A stretch of DNA of 64,000 bases. It comes from an uncultured delta proteobacterium. Its GTDB lineage: Bacteria > Myxococcota_A > Polyangia > Polyangiales > Polyangiaceae. The notes under the pieces are model-generated. The model saw only the letters and a list, made by a program, of their open reading frames with translations. It had not been told where the DNA came from and did not search any database. Made by a program: the position numbers and the translations under genes. The stretch spans positions 288,001-352,000 of the forward strand of contig CAVOKF010000008.1 in NCBI GenBank assembly GCA_963696385.1, given 5' to 3'. Within the stretch, counting starts at the first letter, position 1. Every line of letters starts with the position of its first letter. Positions 1 to 64,000 of the stretch are shown piece after piece.

Positions 1-1956
1 ACTCATTTCCGCACGGCGCTCAACCAATCCAAGTCGCCCGAAGCCGTCGTCATGTTCGGCTCGGAGATCGCGCGCGTGGCGCGCGACGAACTGCACGACT
101 TGCCCGTGGCCATCGACGCGATGCGCCGCGTCCGCGCGCTGGCCCCGCAACACATCCCGTCGCTGCTCACGCTGGCGGAACTGTGCATCGCTCAACGCGT
201 CTGGCCGGACGCCGTCGATGCTCTCGAAGCGGTCGTATCGACGAGCCGAGAGATCGCCCCGAAGCTGACGGCGCTGTTCGCACTCGCGAGCATCTACGAG
301 AAGGTGCTCGCCCGACCCGCCGAGGTCGATCGCGTCTTGCGCGCGGCGCTCGCCATCGAACCGTCCAACGTGCGCGCCCTGCGTGCGTTGCTGCGGCGAA
401 TGACCTCCGAGCCCCCGAAGGCGGCCGAAGACGCGACGCTTTCGCGGCGACGCGAGATCGCCGAGCTTTTGAGTCGTCTGGCCGACGCGGAGAACGACCC
501 GGAGGTCAAGAGTGGCATTTTGATGGAAATGTCCGAGGTGCATCTGCGTATCCACGATCGGCAGGCGGCCGAGCGGGCGCTCGTCGCCGCCGTCGCGATC
601 GCGCCGTCGAATGCGCGCGCCTTCGCGAGACTGACAGGCATGCTGCGGACGGACCCCGCCGGGCAAGCGCGCGCGCTGTCGGGCGTGATCGCGATCGGAG
701 AGCGGATCGGCCACGCGGATGCGCGGTGGTTTGCGGCGCTGGGGCGCACCGAGATCGGCTCGCTCGACCGCCCGCGCGAGGGGATCGCTCACCTCGAACG
801 CGCGATCGAGCTCGACCCGACCCTTTTCGAAGCGCGTTTCGAGCTCGCGAGCGCCTACGCCGCATCGAACGCGAACGACCAGGCGTCGCAGGTGCTCTTG
901 GGGATGCTGGACCCCACGCCGCACCCCCTGCTCTCGCTCTCCGACCCCTCGATGGCCCTTCTGCTGTTGGAGCAGACGCTGACGGCGAGCGGTCGCGGCG
1001 AGGAAGCCATCGTCGTCTCGGAGCTGCGCAGCATGGCCGGGGATCTGGACGACGGACGTCGCGCGTGGCTCCGCGCGCGTCGGATCGTGGCGCCCGATGC
1101 GCAGCACGCCGCACTGGACCGCGCGACGCTCGTCACCCACGTGTTGCCGAGGGACGCTCGTCACGTCCTTCTGGAGGTTGCGGCCGCAATCGCCGGCGCG
1201 GAGTCCAAGATGCTCCGGTCCGAAATCGCCGATCTCGGGATCTCGCCGCGCGATCGGATCCCTTCGCGCAGCGGCCATCCCGTTCGAGTGATGCTCGACC
1301 GCGTCACGCGCCAGCTCGGGGTGAGCGAGGCCGAGCTCGTCATCTCGCGCAAGGTCACGAGCACTCGGGTTTTGGCGCAGGACACGCCTTGGGTGGTCGT
1401 TCCGGCATCCTTGATCGAGCGGTCGGAGACCGTGCAACTCGCCAGCCTGGCTCGCGCCGTCGCTCGCATTGCTTACGGAGTTCCGTGGCTTCGGGAGCTC
1501 AGCCCGGAGCATGTCCAAGCCCTGCTGGTGGCTGCCGCCCGGCAGGTCGTCGCGGGCTACGGCGCCCACACCGGCACGCTCACCGCCCCCTACGAGGCGA
1601 GCCTCGCGCGGGCGCTTACCCGTCGCCAACGCAAGCTTTTGGAGGAGCTCGTCCCGCATCTAGGGTCGACTCGATCGACGCTGCCGGATCCCCGCGAATT
1701 CGTCGATGCACTGGTGTCGGCCGAGTTGCGGACGGCGTTCTTGATCACCGGCGACCTGTTGGCTCTCATCGAGAACGTCGCCCTCGAGGACGACCCCTCC
1801 TTGGCGGACGTCGCCCAATCGAACGGATCCTCCAGCGCTCTCGCCACCGTGGTCAACCACGCGCGGGCGGGTGAAATCATTCGTTTTGCACTGACACCGG
1901 CAGCGACGGCTCTGCGCGTCCGCCTCGGAACTGTATGGTCAGGAACGTCGGCGTAG
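1..1956 (+). CDS. C-terminal part of a large TPR-repeat protein (myxobacterial type), 5'-truncated by the window
   Basis: Frame is open from base 1. Repeated TPR-like helices (ALAIEPSNVRALRAL, AIELDPTLFEARFELASAY). Confidence 0.75.
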   Translation, partial: THFRTALNQSKSPEAVVMFGSEIARVARDELHDLPVAIDAMRRVRALAPQHIPSLLTLAELCIAQRVWPDAVDALEAVVSTSREIAPKLTALFALASIYEKVLARPAEVDRVLRAALAIEPSNVRALRALLRRMTSEPPKAAEDATLSRRREIAELLSRLADAENDPEVKSGILMEMSEVHLRIHDRQAAERALVAAVAIAPSNARAFARLTGMLRTDPAGQARALSGVIAIGERIGHADARWFAALGRTEIGSLDRPREGIAHLERAIELDPTLFEARFELASAYAASNANDQASQVLLGMLDPTPHPLLSLSDPSMALLLLEQTLTASGRGEEAIVVSELRSMAGDLDDGRRAWLRARRIVAPDAQHAALDRATLVTHVLPRDARHVLLEVAAAIAGAESKMLRSEIADLGISPRDRIPSRSGHPVRVMLDRVTRQLGVSEAELVISRKVTSTRVLAQDTPWVVVPASLIERSETVQLASLARAVARIAYGVPWLRELSPEHVQALLVAAARQVVAGYGAHTGTLTAPYEASLARALTRRQRKLLEELVPHLGSTRSTLPDPREFVDALVSAELRTAFLITGDLLALIENVALEDDPSLADVAQSNGSSSALATVVNHARAGEIIRFALTPAATALRVRLGTVWSGTSA

Positions 1957-2063
1957 TACCTCGCCGCGGCGTGGCATTTTGCTCCGTGACAATGCGGTCC
2001 TTTCGGTGTCCACTTCAAGGGTGACCTCGAATCGTCTTGGCCACTTGCGAGCACGGAATAAAG

Positions 2064-2079
2064 CGGCACGCCCGCTGCT
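2064..2079 (+). promoter_or_regulatory. Candidate sigma-54 (-24/-12) promoter
   Basis: CGGCACGCCCGCTGCT has GG-N10-GC spacing and resembles TGGCACG-N4-TTGC; it lies just upstream of the response regulator. Confidence 0.4.
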
Positions 2080-2092
2080 CACTTGATCGCCG

Positions 2093-2530
2093 ATGTCTGG
2101 AGGAGCGCACCGACCCCCGTCCGGAACGAGGAATCGTGTGGCGCGCGTCCTCGTCATCGACGACGAATTGCTCGTGCTCGACTCGATTCGGCGCATCCTG
2201 TCCGACGAGTTCGATCTCATCGGAACGACTCGTCCCGAGCAAGCGCTCGAGTGGATCGCCGCCGGTGAGTACTACGACGTGATCTTGTGCGACGTCATGA
2301 TGCCGACACTCAACGGCGTCGATCTGCGCAACCGCATCGAAGCCGTGGCGCCCGAACAGGCCGCCCGGATCGTATTCGTCACCGGAGGGCTTCTCTTCCC
2401 GCAGGTGCGCGCCATGCTGGACGGCATCGCCAACACGGTGCTCGAAAAGCCGATCGACATCGATGGCCTCCGCGAGCTGATTCGAAGGCGCGTGCGCGGC
2501 GCTTGGCAAGCGCCCGGCCACGCGATATGA
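2093..2530 (+). CDS. Single-domain response regulator (receiver)
   Basis: VLVIDDE, ILCDVMMP (phospho-Asp), FVTG and EKP motifs. Start may be GTG at 2138. Confidence 0.9.
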   Translation: MSGGAHRPPSGTRNRVARVLVIDDELLVLDSIRRILSDEFDLIGTTRPEQALEWIAAGEYYDVILCDVMMPTLNGVDLRNRIEAVAPEQAARIVFVTGGLLFPQVRAMLDGIANTVLEKPIDIDGLRELIRRRVRGAWQAPGHAI

Positions 2531-2537
2531 GCGCTGG

Positions 2538-2762
2538 ATGCGAGGCTTTCTGCGACCTGCAATCCAATCCCAAGCCAGCGCGCCGCAAAGCGCCTTCGGG
2601 GCACTTTCGCGCCATCGTCGTTCGAAGCTCGCCACCGCGGCTCAAACCACCCTGGTCAAGGCCGATCAGTGGGCCCGCGGCGACCAGGTGGCCCCCGAAG
2701 TCGCCGCCGCGTTGGAATCCGGGCTGAAAGCGCTCCAATCGAAGGGTGCCAAAAAAGGGTGA
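2538..2762 (+). CDS. Small basic hypothetical protein (74 aa)
   Basis: ATG 7 nt after the upstream stop; helical, Lys-rich C-terminus with protein-like composition. Confidence 0.6.
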   Translation: MRGFLRPAIQSQASAPQSAFGALSRHRRSKLATAAQTTLVKADQWARGDQVAPEVAAALESGLKALQSKGAKKG

Positions 2763-2914
2763 GGCCCCACCCGGCTTCGCCGGACACACGGTGGACGTTG
2801 TACGGTGCGTTCCAGGCAGAGCCGTATTCCTACAAAATAGCACACGACGAAGTGCAAAAGGGGACGTTGGAGTTCGTCCCCCATAGTGGCTCTCAATCGG
2901 CTGCCCACTCCTTT

Positions 2915-3030
2915 TGGGGGGTTTTCGGGGGGAGCGGCAGCGCGCCCCCCCGGGTGCAAGTGGGCCACGCAGTGGCGAGAGCGGAGCCGAGCGAGCGCCA
3001 GCGAGTCGAGGCGGAGCGAAGCGCTCAGGG
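2915..3030. repeat. Diverged copy of a REP-like hairpin repeat
   Basis: G/C hairpin at 2926-2952, plus tail 2973-3030 nearly identical to 32727-32782. Confidence 0.75.
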
Positions 3031-3056
3031 TCCCGCGGGGTTCTGACAAAAAGTCC

Positions 3057-4157
3057 TCACCCGTTTCGCCTCGCGAACTCCCCCATGAACGACACGAGCG
3101 CACGGACCCACTCGGGATCCACCGCGTTGTAGAGGGAGGCGCGGATGCCACCGACCGAGCGATGTCCGCGCAGGCCGATGAAGTCGTTTTTCTTGGCCAG
3201 GTCGAGGAACTTCCGATCGAGATCCTCGCTCGGGAGCCGAAAGACGACGTTCATGCGCGACCGGCTCCCGATCTCGACGGGGCACCGGAAGAAGCCCGCG
3301 TGGGCGTCCACCATCGCATAGAGATCGGCGGCTTTTGCGCGGTTGCGCTCCTCGATGCCGGCAAGCCCGCCTTGATCGCGCAGCCATTCGAGCACGTTTC
3401 GCACGAGGTAGATCCCGAAGGTCGAAGGAGTGTTCAGTAGCGATCGCGCCTCGGCGTGCGCGCGGTATTGAAGGATCTTGGGCAAGTCCTTGCGGCCCCG
3501 ATCGAGGAAGTCGCGCCGAGCCACGATCAGGGTGACGCCGCTCGGGCCTATGTTCTTCTGTGCCCCCGCATAGATGAGCGCGTACTGCGACACGTCGAGC
3601 TTGCGCGACAGGATGTCGCTCGACATGTCGCAGACCTGCGGGGCGCGCCCGAAACGCTGCAGGTCGAGGTATTGCACCCCGTCAATCGTTTCGTTGCTCG
3701 TGAAATGAACGTAGGCTGCCGCTTCGTCGAGCGAGGCTTGGGCGGGCAGCAACGCACGAATGTACCCCTCGGGCTTCGCCGTCGCCGCGCAGCGCACCTT
3801 CGATCCCGCCACGGTCGCCCACGCGGCGCCCTCTGCGTGCGCCTTTTCGCCCCACGTGCCGGTAACGACGTAGTCGGCCGAAGCGCCGGGCGGCAGGAAA
3901 TTCATGGGAACCAGAGCAAACTGCATCGACGCCCCACCTTGCAAGAACACGACGTCGTAGTCGCTCGGGACCGCCAGCAAATCCCGCACGAGAGCGAGGG
4001 CCTGATCATGAACGATCTCGTATTCCTTGCCCCGATGCGAGTGCTCGATGACGGACATGCCGGTGCCGGCGAAGTCGAGAAATTCGGCTCGCGCGCGTTC
4101 GAGAGCGGCGAGCGGCAGCGTTGCGGGACCGGCGTTGAAGTTCATCGGACGGCGCAT
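3057..4157 (-). CDS. serC: Phosphoserine aminotransferase
   Basis: NFNAGPA, SHRGKEY, DMSSD, GAQKNIGPSG (PLP Lys) and GHRSVGGIRASLYNA motifs. Start reset to MRRPMNF. Confidence 0.97.
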   Translation of the reverse strand: MRRPMNFNAGPATLPLAALERARAEFLDFAGTGMSVIEHSHRGKEYEIVHDQALALVRDLLAVPSDYDVVFLQGGASMQFALVPMNFLPPGASADYVVTGTWGEKAHAEGAAWATVAGSKVRCAATAKPEGYIRALLPAQASLDEAAAYVHFTSNETIDGVQYLDLQRFGRAPQVCDMSSDILSRKLDVSQYALIYAGAQKNIGPSGVTLIVARRDFLDRGRKDLPKILQYRAHAEARSLLNTPSTFGIYLVRNVLEWLRDQGGLAGIEERNRAKAADLYAMVDAHAGFFRCPVEIGSRSRMNVVFRLPSEDLDRKFLDLAKKNDFIGLRGHRSVGGIRASLYNAVDPEWVRALVSFMGEFARRNG

Positions 4158-4262
4158 GGGCAACCAGTGTAGCGAAGAGGTACGGGCCCGCCGTCGTCCC
4201 GACGCGACCGGCCCCGACGCGACGTGCGGGCGACGCCATGGTAGCGTGCGACGAGGTTTCCC

Positions 4263-5207
4263 TTGCGAGCGCTCTTCTTCGGGTCGCCCGCGTTTGCGGT
4301 CCCGTCGCTCGACGCTCTTGCCGGGATCGCCGAGGTCGCGGGCGTCGTCTGCCAACCGGACAAGCCGGCCGGACGCGGCCTGTCCTTGCACGCTCCACCG
4401 ACCAAAATTCGCGCGGCGGAGCTCGGCCTTCCGGTCGTACAGCCGGCCAAGCTGAGGACCGGCGAGTTTGCCGCATGGCTGCGACAACACCCGGTCGACG
4501 TGGCGCTCGTCGTGGCCTACGGGCGAATTCTTCCCCCCGACGTCCTACTTTGCCCACGCCTCGGTTGCGTCAACGTCCACGCGTCGATCCTGCCCAAGTA
4601 TCGCGGTGCCGCGCCGATCCCGTGGGCCATCGTCCACGGCGAGACCGAGAGCGGAGTGACGCTCATGAAGCTCGACGAAGGGATGGACACGGGACCGACG
4701 TTCGCGACCCTCTGTACCCCGATCGGGCCGGAGGAAACGGCCGGGCAGCTCGCCGAGCGACTCGCGACCCTCGGAGCGCAAGCCGTGCGCGAATGGCTTC
4801 CGCGGTTCGTGACAGGGACCTGTTCGCTCGTACCCCAAGACGCCACCCAAGCGACCCTCGCGCCGATTCTGCAAAAGGAGCACGGGCGCATCGCATGGAC
4901 CGACAGCGCCCGCGCCGTTCACGACCACGTTCGGGGCATGAATCCCTGGCCCGGCGCGTTTACCCCTTTGCGCGATCGCACCCTCAAGATTCATGCAACG
5001 CACGTCGTCGACGGCGCGGTGACCGCAGCACCAGCCGGTCGGGTCATCCTCGCGGACAAGTCCCGCGTGCTGGTCGCCTGCGGGTCCGGCACCGTACTGG
5101 AGCTCGTGACCGTACAGCCCGAGGGCCGCCGCATCATGCGCGCGTCGGAATGGTCGCTGGGACGCGCGGTCCACGAGGGCGACTGGCTCGGCGGAGCGCA
5201 CGCCTGA
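4263..5207 (+). CDS. fmt: Methionyl-tRNA formyltransferase
   Basis: FFGSPAFA, QPDKPAGRG, NVHASILPKYRGAAPI and MDTG motifs. Confidence 0.97.
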   Translation: MRALFFGSPAFAVPSLDALAGIAEVAGVVCQPDKPAGRGLSLHAPPTKIRAAELGLPVVQPAKLRTGEFAAWLRQHPVDVALVVAYGRILPPDVLLCPRLGCVNVHASILPKYRGAAPIPWAIVHGETESGVTLMKLDEGMDTGPTFATLCTPIGPEETAGQLAERLATLGAQAVREWLPRFVTGTCSLVPQDATQATLAPILQKEHGRIAWTDSARAVHDHVRGMNPWPGAFTPLRDRTLKIHATHVVDGAVTAAPAGRVILADKSRVLVACGSGTVLELVTVQPEGRRIMRASEWSLGRAVHEGDWLGGAHA

Positions 5208-5271
5208 CCGGCAGCGCGGCCGGTTCGCGGCAGAATCGTCGGCCGGAGTCGCGGCCCCCAGGGCACTCCCG

Positions 5272-5751
5272 CTAACCGAACGCGCCGAAGCACCGGTCGC
5301 CCTTGTCGGTGATGAACGTGCACCACACGAAAATCGAGCCGACCGCCGTGAGCACCAGAGCCTGGACGATGATGACCGCGCGGGCGAACGCGAACAGCCG
5401 CCGAAGCTGAGCCAACGCGTCGACGAGATGGTCGATGTCGTGCCCGCGCGTCCGCAGAATCGCCGAAAGCGATCGGCCGGCCGACATGGTCCACCAAGCC
5501 GTCGGCGTGTAGACGGACGCCACGCCGACGAGCCCCGCCGCGACCCACGGGAAGCCCGTGGACAGGGCCACGACGGCGAACGCCGCGAGTAACCCGCCGA
5601 ACAGCATCAGACAGACGCCCACGAAGCTCATCGAAGCCGCAAGCGATCGAATCGATTCCTTCGTCTCATCCAAGAGCTCGAACGTCCGGCGCTGCGGAGC
5701 GACAGCGGACGAGGACTCGTTCGGAGGGCCTTGCCGAGTCGCGTCGCTCAT
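5272..5751 (-). CDS. Hypothetical membrane protein (about 3 TM)
   Basis: Three hydrophobic segments; TACGTT -10-like box 8 nt upstream of ATG 5751. Confidence 0.65.
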   Translation of the reverse strand: MSDATRQGPPNESSSAVAPQRRTFELLDETKESIRSLAASMSFVGVCLMLFGGLLAAFAVVALSTGFPWVAAGLVGVASVYTPTAWWTMSAGRSLSAILRTRGHDIDHLVDALAQLRRLFAFARAVIIVQALVLTAVGSIFVWCTFITDKGDRCFGAFG

Positions 5752-5874
5752 CGGCCCACAACGTATCGCGCGCCGTGGCGAATCGTGAGCGGTTCCGCAA
5801 AGAGTCGAGCGGTTCGGTGTGCTCAGTCCGGGTACCATTCACTGGGGCGCTGTACTAAAAGGCGCGGCGTCGTA

Positions 5875-8800
5875 GTGCCCGCTCAGCCGCTCGACTCCTT
5901 CGTTCCGCCCGTCGCCGACTGGTTCCGGGCCGCACTGGGGGCACCGAGCGACGCCCAGGTCCTCGGATGGCCGGCAATCCGCCGCGGCGACTCGACGCTT
6001 CTGCTTGCGCCCACCGGATCCGGCAAGACGCTCGCGGCCTTCCTGGTCGCCATCGATCGCCTGCTGCGAAGAGGCGCTCCCCAGTCGCGCGCCGGGCGGG
6101 TGAGCGTCGTCTACGTGTCGCCTCTCAAGGCGCTCGCGGTCGACATCGAGCGCAACCTGCAAACGCCCCTGTCGGGCATCGCCGATTTCGCAGCGCGTGC
6201 CGGCATCGAGCTCTACCGCCCTACCGTCGACGTTCGCACCGGAGACACGCCCGGCACGCAAAGGGCACGGATGCGGCGCAGGCCAGCGGACATCCTCATT
6301 ACGACACCGGAGTCGTTGTACTTGATGCTCACGTCGGCCGCGCGCGACGCCCTCGAGTTCGTAGAAACGCTCATCATCGACGAGGTTCACGCGCTCGTGC
6401 CGACCAAGCGCGGCGCACACCTGATGGTGTCGGTCGAGCGGCTCGCGGCTCGGAGACCACCCGACGCCCCGCCGCTTCAACGCATTGGATTGAGCGCGAC
6501 GCAGCGGCCGATCGACGAAGCAGCCCGCTGGATCGGCGGATTCGAGAACCGGCTGGCCCGGCCCGTCACGATCGTCGATGTGGGGGCGCGAAAAGAGCTC
6601 GACCTGACCGTCGAGGCCATCCCCCCGGCCGTGCTCGGCGGCGCGCCGCTTCCGCCCGATCGAATCGATGCGACGCGGACTCCACCGGCGAGCGTGTGGC
6701 CCGATCTGCACACCCGCATCGTCAATCTGGTGCGCGGACATCGGGCGACGCTCGTCTTCGTGAACAGCCGCCGCCTGGCCGAGAGGCTCGCATCGGCGGT
6801 CAACGACCTTGCCGGCGAAGAAATCGCGCTCGCCCATCATGGCTCACTGTCGAGAGAGAGGAGGACGGCCATTGAAGACCGGCTGAAGCGCGGACAGTTG
6901 CGAGCGATCGTCGCCACGTCTTCTCTCGAACTCGGAATCGACATGGGTGCCCTCGATCTGGTGGTCCAGGTCGAGGCCCCACCGAGCGTCGCGTCGGGCC
7001 TGCAGCGCATCGGCCGGGCGTGCCACGGCCTCGGCGGAATTCCGCATGGCGTCCTGCTCCCGAAGCATCGGCAGGATCTGCTCGCGTGCGCGGCCGCCGC
7101 GATCAGCATGCGGACAGGGCAAGTCGAAGACACCTCTTATCCGCGCAACCCGCTCGATGTCCTCGCCCAGCACATCGTCGCCATGGCCGCGATGGATGAC
7201 GCTTCGGTCCCGGATCTCTTCGACCGCGTACGGCACGCGGCGCCCTTCGCGGATCTGCCGCGATCGGCCTTCGACGGCGTGCTCGACATGCTGAGTGGTC
7301 GTCATTTTTCCGACGACTTCGCGGAGCTCCGGCCGCGCATCACGTGGGATCGCCGCCGGGATATCGTCACGTCGCGCGCGGGCGCGCACAGGATCGCCGT
7401 AACGAACGGCGGAACGATCCCCGACCGCGGATCCTACGGGGTGTTCGCGGCGGCACCGGGCGGAGACCTCGGCGCCCGCGACCCCGGCCGTCGGGTCGGC
7501 GAGCTCGACGAAGAAATGGTGTTCGAATTGCGACCGGGCGAGGTGTTCACGCTCGGAGCGTCGTCGTGGCGCGCCGAAAGGATTACGGCCGACCGCGTGA
7601 TCGTCACGCCGGCGCCCGGTGAGCCCGGAAAGATGCCGTTCTGGCACGGCGATCGACCCGGTCGGGCACGCGCCCTCGGACTGCGCATCGGAGAGCTCGT
7701 CCGGCGCGTGGCTGACCGAGACCTGGCGCCGTCCGATCTTCGGTCGACCCATGCGCTCGACGCGGTCGCCGCGGATGCACTGGTCGGCTACGTCCGCCGG
7801 CAAGTCGAGGCCGGACAGGTGCCGCACGATCGCGCCGTGGTGATCGAACGGTTCGTGGACGAAGCCGGCGACTGGCGCATCGTGGTCCTCTGCCCTCTGG
7901 GCACCGCCGTCCTCACACCCTGGACGATGGCGATTGCCGCGAGGCTGCGCGAGACGTACGGCCCCGTCGACTACCACACGACCAACGACGGATTCGCGCT
8001 TCGGGTCCCGGCGTGCGACGCACCGCCTTCCGCCGAGCGTATCGTGCCGTCACCCGTGGAGATCGAGGCCATGGTCACGGCCTGCCTGCAGGGCACCGCA
8101 CTCTTCGCGGCACGATTCCGAGAGTGTGCCGCACGCGCTCTTCTTTTGCCCCGGCGCGACCCCACGCGCCGAACGCCCCTGTGGGTGCAGCGCAGGCGGG
8201 CCGCGAACCTGCTCGCCGTTGCGTCACGCCATCCGACGTTCCCGATCGTCCTGGAGACGTACCGCGAGTGCTTGCGCGACGTCTTCGACATGCCGGGACT
8301 CGTTTCGACCCTGCGCGATATCGCCGAGCGCCGAGTCCGCGTCACGACCGTGGACGCCCGAGGACCGTCGCCGTTCGCAGCCAGCATCCTATTCTCGTTC
8401 GCCGCTACCTTCGTCACCGAGAGTGCCGCGCCGCCGGCCGAGCGGCGCGCCCAGGCGTTGACGATCGACTTCGGTCGGTTGCGCGACCTCTTGGGCGACG
8501 CCGAGACCGAGCGGCTCCTGGATCCCGAGGTCATCGAAGACTACGAGCGCGGACTGCAGCGCATGGCCCGGCCGGTAACGAGCGCGGACGGCATTCACGA
8601 CATGCTGCTCGCGATCGGCGATCTGTCGGTGCCGGAAATCACCGCGCGTACCGCGCCCGCCGACCGCGCGAACGCCTGGGTGCGTGATCTGCTGAACGCG
8701 GGGCGCGTCGTCACGCTCCGGGTGGGCGGCCAGGATCGCCTCGTCGCGGCAGAGGACGCGGCAAAGTTTCGAGACGGCATCGGCATCGCGTTGCCCGACG

Positions 8801-10317
8801 GCATTGCCGAGGCGCTTCTCGATCGCGCCCTTCACGCGACGCGTGACCTGGTCGCGCGCTTCGCACGCACCCACGGCCCATTCACCCCCGACGACGTGGC
8901 GACGCGACTCGGTCTGGACCGCCCGACCGTCGATTCTGCGATCCACACGCTCGAACGCGAAGGGCGAATCGTGCGGGGCCCGTTCTTGCCGGCGGGCCCA
9001 GAACAGCCTTGGTGCGACGCCGACGTTCTCGATGCGGTCCGGCGGAACTCGCTCGCGCGGCTGCGGCGCGCCACAGAACCGGTCGACGCGCGCGCGCTCG
9101 CGCGGTTTTTGCCCGAATGGCAGGGGATTACGAGCAAGCGGCGCGGGCGCGACGCGCTTCTCGCCGTCATCGCCGAGCTCGAGGGGTGCCCGCTCATCGC
9201 CTCAGCGCTGGAGACGGAAATCCTGCCCGCACGCCTGCAGGACTATCGGCCATGGGATCTCGACGCACTGTCGGCGTCGGGCGAAGTGGTGTGGGCCGGA
9301 ATCGAGGCGCTGGGAGCGACCGACGGACGCATCGCCTTTTACCTCGCGAAACGAGAGACCTTGCTCGCCCGCGCGATCGTGCCGGTCGAGGGTGCGATGG
9401 CCAAGGCGCTGCGCGACACTCTGGCGCAACGCGGCGCCGTCTTCTTCTCGGACCTCGCGCGCGCGGTCGGGGGCTTTCCCGGCGAAGTGCTCGAGGTCCT
9501 CTGGCAGATGGTATGGGCCGGGGAAGTCACCAACGACACGATTGAGCCCTTGCGCGCCCGGGCCCTGTCGCCGCGCCGCCATCGCCCGGGCCGCCCCCCA
9601 CGCCCGCCGCTCGCCTCCCGGGGCGGCGAAGGACGGTGGTCGCTTCGCACCTCGCGCTGGTCCTCACGGCCGAGCGACGTGGAGCGCCGAACGGCGCTGG
9701 CGCAGGTGCTGCTCCAACGATACGGAATCGTGACCCGCGAGGTCGCGCGCGCCGAGGCCGTCCTTGGCGGATTCTCGTCGGTGTACCGAGTGCTCAAGAT
9801 TCTCGAAGACCAGGGGCACGTGCGCCGCGGCTACTTCGTGGAAGGGCGCGGCGGGGCCCAATTCGCGTGGCCGGGAGCGGACGAACGCTTGCGGGATCGA
9901 CACGAGGGGCAAGGCGCCTCCCTACCCCTGGTGTTGGCCGCGAGCGATCCCGCCAATGCATGGGGCGCTGTTCTCGATTGGCCTTCCGGCCGGGGCGACG
10001 AGCGCCCGCAGCGAAGCGCCGGAGCGCTCGTCGTGTTGCAAGACGGCGCCTTGCTCGGATGGCTCGGCCGCCGCGACCGCTGCCTGCTCACGTTCATGCC
10101 CGATGACCCCGACCGCCGGTTGGAAGCGGCAGCGGCGCTCGGGGCTGCTCTCGCAGGCTTGGTCGACGGGACGCGCAGGCGAGCGTTGCTCTTGTCGACG
10201 ATCGACGGCGTCGACGCCGCACGAAGCGACGTGGCACGATCGTTGGTCCAAGCCGGGTTCGCTCCGACCGCGAGCGGGTTGGTTCGACGCCGGGCGCGCC
10301 TGCCCGAGGGGCCGTGA
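5875..10317 (+). CDS. lhr: Long-form Lhr ATP-dependent SF2 helicase with C-terminal winged-helix/glycosylase-like region
   Basis: APTGSGKT, DEVH, SAT, HHGSLS, LELGIDMG, QRIGRA, and the Lhr-typical GELDEEMVFE and PFWHGD. Start placed at GTG 5875. Confidence 0.93.
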   Translation: MPAQPLDSFVPPVADWFRAALGAPSDAQVLGWPAIRRGDSTLLLAPTGSGKTLAAFLVAIDRLLRRGAPQSRAGRVSVVYVSPLKALAVDIERNLQTPLSGIADFAARAGIELYRPTVDVRTGDTPGTQRARMRRRPADILITTPESLYLMLTSAARDALEFVETLIIDEVHALVPTKRGAHLMVSVERLAARRPPDAPPLQRIGLSATQRPIDEAARWIGGFENRLARPVTIVDVGARKELDLTVEAIPPAVLGGAPLPPDRIDATRTPPASVWPDLHTRIVNLVRGHRATLVFVNSRRLAERLASAVNDLAGEEIALAHHGSLSRERRTAIEDRLKRGQLRAIVATSSLELGIDMGALDLVVQVEAPPSVASGLQRIGRACHGLGGIPHGVLLPKHRQDLLACAAAAISMRTGQVEDTSYPRNPLDVLAQHIVAMAAMDDASVPDLFDRVRHAAPFADLPRSAFDGVLDMLSGRHFSDDFAELRPRITWDRRRDIVTSRAGAHRIAVTNGGTIPDRGSYGVFAAAPGGDLGARDPGRRVGELDEEMVFELRPGEVFTLGASSWRAERITADRVIVTPAPGEPGKMPFWHGDRPGRARALGLRIGELVRRVADRDLAPSDLRSTHALDAVAADALVGYVRRQVEAGQVPHDRAVVIERFVDEAGDWRIVVLCPLGTAVLTPWTMAIAARLRETYGPVDYHTTNDGFALRVPACDAPPSAERIVPSPVEIEAMVTACLQGTALFAARFRECAARALLLPRRDPTRRTPLWVQRRRAANLLAVASRHPTFPIVLETYRECLRDVFDMPGLVSTLRDIAERRVRVTTVDARGPSPFAASILFSFAATFVTESAAPPAERRAQALTIDFGRLRDLLGDAETERLLDPEVIEDYERGLQRMARPVTSADGIHDMLLAIGDLSVPEITARTAPADRANAWVRDLLNAGRVVTLRVGGQDRLVAAEDAAKFRDGIGIALPDGIAEALLDRALHATRDLVARFARTHGPFTPDDVATRLGLDRPTVDSAIHTLEREGRIVRGPFLPAGPEQPWCDADVLDAVRRNSLARLRRATEPVDARALARFLPEWQGITSKRRGRDALLAVIAELEGCPLIASALETEILPARLQDYRPWDLDALSASGEVVWAGIEALGATDGRIAFYLAKRETLLARAIVPVEGAMAKALRDTLAQRGAVFFSDLARAVGGFPGEVLEVLWQMVWAGEVTNDTIEPLRARALSPRRHRPGRPPRPPLASRGGEGRWSLRTSRWSSRPSDVERRTALAQVLLQRYGIVTREVARAEAVLGGFSSVYRVLKILEDQGHVRRGYFVEGRGGAQFAWPGADERLRDRHEGQGASLPLVLAASDPANAWGAVLDWPSGRGDERPQRSAGALVVLQDGALLGWLGRRDRCLLTFMPDDPDRRLEAAAALGAALAGLVDGTRRRALLLSTIDGVDAARSDVARSLVQAGFAPTASGLVRRRARLPEGP

Positions 10318-10973
10318 TCCGAGCGGCCGGCGGCGGGCCGCCCGAACGCTTGCCGCCGACTGCAGGCGGTGCCAGACTCGGGTCCAGTCGCACGGCCGAT
10401 CGATCCCAATCTCTGCTCGCCGAAATTCAGCGCGAGTTTCCCGACTTCAGGATTGTCCCGAAGCGAGACAGTGCGGTGCAGCGCGCGATCGCGATCGCGC
10501 TCCGCATCGTCACCGTCGGCGGGCAACGGCACTATCTAACGCGCTATCACACCGTGCTCTTCGGGCGACTCTACGTCCCGGACGCGTGGGACGCGATGAG
10601 CGACGACGCGCGCTACGTGCTCTTGCGCCACGAGCGCGTTCACCTTCGGCAGAGCCGGCGCATGGGCCAGGTGACGATGGCGTTCGTTTATCTGTTCCCA
10701 TGGTTGCCCTTGGTCTTATCCTGGGGTCGCGCACGCCTCGAATGGGAGGCGTACGTCGAAACGATTCGGGCTACGGCCGAGATTCACGGAATCGACGCAG
10801 CCCGCGACTTGGAAATAGAAATCGTCCGGCGCTACGTCGGTCCGGACTACGGATGGATGTGGCCCTTTCCGAAATCGATACGTCGCTGGTTTCATCACGT
10901 GATTGCAGAATTGGAGACCGAATTGGAGACCGAATCAGCCTGCGTCGATCGAGATCGGAAAAGGCGATCCTAG
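10314..10973 (+). CDS. Putative zincin-like metalloprotein (HExxH)
   Basis: LLRHERVHLRQ, then a hydrophobic segment, then EWEAY. Overlaps the lhr stop by 4 nt. Confidence 0.65.
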   Translation: MIRAAGGGPPERLPPTAGGARLGSSRTADRSQSLLAEIQREFPDFRIVPKRDSAVQRAIAIALRIVTVGGQRHYLTRYHTVLFGRLYVPDAWDAMSDDARYVLLRHERVHLRQSRRMGQVTMAFVYLFPWLPLVLSWGRARLEWEAYVETIRATAEIHGIDAARDLEIEIVRRYVGPDYGWMWPFPKSIRRWFHHVIAELETELETESACVDRDRKRRS

Positions 10974-12746
10974 ATGGCAGTCGTCGGAATCGACCTCGGA
11001 ACGACGAACACCGTCGTCGCCTCCGTAGGCGGCGGCCGCGTGCAGGTCATCGCCGACGATCACGGGCGACGCCTTCTGCCGAGCGTCGTGTCGTTCCATC
11101 CGAGCGGCGAAGTCCTGGTCGGATACGCCGCAAAGGAACGAATTGCCATCGACGCCAAAAATACCATCGCCAGCGTCAAACGGCTCATTGGACGCGCATG
11201 GGATAGCGACGAGATAAGGCGGTCGCGGCAGCGCTTTGCGTTCGATCTCAAGGAAGGCGGCGGTCAGGGTCCCCTGGTGGTCGCGCGCGGTCACGAATAC
11301 ACGCTTCCGGAGATCAGCGCGTTCGTTCTCAAGCGGGCAAAGCAGGTGGCCGACAGCGCACTCGGCGAGCCCGTCGACCGAGCCGTGATCACCGTTCCGG
11401 CGAATTTCAACGAGCTGCAGCGCGCCGCCACGAAAGTCGCCGGGCGCATCGCGGGGCTCGATGTCCTGCGCATCATCAACGAGCCCACCGCCGCCGCGCT
11501 GGCGTACGGACTCGGGCGGGCGAATCGCGAACGGATCGCGATCTACGACTTCGGCGGCGGCACGTTCGACTGCACGCTCCTTCACCTGTCCGGAAGCGTC
11601 TTCGAAGTCCTGGCGACCGCCGGCGACAGCTTTCTCGGGGGCGACGACATCGATCTCGCGATTGCCGAACGCATGGCCGACGCGTTCGTCCGAGCGCACC
11701 GATACGACGCTCGCGCGCACCCGCAGGCGTTCGAGCGGCTGCGGTCCGCCGCGGAAGGCATCAAGATCGCGCTTTCGACGCAGCCGCAGGCGGTGGCAAA
11801 GCTGCGCGAAATCGCGTTCGGAGTGGGCGGTGCGCAGCTCGACCTCGACTTCACCATGACCCGAGACGAGCTCGACGCCATCGCGGCTCCGCTGGTCGAG
11901 CGCACGTTCATGGTCTGTCAAGAAGCGCTCTCGATGGCGCGGCTCCCCGTCGCGGCGTTCGACAAGGTGATCCTCGTAGGCGGCACGACGCGCGTAAAGC
12001 TCGTACGGCGGCGGGTGGAGCACTTCTTTCGCAGAGATCCGCTCGACCGGGTCAACCCGGAGGAGGTCGTCGCGATGGGAGCGGCCATTCAGGCGGCCGC
12101 GCTCACCGACCTGTCGCGACGCCACAGTGTCCCTCCGCCGCCCGCGACCTCGACCTGGCGAACGCCGCCGCCCGAGGCCGGATTGGACGACGACGACATC
12201 ACGCTCGCGACTTCGGTGCCCGCGCAGATTGCCGCTTTGCATCGGTCGTCACGGCCTCCGGCCGGCGGTTTCGAACCCGTGCGGCCCAGTTCGTCACCGC
12301 CCTCCTCGGGGCCGGGCGGCCTCGTAGGCGCCCCGGTGCTGGTCGACGTGACGCCGCGCGCCCTCGTCGTCGAAACCGTCGGCGGTTGGTGCGATGTCGT
12401 CGTACCCCGCAACGCTAAAATTCCGTGCGAACACTCCAGAGCCTTCGCCACGTCGGCCGACGGGCAAACGGTCGTGCGGGTGCGCGTGGCGCAGGGCGAG
12501 GAGGCGTTCTTTCGCCACAACACGTTTCTGGGCGAGGTCGAGTTGACGGGGCTTCGCGCCGCCGCGCGCGGCGGGGTGACCATCCAGGTGCGCTTCGAGG
12601 TGGACGAAAGCGGGACGTTGCAGGTCTTTGCCACCGATGTAGCCACCGGCCGCGAGGCTCACGCGCTTTTGCAGCTCGTGGGAATCGCCGGAGCACAGAG
12701 CGTGGCCGAGATGCGCGTGCGTCACGCTGCGGTCCAGGTACGTTGA
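10974..12746 (+). CDS. Hsp70/DnaK-family paralogue
   Basis: GIDLGTTN, INEPTAAALAYG, YDFGGGTFD and LVDVTP linker. Has a Pro/Ser insert and no helical lid. Confidence 0.93.
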   Translation: MAVVGIDLGTTNTVVASVGGGRVQVIADDHGRRLLPSVVSFHPSGEVLVGYAAKERIAIDAKNTIASVKRLIGRAWDSDEIRRSRQRFAFDLKEGGGQGPLVVARGHEYTLPEISAFVLKRAKQVADSALGEPVDRAVITVPANFNELQRAATKVAGRIAGLDVLRIINEPTAAALAYGLGRANRERIAIYDFGGGTFDCTLLHLSGSVFEVLATAGDSFLGGDDIDLAIAERMADAFVRAHRYDARAHPQAFERLRSAAEGIKIALSTQPQAVAKLREIAFGVGGAQLDLDFTMTRDELDAIAAPLVERTFMVCQEALSMARLPVAAFDKVILVGGTTRVKLVRRRVEHFFRRDPLDRVNPEEVVAMGAAIQAAALTDLSRRHSVPPPPATSTWRTPPPEAGLDDDDITLATSVPAQIAALHRSSRPPAGGFEPVRPSSSPPSSGPGGLVGAPVLVDVTPRALVVETVGGWCDVVVPRNAKIPCEHSRAFATSADGQTVVRVRVAQGEEAFFRHNTFLGEVELTGLRAAARGGVTIQVRFEVDESGTLQVFATDVATGREAHALLQLVGIAGAQSVAEMRVRHAAVQVR

Positions 12747-12762
12747 CGGGCGGAGACGATCG

Positions 12763-13308
12763 ATGAGCAGCTCCAGCCAATCCAACGAGTACATCCTGGC
12801 ATGGGTCGAATTGCTGGATGATCTCACCTATTACGAACTTTTCGGCATACCCCCCGCCGCCAGCGAGGACGATGTCCGTGCAGCGTTTCACCGGTTCTGC
12901 GACGCATTTCACCCCGACAGGCATTTTGGCCGGCGACAGGAAGAGCGGGCGGCACTGTCGAGGATCTTCAAGCGCGGCACCGAGGCCTGTCTCATCCTCT
13001 CGGACGCGGTGCTTCGCGCTCAATACGACGGACAGCTCGGCACGACCGCGGAAAACCGGCCGCCACGCATGCATCAGGCCCAGCGAACCCGCCCTCCGAG
13101 CCAGGCTTCCGCCTTGCCACGTCTCGAAGAGGCGGCCCGATCGCCCTCGTCTCGCCCCTTCGCCCGCCGCGCCGAGGAGCTCATGCAGATCGGCGACTTT
13201 CGGCAAGCCAAGCTGCAGCTGGTCATGGCCAATCATCTCGACCCGGACAACCGCGTGCTCGAAAGCGCACTCAAGCAAATCGAAGCGCGGTTGGCAGGGC
13301 CCAAGTAG
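12763..13308 (+). CDS. J-domain protein with C-terminal TPR-like helices
   Basis: TYYELFGI...FHPD J-domain motif; adjacent to the Hsp70 gene. Confidence 0.88.
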   Translation: MSSSSQSNEYILAWVELLDDLTYYELFGIPPAASEDDVRAAFHRFCDAFHPDRHFGRRQEERAALSRIFKRGTEACLILSDAVLRAQYDGQLGTTAENRPPRMHQAQRTRPPSQASALPRLEEAARSPSSRPFARRAEELMQIGDFRQAKLQLVMANHLDPDNRVLESALKQIEARLAGPK

Positions 13309-13329
13309 GCGCGCTAGCGTGCGTTTTAC

Positions 13330-14055
13330 ATGACGCGCCAGCGACACCGGCCGGTCGACGTCGTCGCGCAGACGCTGGTGGCCGTGACAGCCATCCTGTT
13401 CGTCTGCGAGATCCTGTTCGTCTTCCTGGTCGCGCCGATCGAAGCTCGAATGGGCATCGTGCAAAAGATCTTCTATTTCCACGTACCCAGCGCTTACGCC
13501 GTCTACATCGGAGCCGCCGCGTGTTTCGGCGGATCGATCGCATACTTGGCGCACCCATCCGACGTCGCGGACGCGATCGCGCGGGCAGGGGCCGAGGCGG
13601 CGGTCGCGTTCGGTGCGATTGTCTTGACGACCGGACCGCTCTGGGGTGCGAAGGCGTGGGGGGCGTTCTGGACATGGGATCCGCGCCTGACCACCGAGCT
13701 TTTGAGCGTTCTCATCTACGTCGCGTACCTGGTGCTCCGCACGTTTGCGGGGGACGGACCGGGCGAGCGCCGGTTCGCCGCAGCGCTCGGCGTCGTCGGC
13801 GCGGCCAATCTACCGATCATCCACTACAGCGTTCAAAAGTGGGGAGGGCAGCACCCGATGGTCATCACCGGCCGGGGGGGCGGACTTCAACATCCAGACA
13901 TGAAGATGGCGATCGCATTAGGGTTTTTGGCATTCACGCTTCTGGCCGTTTTGATCATCTGGATGCGCGCACGGGTGGAAATCGCGTCGAGTCGATTGCG
14001 GCAAGCCGAAGAGGACGCCGTCGATCTCGGCCTGGACACGAGGACGGAAGCATGA
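13330..14055 (+). CDS. ccmC: Cytochrome c biogenesis heme exporter CcmC
   Basis: IFYFHVP, Trp-rich WGAKAWGAFWTWDPRLT and IIHYSV motifs; about 6 TM. Confidence 0.9.
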   Translation: MTRQRHRPVDVVAQTLVAVTAILFVCEILFVFLVAPIEARMGIVQKIFYFHVPSAYAVYIGAAACFGGSIAYLAHPSDVADAIARAGAEAAVAFGAIVLTTGPLWGAKAWGAFWTWDPRLTTELLSVLIYVAYLVLRTFAGDGPGERRFAAALGVVGAANLPIIHYSVQKWGGQHPMVITGRGGGLQHPDMKMAIALGFLAFTLLAVLIIWMRARVEIASSRLRQAEEDAVDLGLDTRTEA

Positions 14056-14315
14056 CGCAACCATCCACGTCGCTGGCGCACGGACCGGAGGACCGCGCGA
14101 CGTCGTTTCAGGCGGTGCAGGGGCCTGCCGAGCCGCACTACAGCGGAGAGGTCCTTCTCGTGACGGCCTACGCCATCGTCTGGGCCGTCGTTCTCCTCTG
14201 GGTGGCGCTCATCTGGCGAAAGCAGAGCGGTCTGAACACCCGGCTGGACGAGCTCGAGCGGGTGATCGACAAGGCCGCCGCGCAAGCCCCGGCCGGCGTT
14301 CGCGACGTCGAATGA
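14052..14315 (+). CDS. ccmD: CcmD-family small membrane protein
   Basis: Overlaps the ccmC stop (ATGA). Single TM AYAIVWAVVLLWV followed by a charged helix. Confidence 0.7.
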   Translation: MTQPSTSLAHGPEDRATSFQAVQGPAEPHYSGEVLLVTAYAIVWAVVLLWVALIWRKQSGLNTRLDELERVIDKAAAQAPAGVRDVE

Positions 14316-14319
14316 ACCG

Positions 14320-14454
14320 ATGAACGCGCCGGGCTCGGAGCACTTCATCTTCATTCCTGGTGTGCTGCTCGTGGGCCTCGTGCTCGGCTACATCATGGGC
14401 ATGCGCGCGGCCAAGTCCGAATTCGAACGCCGCCGCCGACGCGCGCGGCAATGA
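14320..14454 (+). CDS. 44-aa single-pass membrane protein (absent from ORF track)
   Basis: MNAPGSEHFIFIPGVLLVGLVLGYIMGMRAAKSEFERRRRRARQ*; fills the gap after ccmD. Confidence 0.7.
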   Translation: MNAPGSEHFIFIPGVLLVGLVLGYIMGMRAAKSEFERRRRRARQ

Positions 14455-14496
14455 ATGCCATCGGTCGGTGCGACCGCCGAGAAACGAGGCCCTGCC

Positions 14497-15642
14497 ATGT
14501 TCGACTTCGAGCCCAGCGACGAGCAACGCGAGCTCGTCGACACCACGCGACGATTCGTGCGAGAGCGCGTCACCCCGATCGCAGCCGAGTGCGATCGCGA
14601 ATCGCGCTTTCCGAGGGAGGTCTTCGAAGAGGCGTACGCCCTCGGCCTGGTCAATCCCACTTTACCGGCCGAGCACGGGGGCACGGGGCTCGGCGACGTC
14701 GACGACTCGCTCATCACCGAAGAGATCGCCTACGGCTGCACCGGCATCCAAACGAGCTTCACGGCCAACACGCTCGGGATGACGCCGATCAAGCTCGCGG
14801 GGAGCGCGGAGCAAAAGAAAAAGTATCTCGGATGGCTCGCGACCGAGCCGATTCTCGTTTCGTATGCGACGAGCGAGCCCTCGATGGGCAGCGACGTGGC
14901 GGGGATGCAGTGCCGAGCGATCCCGGACGGCGCCGGCGGCTACGTGATCAACGGCACCAAGCAATGGATTACCAATGGCACGCTCGCGAGCTTCTACGTG
15001 GTGTTCGCGACTCAGGATCCGGCGCTGAAACACCGCGGCATCGGCGCGTTCATCGTCGAACGCAGCCAATCCGGGGTGAAGCCCGGCCGTCACGAAGACA
15101 AGCTCGGCCAGCGCGCGAGCGATACGGCCGCGGTCGTGCTCGAAGAGGTCCGCGTCCCCGCGCATCAGGTGCTCGCACCACCGGGTCACGGTTTCAAACT
15201 GGCGATGGAGACGTTCAACCAGACCCGGCCGGCCATCGGCGCGAGCGCGGTCGGCCTCATGCGCCGATGCCTCGACGAGTGCCTCCGCTACGCGCGGGAG
15301 CGAACCGCATTTGGAGTCCCCATCGGCGATCACCAGCTCGTCCAAGCGATGCTCGCCGAGATGAAGATCCGGATCGAGGCGACCAGCCTGTTGGTCCGCA
15401 AGGCCGCGTGGGGCCTCGATCGAGGAATCCGCGACCCGGTCATTTCCTCGTGCGCGAAGGCGTACGGCGCCGATAGCGCGATGCAAACGGCGATCGATGC
15501 GGTCCAGATCTTCGGCGGTTACGGGTACGTGAAGGAATTTCCGGTGGAAAAGCTCATGCGCGATGCCAAAATCCTCCAGATCTACGAGGGCACAGCCCAG
15601 ATTCAGCGGCTGCTCATCGCACGAAACGTTCTCGGACGTTGA
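14497..15642 (+). CDS. Acyl-CoA dehydrogenase
   Basis: TSEPSMGSDVA, NGTKQWITN, KLGQRASDT, FGGYGY and IYEGTAQIQR motifs. Confidence 0.96.
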   Translation: MFDFEPSDEQRELVDTTRRFVRERVTPIAAECDRESRFPREVFEEAYALGLVNPTLPAEHGGTGLGDVDDSLITEEIAYGCTGIQTSFTANTLGMTPIKLAGSAEQKKKYLGWLATEPILVSYATSEPSMGSDVAGMQCRAIPDGAGGYVINGTKQWITNGTLASFYVVFATQDPALKHRGIGAFIVERSQSGVKPGRHEDKLGQRASDTAAVVLEEVRVPAHQVLAPPGHGFKLAMETFNQTRPAIGASAVGLMRRCLDECLRYARERTAFGVPIGDHQLVQAMLAEMKIRIEATSLLVRKAAWGLDRGIRDPVISSCAKAYGADSAMQTAIDAVQIFGGYGYVKEFPVEKLMRDAKILQIYEGTAQIQRLLIARNVLGR

Positions 15643-16145
15643 GTCCGTGGGACCGCGCTCCGTGGCGTGCGAGGCCCGTGCCGTGGGTCGCCCTCGCTTG
15701 CTGGTCGTGCTCGGCAAGCGCCCGCGACGTCGTGCCGGCATCCCGCGACGAGGTCGTCGACGTGTCGATGTCGGCTCGCTCCTCAGGCGGATACGACTAC
15801 ATCGCACGAGGGCCGCTCGCCGTCGTCGCCCTCGCTGAAGCACGCGGTATCGCCGCGGCCGCCGCGCATGCCGCGGTCGATCGACTCGCCAGCGCCCTCG
15901 ACATTTGCGTCCGAAACCGCGGGCGCCAGTCCGACCCGATTCACGGAGCGGCCCGGGTGATCGCCCAAGTGACACCGGACGGCACCGTCGCCGCGACGAG
16001 CCTTCGAATCGATCCCGGGTCCGCACCCGTCGACATCGCCGTGATCTGCCTGCTCGCGCCGACCCGGATGTTGACCTTTGGGCCGACGGATGCGGGTACG
16101 AGGGGCCTCGCGATCGAAGCCATCTGGGGGCCCGTCACACCGTAG
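15639..16145 (+). CDS. Hypothetical exported/lipoprotein
   Basis: Overlaps the ACAD stop; signal-like N-terminus ending in Cys; paired Cys in the C-terminal domain. Confidence 0.55.
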   Translation: MSPWDRAPWRARPVPWVALACWSCSASARDVVPASRDEVVDVSMSARSSGGYDYIARGPLAVVALAEARGIAAAAAHAAVDRLASALDICVRNRGRQSDPIHGAARVIAQVTPDGTVAATSLRIDPGSAPVDIAVICLLAPTRMLTFGPTDAGTRGLAIEAIWGPVTP

Positions 16146-16188
16146 GCCGTTCGCGACTTTCAGGCGACCGGTAGAGCGGCGGGCACCG

Positions 16189-17244
16189 TCAAGCCCTGCC
16201 GACCAGCTGACCGCATGCGGCCCCGACGTCGCCACCGCCGCTGTAGCGCACGTGAGGACGCAGTCCGCTCGCAACGAGGTGCTGGATGAACCGAGCGACG
16301 TCGCCTCGCGCAAACGGATCCTTGTCGACGGCGTCGATGGCGTTGTACGGAATCACACTGACGCGCGGCCTGATCCCCGTCCGATTCTCGAAATCGAGCG
16401 CGAGGGCGGCAAGTGCTCGAGCGTCTTCCTCGGTGTCGTTCACGCCGGCCAGCGGCGTCACCGCCCACATGGGCGCAAGCCCCGTGAACCGGGCGTGATC
16501 CTCGACGGCGTCGATCACGTCTCGGAGCGGATGGGTCCGATCGATAGGCATCAATTTCCGCCGGACTTCTCCGCGTGCGCTCGTGATCGACAGGCCGAGG
16601 CGCACCTTGGGCAGGTCGCGCGCCAGGCGCCGGATGCCGCTCGGAATTCCCGCCGTGCAGACGGTGATGGCTCGGCCGTCGATCGCGAGCGCGCACGGCT
16701 CGGTCATGACATGGATCGCCTCGATCACTCGATCGATATTGGCGAGCGGCTCGCCCATTCCCTGAAAGACCACGCCGTGCACGCGCTGCCCCGGGCCGAG
16801 CGTGCCCCGTAGGATTCTCACCTGCTCGACGATCTCCCAGGTCGCAAGGTTTCTCACCAAGCCGAGCCGTCCCGTGGCGCAGAATGCACAAGCGAGCGCG
16901 CAGCCCGCTTGGGAGCTCACGCAGGCGCTGAAACGCCCGGCCCGCTCGAGCGGAATGCGCACGGCCTCGACCACGTGCCCGTCGGCGGTCCCAAGGGCCA
17001 GTTTGACGAACGGATCGACGGCGCTATGCCGCACCGACCGCACGTCGAGGGCCGGCACCTGTCCTTTCGCCCGCGCCGCATCGACCGCCACCCGGCGAAC
17101 ACCTTGGCAACCGGGCACCACGGTCCAGTGACCGCGATGCACTGATGCTATAATCTTTCGCGCTTCCGCCAGCGCGATTTGCAACGTGTCGGCCAGGACG
17201 TCGGGCGTCACAGCCTGAAGGGCAAGCACGCAGCTGGTTAGCAT
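16189..17244 (-). CDS. RlmN/Cfr-family radical SAM RNA methyltransferase
   Basis: CVSSQAGCALACAFCATG, QGMGEP and DVGAACGQL motifs. Start uncertain. Confidence 0.88.
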   Translation of the reverse strand: MLTSCVLALQAVTPDVLADTLQIALAEARKIIASVHRGHWTVVPGCQGVRRVAVDAARAKGQVPALDVRSVRHSAVDPFVKLALGTADGHVVEAVRIPLERAGRFSACVSSQAGCALACAFCATGRLGLVRNLATWEIVEQVRILRGTLGPGQRVHGVVFQGMGEPLANIDRVIEAIHVMTEPCALAIDGRAITVCTAGIPSGIRRLARDLPKVRLGLSITSARGEVRRKLMPIDRTHPLRDVIDAVEDHARFTGLAPMWAVTPLAGVNDTEEDARALAALALDFENRTGIRPRVSVIPYNAIDAVDKDPFARGDVARFIQHLVASGLRPHVRYSGGGDVGAACGQLVGRA

Positions 17245-17265
17245 GCGACGTGCTAATCTGCTGAC

Positions 17266-17796
17266 GTGTTCGGCCTTAGTTTCGGCGAGATGATCATGGT
17301 GCTCGGAGTCGCCATGGTCGTACTCGGGCCCAAGGAGCTGCCTCGCTACCTCCGACGGGCGGGTCAATTGGCCGGTCGACTGCGCCGACTCGCGGCCGAC
17401 ATGCGCGAAAAAAGCGGGATCGACGAGGTTCTACGAACCGAGGGCATCGACCGCGACATCGCCGAGATCCGCAAGCTCACGCGGGGTGAACTCGCCGGCA
17501 TCGTCACGTCGGTCCGGTCCGTTCCGAACGCCATCCGCTTCACCAATCCGCCGGCAACCCCCTATACCCCGCCGCCGGCCCCTCCCCCTCCCCAGCTCGC
17601 GGCCCCCATCGACCGTCAACGCGAGTACCCGATCGAAGGCGCCGACTCGTACGGAGCGCTCCCGGACACGGCGCCCGGGTACGCCGGTTCGATCGTTGCC
17701 GCGCCGACCCCCACCCCCAGTACCCCGGCTCCGATCGCGATCCCCGAACCAGAGGGCACTGCCCCTCCTGCAGGCGCCTCCGAGGTACCCTCGTGA
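17266..17796 (+). CDS. tatB: Twin-arginine translocase TatB
   Basis: MFGLSFGE...VLGPKELP, amphipathic helix and Pro-rich tail; directly upstream of tatC. Confidence 0.88.
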   Translation: MFGLSFGEMIMVLGVAMVVLGPKELPRYLRRAGQLAGRLRRLAADMREKSGIDEVLRTEGIDRDIAEIRKLTRGELAGIVTSVRSVPNAIRFTNPPATPYTPPPAPPPPQLAAPIDRQREYPIEGADSYGALPDTAPGYAGSIVAAPTPTPSTPAPIAIPEPEGTAPPAGASEVPS

Positions 17797-18659
17797 GCGC
17801 CGCAGCACCCGAGGCGCCGCCGCCTCCCGCTACTGCCGGGTCGCCCCCCACCGACGCAGGGCCTCCCCCCGCGGAACAGCCGGCCGCCGAGGCCCGAATG
17901 ACGATCTGGGAGCACCTCGACGAGCTCCGGCGCCGAATCGTCGTGTCGGCCATCGCCGTGGCCGTGACCACCATCGGCGCGTGGGCCTTCCGCGAACGAT
18001 TGCTCGCGTGGCTGGTCACGCCGTATCAGCGGACTTGGATCCAGCACTTCCACCGACCGCTCGTCCTCCAGACGCTGCGACCGGCAGACGCGTTCTTGGG
18101 TTACTTCGAGCTCTCGATCATGACGGGGATCGTCGCGGCCGCGCCGATCATCTTTTATCAGCTCTGGAGCTTCGTCTCGCCGGGCCTCTATCACAAGGAG
18201 CGGAGGCTCATCATTCCGTTCGTCGTGAGCTCGACGACGCTCTTTCTCTCCGGCGTGGCGTTTGCGTATTACGTCGCGTTCCCGTTCACGTTCAATTATT
18301 TCCTGTCGCTCCTCGGCACCGTCAAGGAAGGCGTCGAGCTCACGCAGATCGTGACCCTCGAGTTCTTCCTCGACTTCACGACCCGATTCCTTCTGGCTTT
18401 CGGTGCCGTGTTCGAGCTGCCGCTTTTCATCGCGTTTCTGGTGCTCGCAGGGATCGTCACTCCAAAGCAGCTGCTCGGATTCGGCCGGTGGGCGACCGTC
18501 CTTGCGTTCATCGTAGGAGCCATCGTCACACCGGGACCGGAGGTGACGAGTCAACTCGCCGTCAGCCTCGCTCTCATAGGGCTGTATTTCCTATCCATTC
18601 CGCTCGCGTACGTCCTCAAGCCACGCGAATCCGCGAGCGATCCGCCAAAGAGCGCCTGA
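17793..18659 (+). CDS. tatC: Twin-arginine translocase TatC
   Basis: HLDELRRR, QLWSFVSPGLY and FGAVFELP motifs; 6 TM. Confidence 0.96.
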   Translation: MSAAAPEAPPPPATAGSPPTDAGPPPAEQPAAEARMTIWEHLDELRRRIVVSAIAVAVTTIGAWAFRERLLAWLVTPYQRTWIQHFHRPLVLQTLRPADAFLGYFELSIMTGIVAAAPIIFYQLWSFVSPGLYHKERRLIIPFVVSSTTLFLSGVAFAYYVAFPFTFNYFLSLLGTVKEGVELTQIVTLEFFLDFTTRFLLAFGAVFELPLFIAFLVLAGIVTPKQLLGFGRWATVLAFIVGAIVTPGPEVTSQLAVSLALIGLYFLSIPLAYVLKPRESASDPPKSA

Positions 18660-18817
18660 GCGGGCCCAGGCCACGTTAGGGCCACACGCGACGAATGAGC
18701 GATAGGGCGTCAGCGCGTCCCTCACGAGTGCGTCCGCGGCTCCGCTTGCGGCGAGCCGCGGCGATCGCGCCGGCGGTGCTTCGTGTTCGAATCGGGCCAC
18801 GACGCTAGAACGCGCGA

Positions 18818-19402
18818 TCAGTCCGAGGGAGCGGCCGCAGGCACCGCCACCCGCTGAGCGTCGAGCCAGAGACCCTCGATATCGTAGAGTTGGCGCGTGT
18901 CGTCCTGGAAGACGTGGACCACGACGTCGCCGAAATCCATGAGGACCCACGTTCCGTGCGGCAGCCCCTCCACCGCGACCGGACGAACCCCCCTCTTTTT
19001 CAACGCCTCCTCGATCCCGTGCGCGAGCGCATGGGCATGCCGATCGCTGCGCCCGGTCATGATCACGAGGAAGTCGGCGTAGTCGACCCTCCCGGCGACA
19101 TCGAGGATCTCGAGACCGACGGCCTTCTTGTCGATCGCGGCCACCGCAATGGCCGCGGCCGTGTCGCGCGCCGACTCGCTCGCGACGCTCCAGGGCCCGC
19201 GCGGGTCGCGCGTCTCCTCGGCCGAACGAGCCTTTTTCACCGTTCGGGTGCGAACCGGAGACACCTTCACGGAGCGAGCGCGCGCCGGCGGGGGCACCGA
19301 TCGACGCGCGCCGCCATCGGCCTTCACCTTTTCGTGGGAGATTTTGATTCGCGGCCGAGAACCTTCGCCCGAACCGCCAGCACCGTACCTTCGCGTCGCC
19401 AA
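18818..19402 (-). CDS. rsfS: Ribosome silencing factor with basic N-terminal extension
   Basis: DKKA, WVLMDFGDVVVHVF and LYDIEGLW motifs. Confidence 0.92.
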   Translation of the reverse strand: MATRRYGAGGSGEGSRPRIKISHEKVKADGGARRSVPPPARARSVKVSPVRTRTVKKARSAEETRDPRGPWSVASESARDTAAAIAVAAIDKKAVGLEILDVAGRVDYADFLVIMTGRSDRHAHALAHGIEEALKKRGVRPVAVEGLPHGTWVLMDFGDVVVHVFQDDTRQLYDIEGLWLDAQRVAVPAAAPSD

Positions 19403-19482
19403 CCGTGTCCCTTTCTCTAGTCTTGCCCGCTATCGATGCCTCATCGTAACGCACCCCCGCTCGATGCCGGCATGACTTCGGT

Positions 19483-20730
19483 TCACTTTCGAACCTGCCC
19501 GTCCCCGTCGAGAACCCACTGAAATGTCGTGAGCCCCTGCAGGCCCATCGTGCCGCGCCAGTGGAGCTTGCTCGTCGCAGTGCCGATTTCGGCGCCCATG
19601 CCGAGCTCTCCGCCGTCGTGCAGGCGCGTGCTTGCGTTGACGATGACGCACGCCGAGTCGACCTCGCGGCGCCATCGGTCCGCGTGTGCGGCATTTCGTG
19701 TGCAAATCGCATCCGTGTGACCCGAACCGAAGCGCGCCACGTGACCGAGCGCGCCTTCGATGCCGTCGACCACGCGAACCGCCAGAATGCGATCGAGGTA
19801 CTCGCGCCCCCAATCCTCATCGGTCGCGGCCTTGGCTTGGGCCACGAGCGATCGCGTCCGATCGCAGCCCCGCAGTTCGCACCCCCCCGCGAGGAGGGCG
19901 GCCGCGATGGGGGGCAACAACCGGTCGACGTCGTGAACGTCGACGAGCAGGCACTCCAGCGTGTTGCATGTCGCCGGGCGGTGCAGCTTGCTATTGACCG
20001 CGAGACGCACCGCCATGTCGACGTCCGCGCCGGCGTCCACATAAAGATGGCAGACGCCTTTGGCGTGCGCGATGACCGGCACGCGCGCCGTTTCCTGAAC
20101 GAACCGAATGAGCGCTTCACCGCCGCGCGGGATCGCAAGATCGACGGTATCGACCTGTTCGAGCAGTTCGCGAATGGCGTCGTAATTGCCGGGCGGCACC
20201 ATTTGAACCGCGTCGTGCGGCAGGCCGGCCGCTTGAATGCCCTCACGCACGACCGAAAGGATGGCGGCGTTCGAACGCCCCGCGTCCGAACCTCCCCGCA
20301 AGACCACCGCGTTGCCCGCCTTCAGGCACAAAGCCGCGGCGTCGGTCGTCACGTTGGGGCGCGACTCGTAAATCACGGCAACGACACCGATGGGAACGCT
20401 CACGCGGCGCACGCGCAGACCATTCGGACGCGTCGCCTCGAACAGCACACGACCCACCGGATCGTCGAGATCCGCGATCTCGGCGACGGCATCCGCCATT
20501 TGCGCGACGCGCTTCGGATCGAGCCCCAGTCGATCGACCAGCGCGGCGCTCGAGCCCGCCGCGCGCGCCTCGTCCACGTCGCGCGCGTTGGCGTCGACGA
20601 TCTCGGCGGACCGGGTCCTAAGCCCCGCGGCAACGGCACGCAAGGCGGCGTCCTTGGCGGCCCGGTCGTACGGCGCGAGCTTTCGCGCGGCACCGCGCGC
20701 CCGACGACACATGGCTGAAATGTCGGACAT
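19483..20730 (-). CDS. proA: Gamma-glutamyl phosphate reductase
   Basis: [19 protein letters not shown] and [19 protein letters not shown] motifs. Confidence 0.96.
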
Positions 20731-20871
20731 TGGAACGGAGGACAAATAGCACGCGAGAGGCCAAGCGTCCCGCACGGATGGGACCTCCCGAGCCCGGACA
20801 TGGATCGCCGGATTCGATCGTCCGCGTCTGACGCCGGCCGTCGCGCGACGTCTGGGTTATGCTCCGCGCCA

Positions 20872-22200
20872 ATGGCCGGATATCGCGCTGTTTTCCGTTG
20901 CTTCGCAGGGTGCGCCGGGGAACATCCGCTGACCCAGGCCCTCTACCGGTGCCCGACTTGCGACGGCTTGCTCGAGGTGGCCCACGACATGACCGCGCTG
21001 CGCGACCGGAGCGCCGCGTCGTGGATGAAACTCTTCGAGGATCGGTGGATGCGAACGGAATGGCCGTACGGGTCCGGCGTATGGGGCAAGCGCGAATGGG
21101 TAGCCCCCGGCGTACCCGACGAGTCCATCGTCTCCGCGGGAGAGGGGGGAACGAATGTCTTCTGGGCGGAGCGGCTCGGGCGAGAAATCGGTGTACCGGA
21201 CCTGTGGGTCAAGCTCTGCGGCAATTCGCACACGGGCAGCTTCAAGGATCTCGGGATGACTGTGCTCGTCAGCGTCGTCCGGCAGGCGATCGCGGAGGGA
21301 AAACTGACGACCCGAACGCTTTGTTGCGCCAGCACCGGCGACACGAGCGCTTCGCTGGCGGCCTACGGGGCCGCGGCAGGCTTGCCCGTCGCGGTTCTTC
21401 TGCCCCGCGGCCGCGTGTCGACGGCGCAACTCGTCCAGCCTCTCGCGCACGGAGCTCGCGTCTTTGCTCTCGACACGGACTTCGACGGCTGCATGGCGGT
21501 GGTCAAGGAGCTGGCGCGCCGCGGCCTCGTGTATCTCGCAAACTCGATGAACCCCCTGCGGATCGAGGGACAGAAGACCGTCTCGCTCGAAATCGTGCAG
21601 CAATTCGATTGGGAGTCGCCCGACTGGATCATCTTGCCGAGCGGCAATCTGGGCAATGCCGCCGCGCTCTACGCGGGATTCAAGATGATGCGCGAGCTCG
21701 GCCTGGTCGCTCGCATACCGCGCCTCTGCGTCGCGCAGGCGGAGCGCGCGAACCCGATGTACCGCGCCTTCAAGGCCGGCCGGAACGTGGTCGAGCCGAT
21801 GGCCGCCGGGCAAACGCTGGCGAGCGCCATCCAAATCGGAAATCCGGTGAGCGCGCCGAGGGCGATGGCGGCCCTGCACGCGATGAACGGAGTCGTCGAG
21901 CAGGCCACGGAAGAAGAGCTCGCGGACGCTTGCGCACGAGCCGACAGAACGGGTCTGTACACCTGCCCGCACACCGGCGTAGCCCTCGCCTGTCTCTTCA
22001 AGTTGCGCGAGCAAGGACTCATCGATCGCGATCAGCGCGTCGTCGTCGTATCCACGGCCAACGGGCTCAAGTTCACGGAATTCAAACTTGCCTACCACGA
22101 ACGGCGTATCGCCGGCGTGGACAGCCGACGCGCGAACGATCCCATTTACATGGATCCGGACATCGATCGGGTCGCCCGCGCGATCGCGGAAATGGATTGA
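20872..22200 (+). CDS. thrC: Threonine synthase (plant-like type)
   Basis: [27 protein letters not shown] and [10 protein letters not shown] motifs. Confidence 0.95.
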
Positions 22201-22233
22201 GAGCGCGCGACTTCGACCGGGACCCCGGAGCCA

Positions 22234-22854
22234 TCAGTCGCTCGCGTCGTCGTCTCCGCCGTCGGCCGCAGCCTCCGAGGAGCTGGCGCCGTCGTCCGCC
22301 TCGGTAGCGCCGTCGACGGCAGCGTCCGCCGATGCGTCGACGACGGCAGCGTCCGCCGACGCGTCGACGGCAGCGTCCGCCGATGCGTCGGCGGCAGACG
22401 GTCCAGCGTCGCCGGACCCTGGCAGCGCATCCGTCTGGACGTCGGCGCCGCCCTCTGCCGCCGCGTCCGGGACAGTCGGCTGAGCGTCGCTCCCGGCGTC
22501 GGCGGCGTCCGCGACGGACAGGGCATCCGACGCATCCGGTGAGCTGGCGACGTCTTGGATGGCGTCCGGCCCGGCGTCGGCAACGGTCGCATCCGTGGGG
22601 ACAGACCCATCGGTCACGGCGACGTCGGCCGTCACGTCCTCGGCCGTCACGTCCTCGGCCGTCACGTCCTCGGACGGCGCGTCCTCGGACCCGCCGTCGC
22701 CGGCAGGGATCAAGCTGCGATCGAAGTTGACCAGCAGCTCACAGCCGATTGCCCCGCCACAGACTGCGCACAGCGCCGCCATCAGCAGCCACCCGCGCTT
22801 GCCGGAAGAATTCATGGACATTCCAGTTTTTCTCATCGCATCGCCGCCGATCAA
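22234..22854 (-). CDS. Lipoprotein with Asp/Ala low-complexity repeats
   Basis: Lipobox AIGC-ELLVNFDRS; EDVTA x3 and DASADAAV repeats. Confidence 0.75.
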   Translation of the reverse strand: MIGGDAMRKTGMSMNSSGKRGWLLMAALCAVCGGAIGCELLVNFDRSLIPAGDGGSEDAPSEDVTAEDVTAEDVTADVAVTDGSVPTDATVADAGPDAIQDVASSPDASDALSVADAADAGSDAQPTVPDAAAEGGADVQTDALPGSGDAGPSAADASADAAVDASADAAVVDASADAAVDGATEADDGASSSEAAADGGDDDASD

Positions 22855-23933
22855 AAGCTCACGACGAGACCGCCACCGCCCCAGTGGGCGCCGACGATGG
22901 GAACCGGACTCCAGCTGACCCCGTGCTCCGTCTTGCCGCGCAAGTGGGCCATCTTGGTCTTCGAACGGGCCGAACTGATCGCAGCGGGCGCTTCATCCTT
23001 GGTCGCGAAGAGCACGACGCTGGTCACGCCGAGCGTGATCGCGACCCCAAAGGACATATCCGCGATGAGCGCATGGGTGTCGCCGTTGTCTGCCGTCGTC
23101 GTCGTCGGATTCCGGTTGAAGCTGGCCTTGTCGTTCAAGGTCAGAATGCCGAAGACGGTCCCGACGCCCGCTGCGGCAACCGCCAGCGCGCCGGTGATGT
23201 AGGCGGGCACGAGACTCCGGGGCTCGGCAGGCGGGGGAGCCGCGACCGGAAGCGGCGCCGGAGCGGGCGCTACCGCCACGGGAGCGACGGGAACGCTGGG
23301 CGGCTCCGGAGCGAGGTCCACCGTCAGGGCCCCAGACGACGCAAATGCCACGGTCACGCCCCTTTCGGCGGGAAGGCGGCCCGCATGCTTGAACCCCACC
23401 TGGTGCGCCCCCGGCGCAAGCTCGACGTCGAGCGGGGTCGGCGTGGACTGCAGCGTGCCGTCGATCGTCACGTCGGCGGCCGGCGGGTCGGACTCGATGT
23501 GCAGTTTGCCGGGCATCGCCCGGATCTCGCCCACCCGTTTTCGAACTTCGTCGCCCTGAACCAGCATCTTGGCGGGGACGTGGCCTAGAAACTGGTCGTA
23601 CCAGTCGGCGGCCGCCGAATAGTGGCCCAGAGCGTCCTCGCAGAGCCCGAGGTACCGCTCGGCTTGGGGGGTGGACTTGATGTCGTTGGCTTCCTTGAAG
23701 TCGGAAAGCGCACCCGCGAAGTCCCCCGTCTTGTACTTTTTCTCGCCGGATGCGTAGTGCTTCTTGGCGGACGCGATGTCGACGCTCGACACCGGTGTGG
23801 CCGCGGCCCGCCTCCCCGAGCCGCCCTGGGCAAGGGCGACCGGAGCCTGCGACATGATGAAGGCGCCGCCGACCAAGCCGGCCACGACCCTGCGTCCGCA
23901 CGAGGACCACGCTGCGATCCACATTTTTTTCAA
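22851..23933 (-). CDS. Exported TPR + PEGA domain protein
   Basis: Signal peptide, TPR helices, PEGA (LHIESDPPAADVTIDG) and a C-terminal hydrophobic region ending in F. Confidence 0.85.
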   Translation of the reverse strand: MKKMWIAAWSSCGRRVVAGLVGGAFIMSQAPVALAQGGSGRRAAATPVSSVDIASAKKHYASGEKKYKTGDFAGALSDFKEANDIKSTPQAERYLGLCEDALGHYSAAADWYDQFLGHVPAKMLVQGDEVRKRVGEIRAMPGKLHIESDPPAADVTIDGTLQSTPTPLDVELAPGAHQVGFKHAGRLPAERGVTVAFASSGALTVDLAPEPPSVPVAPVAVAPAPAPLPVAAPPPAEPRSLVPAYITGALAVAAAGVGTVFGILTLNDKASFNRNPTTTTADNGDTHALIADMSFGVAITLGVTSVVLFATKDEAPAAISSARSKTKMAHLRGKTEHGVSWSPVPIVGAHWGGGGLVVSF

Positions 23934-23996
23934 GGCGCCGCCTCCTGTACCAAGCGAGCTTCCGGGCGGCAGGATACTTGGCCGAGCCCGTTCCGG

Positions 23997-24518
23997 CTAG
24001 AACCCTTCAGGCGAGACCATGGCGGTACGCGCTCCGCGAGACGCCGAAGGTCCCCCAGCCGGCGCATTCGGAACCGTCTGCGACGAGCCCGGAGACCCCT
24101 CCGCGCCGGCTGCAGAAGACTCGACGAGTTCAATCAGCACGCCTGCAGTGGCACTCGGGTGGACAAAGGCCACTTTGTGACCGCGCGCGCCCGTCCGAGG
24201 CGACTCGTCGATCAGAGGGACCCCGAGGCTCTTGAGAAGAGCGAGCGCTTCGCCGATGCCCTCAATCTCGATCGCCACGTGGTGCAGTCCGGGGCCTCGC
24301 CGCTCCAAAAAGCGAGCGAGCGACGCATTTCCCCGGGGCATCACGAGCTCGAGGCCGGTTGCGCCGATCGGCAGCAGGGCGATCTCCGCCTGTTGCGACT
24401 CGACGACCTCGCGCACGCCGGGGGCGATGCCCAAAAGAGTCCGGTATCGGCCGATCGCCTCGTCGATGTCGGCGACGCAGACCGCGACGTGATCGATCTT
24501 CTTGATCCGGAGTGCCAT
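23997..24518 (-). CDS. mce: Methylmalonyl-CoA epimerase (VOC fold)
   Basis: IDHVAV, GPGLHHVAIE and VAFVHPSATAGVLIELVE motifs. Confidence 0.9.
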   Translation of the reverse strand: MALRIKKIDHVAVCVADIDEAIGRYRTLLGIAPGVREVVESQQAEIALLPIGATGLELVMPRGNASLARFLERRGPGLHHVAIEIEGIGEALALLKSLGVPLIDESPRTGARGHKVAFVHPSATAGVLIELVESSAAGAEGSPGSSQTVPNAPAGGPSASRGARTAMVSPEGF

Positions 24519-24625
24519 GGGCGTGCTCTGCACAGCCATCGTGGAATCTTGCCTCCGCCCCTCCAGACATTCAACGCCGGCGCAGTCACGATCGCAACGC
24601 TCTCGGATATAGTTGCCGCCGGTCC

Positions 24626-25252
24626 ATGTCCTTGCGGCTCTGTTCGACGCCCGTTTGCCCGGCCCGCATCCACCGTGCCGTTCAGGCCGCCGTCCTGACC
24701 GCCGCGTGCGCGGGATGCGCCACGCTGTCGCCTCCGTTCGACAGGATGAAGGGATCGCAGATGACCGTCTACCGCTTGCAAAACTACGAAGCGCCCTCCG
24801 AGCCGCATGCCCCACCGACGGGCTTGCAGCTGCCCGTGCAGATCCAGCAATGGATTCAGGCCGGTGCATCCCTTCTGCCGCCGGGGCTCCTGCCGCCGGG
24901 CCTGATCCCGGGCACCCCCGCCGGCCCTCCGGTCGCCGATGCACCGCGGTTTCATGGATTCCGAGTTCTCGACTACCAGCCCATCACTGACGCCAGCCTC
25001 AAATCGGACATCGTCGACGCCTTCGGGTATAGGGGTGGATTCCAAAGCTCCACGTCGAATTGCATGTACGCGGAGTTTGGCTTCGCGATCGCGCAGCCCA
25101 CCGCCCCAACGCCTGCCGACATTCTCGTCTCGCTCTCCTGCGAGCAGGTCCAGGCGTTCAATTTCACGTGGCCCTACGCGGCTACCGGTCTCACCCCCGA
25201 CACCTCGAAAAGGATTGCCGCGATTGCCCAACGCACGTTTCAGGGGCGGTGA
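24626..25252 (+). CDS. Hypothetical lipoprotein
   Basis: Lipobox-like ACAGC, Pro-rich insert and paired Cys. Confidence 0.65.
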   Translation: MSLRLCSTPVCPARIHRAVQAAVLTAACAGCATLSPPFDRMKGSQMTVYRLQNYEAPSEPHAPPTGLQLPVQIQQWIQAGASLLPPGLLPPGLIPGTPAGPPVADAPRFHGFRVLDYQPITDASLKSDIVDAFGYRGGFQSSTSNCMYAEFGFAIAQPTAPTPADILVSLSCEQVQAFNFTWPYAATGLTPDTSKRIAAIAQRTFQGR

Positions 25253-25282
25253 CACGTCCCACGTGCCGTGCGCGGCGATGTC

Positions 25283-27898
25283 ATGAGCGAACGCCATCCC
25301 CGTCTACCGCAGTACGATCCGAATCCGATCTTCGCGCGGATCTACCCACGCCTCTTCGACAGCATCGCGGTCGATGAGGCGTGGCTCCGCGCCGTGCGCG
25401 AAGCGATGGCGCGCGGCACGGTGGTTTACGTCCTGCGCAATCTGTCGCTCGTCGATTTTCTAGCGCTCGACTACCTCACCAAGCGTCACGATCTACCGCG
25501 CATCCGCTTCGCGAACGATCTGGGCCTGCGCGTGCTCGAGCCGATGAGGCACGGCTTTCGCCATGCGCTTCGCCCCCGGGCTCCCGAGGCCGACGAGGCG
25601 GAGCTCGAAGCCGCCGTGGCGAGCGGCGCGAGCGCCGCCCTCTTTCTCAAGCGCCCCCCCCACGTTCTCGCGGGGCTTTCGCGCGGCCGAATCGAGGGTG
25701 ACCACCTGGTCCGGGCCCTCTTCAATCTTCAGCGGCGCGGCGAGCGCCGGGTTCTGTTGGTGCCCCAGGTGTTCGTCTGGTCACGTCGAGCAGGCACCCG
25801 AGGCGGCAATCTGGTCGACGCCCTGTTCGGCCCGAGCGAGTGGCCCGGTAGCTTGCGCTCGATGGCTCAGTTTCTCGCGAACTTTCGTCATGCCATCCTG
25901 CGCGCCGGCGAGCCGGTCGACCTGCAGGAGTTTCTCGCACGCGACGCCGACGGTGCGAGCGACGACGTGCTCGTGCGACGGCTCACGTACACGCTGTTGC
26001 GGCGGCTCGAGCGCGAGCGGCGCGCGATCCTCGGACCGGCGCGAAAGCCGGCCGACCGGCTGCGCGAAGAGGTGATCCGAAGCCCGAAGTTGCAAAAGGT
26101 CATCGCCGACATGGCGGGGGAAGGCGCCCGCGAGCGCGCCGTCATCACCGAGCGCGCGATGGCGATGCTTCGCGGCCTTCAAGCCGAACTCGACATGAAC
26201 GCCATCGCAGCGCTCGATCAGGTCGTCGCTCACGCCGCCGCCCGCATGTTCTCGGCGGTCGAGGTGGACCAACCAGGCATCGAACTGTTGCGCGAGCACG
26301 CGAAGGAGGGGACCCTCGTACTCCTTCCGTCGCACAAGTCCCATATGGACTCGATCGTGCTGGCGTGGGTGCTCTATCGGCACAAGTTGCCGATGCCGCT
26401 CGTGGCCGCCGGCGACAATCTCAACTTCTTTCCGATGGGCCCGCTGCTTCGTCGCGCCGGCGCCTTCTTCATCCGCCGGACATTCGCCGGCGACCGGCTC
26501 TACGCCGCCGTCGTCGACGCCTACGTGCGCCGGACGATGAAAGACGGTTCGCCTTTGGAATTCTTTCTGGAGGGCGGGCAATCGCGGACCGGCAAGCTGT
26601 TGCCGCCCAAGCTCGGGCTGCTCTCGCTCGCAGTCGACGCCGCGCTGAGCGTCCCGACGAGGACGACCTGGTTTTGCCCGCTGAGCATCGGCTACGAACG
26701 GTTCATGGAGGAAAAGGCGTTCGTCCGCGAACTCAGCGGCGGCGAGAAGCACAAGGAGAACGTGCGCGGGCTGGTCCGCTCGATGGATCTCATGGTGGGT
26801 CGCTACGGCCGCTTGAGCATTCAATTCGGCCGGCCGCTCCGGCTGGCGGACGTCCTCCGCGAGATCGACCCGAAATCGACACCGGAAGACCTTTCGACGA
26901 TGAGCCCCTCGCGCAGACGTGCGCTCATCACGCGGCTCGCATACCGGGTCATGAACGAGATCAACTCGGTGACGGCCGTCACGGCCGGCCCGCTCGTCGC
27001 GACCGCACTGCTCGCGCACGACCGGCGGGGGCTGCCCCAAGCCGACTTGCGTGCAACGTGCCAGCGCCTCGCGCGCACTTTGCACTCGAAAGGGGCCCGC
27101 TTCAGCCCCTCGCTCGCGACCGCCGGCAGCGGCGGCGAAGTGCGCACCGCAGCCCTGAGCGAGGCCACGGATCTGTTCGTTCGAGCCGGTCACGTCCAGG
27201 CGCACGGCAGCGGCGACGACGTCATTTACGTCGTCTCCCCCGAAGCGCGCATGTCGCTCGACCTGGCGAAAAACGTCATCGTCCACTTCTTTGCGCCGAG
27301 GGCCATCATCGCGACGGCGATCCTCGCGAGTCCCGGCCCCATCCTGCCGGTCGGCGCGGTACGCGAGCGCGTCCTCTCCCTGTCCCGTCTGTTCAAATAC
27401 GAATTCACGTTCCGCGCAGACGCGCCGTTCGAGCAGATCTTCGAGGAAGAGATCGCCGCCATGGAGGCCGACCGCGAGATCGTGCGCGTCGCACCCAAAC
27501 CGGGCGAAGGCGCGCTGGGGGTGGCTCCCAAAGGCGACGACGGCCTCGATCAGGTCGCGCTCTATGCGAGCATCCTTGCGAACTTCATCGAAGGATATCG
27601 CTTGGCCGCCCGCAGCTTGACCGCTCTGCTTCGCGGCCCGCTCCTCAGCAAGGAGGTCGTGCGCCGCGCCATCGCGATCGGGCAGCGGATGTTCCTGGCG
27701 GGCGATCTGTCGCGTCGCGAGGCCGTGAGCAGCCCGATCATCGAGAACGCCTACGCGAGCTTCATCGACCAGGGGTACGTCGCCCGGAGCGGCGGCAAGC
27801 TCACCTTGACCGAATCGTACGCGACCGCCGACGCGGTTGCGACCATCGAAGCGCGCATCGCGGCGATGAGGACGTCGACCAGCCCACAGACACCCTGA
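25283..27898 (+). CDS. plsB: Glycerol-3-phosphate acyltransferase (PlsB/GPAT family)
   Basis: HKSHMD (HX4D), AAGDNL, GAFFIRR and FFLEGGQSRTGK motifs. Confidence 0.88.
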   Translation: MSERHPRLPQYDPNPIFARIYPRLFDSIAVDEAWLRAVREAMARGTVVYVLRNLSLVDFLALDYLTKRHDLPRIRFANDLGLRVLEPMRHGFRHALRPRAPEADEAELEAAVASGASAALFLKRPPHVLAGLSRGRIEGDHLVRALFNLQRRGERRVLLVPQVFVWSRRAGTRGGNLVDALFGPSEWPGSLRSMAQFLANFRHAILRAGEPVDLQEFLARDADGASDDVLVRRLTYTLLRRLERERRAILGPARKPADRLREEVIRSPKLQKVIADMAGEGARERAVITERAMAMLRGLQAELDMNAIAALDQVVAHAAARMFSAVEVDQPGIELLREHAKEGTLVLLPSHKSHMDSIVLAWVLYRHKLPMPLVAAGDNLNFFPMGPLLRRAGAFFIRRTFAGDRLYAAVVDAYVRRTMKDGSPLEFFLEGGQSRTGKLLPPKLGLLSLAVDAALSVPTRTTWFCPLSIGYERFMEEKAFVRELSGGEKHKENVRGLVRSMDLMVGRYGRLSIQFGRPLRLADVLREIDPKSTPEDLSTMSPSRRRALITRLAYRVMNEINSVTAVTAGPLVATALLAHDRRGLPQADLRATCQRLARTLHSKGARFSPSLATAGSGGEVRTAALSEATDLFVRAGHVQAHGSGDDVIYVVSPEARMSLDLAKNVIVHFFAPRAIIATAILASPGPILPVGAVRERVLSLSRLFKYEFTFRADAPFEQIFEEEIAAMEADREIVRVAPKPGEGALGVAPKGDDGLDQVALYASILANFIEGYRLAARSLTALLRGPLLSKEVVRRAIAIGQRMFLAGDLSRREAVSSPIIENAYASFIDQGYVARSGGKLTLTESYATADAVATIEARIAAMRTSTSPQTP

Positions 27899-27980
27899 AC
27901 CAGGGTGCCGCTCGCGCTTTTTGAGCGGTTCCCGGTGGACGGCACGGGGTCATCGGCACGCCATCGATGGGCTCGCGTGT

Positions 27981-29417
27981 CTACTCGATCTCGAAGTGAG
28001 CCAAGTCGATCTTGGGTCCCTTGAAGCGTGCGCGGACGCGCCATCTCCAGACGGCGACCAGGACCCCTGTAAGGCCGGCGAATGCGGCCACGGCCCCTGC
28101 ATTTGCCAACGCCAAGATCGCTGCGACCGCGACCGTCCAACCGACCGCGGCCCAAGCGACGGGAATGCCGGCGCGGCCGAGGTTCCAGGATCCCCGCTGG
28201 GTCCAGCGGCCACCGGCCCGTGCGGCTGCGCCGAGCGCGATCGGCACGGCGTACGACGCATAGAGCGCCGCCGTCGCCAGAACCGCGACGGTCAGAAAGA
28301 CGGCGTCGCTCCAGGGCGCGGTGACGATGACCAACGCGATCGAAACGAGGACACAGACCGCGATCGCACGGATCGGCGTGCGGGTACGGCCGTCGACATG
28401 CCGAACAAAGGCGGCCATCGGAATGCCGTCGTCGCGTGCGAATGCGAAGAGCATGCGCGACGCGCTCGTCACGCTGGAGAGCCCGGCGAACCACATCGCG
28501 AGCACCGCGAGTCCCATCGCGAACCGTCCGGTTTGCGGTCCGAGGGCGCCGCGCAGCACCCCGAGCGCGGCGTCGGGGGCCTCGGCCGTCACGGCCCAAT
28601 CCCGCACCGAGAGCGTCAGAGCCGCCACCAGCGCGAACCCCGCCACCGCGCTCACCGCCACGGCGGAGACGATGCCGACCGGGGCACGCCTTCCCGGGCG
28701 GCGAGTCTCTTCGCTCACGTGCGCCGCGGCGTCGAATCCGGTGAAGGTCCAGACCCCGAGCACGAGGGCCTGGACAAAGCCCACGACGTAGAGGCCGTCC
28801 GGTCGGACCGTGCCGCGCACGCGAACGAGGTACGACCAAGGATGTACCGCCCCCTTCCAGAAAAGCGCACCCACGAGCACCGCCACCCCGACCATGTGCA
28901 CGGTGGCCGACGCATCGTTGAGCCAAGCGACGAGTCGGATCGATGCGGCGTTGAGGGCGCCATGGACGGCCACGACGACCGCGTACAGGGCGAACGCCGC
29001 GCGACGGTCCAAGCCGACCACCTGTGCAAACATCTGGGCGCAGGCGAGGTCGATGGCCGCAACAATCGCGATCTGGCCGGCGAGGTTGAGCATCGCGGTC
29101 GACCATCCCCAGCCAGGTCCGCCGAGCAGCGAAGCCCAATGGTACAGGGCGCCGGCGGTCGGAAAGGCGCTCGACAGCTCGGCCATGGCAAGAGCGACGA
29201 GCATCGTGCCGCAAGCGACCAGGGGCCAGCCGAGCCCCAGTCCCATGGGCCCGCCCGCCGCGAGCGCATCGCCAAAGGTGGAAGTAACGCCGGTGAGCAC
29301 GCTGATGACCGAAAAGCCAATCGCGAAACTCGAGAAGCCGCCGAACCGCCTTGCGAGCTCTTGGGCGTAACCGAAGCGTGCGAGTTCGCGATCGTCGTCG
29401 TCGGGTCGCCGCGCCAC
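27981..29417 (-). CDS. APC-superfamily amino acid permease
   Basis: GYAQELAR, AELSSAFPTAGALYHW and GFDAAAHVSEET motifs; about 12 TM. Confidence 0.93.
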   Translation of the reverse strand: MARRPDDDDRELARFGYAQELARRFGGFSSFAIGFSVISVLTGVTSTFGDALAAGGPMGLGLGWPLVACGTMLVALAMAELSSAFPTAGALYHWASLLGGPGWGWSTAMLNLAGQIAIVAAIDLACAQMFAQVVGLDRRAAFALYAVVVAVHGALNAASIRLVAWLNDASATVHMVGVAVLVGALFWKGAVHPWSYLVRVRGTVRPDGLYVVGFVQALVLGVWTFTGFDAAAHVSEETRRPGRRAPVGIVSAVAVSAVAGFALVAALTLSVRDWAVTAEAPDAALGVLRGALGPQTGRFAMGLAVLAMWFAGLSSVTSASRMLFAFARDDGIPMAAFVRHVDGRTRTPIRAIAVCVLVSIALVIVTAPWSDAVFLTVAVLATAALYASYAVPIALGAAARAGGRWTQRGSWNLGRAGIPVAWAAVGWTVAVAAILALANAGAVAAFAGLTGVLVAVWRWRVRARFKGPKIDLAHFEIE

Positions 29418-29439
29418 CGGATCGACCGACCCCTTGAAC

Positions 29440-30024
29440 CTACTGGTGGGATCCGGAAAACGTGTAACTCGTGGAGCATGGGAGCGTCATGTACGACCCG
29501 CCCGACGCGGTGAGCTGATCGGTGCAGTTGTTCGTACTCGATACCCCGGTGGCCGCCGAAATCGTCTGCGCGTAGGTCGCCGTGAAGCTCGATGGCGTCA
29601 AGCCCGCCGCAAGCGAGACGTCGAGGGTACTGGCGACGGTAAGGTCACACGGCCCCGGAGCCCCCGCCTCGGTGGCGTCGACGTTTGCCGTCACCACAGT
29701 CGCAATGACCGCCTTGGTGGCCGAAGTCAGGTTGCCTGAGGACGAACTGGCGCCCGATGGCAACCAGTACAGTACCGTTCCGTCCTCGGACATTTGCACG
29801 GTGAACGTCCATGGATTCATCGCATTGCCGCAAGTGTCGCTCACGAGCGTGCCGGTCACGTTGTAGGTCCCGAGCGACGTGCCGGGAAGTGCGGGGCCAC
29901 AGAACATCGACAGGGCGGCGATCGCGCACGCCACGACGGTCACCAGAGGCCTGGACCTTCGGAGACATCCCGCGCGCTCGGCGACCATGAACGCCCTATA
30001 ACCCCGGATCTCGGGAGCGGACAA
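29440..30024 (-). CDS. Hypothetical exported Ser/Thr-rich beta protein, possible lipoprotein
   Basis: Hydrophobic signal ending ...SMFC; four further Cys. Start uncertain. Confidence 0.6.
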   Translation of the reverse strand: MSAPEIRGYRAFMVAERAGCLRRSRPLVTVVACAIAALSMFCGPALPGTSLGTYNVTGTLVSDTCGNAMNPWTFTVQMSEDGTVLYWLPSGASSSSGNLTSATKAVIATVVTANVDATEAGAPGPCDLTVASTLDVSLAAGLTPSSFTATYAQTISAATGVSSTNNCTDQLTASGGSYMTLPCSTSYTFSGSHQ

Positions 30025-30139
30025 GCTTAGCGCCCCTCGACGCGTCGATCGGATTTGCGGATGGGTCTCGCCGCACGATTCGGATCGCCCGCGTTCCGCG
30101 AGCCGCTTGCGGAAAGCGCAGACTCTCCGCTTCTCGAAT

Positions 30140-30214
<75 letters not shown>

Positions 30215-30240
30215 ACACCAGAAGCGAAACGGGCGCGCGA

Positions 30241-30268
30241 AAAATACGCGCAAGGCCCGGCGAGTCAA
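30241..30268 (-). promoter_or_regulatory. Sigma-70-like promoter for tRNA-Thr
   Basis: TTGACT-16 bp-TATTTT on the minus strand. Confidence 0.55.
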
Positions 30269-30359
30269 GCCGTGACCGCGCGCGCCTGCCAACGGGATGC
30301 GATTTCGGGTCGGCGAAAGACGGAGACCGATCGCTAGGGCCGGCGCGGCCCCTGTCCAC

Positions 30360-31205
30360 CTATGCCGTCTTGCCCTTGTTGCCGGCATTCACGTGCATGG
30401 TTGCTTTCACCGGGACTCCGGGCGTGGGAGACGGGTGACGCCGCGACCAGGCGCCATCCAAGACTTCGAGCGTTCTTCGCGTAAGCTGGCGCGCCGCTTC
30501 GCCGTCGCGCGACCGAATCAGATCGATGACGGCGGGGTAGAGCGCGGCGGACGACGCGCAGTCGTCGTAGAGCGCCGCCACGAGCTGCGGGTGATCGTCC
30601 GGCCATCTCGCAAACGTGTTGAGAAAAAGCTCGAGTCCGACGTTGCGCGCGGCCTTGCATACCGCTCGCATGAACGCCAAGTCGAGACGCGCAAACGCCA
30701 CGGGGTCCTCGACGTGTTCGCGAAGGACTTGGGCGCACGCGCCGATGGCGATGAGATCGGCTTCGTCATGGCGCTCGGCGGCCAGAGCAACGGCTTCGGA
30801 CGCGAGAATGCGGCGAATCTCGAGAGAGCTTCGGACGAGCTCGTGCCATGCGGGCTCGGCCACTTTGAGCCCGCGCACCAGCGTTCCCAGCATTTCGAGA
30901 CCGGCGCGCTCGCGCCACGACGCCACGACGGTGCCCGCGCCATGCCGCGTTGTGATGAGCCCGAGGGCCTCGAGTCGCGCGAGGGACGCGCGCAGCGTCA
31001 AGCGGTTCACGCCCAACGCAAGCGAAAGCTCTCGCTCGGAAGGCAAACGCGTGCCCGGCCGCAAGCGGCCCGCAAGGATCTCTCCTCGGAGCCGATCGGC
31101 TACGGCATCGACGACGCTTTGGCGCGCCACCGGAGCGATCGACGCGAGCGTATGCGCCGCGTCCGGCGCGAACGGCGTCGTAGGCGGCTTCGAGTCGTCC
31201 GGCAT
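30360..31205 (-). CDS. GntR/FadR-family transcriptional regulator
   Basis: GTRLPSERELSLALGVNRLTLR wHTH plus an FCD-like domain. Confidence 0.93.
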   Translation of the reverse strand: MPDDSKPPTTPFAPDAAHTLASIAPVARQSVVDAVADRLRGEILAGRLRPGTRLPSERELSLALGVNRLTLRASLARLEALGLITTRHGAGTVVASWRERAGLEMLGTLVRGLKVAEPAWHELVRSSLEIRRILASEAVALAAERHDEADLIAIGACAQVLREHVEDPVAFARLDLAFMRAVCKAARNVGLELFLNTFARWPDDHPQLVAALYDDCASSAALYPAVIDLIRSRDGEAARQLTRRTLEVLDGAWSRRHPSPTPGVPVKATMHVNAGNKGKTA

Positions 31206-31215
31206 TGAAACCCCG

Positions 31216-31230
31216 ACTGGTTGAACCAGT
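31216..31230. promoter_or_regulatory. FadR-type operator palindrome
   Basis: ACTGGTTGAACCAGT is a perfect palindrome of TGGT-N3-ACCA type, 10 nt upstream of the GntR ATG. Confidence 0.7.
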
Positions 31231-31310
31231 TAACCTCTACCGCCCTCCGAGCTTCTGCGCAACAACCTGCGCAGCAAACATCGATACGCAGCCGCTTCGG
31301 CGGATCGACG

Positions 31311-31401
31311 ACCTCGACCTCGACCTCGACCTCGACCTTACCTCGACCTCGACCTCGACCTCGACCTTACCTCGACCTCGACCTCGACCTCGACCCTTAC
31401 C
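31311..31401. repeat. (ACCTCG)n microsatellite arranged as three 29-30 bp units
   Basis: [(ACCTCG)4 ACCTT] x3 between gntR and ltaE. Confidence 0.92.
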
Positions 31402-31440
31402 GCTAGCCTGCGGTCGGCTAAGGCTTACGTTGTTTTTTTT

Positions 31441-32496
31441 ATGATTGATCTACGCAGCGACACCGTGACACGGCCGTCTTCCGCAATGCGCGAAGCGATG
31501 GCGCGCGCGGAGGTAGGTGACGACGTCTTGGGCGAAGACCCGACAGTGCGCGCCCTCGAGGAAGAAGTGGCGCTCATCACGGGCAAGGAGGCCGCACTTT
31601 TCGTCACGAGCGGCACGATGGGAAATCAGCTTGCGATTGCCACGCAAACACGCCCTGGCGACGACGTCATCGTCGGCGAAGGGGCGCATCCGGTGCATCA
31701 CGAGGCCGGCGCGGGGGCCGCCCTGAACGGCGTGCAGTTTGCCATTGCCGGCCGCGGCGGCTTGTTCGCGCCCGACGATATCGACGCAGTTTTGCACCCT
31801 CGCAGCGACTGGGCGGCGCGAACCGCGCTGGTCGCGATCGAGAACACGCACAACCGATCCGGCGGACGCGTCTGGCCGCACGCCCAAGCTCTCGCAGTCG
31901 CCGGTCGAGCCCGCGATCACGGACTCGCCACGCACTTGGACGGCGCGCGCATCTGGAACGCGAGCGTCGCGAGCGGCGTGGACGTCGCCACGCTTTGCGC
32001 GCCCTTCGATACGGCCAGCGTGTGCTTCTCGAAGGGCCTGGGCGCGCCCGTCGGCAGCGCGCTTTGCGGGCCCCGGGAACTGGTCCGACAGGCTCGTCGG
32101 TTTCGCAAGATGTGGGGGGGCGCGATGAGACAATCGGGAATCCTCGCCGCGGGGGCCCTCTTCGCGCTGGCTCACCACCGCAAGCGTCTCGCCGACGACC
32201 ACGCCAACGCACGTCTCTTCGCCGAGAAGGTCGTCCGCTCGGCAGGCGCGCGGGTCGATTTCGAGTCGGTTCAGACCAACATCGTCAATGTCGACGTCGA
32301 CGTCGACGCGAGCGCGGTCTCGCGCGAGGCTCGCGGATTGGGCGTCCTCATTTCGGCGACGGGACCTCACCGACTGCGGGCCGTAACCCATCTGGACGTT
32401 TCGCGCGCGGACATGGACTCCGCCGCGCAGGCCCTCGGGCAAGCGATCGCGCGGGTGATCGGGTTCCACGACCCAAAGAGCGAACGCTCAGGGTGA
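31441..32496 (+). CDS. ltaE: Low-specificity L-threonine aldolase
   Basis: [26 protein letters not shown] and [12 protein letters not shown] motifs. Confidence 0.95.
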
Positions 32497-32785
32497 GCCG
32501 AGCGAAGCGAGGCGGTGCGAAACGCATCTCCTGCTGGGGTGCTCGAGGGGAGCGGCATTCGCTCCCCTCGACGTGTCGTGAGTGCCGAGTTGGCGAGAGC
32601 AGAGCCGAGCGAGCGAAGCGAGTCGAGGCGGAGCGAAACGAGTCGAGGCGGTGCGAAACGCATCTCCTGCTGGGGTGCTCGAGGGGAGCGGCATTCGCTC
32701 CCCTCGACGTGTCGTGAGTGCCGAGTTGGCGAGAGCAGAGCCGAGCGAGCGAAGCGAGTCGAGGCGGAGCGAACGCTCAGGGTGA
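32478..32785. repeat. Tandem REP-like element, two 136-bp units plus a partial third
   Basis: Units start at 32508 and 32644. Each has the 12-bp stem TCGAGGGGAGCG/CGCTCCCCTCGA. The 19-mer GAGCGAACGCTCAGGGTGA occurs at 32478 and 32767. Confidence 0.9.
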
Positions 32786-32828
32786 TCTGGTTCCCACGAC
32801 AAACCGACCAACCTTCCCGCGACAAACC

Positions 32829-33236
32829 CTATTTCTCTTCTTCTTCCTCTTCTTCTTCCTCCTCCTCGTCGTCGTCTTCGTCGTCTTCGTCTTCGTCGAA
32901 CTCCTCTTCGTCGAAGTCGGTGGCCTCGCCTTCTTCCTCTTCGGGCTCGGCGGCACCGCGCTTCTCGAACTTCACGTCCACGCCGACGTCTCCAAGCTGC
33001 GTGTCGATGAGCTCCAGAAGCTCGTCGGAATCATCGCCAGACCATTCGTCGAGAAGGTCGGTCAGGAATTCGAAGAAATCGCCGCTATCCAGCCGGCGCT
33101 CGATTTCCTCGACCTGCTCTTCCGTAAACGCTTCGAGAATGTCCTCGCGAAGCGTCTCGATGTCGCCCTCCTCAATCGCGTCTTGTGCAGACACCCGAAT
33201 CTGACGAACGGCTCGTTTATCGAGGTAGATCTCCAT
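32829..33236 (-). CDS. Highly acidic 135-aa protein with poly-Asp/Glu tail
   Basis: MEIYLDKRAVRQ...DDDEEEEEEEEEEEK; about 45% D/E by hand count; has its own promoter candidate. Confidence 0.8.
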   Translation of the reverse strand: MEIYLDKRAVRQIRVSAQDAIEEGDIETLREDILEAFTEEQVEEIERRLDSGDFFEFLTDLLDEWSGDDSDELLELIDTQLGDVGVDVKFEKRGAAEPEEEEGEATDFDEEEFDEDEDDEDDDEEEEEEEEEEEK

Positions 33237-33349
33237 CGCTAATATCGTCTCCGAGCTGACGCCCACGTTTATCCAGTCGCAGATGGACCGCAAGCCTGTC
33301 GGTACCTTGCCCTCGAGCCCGCCCGGGGGGCTCGACCCCACCGCCCGCG

Positions 33350-33377
33350 AGTATGCGAACCGGCCTGGGCATGTCAA
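33350..33377 (-). promoter_or_regulatory. Sigma-70-like promoter of the acidic protein gene
   Basis: TTGACA-16 bp-CATACT, followed by a leader hairpin at 33313-33335. Confidence 0.55.
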
Positions 33378-33434
33378 CGTCCGCGTGAGCCGGGCCCGCG
33401 TTACCGCACGGCTGCCGAGTGGTAGGCTCGGGGC

Positions 33435-34133
33435 ATGGGTGAGCGATACCGCCGCGGAGCGCAAGCTCTGGGAGCCGTCGCGATGGCCCTGCTGGTCCTG
33501 CAAGCCCAACGCGCCCGGGCCGACGACGCCGCGCCGCCTGCGCAGGAAGCGGGAGTCGTTCGGCCGCCCCCTCCGGAGCACTCCTACATGCAGTACGGAG
33601 TCGCCCTCACGGTCGAAGGGGTCCTTTCCGCGGGACCCGCGTGCACCACGTCCAGCGGAACGAGCGCGGCAGTGGCTGCAGCCCTCGCGGCCGCCGGGTG
33701 CATTCTCGGATCAGGCGCCGGGATCGCGATTCGCGTCGGGTGGCGCCCCACCGAGGCCACCTATTTTGGAGGCGCCTACGAATTCTCCAAGCAGGATCCC
33801 AACAACCTCTATCGGCTTGGAATCTTACAGCAAGCACGCTTCGAAGCCCGCCATTATTTCGAGACCGGCTGGCGGACGAGGCCTTTCGCGGTTTTGGGGG
33901 CCGGGCTGGCGGCTTATGGCGAAGAGTGGTCGGTCGACACCTGGGGATTCGCCGGAGCCCTCGGAGGCGGCATCGAATTCGAGGTGTCTGGCGCCACGAC
34001 CCTCGGCCTCGGGCTCGTGTACCGGCCCGTATATCTTCGTTCGTGGGTCGACTCCAGCACGATTCCACACCCATCGGGCGTGGCCCATTTGCTCGGGCTG
34101 GAGATCGCGCTCGAGGCGACCGACCGGATCTAA
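33435..34133 (+). CDS. Exported protein, probable small outer-membrane beta-barrel
   Basis: Signal peptide (ARA-DD) and alternating Gly/aromatic beta strands. Confidence 0.65.
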   Translation: MGERYRRGAQALGAVAMALLVLQAQRARADDAAPPAQEAGVVRPPPPEHSYMQYGVALTVEGVLSAGPACTTSSGTSAAVAAALAAAGCILGSGAGIAIRVGWRPTEATYFGGAYEFSKQDPNNLYRLGILQQARFEARHYFETGWRTRPFAVLGAGLAAYGEEWSVDTWGFAGALGGGIEFEVSGATTLGLGLVYRPVYLRSWVDSSTIPHPSGVAHLLGLEIALEATDRI

Positions 34134-34181
34134 CCAATCCCTCGCGCGGGTCGCGAAAGCTCGGGTGACCACGGCCAGAGC

Positions 34182-35582
34182 TTGACGGTCGACCACGCGC
34201 CGGTGTCCCATCGCGTTCGCGTGATTTGCACGACATGCGGCCGGGACAATCCGAGTCACCTCATTTTCTGTCAGGAGTGCGGCCAGAAGTTGGCCACGCG
34301 CCTCGCGACGCCGACGCCTCCTCAGGGGATCGCGGCGGTCGGTCCCACGCCGGAGGCGGCGGCGGCTCGTAGCCAGAGCTCCGTATCGCAACGACCGGCG
34401 GCGCCCAACATTCAATTTTCCCGCCGCGACGAGTTGCCAGCGCCAGCCGACAATCGGAGCGTGTGCCCGCTTTGCGGCAGCCGCAATCAGCGTGGCTTGC
34501 GCTTCTGCGTCACGTGCGGGCACCTCTTGGCGCAACGCGTCTCCGGGGGCAGCCCAGCGCTCGAGGCCACCGCGGTTTCGGCCCCCCCAGTCCGGCCGCC
34601 TTCGGCGCCGGCTGCCGTCATCGCCCCGAACCGCGTCGTGCAACTCGACGATCCGTCGCCGGCTGCGTTGGAGACCCGCATCTGTCCGCGCTGCCACGGC
34701 CTGCTCGAGGGGGCGGGACAGTTCTGCCGCATTTGCGGCGCATCCATCGCCGACGCCGCACCAATCGACCTGCGGCCGGCGTCGCCGGCACGACCCGACA
34801 CCGTACGACCGCAAGGCCCCGCGCCCGCGGCGTCGACCGTCCCCGTGTCCGCGCCGCGGACGGGACGCGTCCGCCTCGTTCTCATCGCGCGTGACGGCGG
34901 CGAAGGACCGAGCTACCCGGTCGGCGACACGACCGACATCGGGCGGACGGAAGGTCACATCGTCATTGGCGACGATCCCTACATCTCTCCGCGTCACGCG
35001 CGCATTTCGGTGCGCGACGGCACGCACTTTCTACGCGACCTCGGAACGACCAACGGAGTCTATTTGCGTATCCCGTACTCGGGCGACCTCGATCGGGGCT
35101 TGGTGCTCGATCCCGAGCAAGAGCTGGGAGATCAAGAGTTGTTCCTGGTTGGACAACAGGTGCTAAGGTTTGAGGTCGTGAAGCACGCGGAAGAGGGGTT
35201 CGGCGTGGCCTCGGACAATGGGACGTTGCTCTTCGGTACGCCCGCAGCGCCCCGCTATGCGCGGCTTAGCCAGCGCACGGTCGAGGGCGTGTCGCGCGAT
35301 GTCTTTCACGTGCACAAAACCGAGACCGTCATCGGGCGAGAATCGGGCGATATCGTATTCGCCGACGATCCCTTCCTTTCTCGCCGCCACGCCGTCATCC
35401 GGGTCCGCCCCGGCGCCAGCTTTGCGAGAGATGCCCGCCGCTTCACGCTGGCCGACCTTGGCTCCTCCAACGGGACGTTCCTGCAGGTGCGAACCGAGGT
35501 TGCTCTGCGTCCGGGCAGTCACTTCCGCATCGGCCAGCAGCTCTTCCGCCTCGACGTCGACGTGAACCGCACCGGTGAATGA
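34182..35582 (+). CDS. Double-zinc-ribbon plus tandem FHA domain protein
   Basis: Three CxxC...CxxC ribbons; two FHA domains with intact GR, SxxH and NG motifs. Confidence 0.9.
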   Translation: MTVDHAPVSHRVRVICTTCGRDNPSHLIFCQECGQKLATRLATPTPPQGIAAVGPTPEAAAARSQSSVSQRPAAPNIQFSRRDELPAPADNRSVCPLCGSRNQRGLRFCVTCGHLLAQRVSGGSPALEATAVSAPPVRPPSAPAAVIAPNRVVQLDDPSPAALETRICPRCHGLLEGAGQFCRICGASIADAAPIDLRPASPARPDTVRPQGPAPAASTVPVSAPRTGRVRLVLIARDGGEGPSYPVGDTTDIGRTEGHIVIGDDPYISPRHARISVRDGTHFLRDLGTTNGVYLRIPYSGDLDRGLVLDPEQELGDQELFLVGQQVLRFEVVKHAEEGFGVASDNGTLLFGTPAAPRYARLSQRTVEGVSRDVFHVHKTETVIGRESGDIVFADDPFLSRRHAVIRVRPGASFARDARRFTLADLGSSNGTFLQVRTEVALRPGSHFRIGQQLFRLDVDVNRTGE

Positions 35583-36865
35583 CAACGGAGACAGCCCGCA
35601 CGTGACGCAGCCCGAACCCCCTAGCGAGGCGGCGGTCGCAGGCAGCTCGAACGACGCTTCGACGCCCGCCGCGGGACAAATCCGTGTGAAGCTGTTCGCT
35701 CGTACCGACGTCGGGCAAATCCGCGAGCACAACGAAGACAACTTCCTCGTCGCCGATCTCACGCGAAGAACACGGGGGCTTCTCGAAGCCAACCGGACGG
35801 GCACGGTCGGCCCGCAAGGTCTCTTGTTCGCGGTCTGCGACGGCATGGGCGGCGCCGCCGCCGGCGAAGTCGCCAGCCAGCTTTCGGTCGACATTCTCTA
35901 CGAGCGAATGGTCGACACGCTCGAACAGGGACACGGGCTGTCGCGCGACGAACTGGCGCGACGTCTCGTTCGCGCGATCGAGGCCGCCGGCCTGCGCATC
36001 TTCCAGGAAGCGAAACTGGATCGGACGCGTCGCGGAATGGGAACGACCGTCACGGCCGCCGCGCTGGTCGACAACTATCTATTCTTCGCGCAGGTGGGTG
36101 ACTCGCGGGGATACCTGCTGAGAGACGCGCACCTTGCGCAGCTGACGCGCGACCAATCGCTCGTCAACCAGCTCATCGAAGCCGGCCAGCTCACCGAGGA
36201 GGAAGCCGAGACGTTCGAGCACAACAACATCATCCTGCAGGCGCTTGGAACCGCGGACACCGTTCAGGTCGATCTGACGTATTGCGAACTCCACCGCGGC
36301 GACGTGCTGCTGCTTTGCTCGGACGGCCTGAGCGGCATGGTGCGTTTCGACGACATCCGCGAGGTGCTGCGTACGTCCACGGAGCCCATCGAGGCCTGCA
36401 AGATCCTCACGGAGCGGGCCAATCAGGCGGGCGGACACGACAACATCACCGTCATCGTCGTTTCGTTCGACGGCGAAGCCCTTGCGCCCGCCACCGAAGA
36501 AACCGAGCCGCCTAAGTACCGCAAGTACGCGCTCCCGGAGGAGCCGGCGGACCTGACCGAGCCGCAGCGTCGCCTGACCCCGCCACCGGTCGCATCGCCG
36601 ATTCCGCCGGCGAATCCTCACGGCCCTGGATTCGAACCATCCCCAAGGATTGGGGTCGACGATGGTGTTCTCAACGACCGCGGATACCACGCCGGCGCCT
36701 CATCCGTCATCGCTTGCACCGGCCGCACGCTCCGCTCGACCCCCCGGGCTGTCCGAGGAGGACATCGACATCCCTGGCACGCACGTGCCTCCGTGGGTCG
36801 TCGTGGTCATCGTGGTCGCGGTGATCCTCGTTCTCGCCGGAACGGCGTTTCTGCTCCTCGCCTGA
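35575..36865 (+). CDS. PP2C-family Ser/Thr phosphatase with C-terminal TM anchor, apparently frameshifted near 36600-36650
   Basis: REHNED, VCDGMGG, QVGDSR, LCSDGL and GGHDNIT motifs. The TM tail lies in the +1 frame (36650-36865). Confidence 0.82.
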
Positions 36866-36869
36866 CGGG

Positions 36870-36954
36870 CCCGACCTCGACCCGACCTCGACCCGACCTC
36901 GACCCGACCTCGACCCGACCTCGACCCCACCTCGACCTCGACCCCGACCTCGAC
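36870..36954. repeat. 11-bp tandem repeat (CCCGACCTCGA)x5 plus degenerate copies
   Basis: Directly visible; shares the ACCTCGA core with the array at 31311. Confidence 0.9.
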
Positions 36955-36996
36955 GCGTTGCGATTCGCGGGCGTCGCGCTATGGTCGCGCCCACGC

Positions 36997-37344
36997 ATGA
37001 CCCGTACCCGCTCGATGGACGAAGGCGACACGGCGGCGCCTGCCACCGGTCGCGTCGAGATGGGGGCCATTCCCGCGGCGCCCCAGCCATCGCGAGCCGA
37101 GGCGTGGACGTCGGCGTCGCAGGACGTCTTGTTCGAGCGCGCCGAGAGCGCGTGCGACGCCTGCGGCCGCATCATGCCTCGCCCCGTCGAGTCGCAAGGG
37201 TATGCCGAGCCCGGTCAAGGCCTGTACGTGTGGGTCCGCGACAAGGAAGTGCGGTTGGACCCCGCGCCGCTCTGCGCCTCTTGTGCCGCCGCGATCGGCG
37301 TGACCGCCCTCGCTCGCTGGGAAATCGAAGAAGAGGAAGGCTGA
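36997..37344 (+). CDS. Small putative zinc-binding protein
   Basis: CDAC...CASC pairs and an acidic end (WEIEEEEG). Fused in the ORF track to the PP2C read-through. Confidence 0.6.
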   Translation: MTRTRSMDEGDTAAPATGRVEMGAIPAAPQPSRAEAWTSASQDVLFERAESACDACGRIMPRPVESQGYAEPGQGLYVWVRDKEVRLDPAPLCASCAAAIGVTALARWEIEEEEG

Positions 37345-37375
37345 TCGCGGCGTCGGCCCCGCGCCCGAGGCGAAG

Positions 37376-38170
37376 TCAGTGCACGCTTCCGGCGGCGCGT
37401 CGATCGACCGGCGGACGTCGCTCCAAATGCTCGAGACAGACGGCTCGAACCGAGGCCGCGACCGCGGGCGAGTGGGCCACGAGCACGAGCTCCGGACGAA
37501 CGAGCAAACCGGCGATGCGCCCTGCAATCTCGGGCGGCGTCGCCGGATTGAGCGCGAGGGCCAACCGCACGCGAGGTCGATGCACCCAAGCCGACCTCGC
37601 GACCTCGGCGAGGACTTCGGCGCGCGCCGGACGCCTTGCGACGACGCGCACGACGTCGTCCTCGGTGATGCGAGGGTTGCGGAGACAGCAGCGGATGACG
37701 TCCGGGTGCGGATCCCGCAGAAGCCGTTCGATCATTTCACGGCTCGGACGGCGCGCGAGCCACTTGCGCTCGCCGAGCGTCAGGGGTCGGCCTCCGGTCT
37801 CTCGGGCAGCCGATGGTCCCTCGCCGGGACGACGAGCCAACGCCGATGGCGTAACGGATTCGGTGGCCCGCGGCGACAGCCGGATGAGCCGCTCGAGCGC
37901 CAGCAAGGCTTGTTCCAGCGCCTCACCGCGCAGCCGCTCGACAACGTCCTTCATGTCTTCGCCGTTCAGGGCGTCGACCACGGCCATGAGCACTTCGCGC
38001 GCGGTGGCGTCCGCTTGTTCCGCGCGCTCGCATAGAACATCGAGAGTCTGCGCCAGCGATCCGATCGGGTTCACGGCCGCGATGGTCGCGATGCTGCGAG
38101 CGCGCAGCCCCGGGTCGCGCAGCGACAGCGTCGCCCGCACCAGCGCGTCTGCGCGATCCCTCGGGCTCAT
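37376..38170 (-). CDS. Hypothetical alpha-helical (HEAT/LRV-like) repeat protein
   Basis: LLRDPHPDVIRCCLRNPRIT and LALNPATP; TAAGAT lies 7 nt before ATG 38170. Confidence 0.7.
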   Translation of the reverse strand: MSPRDRADALVRATLSLRDPGLRARSIATIAAVNPIGSLAQTLDVLCERAEQADATAREVLMAVVDALNGEDMKDVVERLRGEALEQALLALERLIRLSPRATESVTPSALARRPGEGPSAARETGGRPLTLGERKWLARRPSREMIERLLRDPHPDVIRCCLRNPRITEDDVVRVVARRPARAEVLAEVARSAWVHRPRVRLALALNPATPPEIAGRIAGLLVRPELVLVAHSPAVAASVRAVCLEHLERRPPVDRRAAGSVH

Positions 38171-38277
38171 CCGTACCATCTTACCGCAGACCGAGCCCCC
38201 GGCGGTCGCCTGCGGCCGAGCCTCGTCGTCAAACCGGTGCAAACCACTCGCGCAGCCCGGTGGTATGGTCGTGGCGC

Positions 38278-38595
38278 ATGCCGGAACCGCGGGACCCGCG
38301 CCACGACGAAGACGTCGACGTCGACGAACGTCGGAAGACCGCCATTCCGCGCAAGTACAAGGTCATCTTTCACAATGACGACTACACGACGATGGAATAC
38401 GTGGTCGAGGTCCTGCGCCGCTTTTTCCACAAGAACGAGACCGAGGCGTTGCACGTGATGCTCACCGTGCACAAACGAGGCAAGGCGGTCGCGGGCGTGT
38501 ACCCGCGGGACGTGGCAGAAACGAAAGTCGCCCAAGTGACGTCGGACGCGCGCGAACGCGGACACCCTCTTCTTTTGACGGCAGAGCCAGAGTGA
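38278..38595 (+). CDS. clpS: ClpS adaptor
   Basis: YKVIFHNDDYTTMEYVVEVL and MLTVHKRG motifs; directly upstream of clpA. Confidence 0.96.
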   Translation: MPEPRDPRHDEDVDVDERRKTAIPRKYKVIFHNDDYTTMEYVVEVLRRFFHKNETEALHVMLTVHKRGKAVAGVYPRDVAETKVAQVTSDARERGHPLLLTAEPE

Positions 38596-38607
38596 GAGCA
38601 AAAACGG

Positions 38608-40887
38608 ATGAGGATGAGCCCTGAAGTCGAGATTGCGCTGTCGGTTGCCGCGAACGATGCGGCGCGCCGCCGGCACGAGTACGTGACGATCGAGCACCTG
38701 CTTTACGCGCTGCTGCTCGACGAGACGACCGCTGCGATCGTGCGTCACTGCGGCGGGGATCCGGCCTCGGTCAAGAAGCGACTGGATCGCTACCTCACCG
38801 ATGAGCTCGAGAGCGTCGAAGAAACGAACGCCGAGGCGCCCAACCCGTCGCTCGGAGTGCATCGCACGATCCGCCGCGCCGTCAATCATGTCCGGTCGAG
38901 CGGCAAGGAAGAAGTGACGGGCGCCAACGTTCTCATCGCCATGTACGCCGAGCGGGATTCGTACGCCGTCAGGGCGCTCGAGGACGAGGGAGTCATGCGT
39001 CTCGACGTGACTTCCTATGTGGCGCACGGGGTTTCGAAGATCGATGAAGAGCAAGGGGGCGATGCCAGCAAGAGCGGCGGGGGTGCGGAAGCCGACGTCG
39101 AGGCCGCGCGCCCTGCCCGCGATGCGCTCAAGTCCTACACCGTCAACCTCAACGAAGAGGCTCGGACCTCCCGAATCGATCCGCTCATCGGCCGCGAGAA
39201 CGAGGTCACGCGCATCGTGCAGATCCTCGCCCGTCGCAAAAAAAACAACCCACTGCTCGTCGGCGACGCCGGCGTCGGCAAGACGGCCATCGCCGAAGGC
39301 CTCGCGCTGAAGATTCACCGTGGCGAGGTGCCGCCAGCGCTGCGTGGCGCGACGGTCTACGCGCTCGACATGGGCTCGCTCCTCGCCGGTACGCGCTATC
39401 GAGGCGACTTCGAGGAGCGCATCAAGGCCGTACTCAAAGCGCTGCAGAAGATCGACCATGCCATCCTCTTCATCGACGAGATTCACACCATCGTCGGCGC
39501 GGGGGCGACGACGGGCGGCAGCATGGACGCGAGCAATCTGCTCAAGCCCGCGCTGGCGAGCGGGCGACTCCGATGCCTCGGTTCGACCACATTCCAGGAG
39601 TTCCGACAGCACTTCGAGAAGGACCGAGCGCTCGCGCGCCGCTTCCAGCGCGTCGAAGTGGGCGAGCCGAGCGTCGAGGACACGGTGAAGATCCTCCATG
39701 GACTACGCAAGCAGTACGAGGAGTTTCACGGTGTGCACTACGCGGACGACACGTTGCGGGCCGCGGCGGAGCTCGGCGCGAAATACCTGCACGATCGGAA
39801 GTTGCCCGACAAGGCGATCGATCTGATCGACGAGACCGGAGCCGCAAAAAAGCTCGCGGCCCTGCCCGATTCGGGCGTGCCGCTCGTCGAGGTCACGGAC
39901 CTCGAACAAGTGCTCGCTCGCATGGCGCAGATCCCGCCCCGTGAGGTGTCGACGAGCGATCGCGAACGGCTCAAGAACCTCGATGCCGAGCTGAAGGCGG
40001 TCGTCTACGGGCAAGACGCGGCCATTGCGCAACTCGTCTCCGCCATCAAACTGTCCCGCGCGGGGCTGCGATCGGCCGAGAAGCCCATCGGATCGTTCTT
40101 ATTGACTGGACCTACCGGCGTCGGAAAGACGGAGGTCGCCAAGCAGCTCGCGAAGGTCATGGGCATCTCGTTTCATCGCTTCGACATGAGCGAGTACATG
40201 GAGGCGCACACCGTATCCCGTCTCATCGGCGCCCCCCCCGGCTACGTCGGTTTCGATCAAGGCGGCCTCCTGACCGACGCCATCGCGAAGACGCCTCACG
40301 CGGTGCTGCTGCTCGACGAGATCGAAAAGGCGCACCCTCAAATCTTCAATATCCTGCTTCAGGTCATGGACCACGGGCGACTGACCGACCACAACGGCAA
40401 GCAAACCGATTTCCGGCACGTCGTTTTGCTGATGACGAGCAACATCGGCGCGCGCGACCTGCAGCGGCGTGCGGTCGGCTTCGGCGGTCCGGGCGGAAGC
40501 GACCGGGACAAGCCGAGCGCCGACCGAGAATACAAGCAGCTGTTCAGTCCGGAATTTCGCAATCGCCTCGACGCGAAAATCGCGTTCGGTCCCCTCGATC
40601 CGACGGTGATGATCAGCATCGTCGGGAAGTTCATCCGCGAGCTCGCCGAACAACTCGCGGCGCGCGGAGTGACCCTCGACCTGACCGACGCCGCGACGCA
40701 AACCCTCGCCCGGGAGGGGTACGACCCCGACAACGGAGCCCGCCCGCTGGCGCGCGTCATTCAAGACCAAGTCAAGCAGCCTCTCGGCGACGAATTGCTC
40801 TTCGGAGCACTCGAGAAGGGCGGTCACGTCACGATCGACGCGGTGGATGGAAAGCTCACCTTCGTCTTCGGACCGAAGAAGGACTGA
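38608..40887 (+). CDS. clpA: ClpA ATP-binding subunit
   Basis: [10 protein letters not shown]; two AAA modules ([16 protein letters not shown]); [11 protein letters not shown]. Confidence 0.96.
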
Positions 40888-40966
40888 GTCCGGAAAGCGC
40901 GGAGGCCACCCCCGTCGCAAAGAGAATGTCTTCTTGTCCTCGGCCGCATGCACTAGATCGCGGTCC

Positions 40967-41452
40967 ATGGACCCGCTCGTAAGCATCGTCATGGGCAGCA
41001 AAAGCGATCTCGACGTGATGCAAGCCTCGCGAGACACGCTGAAAGAACTCGGAATTGCGTACGAAACGCGCGTGCTCAGCGCCCACCGCACCCCGGACGC
41101 TCTGTTCGAATACGTCAAGGACGCGGCCGCACGCGGCGTGGAAGTGTTTATCGCCGGCGCGGGCGGAGCGGCCCACTTGCCGGGAGTCATCGCGGCGAAG
41201 ACGACGCTTCCCGTGCTGGGGGTACCCATCCCCTCGGGACATCTGCTCGGCCTCGACGCGCTGCTCGCCATCGTTCAAATGCCGAGGGGCATTCCGGTGG
41301 CGACGTTTGCCGTCGGCAAGATGGGGGCGGGAAATGCCGCGCTCTTTGCCGTCGCCATCCTCGCGGGCAAACGCCGGGAACTCGCGCAGCGGCTCGCGTC
41401 GTGGCGCACGGAACTGGCCGACAAGCTCCTGCGCGAATCCGTCATCGATTGA
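40967..41452 (+). CDS. purE: N5-CAIR mutase
   Basis: IVMGSKSD, SAHRTP, AAHLPG and VQMPRGIPVAT motifs. Confidence 0.97.
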   Translation: MDPLVSIVMGSKSDLDVMQASRDTLKELGIAYETRVLSAHRTPDALFEYVKDAAARGVEVFIAGAGGAAHLPGVIAAKTTLPVLGVPIPSGHLLGLDALLAIVQMPRGIPVATFAVGKMGAGNAALFAVAILAGKRRELAQRLASWRTELADKLLRESVID

Positions 41453-41479
41453 GAGGGTCCCTCCGCTGCCTCGCGGAGC

Positions 41480-41508
41480 TTGACGGAACGCCTGTTCAGT
41501 CCGACGCT
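41480..41508 (+). promoter_or_regulatory. Promoter overlapped by a putative LexA (SOS) box
   Basis: TTGACG -35 and GACGCT -10-like element. CGGAACGCCTGTTCAGT (41484-41500) matches 15 of 17 positions of the M. xanthus LexA consensus CTRHAMRYBYGTTCAGS as I recall it. Confidence 0.65.
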
Positions 41509-41514
41509 TGGCGT

Positions 41515-42546
41515 GTGCCCAGCCCTCTGCAACCACTGGCCAATCCCCCGAACCCCTGGGCGTCGACCGACGTCGAATACCTCGACGGCGCGAGGCCACT
41601 CGCGGAGCTCCAGGTCTACGAGGACAGGACGCGCAACGTCCTGGCGCACAACGACAGCCCCGACGTCGGGTTCGATTGGAGCGTGAACCCGTACCGAGGC
41701 TGTTTCCATGCGTGCGCGTACTGCTACGCGCGACCCTCGCATGAATATCTCAGTTTTGGCGCCGGCACGGACTTCGAGCGCAAGATCGTCGTGAAGACAC
41801 GCGCGCCCGAAATATTGCGCGAAGCCTTCGATCATTCCCGGTGGAAGGGCGAGGTCGTGGCCTTCAGCGGCGTCACCGACTGCTACCAACCGCTCGAGGC
41901 CAGCTACCGCTTGACGCGCCGCTGCCTCGAGGTGTGCGTCGAATACCGAAACCCGGCGACCATCGTCACCAAATCCGCGCTGATCGAGCGGGACATCGAC
42001 CTCTTGCAGGACATGAATCGTGTGGCTCAGGTCGGCGTGATGGTCAGCGTGCCCTTTTGGGACGAAACGAACGCTCGGGCCATCGAACCATTCGTGACGA
42101 CGCCCGCGCGCCGGGTTCGCACCATCGAGCGGCTCGCGAAGGCCGGCGTCCGCGTCGGCGTCATGGTGGCGCCGATCATCCCGGGATTGAACGACGAAGA
42201 CATCGCCAAGGTTCTGCGGGCCGCTCGCGACGCGGGCGCAACGCGCGCAGGCAAAGTCCTTCTGCGCTTGCCGGGGTCGGTCAAGGACGTGTTCGAAGAG
42301 CGGCTGCGCAACGCCCTGCCTCTGCGCGCCGAACGCGTGCTCGGGCGCATTCGCGAGACGCGTGGCGGCAAGCTGTACGATTCGCGCTTCGCTTTGCGCG
42401 GTCGCGGCGAAGGCGCGTACGCCGATGCCATCGCGACGCTGTTCGATCAAACGGCGCGCCAGCTCGGCTACGAGTCCGGCGAAGCGCCGGACGGCGAGGC
42501 GCCGACCCCGTTCCGGCGGCCCCGAGCGCAACTCGCGCTATTTTGA
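41515..42546 (+). CDS. PA0069-family (SPL-like) radical SAM protein
   Basis: NPYRGCFHACAYCYARPSHEYL, TDCYQP and APIIPGLND motifs; ends in QLALF. Confidence 0.9.
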   Translation: MPSPLQPLANPPNPWASTDVEYLDGARPLAELQVYEDRTRNVLAHNDSPDVGFDWSVNPYRGCFHACAYCYARPSHEYLSFGAGTDFERKIVVKTRAPEILREAFDHSRWKGEVVAFSGVTDCYQPLEASYRLTRRCLEVCVEYRNPATIVTKSALIERDIDLLQDMNRVAQVGVMVSVPFWDETNARAIEPFVTTPARRVRTIERLAKAGVRVGVMVAPIIPGLNDEDIAKVLRAARDAGATRAGKVLLRLPGSVKDVFEERLRNALPLRAERVLGRIRETRGGKLYDSRFALRGRGEGAYADAIATLFDQTARQLGYESGEAPDGEAPTPFRRPRAQLALF

Positions 42547-42594
42547 CACCGCTTCCAGCGAACACGGGACCCGGCGACCGGTACGGGAGGCCGT

Positions 42595-44667
42595 GTGCCC
42601 TTGCCACGCGGGCGTCGCCAGCCCGATGATGGCCCCGTGCGTGTGGAGAGGGTCCTCATCGTCGGCATCCTCTTGGCCACGGTGAGCGACGCGCAATCGG
42701 GCCTCGCCGGCGCGACCGAGGCGACGGTGGACCGTCCGACGGCCAACCCCCGAGCACCCGCTTTGGAGGTCCGCACGAGTGCAATCGCAAGCGGCCCCCG
42801 GCTCGACGATTCCGAGGTTCGGCAGCACGCCACCGAGGTCGCCGATTACACGATGCGGGCGACCCTCGATCCGGACGCACACACGGTTCATGGCGAGGGC
42901 ACGATTCGCTGGCGCAACGCGAGCACGCGGCCGGTCGGCGAGCTGTGGATCCATCTCTATCTCAACGCCTTCAAGAACGAGCATTCGGCGTTCTTGCGGG
43001 AACGGACCGGGGGACGCGGAAGCCGAAGTCCGGAAAGTTGGGGATTCATCGATCTGCGCCGGCTTTCGCTCGTCGACCGAACGGGTACGGAGGTCGATCT
43101 GCTGGCAGCCATCGAGATCCGGCGACCCGGCGACGACGACGAGACCGACGCGCGCGTGCCCCTTCCGCGCACGATCGGTCCGGGCGAGTGGATCGATCTC
43201 GAGGTGGCCTTCGACGACAAGTTGCCGAGCATCGTGGAGCGCACCGGCTACTACGGGCACTTTCACATGGTCGGCCAATGGTTTCCGAAAGTCGCTCGCC
43301 TCGAGCCGGATGGTTCATGGGCCCATTTCCCATTTCATCACCTATCGGAGTTCTTCGCCGACTTCGGGGTCTACGACGTCACGATCGACGTTCCGGCCGG
43401 CTACACCATCGGAGCGACCGGGCCGATCGTCGAGAGCCGCGTCGAACGCGGCCGCCGCATCGAGCGGCACCGGCAAGGCGACGTCCACGACTTCGCCTGG
43501 ACCGCATGGGACGCGTGGCAGAGCGTCTCCGATCGAATCGACGGGGTCGACGTTCGCGTCCTGTACCCGCCTGGCTTCACGGCCGTGGCCGAGCGCGACC
43601 TCGAGGCGATTCGTTTTGCGTTGCCCTACGACGCCGCCAACTACGGACGCTACCCCTACTCGGTGCTGACGGTCGTTCACACCGAAGACCAGGCGAGCGA
43701 GGCGGGCGGCATGGAGTACCCGACGCTCATCACGACCGAGAGCCCGTGGCTGACGCCCCCCGGGGTGTACGTCCCTGAAATCGTGACCGTCCACGAGCTC
43801 GGCCATCAGTGGTTTTACGGCCTGGTCGCCACGAACGAGGCTCGGTGGCCGTTTCTCGACGAGGGCATCAACCAGTATGCGGAAGCGGACACGATGGCCG
43901 AGTGGCGTGGGCAAGGATCGGCGGTGGACCTTTTGGGCCTCCGCGTCAGCGACATGGCGCTGCAAGCCGTCAGCGGCGAACGAGCCGTACACGATGAGCC
44001 GGTCGCCCAGGCGGCGGCGTCGTTTTCATCCGGAGCCAACTACGCGAGGCTCGTCTACTCGCGCACGGCCTCCGTCATCGAGACGTTCGCGCGAGTGTAC
44101 GGGCAGAGCGCGGTGCGGCGCGCGCTCGGGATCTACGCTCGCCGTTATCGTTTCGAGCACCCGGGACCGGAGCAGTTTCTAGCCGTCTTCGCCGAAGTGC
44201 TGGGTGCCGAGGTGGCCGCCACACTGCGCGCCGCGCTCTTCGACAGGGGCTGGGTCGACTTCGCCGCCGAGGGCGTCTGGTCGAGACGGGCTCAGTCCGC
44301 AGGCGGGGTCTGGGATCGAGAGGGCATTCGACTCACGTCGGCCGCACACGACGAAGACGGCTGGGAGGGCAGCGTCGTCGTGCGCCGCCGAGGCACTTTG
44401 GTCTTTCCCGTGGACATCGATTTGGTGATGGCCGACGGGACGAGGCGGCGCGAAACCTGGGACGGCAAGGGCGACTCGGTCGTCATCCCGTGGCGGGGAG
44501 CCTCGGCCCTTTGCGCAGCGGTCGTCGATCCGGACGAGCACGTGGTCATCGATGCCAACGTCGAGAACAATCGTGCGGCGGCTGCCGGCGAGGAGCACTT
44601 CGCTTCTCGGACGCTCGAACGGATCGCGTACTTCGCAGAAATCGCGATCCAGGCGATCTCGCCGTGA
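42595..44667 (+). CDS. Exported M1-family metalloaminopeptidase
   Basis: GGMEY and HELGH-x18-E (FLDEG) motifs. Start uncertain. Confidence 0.9.
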   Translation: MPLPRGRRQPDDGPVRVERVLIVGILLATVSDAQSGLAGATEATVDRPTANPRAPALEVRTSAIASGPRLDDSEVRQHATEVADYTMRATLDPDAHTVHGEGTIRWRNASTRPVGELWIHLYLNAFKNEHSAFLRERTGGRGSRSPESWGFIDLRRLSLVDRTGTEVDLLAAIEIRRPGDDDETDARVPLPRTIGPGEWIDLEVAFDDKLPSIVERTGYYGHFHMVGQWFPKVARLEPDGSWAHFPFHHLSEFFADFGVYDVTIDVPAGYTIGATGPIVESRVERGRRIERHRQGDVHDFAWTAWDAWQSVSDRIDGVDVRVLYPPGFTAVAERDLEAIRFALPYDAANYGRYPYSVLTVVHTEDQASEAGGMEYPTLITTESPWLTPPGVYVPEIVTVHELGHQWFYGLVATNEARWPFLDEGINQYAEADTMAEWRGQGSAVDLLGLRVSDMALQAVSGERAVHDEPVAQAAASFSSGANYARLVYSRTASVIETFARVYGQSAVRRALGIYARRYRFEHPGPEQFLAVFAEVLGAEVAATLRAALFDRGWVDFAAEGVWSRRAQSAGGVWDREGIRLTSAAHDEDGWEGSVVVRRRGTLVFPVDIDLVMADGTRRRETWDGKGDSVVIPWRGASALCAAVVDPDEHVVIDANVENNRAAAAGEEHFASRTLERIAYFAEIAIQAISP

Positions 44668-45560
44668 CCGAGGAGGTGGCCGACGCCGCGCGCGACGTCA
44701 TCCTGGCGCGCCGATGCCCTGGTTGGATTGCCGCTGTGTGGGCGTGGCAAGCGGCTTTGGCGCTACTCGTAGCCTGGCCCGCCGCGTCGATCGTCGGCAA
44801 GGCCTTCGGCTCGGACCCCCGGGGCGATGGGCCGCTCTGGGACGCAGGGGCGCACTCGCTGCTCGTCTTCCTGTCTCGAGACGCTCACGCGGTGAGCGGC
44901 GTATGGACGCTCGCGGCATTGGTGCTCGTCATCGCGGCGGTCGCTGGCCTGCTGCCGGCGGCGGCGATCATGCTGGCCATGTCCGAGGCCGCGCATCCCA
45001 GCCGGCGCCGATCGATCGCGCGCGTGGTGGCGGGCGCGTTCGCTGCCTTTCCGGCGCTCGGCGTCTTGCTCGTGGTCCTGGGGCTCGCGGAAACCGCCAC
45101 GGTCGCCGTCGCCTGGCTCGTGACCACGTGCATCGAAGCGGTCACCCACGACGTCGTGGGCGAGGCCAGGACCCACGTCCTCGAGATCGCCGCCGCATCC
45201 GCGTTCGCGCCGCTCGCCGCGGTCATCTGGATCGTCCACGACCTCGCGGGCGCGTCCGTCGTCCGCTTCCGCGTCGGCGCCGCATCGGCGATAGGGCTCG
45301 GTGCTCGGGCCTTCGCGCGCGCACCGTGGTCGCTCTGCTGGGCGTGGGGATGGCGCGCCGGACTGTCGTGGTTGGTGATCGTGCCCGCGTCCACCGTAGC
45401 CGACGCGGTGGCTGGACGCGGCGGGGCCGCACTGCTGCTGCTCGCTTGCACGCACCAATCGACTGTCGCCGTCCGCACGGCATTGCATGCCTCGTGGGCG
45501 GCAAGAGCGCTTCAGAACGCGAAGCGGTCGGTTTACGAGGGTGAGCGCGGGCCCCGGTAG
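44664..45560 (+). CDS. Hypothetical polytopic membrane protein
   Basis: GTGA overlap with the M1 stop; about 6 hydrophobic segments. Confidence 0.7.
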   Translation: MTEEVADAARDVILARRCPGWIAAVWAWQAALALLVAWPAASIVGKAFGSDPRGDGPLWDAGAHSLLVFLSRDAHAVSGVWTLAALVLVIAAVAGLLPAAAIMLAMSEAAHPSRRRSIARVVAGAFAAFPALGVLLVVLGLAETATVAVAWLVTTCIEAVTHDVVGEARTHVLEIAAASAFAPLAAVIWIVHDLAGASVVRFRVGAASAIGLGARAFARAPWSLCWAWGWRAGLSWLVIVPASTVADAVAGRGGAALLLLACTHQSTVAVRTALHASWAARALQNAKRSVYEGERGPR

Positions 45561-46987
45561 ACGTGGTCGTAGCGCCGGGCGGCGCCGTCCCAGCCCCGAT
45601 CGAGGCGCATGACGCGCCGCACCAGGGCGGGCCACCGGGCCAGCCCCCGCGCCGCCAGAGCTCGTTCGATGCCGCCCAAAAGCGCCTCCACGGTCGCATC
45701 CGAAAACAGGAATCCTGTGCCCGTCTCGAGCTTGGCATCGCAGTCGACAATCGTGTCGACGAGCCCGCCGGTCGCTCGGGCGACGGGGGGAGCGCCGTAA
45801 CGTTGAGCGTACATCTGGACCAGACCGCACGGCTCATGGCGGCTCGGAACGATCATCACGTCGGCCGCCGCGAAGATGCGGTGCGCAAGCGGCTCGCTGG
45901 CTGCGCGCGCCAGCACGACGCGACCCGCCGCCTTCGCCACGGCCGCCTCGATGCGGGCGACGATGCTCGGATCGCCGTCGCCCGCGACGACCAGTTGCGC
46001 GTCGGTGCCGCGCAGCAGCTTCGGCAGCGCGTCGACCACCAGGTCGACCCCCTTCTGATCGACGAACCGCCCGATGAACCCCAGGAGAGCCACGTCGGTG
46101 TCCACGGGCAAGCCGAGCTCTTTCTGCAGTGCGCCCTTCAATCGAACCTTGTTCGTGAAGTCTTCCGCGTCGTACCTCGCAACGAGGGCCGGGTCGGTGG
46201 CGGGGTTCCAGACCGCATAGTCGACGCCGTTGGTGATCCCCACCAGAGGATTGCGGCGCGCCCGAAGGGCGCCGTCGAGCCCCGCGCCGTGTTCGGGGGT
46301 CTGAATCTCGCACGCGTAGGTGGGGCTGACGGTCGTTAACGCATCGGCCGAATTGATGCCTTGCTTGAGAAAGTTGATGCGTCCGTAAAACTCGATTCCG
46401 TCGACGCGAAAGGCGTCCCAGCCGAGACCGATGGTGGGCAGCGTCTCCTTCGGGAAAATCCCCTGGTGAGCGATGTTGTGGATCGTGAGAACGGTACGAG
46501 TCGCGGCCGGCAGGTCCTCTGTGGAGCCGCGCAAGTACGTCGGCACGAGCGCGGTGGCCCAGTCGTGGCAATGAACGACGTCGAGGGATCGGCCCCCCGC
46601 CAGACGCTGGCGCAAAAGCTCGGCGACGGCGCGCGAGAACGCCGCGAATCGAAGGGCGTTGTCGGCATAGTCCTGGCCGTGGGCGCCGTAGACACCGCCG
46701 CGGTCGAAGAGTCCGGGCACGTCCACGACGACCAGGTCGACCTGCGAGGCAAGCCGGCCGTCGAGCACGGTCGCCTCGAAGGCGCGCTCGCCCAGCGTGA
46801 AGCGGAGCGGCGTGAGACGTCGGGCCAAGAGAAGACCGTGGGCTTCGAGCTCCGGAAACCGCGGAACGATCGTGGTGACCGAATGGCCCAGCGTGCGAAG
46901 TGCCTTCGGAAGCGCCGCCGAGACGTCTGCGAGGCCCCCCACCTTGACGAACGGAGCGAGCTCGGTCGTGACGAAGGCGATCTCCAT
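45533..46987 (-). CDS. glgA: Glycogen synthase
   Basis: KVGGLADV, HCHDW, TIHN, EPCGLVQM and TGGLVDT motifs. Confidence 0.95.
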   Translation of the reverse strand: MEIAFVTTELAPFVKVGGLADVSAALPKALRTLGHSVTTIVPRFPELEAHGLLLARRLTPLRFTLGERAFEATVLDGRLASQVDLVVVDVPGLFDRGGVYGAHGQDYADNALRFAAFSRAVAELLRQRLAGGRSLDVVHCHDWATALVPTYLRGSTEDLPAATRTVLTIHNIAHQGIFPKETLPTIGLGWDAFRVDGIEFYGRINFLKQGINSADALTTVSPTYACEIQTPEHGAGLDGALRARRNPLVGITNGVDYAVWNPATDPALVARYDAEDFTNKVRLKGALQKELGLPVDTDVALLGFIGRFVDQKGVDLVVDALPKLLRGTDAQLVVAGDGDPSIVARIEAAVAKAAGRVVLARAASEPLAHRIFAAADVMIVPSRHEPCGLVQMYAQRYGAPPVARATGGLVDTIVDCDAKLETGTGFLFSDATVEALLGGIERALAARGLARWPALVRRVMRLDRGWDGAARRYDHVYRGPRSPS

Positions 46988-47057
46988 GGGAACGCGCGCT
47001 TCTAGCACGGCTCGCGCTCGCCGCGCAGGCGCCGTTACGCCATGATGGCGTCGAGCC

Positions 47058-48134
47058 ATGTCCCGACTGCGAGCCTCCGATCACCTGTTCGCCCGCCCGG
47101 ACGACGTGGCGGAGGGATCGGTCGTAACAGCGCTGCGCGTGCCGCCGGAGGTGGCCGGCGGACGCCTCGACGTCTTCGTCCAGAGTCAGTTGCACCGAAC
47201 GAGCCGGACGCGGGCGCAGGCCATCGTCCGCGCCAGTGCCTACGACGACAGCGGCCGGCGCCTACGACCGAACGACCGCGTGCGGCCCGATCAACTCGTA
47301 CTGCTCTGGCGGGCGCCCTGGGACGAGACCCCGGTGCCGGTCGAACTGCCCACCCTCTTTGAGGACGAACACCTGTTGGCGGTGTTCAAACCGGCTCTTC
47401 TGCCGGTGCACCCGACGGCGAGGTACCACAAGAATACGCTCATCAAATTGCTGCAGGCCGCGCGCCCAGACTGCGGATTCCTGTCTTTGGGGCATCGTCT
47501 CGATCGGGAGACGAGCGGCGTCATCCTGATCTCCAAGAGTCGCGCGTGCGATCGGGCATTGAAAAAGCAACTCGAGTCCCGCGAAGGAATCGAAAAAACC
47601 TACGTTGCGTTGACCTGGGGCGTCCCCGACCGCGGCGACGGCGCGCGGGCATTTCGTTACGAACGACGGATCGAGCTCGATCCGACGCACCCGCTGCGCG
47701 TCAAGATGCGCGTGCGCGACGCGCCCGACGCACTGCTCGCCGTGACCCACGTCGAGGTGGCGGCGGTTCGACAGGCGACGTCCGGGCGGCGTTATGCGTG
47801 GGTACGCTGCGGGCTGGAAACCGGTCGGCAGCACCAGATCCGGGTGCACTTGGCGTCGCTCGGCGCCCCTGTGGTCGGAGACAAGCTCTACGGTCCGGAC
47901 GACCAGGCGTTCGCGCGTGCGGCCGACGGAGCCCTGACGAGCGACGATTTGAAACACCTGGAGATCGCGCGCCACGCGCTGCACGCCTCCCGTCTGGATC
48001 TCGTTCACCCGATGACGGGTGCGCGCCTCTCGATCGAGGCGCCATTGCCGGCGGACATGGCCGACTTCTGGGGGTCGCTCAAAGCCCCCGCGGAACTTTG
48101 TCGAGATCGAGCTGGTCGAGCGCCACACGAATGA
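47058..48134 (+). CDS. RluA/RluD-family pseudouridine synthase
   Basis: S4-like N-terminus; HRLDRETSG, TGRQHQIRVH and GDKLYG motifs. Confidence 0.94.
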   Translation: MSRLRASDHLFARPDDVAEGSVVTALRVPPEVAGGRLDVFVQSQLHRTSRTRAQAIVRASAYDDSGRRLRPNDRVRPDQLVLLWRAPWDETPVPVELPTLFEDEHLLAVFKPALLPVHPTARYHKNTLIKLLQAARPDCGFLSLGHRLDRETSGVILISKSRACDRALKKQLESREGIEKTYVALTWGVPDRGDGARAFRYERRIELDPTHPLRVKMRVRDAPDALLAVTHVEVAAVRQATSGRRYAWVRCGLETGRQHQIRVHLASLGAPVVGDKLYGPDDQAFARAADGALTSDDLKHLEIARHALHASRLDLVHPMTGARLSIEAPLPADMADFWGSLKAPAELCRDRAGRAPHE

Positions 48135-48384
48135 GAGCGCTTCGGCTCGCCTTCGTCACGCCGCGCGCCTTGAGCTCTTCGACCAGGGCATCGAGATGCT
48201 CCAGATCCCGGTTGTAGAGCGAAATGCAAATGACCTTGTAGTGAGCCGGCTTCGGCTCGGCCTTGCGCGACCGCGCGGCACGTGGCTCGGGGGCATAGAA
48301 CGCGCCCGAAAGGACGCCCTGCACTTCGTCCGCCTCGAGCACCCGCGCCGCGCCCAGCCCAGGTTCTTCTTCTCGCGCCGCCAT
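48079..48384 (-). CDS. Small ribbon-helix-helix-like protein, ParA partner
   Basis: Starts 19 nt after the parA stop. Strand KVICISLY followed by two helices (LEHLDALVEELK, SRSALIRVAL). Confidence 0.75.
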   Translation of the reverse strand: MAAREEEPGLGAARVLEADEVQGVLSGAFYAPEPRAARSRKAEPKPAHYKVICISLYNRDLEHLDALVEELKARGVTKASRSALIRVALDQLDLDKVPRGL

Positions 48385-48403
48385 CCTCGTCCTCGCTCTC
48401 CTG

Positions 48404-49573
48404 TCAGGTTCCGACCGCAACCTTCAGCTGGGGATCGGGCCCATCGACCAGCAGGTCGACGATGCGCCGATAGTCTTCCGACGCGTTCGAGTCGGGCGCA
48501 AATTCGAATATGGTCTTTCCCTGCGCCGGAGCCTCTTTGAGCCGGATCGCTTGCCGGATCGGGGGCAACACGCGATGTCCGAAGTGTTCCTTGAGCGCGT
48601 CGAGCGAGTCTCGGCAGATGCGAGCGCGCGAGTCGTAAAATGTCGGCAAAACGCCGTGGATCTGGACGGGGTGATGCAGCAGGGCGTTCACGTTCTTCAC
48701 GGTCTTGATGACCTGCCGCACGCCGACCAAAGATAGGAAGTCGCATGCGACGGGAACGACGATGGCGTCCGCCGCGACCAATGCGTTCTGGTTCATCAAC
48801 GACAGCGACGGCGAGCAATCGAGCACCACGACGTCGTACGCATCGAAGGCGGGGGCAAGCCGGTCGCGCAAGAGTCGGTCTCGATTCTGCCGCCCCGCGA
48901 GGTAAAGCTCGGCGGCGGCGAGGGTCTCGTTGGAAGCCACCAGGTCGAGGTTCGGTCGGACTCGCACCGCGGCGTCGGTGGGACGGACGCCCATGACGAG
49001 AACGTGGTAGAGCGTCTTTTCGGCTTTTGCGCCGAGTGAGACACTGACGTTGCCCTGCGAGTCGGTGTCGACGAGCAGCACCCGCAAGCCGCGCGCCGCG
49101 AAGCCCGCCGCCAGACTCACGGAGGTCGTGGTCTTGCCGGTCCCCCCCTTGTGATTGAAGACCGCGAGCCGGGCAGGCGCGGCCATCCGAACGCCCGTCG
49201 CGGAACCGATGGAAGGGCTCGTCGCGGCCGCGGGCGGATCGACCGCCACGGCGGCCGGGCCGCACGGAGGCGCGCCGGCAGCCCCCAGCCGCGCGCCCTC
49301 GGCCTCCGCCAGGATTTGGGTCCTGCATTCTTCGGAGCACGCATGGTGCAATTCGCCGCGCACGCGAACGACCTGACGAACGAGCTCGACCCGAAAGCGA
49401 GTTCGGCACGCGGAGCACGTAGCGCCGCCGGTGGTTTCGCCGCGCACGACCTTTCCGTGGCAATCGTGCGAGCAGTAGAATGCGAAGCCACCTTCGCGCT
49501 CTTCCATCTGGTAGCGGAACTGCACGTCGAACCGCTTCCCGCACACGCTGCAGCTCTCGGTCAATCCGGCCAT
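48404..49573 (-). CDS. ParA/Soj-family ATPase with two N-terminal TRASH/YHS-like Cys4 modules
   Basis: KGGTGKTT, DTDSQGN, LDCSPS and EAP motifs; CSVC...YCSHDC and CSAC...ACSEEC. Confidence 0.9.
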   Translation of the reverse strand: MAGLTESCSVCGKRFDVQFRYQMEEREGGFAFYCSHDCHGKVVRGETTGGATCSACRTRFRVELVRQVVRVRGELHHACSEECRTQILAEAEGARLGAAGAPPCGPAAVAVDPPAAATSPSIGSATGVRMAAPARLAVFNHKGGTGKTTTSVSLAAGFAARGLRVLLVDTDSQGNVSVSLGAKAEKTLYHVLVMGVRPTDAAVRVRPNLDLVASNETLAAAELYLAGRQNRDRLLRDRLAPAFDAYDVVVLDCSPSLSLMNQNALVAADAIVVPVACDFLSLVGVRQVIKTVKNVNALLHHPVQIHGVLPTFYDSRARICRDSLDALKEHFGHRVLPPIRQAIRLKEAPAQGKTIFEFAPDSNASEDYRRIVDLLVDGPDPQLKVAVGT

Positions 49574-49636
49574 CGTGACTCGTCACTAGCCACGGCCAGG
49601 GCCGGTGGGCCAAATTTGATGTTGGTTCGAATCCAA

Positions 49637-51193
49637 TCAATGTCGGAAGTGGCGCACTCCCGTGAACACCATGGCGACGCCCATGGCGTCCGCGGCCGCC
49701 ACCACCTCGGCATCTCGCACGCTGCCGCCCGGCTGGGCGATGGCCGTCGCTCCCGCCCGCGCCGCCGCTTCGACGCCGTCGGAAAACGGAAAGAAGGCGT
49801 CCGAGGCAAGCACACTGCCTTTCGCGTTCAGCCCGGCTTTTTCGCAGGCGATCTGAACCGACACGACACGCGACATCTGACCGGCCCCCACCCCGACGGT
49901 GACCTCGCCGCGCGCCAGGACAATCGCATTCGACTTGACGTGCTTGCAGACGCGCCAGGCAAATTCCAAAGATGCGAGCTCTTCCGCCGTCGGGGATCGC
50001 GCCGTCACGACCTTGCCGCGCAGCACCTCACCGGCCGCCGTCGCGTCGCGATCCTGAACGACAACCCCGCCGCCCACGCGCTTGTACGTGATCGCAGCCT
50101 GATTCGGACTGAGCCATCCTCGCGTCGCCAGGAGCCGCAAGTTCTTCTTGGTGCGCAAGAGGTCGAGAGCCGACGTCCCGAACGACGGCGCGATGACGCA
50201 CTCGAGAAAGGTCTCGCTCAGAGCGCGCGCCGTTTCCTCGTCGACCTCTCGGTTCAAGGCCACGATTCCCCCGTACGCGCTCACCGCATCGGCATCGCGG
50301 GCCTTCCGGTACGCATCGACGAGAGATCCGGCCACCGCGACCCCCGAAGGGTTCGTGTGCTTGACGACGACGGCGGCGGGGCGATCGAACTCACGAACGG
50401 CCTCGAGAGCGGCATCGGCGTCGACCAAGTTGTTGAAGCTCAGCTCCTTGCCGCCCGCGCCGACGCTTTCGGCCACGGCGATGGACCCGGCCGGAGCATG
50501 CGGCTCCACGTAAAAGGCGCCCGACTGATGAGGGTTCTCCCCGTAGCGCAGCAGGTATGCCCGTTCGAACACGGCGTGGAGGATGCCCGGAAATCGCGTG
50601 GGCGTGCCGCCGTCGACCGAGGAAGACAGGGTTCCGCTGATGGCGGCGTCGTAGGCGGCCGTGTGGGCGAACGCCTTCGCGGCGAGTTCGGAGCGAGTCT
50701 CCCGAGTCGTGTCGCCGTGCCGGGCGATCTCGTCCAAGACGCGCGGGTAATCGGCCGGGGCGCACACGACCGTGACACGCGCGTGATTCTTGGCGGCGGA
50801 GCGAATCATCGCCGGTCCGCCGATATCGATGTTCTCGATGATCTCGTCACGGGTCGAGGCCGGATCGGAGGCGACCCGTTCGAACGGATACATGTTGACG
50901 ACGACCAAGTCGATCTCGCGGCCGCCCAAACGCTGAAGATCTCCGGCGTCCCGCGCTCCGCGCGACAGAATGCCCCCGTGCACGCGCGGGTGCAGCGTTT
51001 TCACCCGCCCGTCCATCACCTCGGGCGATCCCGTATAGCTCTCGACGGTCTCGACCGGTACGCCCTCGGCAACCAGAGCCTTGGCCGTTCCGCCGCTCGA
51101 CAGCAGGCGCACTCCACGATCGGCCAGAGCGCGCGCAAAGGGGACCAAGCCCGACTTATCGGTGACGGACAGGAGCGCGGTACGGATGGCCAT
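49637..51193 (-). CDS. purH: Bifunctional AICAR transformylase/IMP cyclohydrolase
   Basis: [36 protein letters not shown] and RHFRH motifs. Confidence 0.98.
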
Positions 51194-51240
51194 GCGGGCC
51201 GCCGTTACCTCGCCCCGAAGTCGAGGTCAATGGATGGGTG

Positions 51241-51945
51241 TCACTCGATTTCGGCCGCTTCGATGACCCCGCCGTCGGGGATCTCGAGGGTGGCGCTCTC
51301 GGCCACCTCGAGACTCTCCTCGTCCTCCTCCGGTTCTTCGGAGTCATCGTCGCAGTCGTCTTCGCTTGCCACGAGCAGAGGAAGGCGCCGCTTGCCGATG
51401 GGCCCCTCGTCGACGTAGTCGCGCAGGTTGGTCATATCGCGAAGAGCCGCGAGCTTGGCCAGTCCCTTGACTTCGACCTGCCGGATCCGCTCTCGCGTAA
51501 GATTCATGATGGCGCCGACTTCTTCCAGAGTCGTGCCGCCCCGATCGGCGATGTCGAGCGCGCACGTCTCGGACATTTCCCACACATCGAGATCGGGGAA
51601 ATTCAACTTGATCGCGCCGGTTCGAGCCGACACGTCCAAATAAAGATGATGTTGGCACGATACGAAGGGGCATGGGCGCTCGCCCCCTATGCATTCCGCT
51701 CGAGTCTGGGGTCGCACCGCTTCATCCATGTCCGGATAAAGGAGCCGACCGAGTTCGAGCTCGCGCTTGGTCATCCGCTTGACGCTGATCGTCCTCGCCC
51801 GGACGGCACGTTTGCGTCGAGAGCGACGTTGCTCGCGCGTGACGGGCGCCGGACTCTCCGCCGCCTGCAGGGCAAGGGCCCCGTCCGTCTCCATGTACGT
51901 TACGGTCGACTGCGGCGCTTCCTTCGGATCGTCGTTGGGGTCCAT
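51241..51945 (-). CDS. Stand-alone sigma-70 region-4 HTH protein with Cys/His module
   Basis: [36 protein letters not shown]...C; acidic tail. Confidence 0.85.
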
Positions 51946-52320
51946 GCGCGGTTCCTCCCGGCCCATCGCCGACAAACAGCTCCCGTACGGGCCCGTGCGA
52001 AGGGAATTCGCCGCCGACCCGGGGATCGTGAATCCACGGCCATGGCCCGACTTCCGTGACTGATTCACGTGTGCGGCATCCACCGCAAATCGGACCGATC
52101 GAGCGATCGGTGGCGACATTCGCCGAGCGATTGCTCGAATTGCTTTGCACCCTAAAGCAGTCGAAATATCGCGGTCAATCCATCATCGAACTTTTTTTTG
52201 CGCTTTTCCATTATGGAACTCGTTTCGCGCCTTTAGATCGTTGGCGTGACAAACAATGTCCCTGCATGGAATCGCGAAAACGCGCCCGAGGGCGTCTCTC
52301 TTCGCCGGCGCCGCCCTCGC

Positions 52321-52479
52321 GCCGCGGGCCGCGCGGGGTCGGACGCAGGCCACGCCGCGGGCCGCGCGGGGTCGGACGCAGGCCACGCCGCAGGCCGCGC
52401 GGGGTCGGACGCGGGCCACGCCGCGGGCCGCGCGGGGTCGGACGCAGGCCACGCCGCAGGCCGCGCGGGGTCGGACGCG
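52321..52479. repeat. 33-bp tandem repeat, about 4.8 copies
   Basis: Unit GCCGC(G/A)GGCCGCGCGGGGTCGGACGC(A/G)GGCCAC; no spacers. Confidence 0.92.
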
Positions 52480-52587
52480 GGGTCGGTCTGAGCCGGACGC
52501 GGGCCACGACTTGCAGCGCGCCTCGGCGGACGCCTATGGTGCTGGCCCCCAGTACGCATGCCCGAAGCGCGCGACTCTCGACAGCCC

Positions 52588-53409
52588 ATGACACGCGACG
52601 TCGCGGCGCGGGGAGCCCGAATTCGATACGTCGAGGCGGGCGACGGTCCTCCGCTGGTGCTCGTTCACGACTACTTGTCGAGCCACGTGGCTTGGGACGA
52701 CGTCGTTCCACGACTGTCGGAACGGTTCCGAGTGATCGCTCCGGATCTGCCGGGCTTCGGCGAGAGCGAAAAGCCGCCGCCTAGCCGGTATCGGTACGAC
52801 TTCGAGGCGTTCTCGGAGTCCCTCGTCGATCTTTGCGCGGCCGTCGGGTTGGTGCGCGTCTCGCTTTGCGGACACGCGATGGGCGGATCGGTAGCCCTGA
52901 CACTCGCCGCGACGCAGGCCCACCTCGTCGACAAGCTGGTCCTCGTGAACCCGCTCGTCTATCCACCGAGACCCGACACGCTTTCGCGCATCGCCGGGTT
53001 GCCAATCGTCGGGCCCTTCATTTTCAAGCAGCTCTTTGGGCGCGCTTTGTTCCGCAGTCGCTTTTTGCCTCGAGTCCGGGGCGGCAACACCGCCCCGGCT
53101 CGGAGGGTCGACCACCTTTTCGAGCTTTTCGACGCGCCCGCCGCCCGAGAGGCGGCCTACGCCACGATGCGGGCCATGCGCGACACGCGACCGCTGACGG
53201 CCAGCATCCCTCGGATCACGACGCCGACGCTCGTGGCGTGGGGACGGGCCAACCGAGCCTGTCCCGTCGAACACGGCCGGCGCCTCGCGCGGGAGCTCGG
53301 CGGCGCGCGGTTCGAAGTGTTCGACTGTGGACCTTCGCCGGCGGAAGAATGCCCCGCGGCCTTCGCCGCTCGGGTGACGGCGTTCCTGACCGGCGGCGCC
53401 GGACACTGA
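52588..53409 (+). CDS. Alpha/beta-hydrolase fold protein, predicted catalytically inactive
   Basis: PDLPGFGES fold motif present, but GHAMGG, WGRAN and CGPSPAEE at the triad positions. Confidence 0.85.
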   Translation: MTRDVAARGARIRYVEAGDGPPLVLVHDYLSSHVAWDDVVPRLSERFRVIAPDLPGFGESEKPPPSRYRYDFEAFSESLVDLCAAVGLVRVSLCGHAMGGSVALTLAATQAHLVDKLVLVNPLVYPPRPDTLSRIAGLPIVGPFIFKQLFGRALFRSRFLPRVRGGNTAPARRVDHLFELFDAPAAREAAYATMRAMRDTRPLTASIPRITTPTLVAWGRANRACPVEHGRRLARELGGARFEVFDCGPSPAEECPAAFAARVTAFLTGGAGH

Positions 53410-53482
53410 AGCCGAAACGGTACGTCGCGGCGCTCTCGGCCCCGTGGCCGCCATGGGCCGGACCCCTGCCCTGCACGCCAGG

Positions 53483-55717
53483 TCATCGGCCGGCCAGCGC
53501 GCGGCAGTCGCTGACGTTCGCCGTCCGAGCTTGCTCGACGCAGTGGCGGTAGGCCTCCTGTGCGGCGATCAGGTTGCCGGTCGCCTGAAACGCAGCACCG
53601 AGGGTCAGCCAACCATCGGCGTCCTCCGGATTGGCTCGGACCGCTTGCCGGGCCAGATCCATGGCCCGCTCGGTCGCACCGAGGGCCAACGCGTGATTCG
53701 CATCTCGCACGAGCGTGGCGCTCGCCGTCACCGGTGCGGGCGAGGTGTCGACCGGGCTGGGCTGGACCTCGGCGGCACGCGGCATCCCCCCGGGGTTGAT
53801 CGGGGCCGCCGCCCGGTGAGGCGTCTCCGCCGCGGGCGGAACCTCCGAGGCTTCCGGTGCGACAGACAGGTCTTCCGGCGCAAGGGCCGCCGGGGAGGCG
53901 CTTGCGGCGGCCGGGGCCTGCGAGCCACTCGGTTCCGGCGGCTGCGACGCAACCGGCCTCGCAGGATCGGCCGGCCATGCGATGGTCGTTCGGGAACGAG
54001 CCTGATCGGCGGCGGCTTGCTGACGGGCCTGGAGCGTCCGGAGGCCCGCCACGACCGCCAGCAACGACGCGAGGCCCAGAGCGCCGAGTACGGCCCACTT
54101 GGTCTTGCCGCTGAGCCGACGCGGGACCCCTGCGACGTGCTCGTCGGGGGCGCGGGGGTCGCGGTGGTAAGCGACGGCGGCGACCGGCGGCGGCTGCTCC
54201 GACTCGGCGTCGAACCATGCGGAGTCGCCCAGCGCGGGCTCGTCCAGTCCGGGCGCCCCCGCATCCGAGGCCATGGCAGGGACCGGGCCCGGCGCCGCAT
54301 CGGGCGGATGCGCGTCAAGCGCCGTCGCCGCTTGTTCGCGTCGTTTCGGGGGGGCCGCGGCAGCCACGGGAGCCGCGGCAGGCGCAGAAGCCACGGCCGG
54401 CTCCAGAGGCACGAGAGCCAGCGACGGCGCCGGCGGCACGCGAGGCGCGGCAGCCGCGGCGCCATTGAAGGACGCGGGCCCCGCCGCGGCGGCCGGATGG
54501 GCCGAAACGGCGACGGACGGGTCCACGAACGACGGACCCGCAAAGGGTTCGACCCGGGTACCGAAGGCGAGCACCGCAGCGGCCCGATCGGCGGGCGCTT
54601 CGACCGCGGGCGGCGGTGGCCGCGCCGATGCCGGTTCGGAGGCGGGAACCACGGCCATATCGCCGCTCGACGGACCGTTCGGCCTGACGAGGTCGCGAAC
54701 GACCGTCGCCTCCACGTATCCTTCGTCGACCGCGGGCAACGGGACATCGACCTCGGGGGGTGAGTCGGGTTTCGGAACGAGCAAACCCTCGAAGTAAAGC
54801 TTCGTGATGGTCGACAACGTCGACAAATCCTCGAACGGCGAATCATCGACCACGTCGGCCAACGACCGGCCCGAGTCGAACAGCCGGAGTATGCCGTTGA
54901 GTTCGTCGGGAATCTCGTTCAAGCGCTCCAAGAGCTGCCGGTGGTCGATCTGGAACACCGTCGAAAGCGGCGGCAGCTGCTCGCAAAGTCGGCCCCATTC
55001 GTCGACCCGACGCATGCCTTCCATCAGGGTCGCTTGGGTGGACCCGCCGATCACGTCCTCGTTCGCAATGGGTCGGAACTCGACCTCGAAGGCCGCCTCG
55101 TTCCAAATGAGCGCGCGATAGATGGCTTCCTCCCCGCGCAAGCGTCCGAGCTCGGCATCGACCACCTTGCCATCGCGGAAGTAGATGCGAGCCTCGTGCG
55201 CGCCTCCGCGCAGGTTCACCACCCCGCTTTTGCGCGAGACTTCGAACGTCTGCAGCAGATCGACGACGGCCATGTCCTGCGTAGACCCGGTGAAGCGCGT
55301 CCGTCCCGACGGGGTCGCCTTGGTGGCCGCGATGTTTTCCTGCGTTCGCCGAGCGAGCAGAAGGTTGACGCGTGCGATGAGCTCGCGCACGAATATCGGT
55401 TTGGTCAGGTAGTCTTCGACCCCGAGCTCGAGTCCTCGAATCTTGTCCTCGATCGACTTTTGGCTGGTTAGAAATACGATGGGAATCGAAGCCCACTCCG
55501 GCCGCTCTTTGAGCTTTCGCACGAGCGTGTAGCCGTCGAGTTTCGGCAAGCGCGTGTCGGTCAGCACGAGGTCGGGCGTGAGCGACTCGATCTTCGCGAG
55601 CGCGTCGAGGCCATCGATCGCAGTGGTCACGCTGTAGCCCGCCTTCTTCAGGCTGACTTCGAGGACGCGGACGCTCCGCGGATCGGCGTCGACGAGGAGC
55701 AGCTTCTGCTTGGCCAC
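53483..55717 (-). CDS. Receiver + DUF4388 + Pro/Ala linker + TM + TPR protein
   Basis: LVLTDTRLP and [18 protein letters not shown] and [11 protein letters not shown] (DUF4388-like); [19 protein letters not shown]-terminal TPR. Confidence 0.85.
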
Positions 55718-55730
55718 GGGCTAGGGCTAG

Positions 55731-55760
55731 AGCATGGAAGGCTGGTGGCAACGGTGTCAA
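55731..55760 (-). promoter_or_regulatory. Sigma-70-like promoter
   Basis: TTGACA-18 bp-CATGCT, 13 nt upstream of GTG 55717. Confidence 0.45.
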
Positions 55761-55793
55761 GCGGAGGGACCGGGGGCCGTGCGCGGCGGCGGG

Positions 55794-57368
<1,575 letters not shown>

Positions 57369-57483
57369 GCGCAGGTTAGCTCACACCCGAGGCCCAATCG
57401 GCGCATCGGAAAAGGGAACGTCGCGACCGCACGATTTCGGCTCCGCCGGAAAGGGAGCGACCCAACGCGGTATGCTGAGGATC

Positions 57484-58614
57484 GTGGAGTTGCCCATCGA
57501 CGTCGACAAGCTCTCGCCGGTTGCCCGAAAGATTTTGGCACCCGCCGCCCCAGGCCCGATGCGGCAAATGGCGGCCAAGGGGCTCGCCCCGGGCCTGAAA
57601 CCAGGCGATGCGCTGACGGTCATCGTAGTCCTGTCGGAGTCGACCGACTCGGCGCTCGCGGCAGCGGCGAAGGCCACGCTGGACGCTCTGCCGGCGCCGC
57701 TCTTGGGCGGTGCGCTGGCGGGGGACCTCGCGCCGGGCGTGATCGCCGCGGTAGCCCTTCGCTACGTACATAACCACGCGGTGATGGAGAAGATCTTGGC
57801 TCATCCGGCCATTTCCCCGGATACCGTCGCGGCGATCGCGACCGATGCGAGCGAGCTCGTGGCCGAGCTCGTGGCGACCAACGAACAGAAGCTGCTCGCG
57901 AATCCGCTGATCATCGAGAAGCTTTACATGAACAAGGCGACGCGGATGTCGACCGCGGATCGCATCCTCGAGCTGGCAGTCCGCAACAAGATCGAGCTTC
58001 AGGGAATTCCCGCTTACAAGGAGGCGGCGGCGGCGATCGGCCAGGAACTCATCGCCGAACCCACCCCAGAGCCCACGCCCGACGACATTCACTTCATCGA
58101 AACGGCCGCCGTCGCGGATCAAACGCCGGTGAACCCGGAGCTCGAAGACACGCATCGTCTCGACGAAGAGACGGGCGACGAAGTGGTCGAGGATCGGTTT
58201 CTTCCTCTGAACGCCCGCCTGGCGATGATGACGATTTCGCAAAAGATCCGCCGCGCCATGCTGGGGACCGCGAGCGAGCGCCTGCTTCTGGTCCGTGACT
58301 CGAACCGGCTCGTCGCTCAAGCGGCCATCAAGAGCCCGGCCATTCAAGAAAACGAAGTCGTGCGCATCAGCGGCAGCCGCAACGTCTCGGAGGACGTGCT
58401 GCGAACGATTGCGCTAGACCGAGAATGGACGCGAGCCCATCAAATCAAGCTGAACCTCGTACAGAACCCTCGCACGCCCTTTGCGTTCGCGGCACGACTC
58501 GTCCAGCATCTGCGCGAGCACGAGCTCAAGGCACTGGCGCGAAGCAAGAACGTCACGGGAGCCATCGCTACCGCAGCCCGACAGCAGCTCGCACGACGCA
58601 CCATGCCGGACTGA
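57484..58614 (+). CDS. Hypothetical helical-repeat (HEAT/LRV-like) protein
   Basis: LVRDSNRLVAQAAIKSP and LVQNPRTP; TATGCT lies 7 nt before GTG 57484. Confidence 0.78.
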   Translation: MELPIDVDKLSPVARKILAPAAPGPMRQMAAKGLAPGLKPGDALTVIVVLSESTDSALAAAAKATLDALPAPLLGGALAGDLAPGVIAAVALRYVHNHAVMEKILAHPAISPDTVAAIATDASELVAELVATNEQKLLANPLIIEKLYMNKATRMSTADRILELAVRNKIELQGIPAYKEAAAAIGQELIAEPTPEPTPDDIHFIETAAVADQTPVNPELEDTHRLDEETGDEVVEDRFLPLNARLAMMTISQKIRRAMLGTASERLLLVRDSNRLVAQAAIKSPAIQENEVVRISGSRNVSEDVLRTIALDREWTRAHQIKLNLVQNPRTPFAFAARLVQHLREHELKALARSKNVTGAIATAARQQLARRTMPD

Positions 58615-58777
58615 GCGTGCGGCTGAGAGCCTCGGGTGACGGCCGGCCGCGGCTCTTCCATCGGCGTCCGCACACGGGCGCAGCATGTGATGCGCCGGGG
58701 GGGCATCGACGGAAAAGGGGGTCCGTATTGGCAGCGCCATCCTTAATCGGACTGAACGAAGCCCGTATGATCGGCTC

Positions 58778-60223
58778 GTGCGGATAGGCATCGGGTTGCT
58801 CGTCGCGGCGGTCATCGGCTTGCCTTCCGTCGTGCTGGCCGGGTCCGGTTCTCTCGACGGCGCGGCCATCGTCCGGGGCGCCGGACGGGTCAAGCTCGAC
58901 GGGGCTCACGAGTGGCGCGACACGTCGACCGCCGACATCCTGCCCACGGGCATTACCGTCGAAGCCGCGAGCGAGCAGCCCCTCGAGATGACGTTGCCCG
59001 ATGGCGTCACCGTCACGCTCGAACCGCGAGCGCTGGCGCGTTGGATGCCTGGCGGCAAGTTGCCGAGCGAGATCAACCACTGGACGCACGGGTACCACTT
59101 GCTGCTCGAAGAGGGGGAACTCGAGGTTCGTATGCCACCGGGGCAGAAGGGGGCCCACGCATTCCTCGTCTCGACGAAGGCCGGAACGCTGACCGACTGG
59201 CGCGGGCAGTTGCACGTGAGCGTCCACCGCGACGCAACCTCGGCCGCAATCTACGAGGGCGCCCTGGTCGTTGGATCGAACGGTCAAGGGTTTCCCGTCT
59301 ACGACGGCGCGGGCATTCTCATGCGACGCGGTGTCAACCCCGACAAGACTCGAGGGATCCCGGCATCGCCGCAATGGAGCGCGACGAGCGGCGGCTTCGC
59401 CATCATGGCGAGCGACGCAGAGGCCCCCGTCGATTTGACCTGGAGCCCCGTTGCCAAGGCAGCCGAGTACCGGGTCGAGGTCGCCCTGGATCCCAGCATG
59501 GTTCGGGTGACCGAGCGCGCCGTGACCCGAGAGCCCCACTTCACGACGACGCCTCAGAGCGCGTCCGGGCCTCGATGGGTGCATGTCCGAGCGGTCGGGA
59601 CAGAAGGGATCGTCGGCGCCTGGTCGGCTCCCCGGGCATTGCGTGTGATCCGCTACAAAATGCCGCAGGACGCGTTCGTGGCGCGCGACGGCGCGATCGT
59701 CTTGGCCAAGGGCGAGCGTCTCGCGCTGCAGGACGCCGAGGGGATCGAGGTCGCATCCGAGAGCGTACGCGACCTCGCGCCCCGGTTCGCTGTGCCGCTC
59801 TATTGGGGCCGACTGAGCGGCCCATTGCCGCTCGCCGAAGACGCACCGCTACGGATCGTTCACTTGCGCGACCCGGTGCTCGGCGCGGAGGCGCAGTTGG
59901 TTCTTGCCCGTCGCGAGCTGCGTGCCGACGTGGCGCTCGCGCCAACGAACGCGCGGTGGCCGGCCGACCCCATCGACGCACGCGTCGAGGTGCGCGATCC
60001 GTCCGGTCGAATCGACGTTTCGAGCGAGAACGTCACCGTCGAGACCACCCTCGATTTGACCCCCCTCGGGGTTCGTTGGCAACGGGTGGGCAACACCTGG
60101 CGCGGGCGCATCGACCCCCGTCTCATCGGCGATCCCTCCGTCGTGCGGGTCGTCGTTCGGGACTCGCGCGGTTCCGAAATCGGCCGCGGCTTCGTGGAGC
60201 TCGAACCGGTGGCTCTCAAGTAG
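58778..60223 (+). CDS. Exported FecR-like/Fn3-like beta-rich protein
   Basis: Signal peptide; FecR-like LEEGEL...IYEG; Fn3-like LTWSPV...YRVEVA. Confidence 0.65.
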   Translation: MRIGIGLLVAAVIGLPSVVLAGSGSLDGAAIVRGAGRVKLDGAHEWRDTSTADILPTGITVEAASEQPLEMTLPDGVTVTLEPRALARWMPGGKLPSEINHWTHGYHLLLEEGELEVRMPPGQKGAHAFLVSTKAGTLTDWRGQLHVSVHRDATSAAIYEGALVVGSNGQGFPVYDGAGILMRRGVNPDKTRGIPASPQWSATSGGFAIMASDAEAPVDLTWSPVAKAAEYRVEVALDPSMVRVTERAVTREPHFTTTPQSASGPRWVHVRAVGTEGIVGAWSAPRALRVIRYKMPQDAFVARDGAIVLAKGERLALQDAEGIEVASESVRDLAPRFAVPLYWGRLSGPLPLAEDAPLRIVHLRDPVLGAEAQLVLARRELRADVALAPTNARWPADPIDARVEVRDPSGRIDVSSENVTVETTLDLTPLGVRWQRVGNTWRGRIDPRLIGDPSVVRVVVRDSRGSEIGRGFVELEPVALK

Positions 60224-60296
60224 CCGATCGGCCCTGCCTTCCTGCTGAGCTTTCGGAGCGTTTCCGTTTCGGTGCCTTTATCGTACGTTCGTTGCC

Positions 60297-62993
60297 ATGG
60301 TCCGCTGCCTTCGCTGCGCTTGCCTTTGCGAGGAGGCCCATGCGTATTGCTTCGCATGCGGTGGCGAGCTGCTCGATTCGGCGCGTGCGACGCCCCAAGA
60401 CACGCTCGTCGGCCGCGAGCTACCCGGCGGATATCGAATCACGTGCCTCATCGGCGTCGGGGGCATGGGACGCGTTTACTGTGCCGAGCAGATCGCCCTC
60501 GGGCGCCTGGTCGCCGTCAAAGTCGTGCACCCGGAGTTCGCCGACGACGAGCTCGCCGCCGCGCGCTTCGTCAACGAGGCGCGAACCGCCAGCCGCTTGA
60601 ATCACCCGAATTCAGTCGCCATTTTCGATTTCGGCATGACGCAAGACGGTCTGCCCTACATCGTCATGGAATACCTGAAAGGTCAGGATCTCGGACGCCT
60701 GGCCCACGCGCGGACCGCATTGCCCTTGAGGCGAATCGTCGACATCCTGCGCCAGACTCTCGCCGCGCTCGACGAGGCCCATGCACTCGGCATCGTCCAC
60801 CGAGACCTCAAGCCCGACAACATCGTGCTCGAGCCGCTGCGGTCCGGCCTCGACATGGTCAAGGTCGTCGACTTCGGGTTGGCCAAGGTCGTCCGCGGCG
60901 ACATCCCCTCCCCGCCCAGGTTCGTGAGCCTTCCCGGTCTGGTGTGCGGCACCCCGGAGTACATGAGCCCCGAGCAGGCTCGAGGCCTTGCACTCGACGG
61001 TCGCAGCGATCTCTACGCGTTGGGCATCGTGCTCTACGAGTTGCTCACAGGGTGCCTGCCGTTTGCCGGCGATGGACCTGCGGGGACGCTGATGCTGCAC
61101 CTGACGGAGCTCGCGATCGATCCGCGCACCATCGCGCCCGAACGGGCCATCCCGGCCGCGTTCGCCGAGGTGGCCATGCACGCCATCGCCAAGTCCCCCG
61201 AAGACCGATTTCAGACGGCGCGCGCCTTCTCGGAGGCGCTGGAGAATGCGCTCTTCGACAGCGAAGGCGGGCACGGCGTCGCCTCGGCACCCCCGACGCC
61301 GATCCGATGCGAACGGTGCGGCGGGACGAGCGCCGTAAGCCAGAAGTTTTGCGGGGGGTGCGGAGCGTCGATGGCCTGGACGGAGCGCGATGCCTACGGA
61401 CCGACCGTACCGCCGCCCGCGTCCGGGTCGGGCGACACGCACACACGCGCGACGTCACCCGCGCACGAGGCGGTGGTGGCTTCCCGACGGTCGGCCTTGC
61501 CCCTGCTGTCGCGAGAAGACGCCATCCGATGGTTCGAAGCCCGACGTGAAGATTCGGCAGTTCTGCCGGCCGCAGCGCACCTGGTCGGCGAAGCTGGGAT
61601 GGGCAAGACGCGGCTTTTGGACTCGATGGCCGCTCGTTGGTCGTCGCGAGGCGACCTCGTCGTCACGGTCGGCACCAATCCGAGCTGGGCGAAGGTCGGC
61701 GACCACGCGGTGAGACAAGCCGTCCGCGCCCTGGCCGGCTTGGCCGATGGCCCATCCGGCGTGAACGAATGGAGCCACGCGAGCTCGCAAGCGGCTCAGG
61801 GTCTCGATGAGATCTTCGGGACACCGGGCCGATCCCGCCGGCCGCCTGCCGAGCGACGCCTCGTCGTGGCCGAGGCGTTGCGCTGGAGTCTCGAGCGGGC
61901 GGCCGAGCGCGCCGGACGTGCGCGTGTCGTTCTGGCCGTCGACGATCTCGATTTCATCGACGGCACGAGCCGCAACGCCTTCGGCGATCTGCTGGCCGAA
62001 CCGCCACCCGTGCCCGCGCTCATCGTCGTGACGTACACGACCGGAACGCGTCCCGTTGGAGACCCCGTCGCCGGTGAAGTCTGGCGACTGCAGCCGCTGC
62101 CGTACGAATCCTTCGCTCACGAGTTTTCGACGCGAACCCTCGTGCCTCACGTTGCGCTCTCGCCGCTTCACGTCGAGCAGCTGCTGGCGTGGGCGGGAGA
62201 ATGCAACGAGCCTCCGCCCGAGCGGCTGGTGGAAATCATTGCGGCTCGCGCCGAGCGACTGCCGCGCGACGCACGCCACGCGCTGCAGGCCATGGCCGTC
62301 TGGGGAGACGCCGTCGGCCGGGACCTGCTGCAAGAGCTTCTGCCCGCGACGGTCGAAGTCGAATCGGCACTGGAGGCGCTGCATCGAGCCGGCATCGCAC
62401 GTGCCGTGGACGGCGGATTTCAAATTGCGCACCCGCTCGTTCGGAGCGTCGTCTTTTCGACGACCCCCGCCGGTCGAAAGCGAGAGCTCTTTGCGCGCGC
62501 CGCGGAGCTCTGCCCCGATGCCCCGTTGGAGGTGCGCGCGCGACAGGCCGTGCACGCCGGCAGCGCCCTGGAGGCGTTGGCCCTACTGGATGCGCTCAGC
62601 GCAGAGCGCGCCGCAAACGCGGATCTCGCAGGCAGCGTCAGCGCTCTGCGTCAAGCGTTGGACGTCGCCCGACGCGAGCTGCACCGCGGCGAGCTCGACG
62701 ACCCGACGGACGCGGTGCTCGTATTCGCGCGAAAGCTCGCCGAAGCGCTCGGAGCCTCTCAACGGTGGTCCGACGCCGAGGGCATCTTGAACGAGGCTCT
62801 CGGCACCGCCGCCCCTGCAAGCGGCCATCGAGCTCACCTGCTCGGCGCCCTGGCTCGAGTCGCAAATGCCCGCGCCCATCCGCGCGAGGCTCGACGGTAT
62901 CTCGACGAAGCGATGCGTGTCGCGCGCCAGTCGGACGCGCGTGAACTGCTCCCCATCCTGGAGCAACTCGACAAATCCATCGCCGTCGCTTGA
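60297..62993 (+). CDS. Ser/Thr kinase with zinc ribbons, P-loop ATPase domain and TPR-like tail
   Basis: HRDLKPDN, DFG and GTPEYMSPE; GEAGMGKT and LAVDD; CxxC pairs. Confidence 0.9.
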   Translation: MVRCLRCACLCEEAHAYCFACGGELLDSARATPQDTLVGRELPGGYRITCLIGVGGMGRVYCAEQIALGRLVAVKVVHPEFADDELAAARFVNEARTASRLNHPNSVAIFDFGMTQDGLPYIVMEYLKGQDLGRLAHARTALPLRRIVDILRQTLAALDEAHALGIVHRDLKPDNIVLEPLRSGLDMVKVVDFGLAKVVRGDIPSPPRFVSLPGLVCGTPEYMSPEQARGLALDGRSDLYALGIVLYELLTGCLPFAGDGPAGTLMLHLTELAIDPRTIAPERAIPAAFAEVAMHAIAKSPEDRFQTARAFSEALENALFDSEGGHGVASAPPTPIRCERCGGTSAVSQKFCGGCGASMAWTERDAYGPTVPPPASGSGDTHTRATSPAHEAVVASRRSALPLLSREDAIRWFEARREDSAVLPAAAHLVGEAGMGKTRLLDSMAARWSSRGDLVVTVGTNPSWAKVGDHAVRQAVRALAGLADGPSGVNEWSHASSQAAQGLDEIFGTPGRSRRPPAERRLVVAEALRWSLERAAERAGRARVVLAVDDLDFIDGTSRNAFGDLLAEPPPVPALIVVTYTTGTRPVGDPVAGEVWRLQPLPYESFAHEFSTRTLVPHVALSPLHVEQLLAWAGECNEPPPERLVEIIAARAERLPRDARHALQAMAVWGDAVGRDLLQELLPATVEVESALEALHRAGIARAVDGGFQIAHPLVRSVVFSTTPAGRKRELFARAAELCPDAPLEVRARQAVHAGSALEALALLDALSAERAANADLAGSVSALRQALDVARRELHRGELDDPTDAVLVFARKLAEALGASQRWSDAEGILNEALGTAAPASGHRAHLLGALARVANARAHPREARRYLDEAMRVARQSDARELLPILEQLDKSIAVA

Positions 62994-63073
62994 GGGTGCT
63001 TCGGTCAATCCCCCGGTTCGATTCGCCAGCCTAAAGTAAGCGATTCGAGAGGTCGTTAAAGCGCGTAACGACC

Positions 63074-64000
63074 ATGGGGACAAAAGTGGGGACGGGTGCG
63101 TCGGCGTTCAGCACGGCGAAGATCGCGGTGGCGGAGGCGGTCCGCAAGGCCTATGTGGGCCTCGGCGGCGCCAAACCAAACTTTGGATTTCGATTTGCAT
63201 CTCCGGACCTCGCGCTTGCCGATTTGCTGGCGATCGCGCGCGACATCACGCAGGCCGAGATCGTGGGCTGTACGAGCGCCGGTGAAATCACCGAAGCCGG
63301 TCTGACCCACGGCGGGATCGCCATCATGCTGGTCGCCTCCGACGCGACGACCGACGTGCGGTTCGCCACAGGCCTCAAAGCCGATCCCGAGAAGGTCGCC
63401 CGAGAGCTCTCTTCGAACCTTGCGGCGACGAAGAAAGCAGCGGCCCCGTACGACCGCCGGAACCTCACGACGGTCCTTTTGACCGATGGTCTGGCCGGCA
63501 CGGGGGAGCGACTCGTCAACGAGCTGTACGAACGTCGCGTCCAAAGCGGCACCCAGATCGTGGGGGGTGCCGCGGGCGACGAGGGTCGCTTCGCGGCGAC
63601 CTGGGTCGGTTCTGGGGCCGGTGCGGCTTCGGACTCTGCGGTCGCGTTGCACATTTTCAGCGAGTTGCCCTGGGGGATCGGGGTCGACCACGGTCTACGG
63701 CCCACCACGAAGCAAATGCGCGTCACGATGGCGGAGGGCAATGTCGTCCAGGAGATCGACGGGCAACCTGCGTTCGCGGCCTACCAGAAGCATGCGGCGG
63801 CGAGAAATGTGCGCCTGACGCCCGAGAACGCGAGTCCCTATCTGATCGCCAACGAGCTCGGCGTTCACTTCTTCGAGCGAATCGGCCGCGCGCGAGCGCC
63901 GCTCTCGGTGGGCCCCAACGGATCGCTCGTATGCGCGGCCGAGGTCCCGAAGGGATCGATGGTGAGCATCCTCGACGGGGAAGCGGACAGTATGATCCTC
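63074..64000 (+). CDS. FIST-domain signal-transduction protein, 3'-truncated (absent from ORF track)
   Basis: MGTKVGTG...IVGCTSAGEI...IVGGAAGDE...EIDGQPA; frame is open to the window end. Confidence 0.85.
   Translation, partial: MGTKVGTGASAFSTAKIAVAEAVRKAYVGLGGAKPNFGFRFASPDLALADLLAIARDITQAEIVGCTSAGEITEAGLTHGGIAIMLVASDATTDVRFATGLKADPEKVARELSSNLAATKKAAAPYDRRNLTTVLLTDGLAGTGERLVNELYERRVQSGTQIVGGAAGDEGRFAATWVGSGAGAASDSAVALHIFSELPWGIGVDHGLRPTTKQMRVTMAEGNVVQEIDGQPAFAAYQKHAAARNVRLTPENASPYLIANELGVHFFERIGRARAPLSVGPNGSLVCAAEVPKGSMVSILDGEADSMIL

Follow-up and report, generated by a model that had tools for sequence, protein, structure and literature searches.

Gene content of the locus

The 64,000-nucleotide stretch of DNA analysed here (the window, positions being counted from its first letter) comes from a soil myxobacterium of the class Polyangia. 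It encodes on its minus strand a ParA-like ATPase with an N-terminal zinc-finger region. The gene is followed by a second, much smaller one, whose product is referred to as the partner.

48404-49573, minus strand: zinc-finger ParA gene, 389 aa, stop codon included (ORF translation)
48079-48384, minus strand: partner gene, 101 aa from ATG, stop codon included (ORF translation)

The two genes are separated by 19 nt, and the ATG of the partner is preceded by GAGGA. An alternative TTG start, 36 nt further upstream, would extend the partner to 113 aa. The ORFs and their translations agree with the coordinates, the 19-nt gap and the 101-aa second protein given in a first-pass annotation of this DNA. 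The same annotation had placed the pair behind purH, which is indeed the immediate upstream neighbour of the ParA gene, at a distance of 63 nt. Directly past purH we noted the T-loop-like sequence GGTTCGAATCC; a tRNA identity was ruled out, and it matched no Rfam family.

The surroundings of the operon are those of a housekeeping chromosome. A Pfam scan of the 35 genes predicted in the window revealed no parB, no plasmid or replicon genes and no mobile genes. Furthermore, the locus had no match among 72,556 plasmids, and neither a repeat array nor a centromere-like site was found in 47900-49800. The earlier description of a chromosomal system operating without ParB, and with no parB, replicon or mobile gene close by, thus holds for these 35 genes, in which no ParB domain was detected.

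The ATPase domain

48407..49183, minus strand: ParA/Soj-type ATPase domain, residues 131-389 (Pfam AAA_31 and CbiA, Soj alignment)
49127-49150, minus strand: Walker A motif KGGTGKTT, residues 142-149

The 389-aa protein contains a complete ParA ATPase domain of the ParA/MinD deviant Walker A family. It matches the Pfam families AAA_31 (residues 136-301, E 1.1e-47, 162.7 bits, cutoff 27) and CbiA (E 1.2e-22, 80.7 bits, cutoff 25.4). The deviant Walker A motif (pattern KGGxGK[ST]) is intact, as had been read from the sequence initially, and KGGTGKTT is invariant across 43 family sequences. A total of 2998 homologues of the protein were found at E<=0.001, with identities of 73-96% in the best 120.

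Judged by sequence, the ATPase is of the Soj type and not of the ParF type. The closest match to the domain is Soj from T. thermophilus (1wcv), which aligns over its full length (E 3.7e-45, 157 bits; 9e-45 in the PDB search). Of the other relatives in the PDB, McdA (3e-16) and delta (1.2e-12) are far more distant than Soj (9e-45), and ParF was not among the matches at E<=1e-10. The likening to ParF/ParG made in the first-pass annotation is not supported for the ATPase half. R316, in the motif YDSRA, is at least 90% conserved and aligned with the arginine of YDGRT in Soj, which we take to be the DNA-binding arginine. The NCBIfam equivalog ParA_partition (NF041546) scored 98.1 bits, below its cutoff of 180.

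Zinc modules and linker

49460..49552, minus strand: zinc module 1, residues 8-38, C8-x2-C11-x22-C34-S35-x2-C38
49325..49417, minus strand: zinc module 2, residues 53-83, C53-x2-C56-x22-C79-S80-x2-C83
49184..49285, minus strand: low-complexity Pro/Ala-rich linker, residues about 97-130 (sequence composition)

Two tandem CxxC-x~20-CSxxC modules and a flexible linker had been proposed for the N-terminal part of the protein, and both are present, the cysteine spacing being x22. All eight cysteines of the two modules are invariant in 43 family members of 36-78% identity, far more than chance would allow. Taken more broadly, as residues 91-133 or so, the linker is rich in Pro, Ala, Gly, Ser and Thr. 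Among 43 relatives its length varies between 6 and 219 residues (median 69), and the fraction of these five amino acids in it has a median of 0.64. The zinc-finger N-terminal domain is nearly confined to ParA fusions, with AAA_31 found in 28 of 40 longer representatives.

The spacing C-x2-C-x19-22-C-x3-C, into which both modules fall, presumably corresponds to the TRASH/FCS consensus. In this respect the earlier TRASH label stands, whereas profile support stays under the cutoff: zf-FCS (PF06467) matched residues 51-85, covering module 2, with E 0.0035 and 17.6 bits against 22.4. The same family exceeded its Pfam cutoff in five of 40 relatives (22.6-25.9 bits), and in the window protein the region reached the curated cutoff of no Pfam or NCBIfam family. 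AF2 predicted module 1 as a beta-hairpin and a helix (pLDDT 76.7 for the zinc-finger model). The best Foldseek matches were eL24 chains (41-48 columns, rmsd 2.1-3.5, prob 0.66-0.99) at weak E values of 0.12-0.9, and none was found at E<=0.001. The Atlas lead for the region was Arc_trans_TRASH, with a score of 0.79.

TRASH and YHS domains are linked to metal handling, and the ATPase gave weak matches of the NUBPL/ApbC type (PF10609, E 6.2e-9; NCBIfam ApbC, 22 bits). The protein might thus be an NTPase for metal or Fe-S trafficking, similar to Mrp, NBP35 or ApbC, using the TRASH modules as metallochaperone sites and not positioning anything. We regard this as highly improbable. The 22 bits for ApbC compare with a cutoff of 348 and with 157 bits for Soj/ParA, structural zinc is typically bound by Cys4 sites whose spacing does not vary, and a conserved partner would be left without a role.

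The partner protein

48295..48351, minus strand: N-terminal motif, residues 12-30, aaRvLDxDEVeGVLSGaFY (family alignment)
48244..48294, minus strand: Pro/Arg/Lys linker, variable and for the most part basic, residues 31-47 (family alignment)
48109..48243, minus strand: strand-helix-helix-like domain, residues 48-92, with HYKVICIS, helix 61-73, a G-x-T-K turn and helix 78-91
48082..48108, minus strand: C-terminal tail, residues 93-101, DLDKVPRGL, conserved in the family alignment

The 2619 homologues of the partner are all named 'hypothetical' and none has a Pfam domain. The partner itself matched no Pfam or NCBIfam family at the curated cutoff. Its N-terminus had been described as flexible and Arg-containing. 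The region was found to hold a conserved acidic motif, residues 1-31 having a net charge of -2 to -5 in 26/26 aligned members; arginine is frequent in this motif, not invariant. AF2 placed a helix at residues 18-26 with low confidence. The linker that follows is 15-36 residues long, with a median net charge of +2. In the family alignment H48-S55 is invariant, as are L94, P98 and G100 of the tail. The putative strand, KVICIS, is more hydrophobic than is usual for a ribbon that reads DNA.

A strand-helix-helix arrangement and, from it, a ribbon-helix-helix (RHH) partner had been claimed in the first-pass annotation. The AF2 model of the monomer, of low overall confidence (pLDDT 61.9), supports the two C-terminal helices (pLDDT 73-85) and contains no strand. 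RHH_1 was the sole recurrent Pfam match, below threshold in each case: it scored 16.8 bits on the partner against a cutoff of 20.5, and 13 of the 26 members matched it at E<0.1. Among named Atlas clusters, RHH_1, Antitox_RHH and CB_ParB_C came nearest, with scores of 0.88-0.90, and are leads only. Foldseek returned 0 matches with the low-confidence model. Sequence and profile searches of the PDB with the partner as query gave nothing significant, the top match being arginine repressor (E 0.6), and when the partner profile was compared with E. coli MetJ by hhalign, the probability was 0.28%. The strand-helix-helix of the earlier description is thus weakly supported, and the RHH fold is a candidate assignment below threshold.

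Pairing and conservation across genomes

A genome scan using the partner alignment confirmed 288 loci. Eighty of these, picked by partner similarity, were examined, and all carry Polyangia-type labels or are unclassified. The co-occurrence of the two genes, on which the earlier reading depended, was found throughout: a ParA domain is encoded directly upstream of the partner, on the same strand, in 80/80 loci. The zinc-finger region is present in all 70 loci having sufficient upstream DNA. Because the loci were selected by partner similarity, these counts establish that every partner has a ParA, and the converse within the 80 loci only. Among the examined loci, ParA and partner thus form an obligate conserved gene pair, the spacing of which varies between an overlap of 4 nt and a gap of about 90 nt.

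The neighbouring genes are less constant. purH is found upstream in 52 of 62 loci, the rluA-like gene in 58 of 74, and glgA, downstream of the pair and separated from it by a convergent gene, in 46 of 65; elsewhere they are inverted or absent. Since the pair persists in such cases, ParA plus partner is the unit. Purifying conservation of the pair is strong. At 38 of 40 loci the ATPase domain even exceeds purH in conservation (median identity 76.9% versus 72.3%). An apparent ParA-partner fusion in L079 turned out to be a frameshifted gene. The ParA-partner forms among 13 longer partner-containing proteins are singletons resembling read-through or frameshift products, and were not counted as fusions.

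The presence of glgA in 46 of 65 loci is of interest for a reading in which the pair positions a cargo other than DNA, such as a storage granule, a protein cluster or a division factor, in the manner of McdAB or PomXYZ. The C-terminal domain and tail of the partner would bind this cargo, and the zinc fingers would assist in its recognition. Such a role is consistent with the absence of centromere-like repeats near the operon and with a partner strand that is invariant and hydrophobic on both faces, and the conserved tail DLDKVPRGL could serve as a cargo-binding motif. In the excerpted text of PMC7993993, moreover, co-occurrence of PomXYZ is reported in Cystobacterineae only and not in Polyangia, which leaves the positioning systems of the latter open. 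The linkage to glgA is, however, looser than the pairing of ParA and partner and is interrupted by the convergent gene, and no candidate cargo gene consistently adjoins the pair. Furthermore, the match to McdA is far weaker than that to Soj (3e-16 versus 9e-45), and the sole recurrent family signal of the partner is RHH. We consider a non-DNA cargo unlikely.

The upstream element

49587..49613, minus strand: conserved element TTGGCC-N13-15-TGxCxA, lying 40 nt upstream of the start codon of the ParA gene

TTGGCC was found in 55/59 upstream regions of 120 nt each, with the second element at a fixed distance; in the copy from the window the gap is 15 nt. The element does not fit the sigma-70 consensus and may be a promoter or an operator.

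The operon could be mainly a transcription-regulatory unit composed of an RHH-type repressor and an ATPase co-regulator, comparable to delta/omega or P1 ParA. Such a unit would regulate itself, and perhaps other genes, through the upstream element, and the zinc fingers would supply an input by binding DNA or sensing metal. The frequency of the element and its lack of fit to sigma-70 speak for this speculation, as do the Atlas lead to Arc_trans_TRASH and the occurrence of archaeal TRASH domains in metal-responsive regulators. Type Ia ParAs are also known to autoregulate via an N-terminal DNA-binding domain. However, autoregulation usually goes along with partition and does not replace it, a complete and highly conserved Soj-like ATPase exceeds the needs of a co-repressor, and the element may be a simple promoter. 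A mainly regulatory role is in our opinion quite unlikely.

Proposed role of the pair

A role can be proposed from what was observed: the layout of the domains, an obligate pairing of the two genes, their strong purifying conservation and the lack of ParB. We suggest that the pair is a chromosomal two-gene positioning module of the ParA type, specific to Polyangia-type myxobacteria, with the partner as adaptor and activator and a DNA site as the likeliest cargo, a proposal that we judge to be about evenly balanced.

By homology to Soj, the ATPase would dimerise with ATP and bind the nucleoid non-specifically. The 101-aa partner would be its dedicated adaptor and activator, dimerising via the ribbon-helix-helix-like C-terminal domain, which would mark the cargo, most likely a DNA site. 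Contact with the ATPase would be made through the conserved N-terminal motif and/or the basic linker, and cycles of binding and ATP hydrolysis would move the cargo or keep it spaced. Hanging on a linker whose length varies, the two Cys4 modules of TRASH/FCS type might provide a second, tethered contact with nucleic acid, the partner tail or a scaffold. By analogy, they could fill the role of the N-terminal DNA-binding domain in type Ia ParAs.

Activation of ParA/MinD ATPases by small dimeric partners through N-terminal peptides is described in the excerpted texts of PMC7993993 and PMC12462528. The known ParA-activating peptides are, in the part of PMC7993993 considered here, rich in positive charge, whereas the partner motif is acidic in 26/26 members, and this argues against the adaptor model.

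A wider reading is that Polyangia run a second, ParB-independent positioning machine derived from Soj, in which an RHH-like adaptor marks a chromosomal locus or another cargo, and a tethered twin Cys4 sensor or anchor provides targeting or gating by metal, redox state or a second partner. This is possible, although we hold it as tentative and somewhat doubtful. That gating may be by metal or redox state, and what the cargo may be, we purely infer.

ParA/MinD ATPases organise chromosomes, plasmids, organelles and division sites, and every new ATPase-adaptor pair has so far revealed a new cargo or control principle. The pair described here occurs in 288 or more species-level genomes belonging to a single class, the Polyangia, which include bacteria with the largest known genomes. 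It is a real, clade-wide and uncharacterised ParA-plus-adaptor module that looks like an undescribed variant of the DNA or cargo positioning systems. What sets it apart from described systems is that the motor bears a tethered zinc-finger domain, that a conserved motif of acidic character stands where a basic activating tail is usual, and that a Soj-like ATPase operates without ParB. To our knowledge, a twin Cys4 sensor or anchor tethered to the motor has not been described for any ParA/MinD system. If functional as proposed, the pair would open a way to study how cells are organised in a group that has very large genomes and has received little attention. It would also be a natural case for testing whether a ParA motor can bear its own targeting or sensing domain.

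Comparison with known systems

The architecture had been put forward as undescribed, and our literature searches likewise found no description of a zinc-finger ParA with a small partner. The zinc modules resemble TRASH, zf-FCS (MYM-type) and eL24 in their C-x2-C-x22-C-x3-C spacing and F/Y-C-S motif, with weak zf-FCS matches and eL24 as the best structural one. They differ from these in being tandem modules fused to a ParA ATPase, and in the window protein the family match is below the cutoff and the structural E is 0.12 or higher.

The partner may also be compared with CdbA of Myxococcus xanthus, likewise a small protein from a myxobacterium. CdbA has an RHH-type domain and is an essential nucleoid-associated c-di-GMP receptor implicated in chromosome organisation (excerpted text of PMC7156744). 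According to the same excerpt, CdbA differs from the partner in being 67 aa long, in having its strand at the N-terminus, and in lacking both an N-terminal motif and an adjoining ParA gene. No entry named CdbA was listed when the PDB was searched at E<=10 with the partner as query.

McdAB, PomXYZ and PpfA/TlpT, orphan ParA/MinD positioning systems with dedicated adaptors, share with the present pair a ParA-like ATPase that works without ParB, and a partner that is small or modular and belongs to no widespread family. Our ATPase matches McdA only distantly (3e-16), and no search revealed a sequence relation of the partner to McdB, PomX or PomY.

In gene organisation the pair can be compared with the type Ib plasmid partition system ParF/ParG of TP228 and with delta/omega of pSM19035, two-gene operons in which a ParA-type ATPase is followed by a small protein. 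ParG and omega combine an unstructured N-terminal part with a ribbon-helix-helix C-terminal dimerisation domain; the partner also has an unstructured N-terminal part, and its C-terminal domain may be of the same dimerising type. Unlike these systems, the pair is chromosomal and clade-wide, has no plasmid match and no centromere repeats beside the operon. ParF-type ATPases are small and without extra domains, whereas the ATPase here is a 389-aa Soj-like protein with zinc fingers. The conserved partner motif is acidic, in contrast to the basic activating tails described for ParG, ParB and PomX in the excerpt of PMC7993993.

The ATPase itself is closest to chromosomal Soj/ParA of the ParABS systems, with which it shares a full-length alignment, the deviant Walker A motif and the arginine at what is presumably the DNA-binding position. 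In contrast to ParABS, no ParB/Spo0J gene is adjacent or elsewhere in the window, the ATPase adds a twin zinc-finger domain and a linker, and the 101-aa protein paired with it bears no relation to ParB.

A zinc-finger ParA and its partner gene

The first-pass annotation described a ParA carrying two tandem Cys modules and a flexible linker, followed by a small gene. This description is correct, since the ORFs, the Cys modules, the linker and the ATPase domain were all found as stated by ORF calling, translation and Pfam searches:

48404..49573, minus strand: ParA, 389 aa
ParA, zinc module 1: C8-x2-C11-x22-C34-S-x2-C38
ParA, zinc module 2: C53-x2-C56-x22-C79-S-x2-C83
ParA, residues ~97–130: Pro/Ala-rich stretch
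ParA, ATPase domain: ParA-type, complete (AAA_31 E 1.1e-47, CbiA E 1.2e-22), Walker A KGGTGKTT
48079..48384, minus strand: partner, 101 aa
47058..48134, plus strand: rluA-family pseudouridine synthase gene, convergent with the partner gene

The pair lies on chromosomal DNA (window GC content 64–71%). The two genes are separated by 19 nt, with GAGGA preceding the ATG of the partner, and sit behind purH as had been read, purH ending 63 nt upstream of the ParA gene. The partner and rluA-family genes overlap by 56 nt at their 3' ends (48079..48134), and their tblastn matches overlap also in several close relatives, e.g. loci L001, L003 and L010 of the genome scan.

Conservation of the gene pair

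Scanning the partner alignment against 185,579 species genomes gave at least 600 matching stretches, of which 288 were confirmed. The locus counts rest on the best 80 of these 288, with neighbours located by tblastn using the proteins of the window. These loci are labelled Polyangiaceae, Polyangiales, Polyangium, Sorangium, Byssovorax or Labilithrix, together with one 'Nannocystis exedens' MAG and MAGs of unclassified Myxococcales, Myxococcota, deltaproteobacteria, Pseudomonadota or Proteobacteria and 'uncultured bacterium'; L001 shares 98% identity with the window. The pairing is obligate: a ParA domain lies directly upstream of the partner on the same strand in 80/80 loci, the gap ranging from a 4-nt overlap to ~90 nt, and the zinc-finger region is present in all 70 where it is visible, the remaining loci ending at contig ends. 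The surroundings are shared by many loci, with purH upstream on the same strand in 52 of 62 (41 within 400 nt), a convergent rluA-like gene downstream in 58 of 74 and glgA downstream in 46 of 65. Inversion breakpoints lie on either side of the pair in L013, and of purH plus the pair in L066 and L071; the pair is therefore the conserved unit.

Scoring 8000 candidates gave at least 2998 relatives of the ParA with E ≤ 0.001. The top 120 match it at 73–96% identity over 96–100% of its length; their records call them no more than 'chromosome partitioning protein' or 'ParA family protein', and place them in Polyangiaceae where an organism is named. The partner has 2619 relatives among 2637 candidates; its best 120 (75–100% identity, 100–106 aa) are all called 'hypothetical protein', and none carries a precomputed Pfam domain. 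Median identities to the window, taken over the 40 loci holding all six genes, were 76.9% for the ATPase domain, 72.3% for purH, 67.8% for the partner (biased upward, because the loci were selected on partner similarity), 63.1% for glgA, 62.9% for the zinc-finger region and 61.8% for the rluA-like gene. The ATPase domain exceeded purH in 38/40 loci. Both genes are genuine and under strong constraint.

Genomic context and putative cis elements

Searches of 72,556 plasmids gave no match to the partner or to the zinc-finger region. The other 33 predicted genes of the window are either housekeeping genes or signalling genes of a kind typical for myxobacteria, and none encodes a ParB, replication or mobile-element domain, in agreement with the first-pass annotation. 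Signalling content typical of myxobacteria comprises a double zinc ribbon plus FHA protein and two Ser/Thr protein kinases, one with AAA_16 (34182..35579, plus strand, and 55797..62990), and a response regulator with DUF4388 and TPR repeats (53483..55717). A 292-aa protein (51241..52119, minus strand), with sigma-70 region 4 as sole recognisable domain (Pfam E 6.9e-8) and an acidic C-terminal tail, has homologues that stay close to the pair across many loci, where inversions have left them on one side or the other. Between its gene and an alpha/beta hydrolase gene lies a 33-bp tandem repeat (52320..52478, 4.8 copies, 96% matches) with long repetitive ORFs on both strands.

No direct-repeat array or strong palindrome was found in 47900..49800, and no consensus sigma-70 promoter or terminator in the pair region. 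Upstream of the ParA start, 55 of 59 regions hold the element TTGGCC followed after 13–15 nt by TGxCxA. In one group its distance to the ATG is 35–42 nt, in the others mostly 50–114 nt. This element could be an operator, or else a promoter of unfamiliar type. That the pair is mainly regulatory and acts at this element would fit its recurrence, and we regard this as improbable. Directly after the purH stop (49611..49640), an imperfect palindrome around TTCGAA reads GGTTCGAATCC on the plus strand and resembles a tRNA T-arm; neither ARAGORN nor Rfam matched an RNA gene there, and the palindrome is common to L001 and absent from more distant loci.

The zinc-finger region

A 43-sequence ParA alignment (36–78% identity to the window protein) shows no variation at any of the eight Cys, at F15, Q22 and F60, or at the Walker A residues. 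The ParA C-terminus varies, and no conserved amphipathic helix was seen there. An exhaustive HMMER search with residues 1–130 against 1.84 billion cluster representatives returned just 103 proteins at E ≤ 0.001. Pfam found AAA_31 in 28 of the 40 longer ones and no family in seven; one, a purH read-through, is consistent with the purH-ParA synteny. The other four had other families alone, P0323 with small zinc-ribbon motifs and P0325, P0326 and P0343 with Ig-like, CARDB or Myb-type domains. Judged from these sequence matches, the N-terminal domain appears specific to this ParA family.

The modules had been called TRASH domains. Their spacing fits the TRASH consensus, which we take to be C-x2-C-x19-22-C-x3-C, and both hold 'F/Y/A-C-S', the motif after which zf-FCS is named. 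The best Pfam match, zf-FCS, stays below threshold for the window protein (E 0.0035, 17.6 bits, cutoff 22.4) and reaches 22.6–25.9 bits in five of the 40 relatives. An AF2 model of residues 1–97 (48 sequences, mean pLDDT 76.7) has two alike hairpin-plus-helix modules. Foldseek gave no PDB match at E ≤ 0.001; locally, chains of ribosomal protein eL24 scored best (E 0.12–0.9, prob 0.66–0.99, 41–48 columns, rmsd 2.1–3.5), followed at low probability by tandem LIM domains. Atlas feature scores, at most 0.81 and useful as leads, named zf-FCS and Arc_trans_TRASH. We therefore use 'TRASH/FCS-like Cys4 module' for the motif and probable fold, not for demonstrated family membership. Metal or redox control is hypothetical, and a role in metal trafficking seems very remote.

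The partner protein

Among 26 members (56–81% identity to the window protein) the partner has a conserved motif aaRvLDxDEVeGVLSGaFY (residues 12–30), a variable Pro/Arg/Lys-rich linker, an invariant HYKVICIS followed by DLxxLDxxVxxLKxRG-x-TKAxRSALIRxAL, and a conserved tail vDLDkVPrGl. Its proposed RHH fold is plausible. In favour, RHH_1 is the sole recurrent Pfam match (13/26 members at E < 0.1), and the AF2 model (mean pLDDT 61.9) has helices at 18–26, 61–73 and 78–91, the last two at pLDDT 73–85. On the other side, RHH_1 falls below the cutoff every time (best E 0.0017), PDB sequence and profile searches gave nothing significant, Foldseek no match, PHROGs a negative or non-significant result and hhalign with E. 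coli MetJ 0.28%. The monomer model also lacks the strand, as expected if it pairs only within a dimer.

Longer proteins containing the partner number 13, all singletons. Those that join ParA and partner seem to result from stop read-through or frameshifts and do not count as evidence of interaction. P0357 (396 aa, labelled Daphnia magna) opens with a complete partner sequence, followed by an LTD-domain region, probably myxobacterial contamination of that assembly with a read-through gene call. Frameshifts break the ParA gene in MAG loci L079 (5735..7279), L044, L053 and L066, giving apparent fusions or truncations that could be assembly errors or pseudogenes.

Comparison with known systems

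The closest solved proteins to the ATPase domain are chromosomal Soj/ParA: T. thermophilus Soj 1wcv (E 9e-45, residues 132–373), 4pfs, a 273-residue chain deposited as 'Cobyrinic Acid a,c-diamide synthase' (E 1.7e-41), 8ray (E 5e-40) and 6iub, deposited as 'SpoOJ regulator (Soj)' (E 3.5e-32). McdA (E 3e-16) and delta of pSM19035 (E 1.2e-12) are much more distant, and ParF is absent from the PDB matches at E ≤ 1e-10. All NCBIfam equivalog scores stay below their cutoffs (ParA_partition 98, cutoff 180). R316 in 'YDSRA', conserved in at least 90% of the 43 sequences, lines up with the Arg in 'YDGRT' of Soj, which we take to be the DNA-binding arginine of Soj. The best-supported reading, to which we give roughly even chances, is a chromosomal ParA-adaptor module in which a Soj-like nucleoid-binding ATPase, extended by a twin Cys4 domain on a tether, would work with a small partner of its own that is probably a dimer. 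That the pair positions a cargo other than DNA is unlikely, if somewhat less so than the regulatory role; McdA stands well behind Soj in similarity.

The partner would bind the ATPase of such a ParA-adaptor module. The activating peptides of ParB, ParG, MinE and PomX are described as short N-terminal stretches that carry much positive charge and act better when presented by a dimer (PMC7993993, PMC12462528). In position and in dimer logic the partner agrees with them, whereas its best-conserved motif misfits in charge: residues 1–31 carry a net charge of −2 to −5 in 26/26 members, and the linker is mildly basic (median +2). A full-text search of openly available papers found no description of a zinc-finger ParA or of this partner. 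CdbA of M. xanthus is an RHH protein that is shorter than and different from the partner, and its gene is not beside a ParA (PMC7156744). The feature is real. What makes it interesting is its conservation across the clade, the unusual zinc-finger fusion and the atypical motif of the partner, although many other orphan ParA systems are known.
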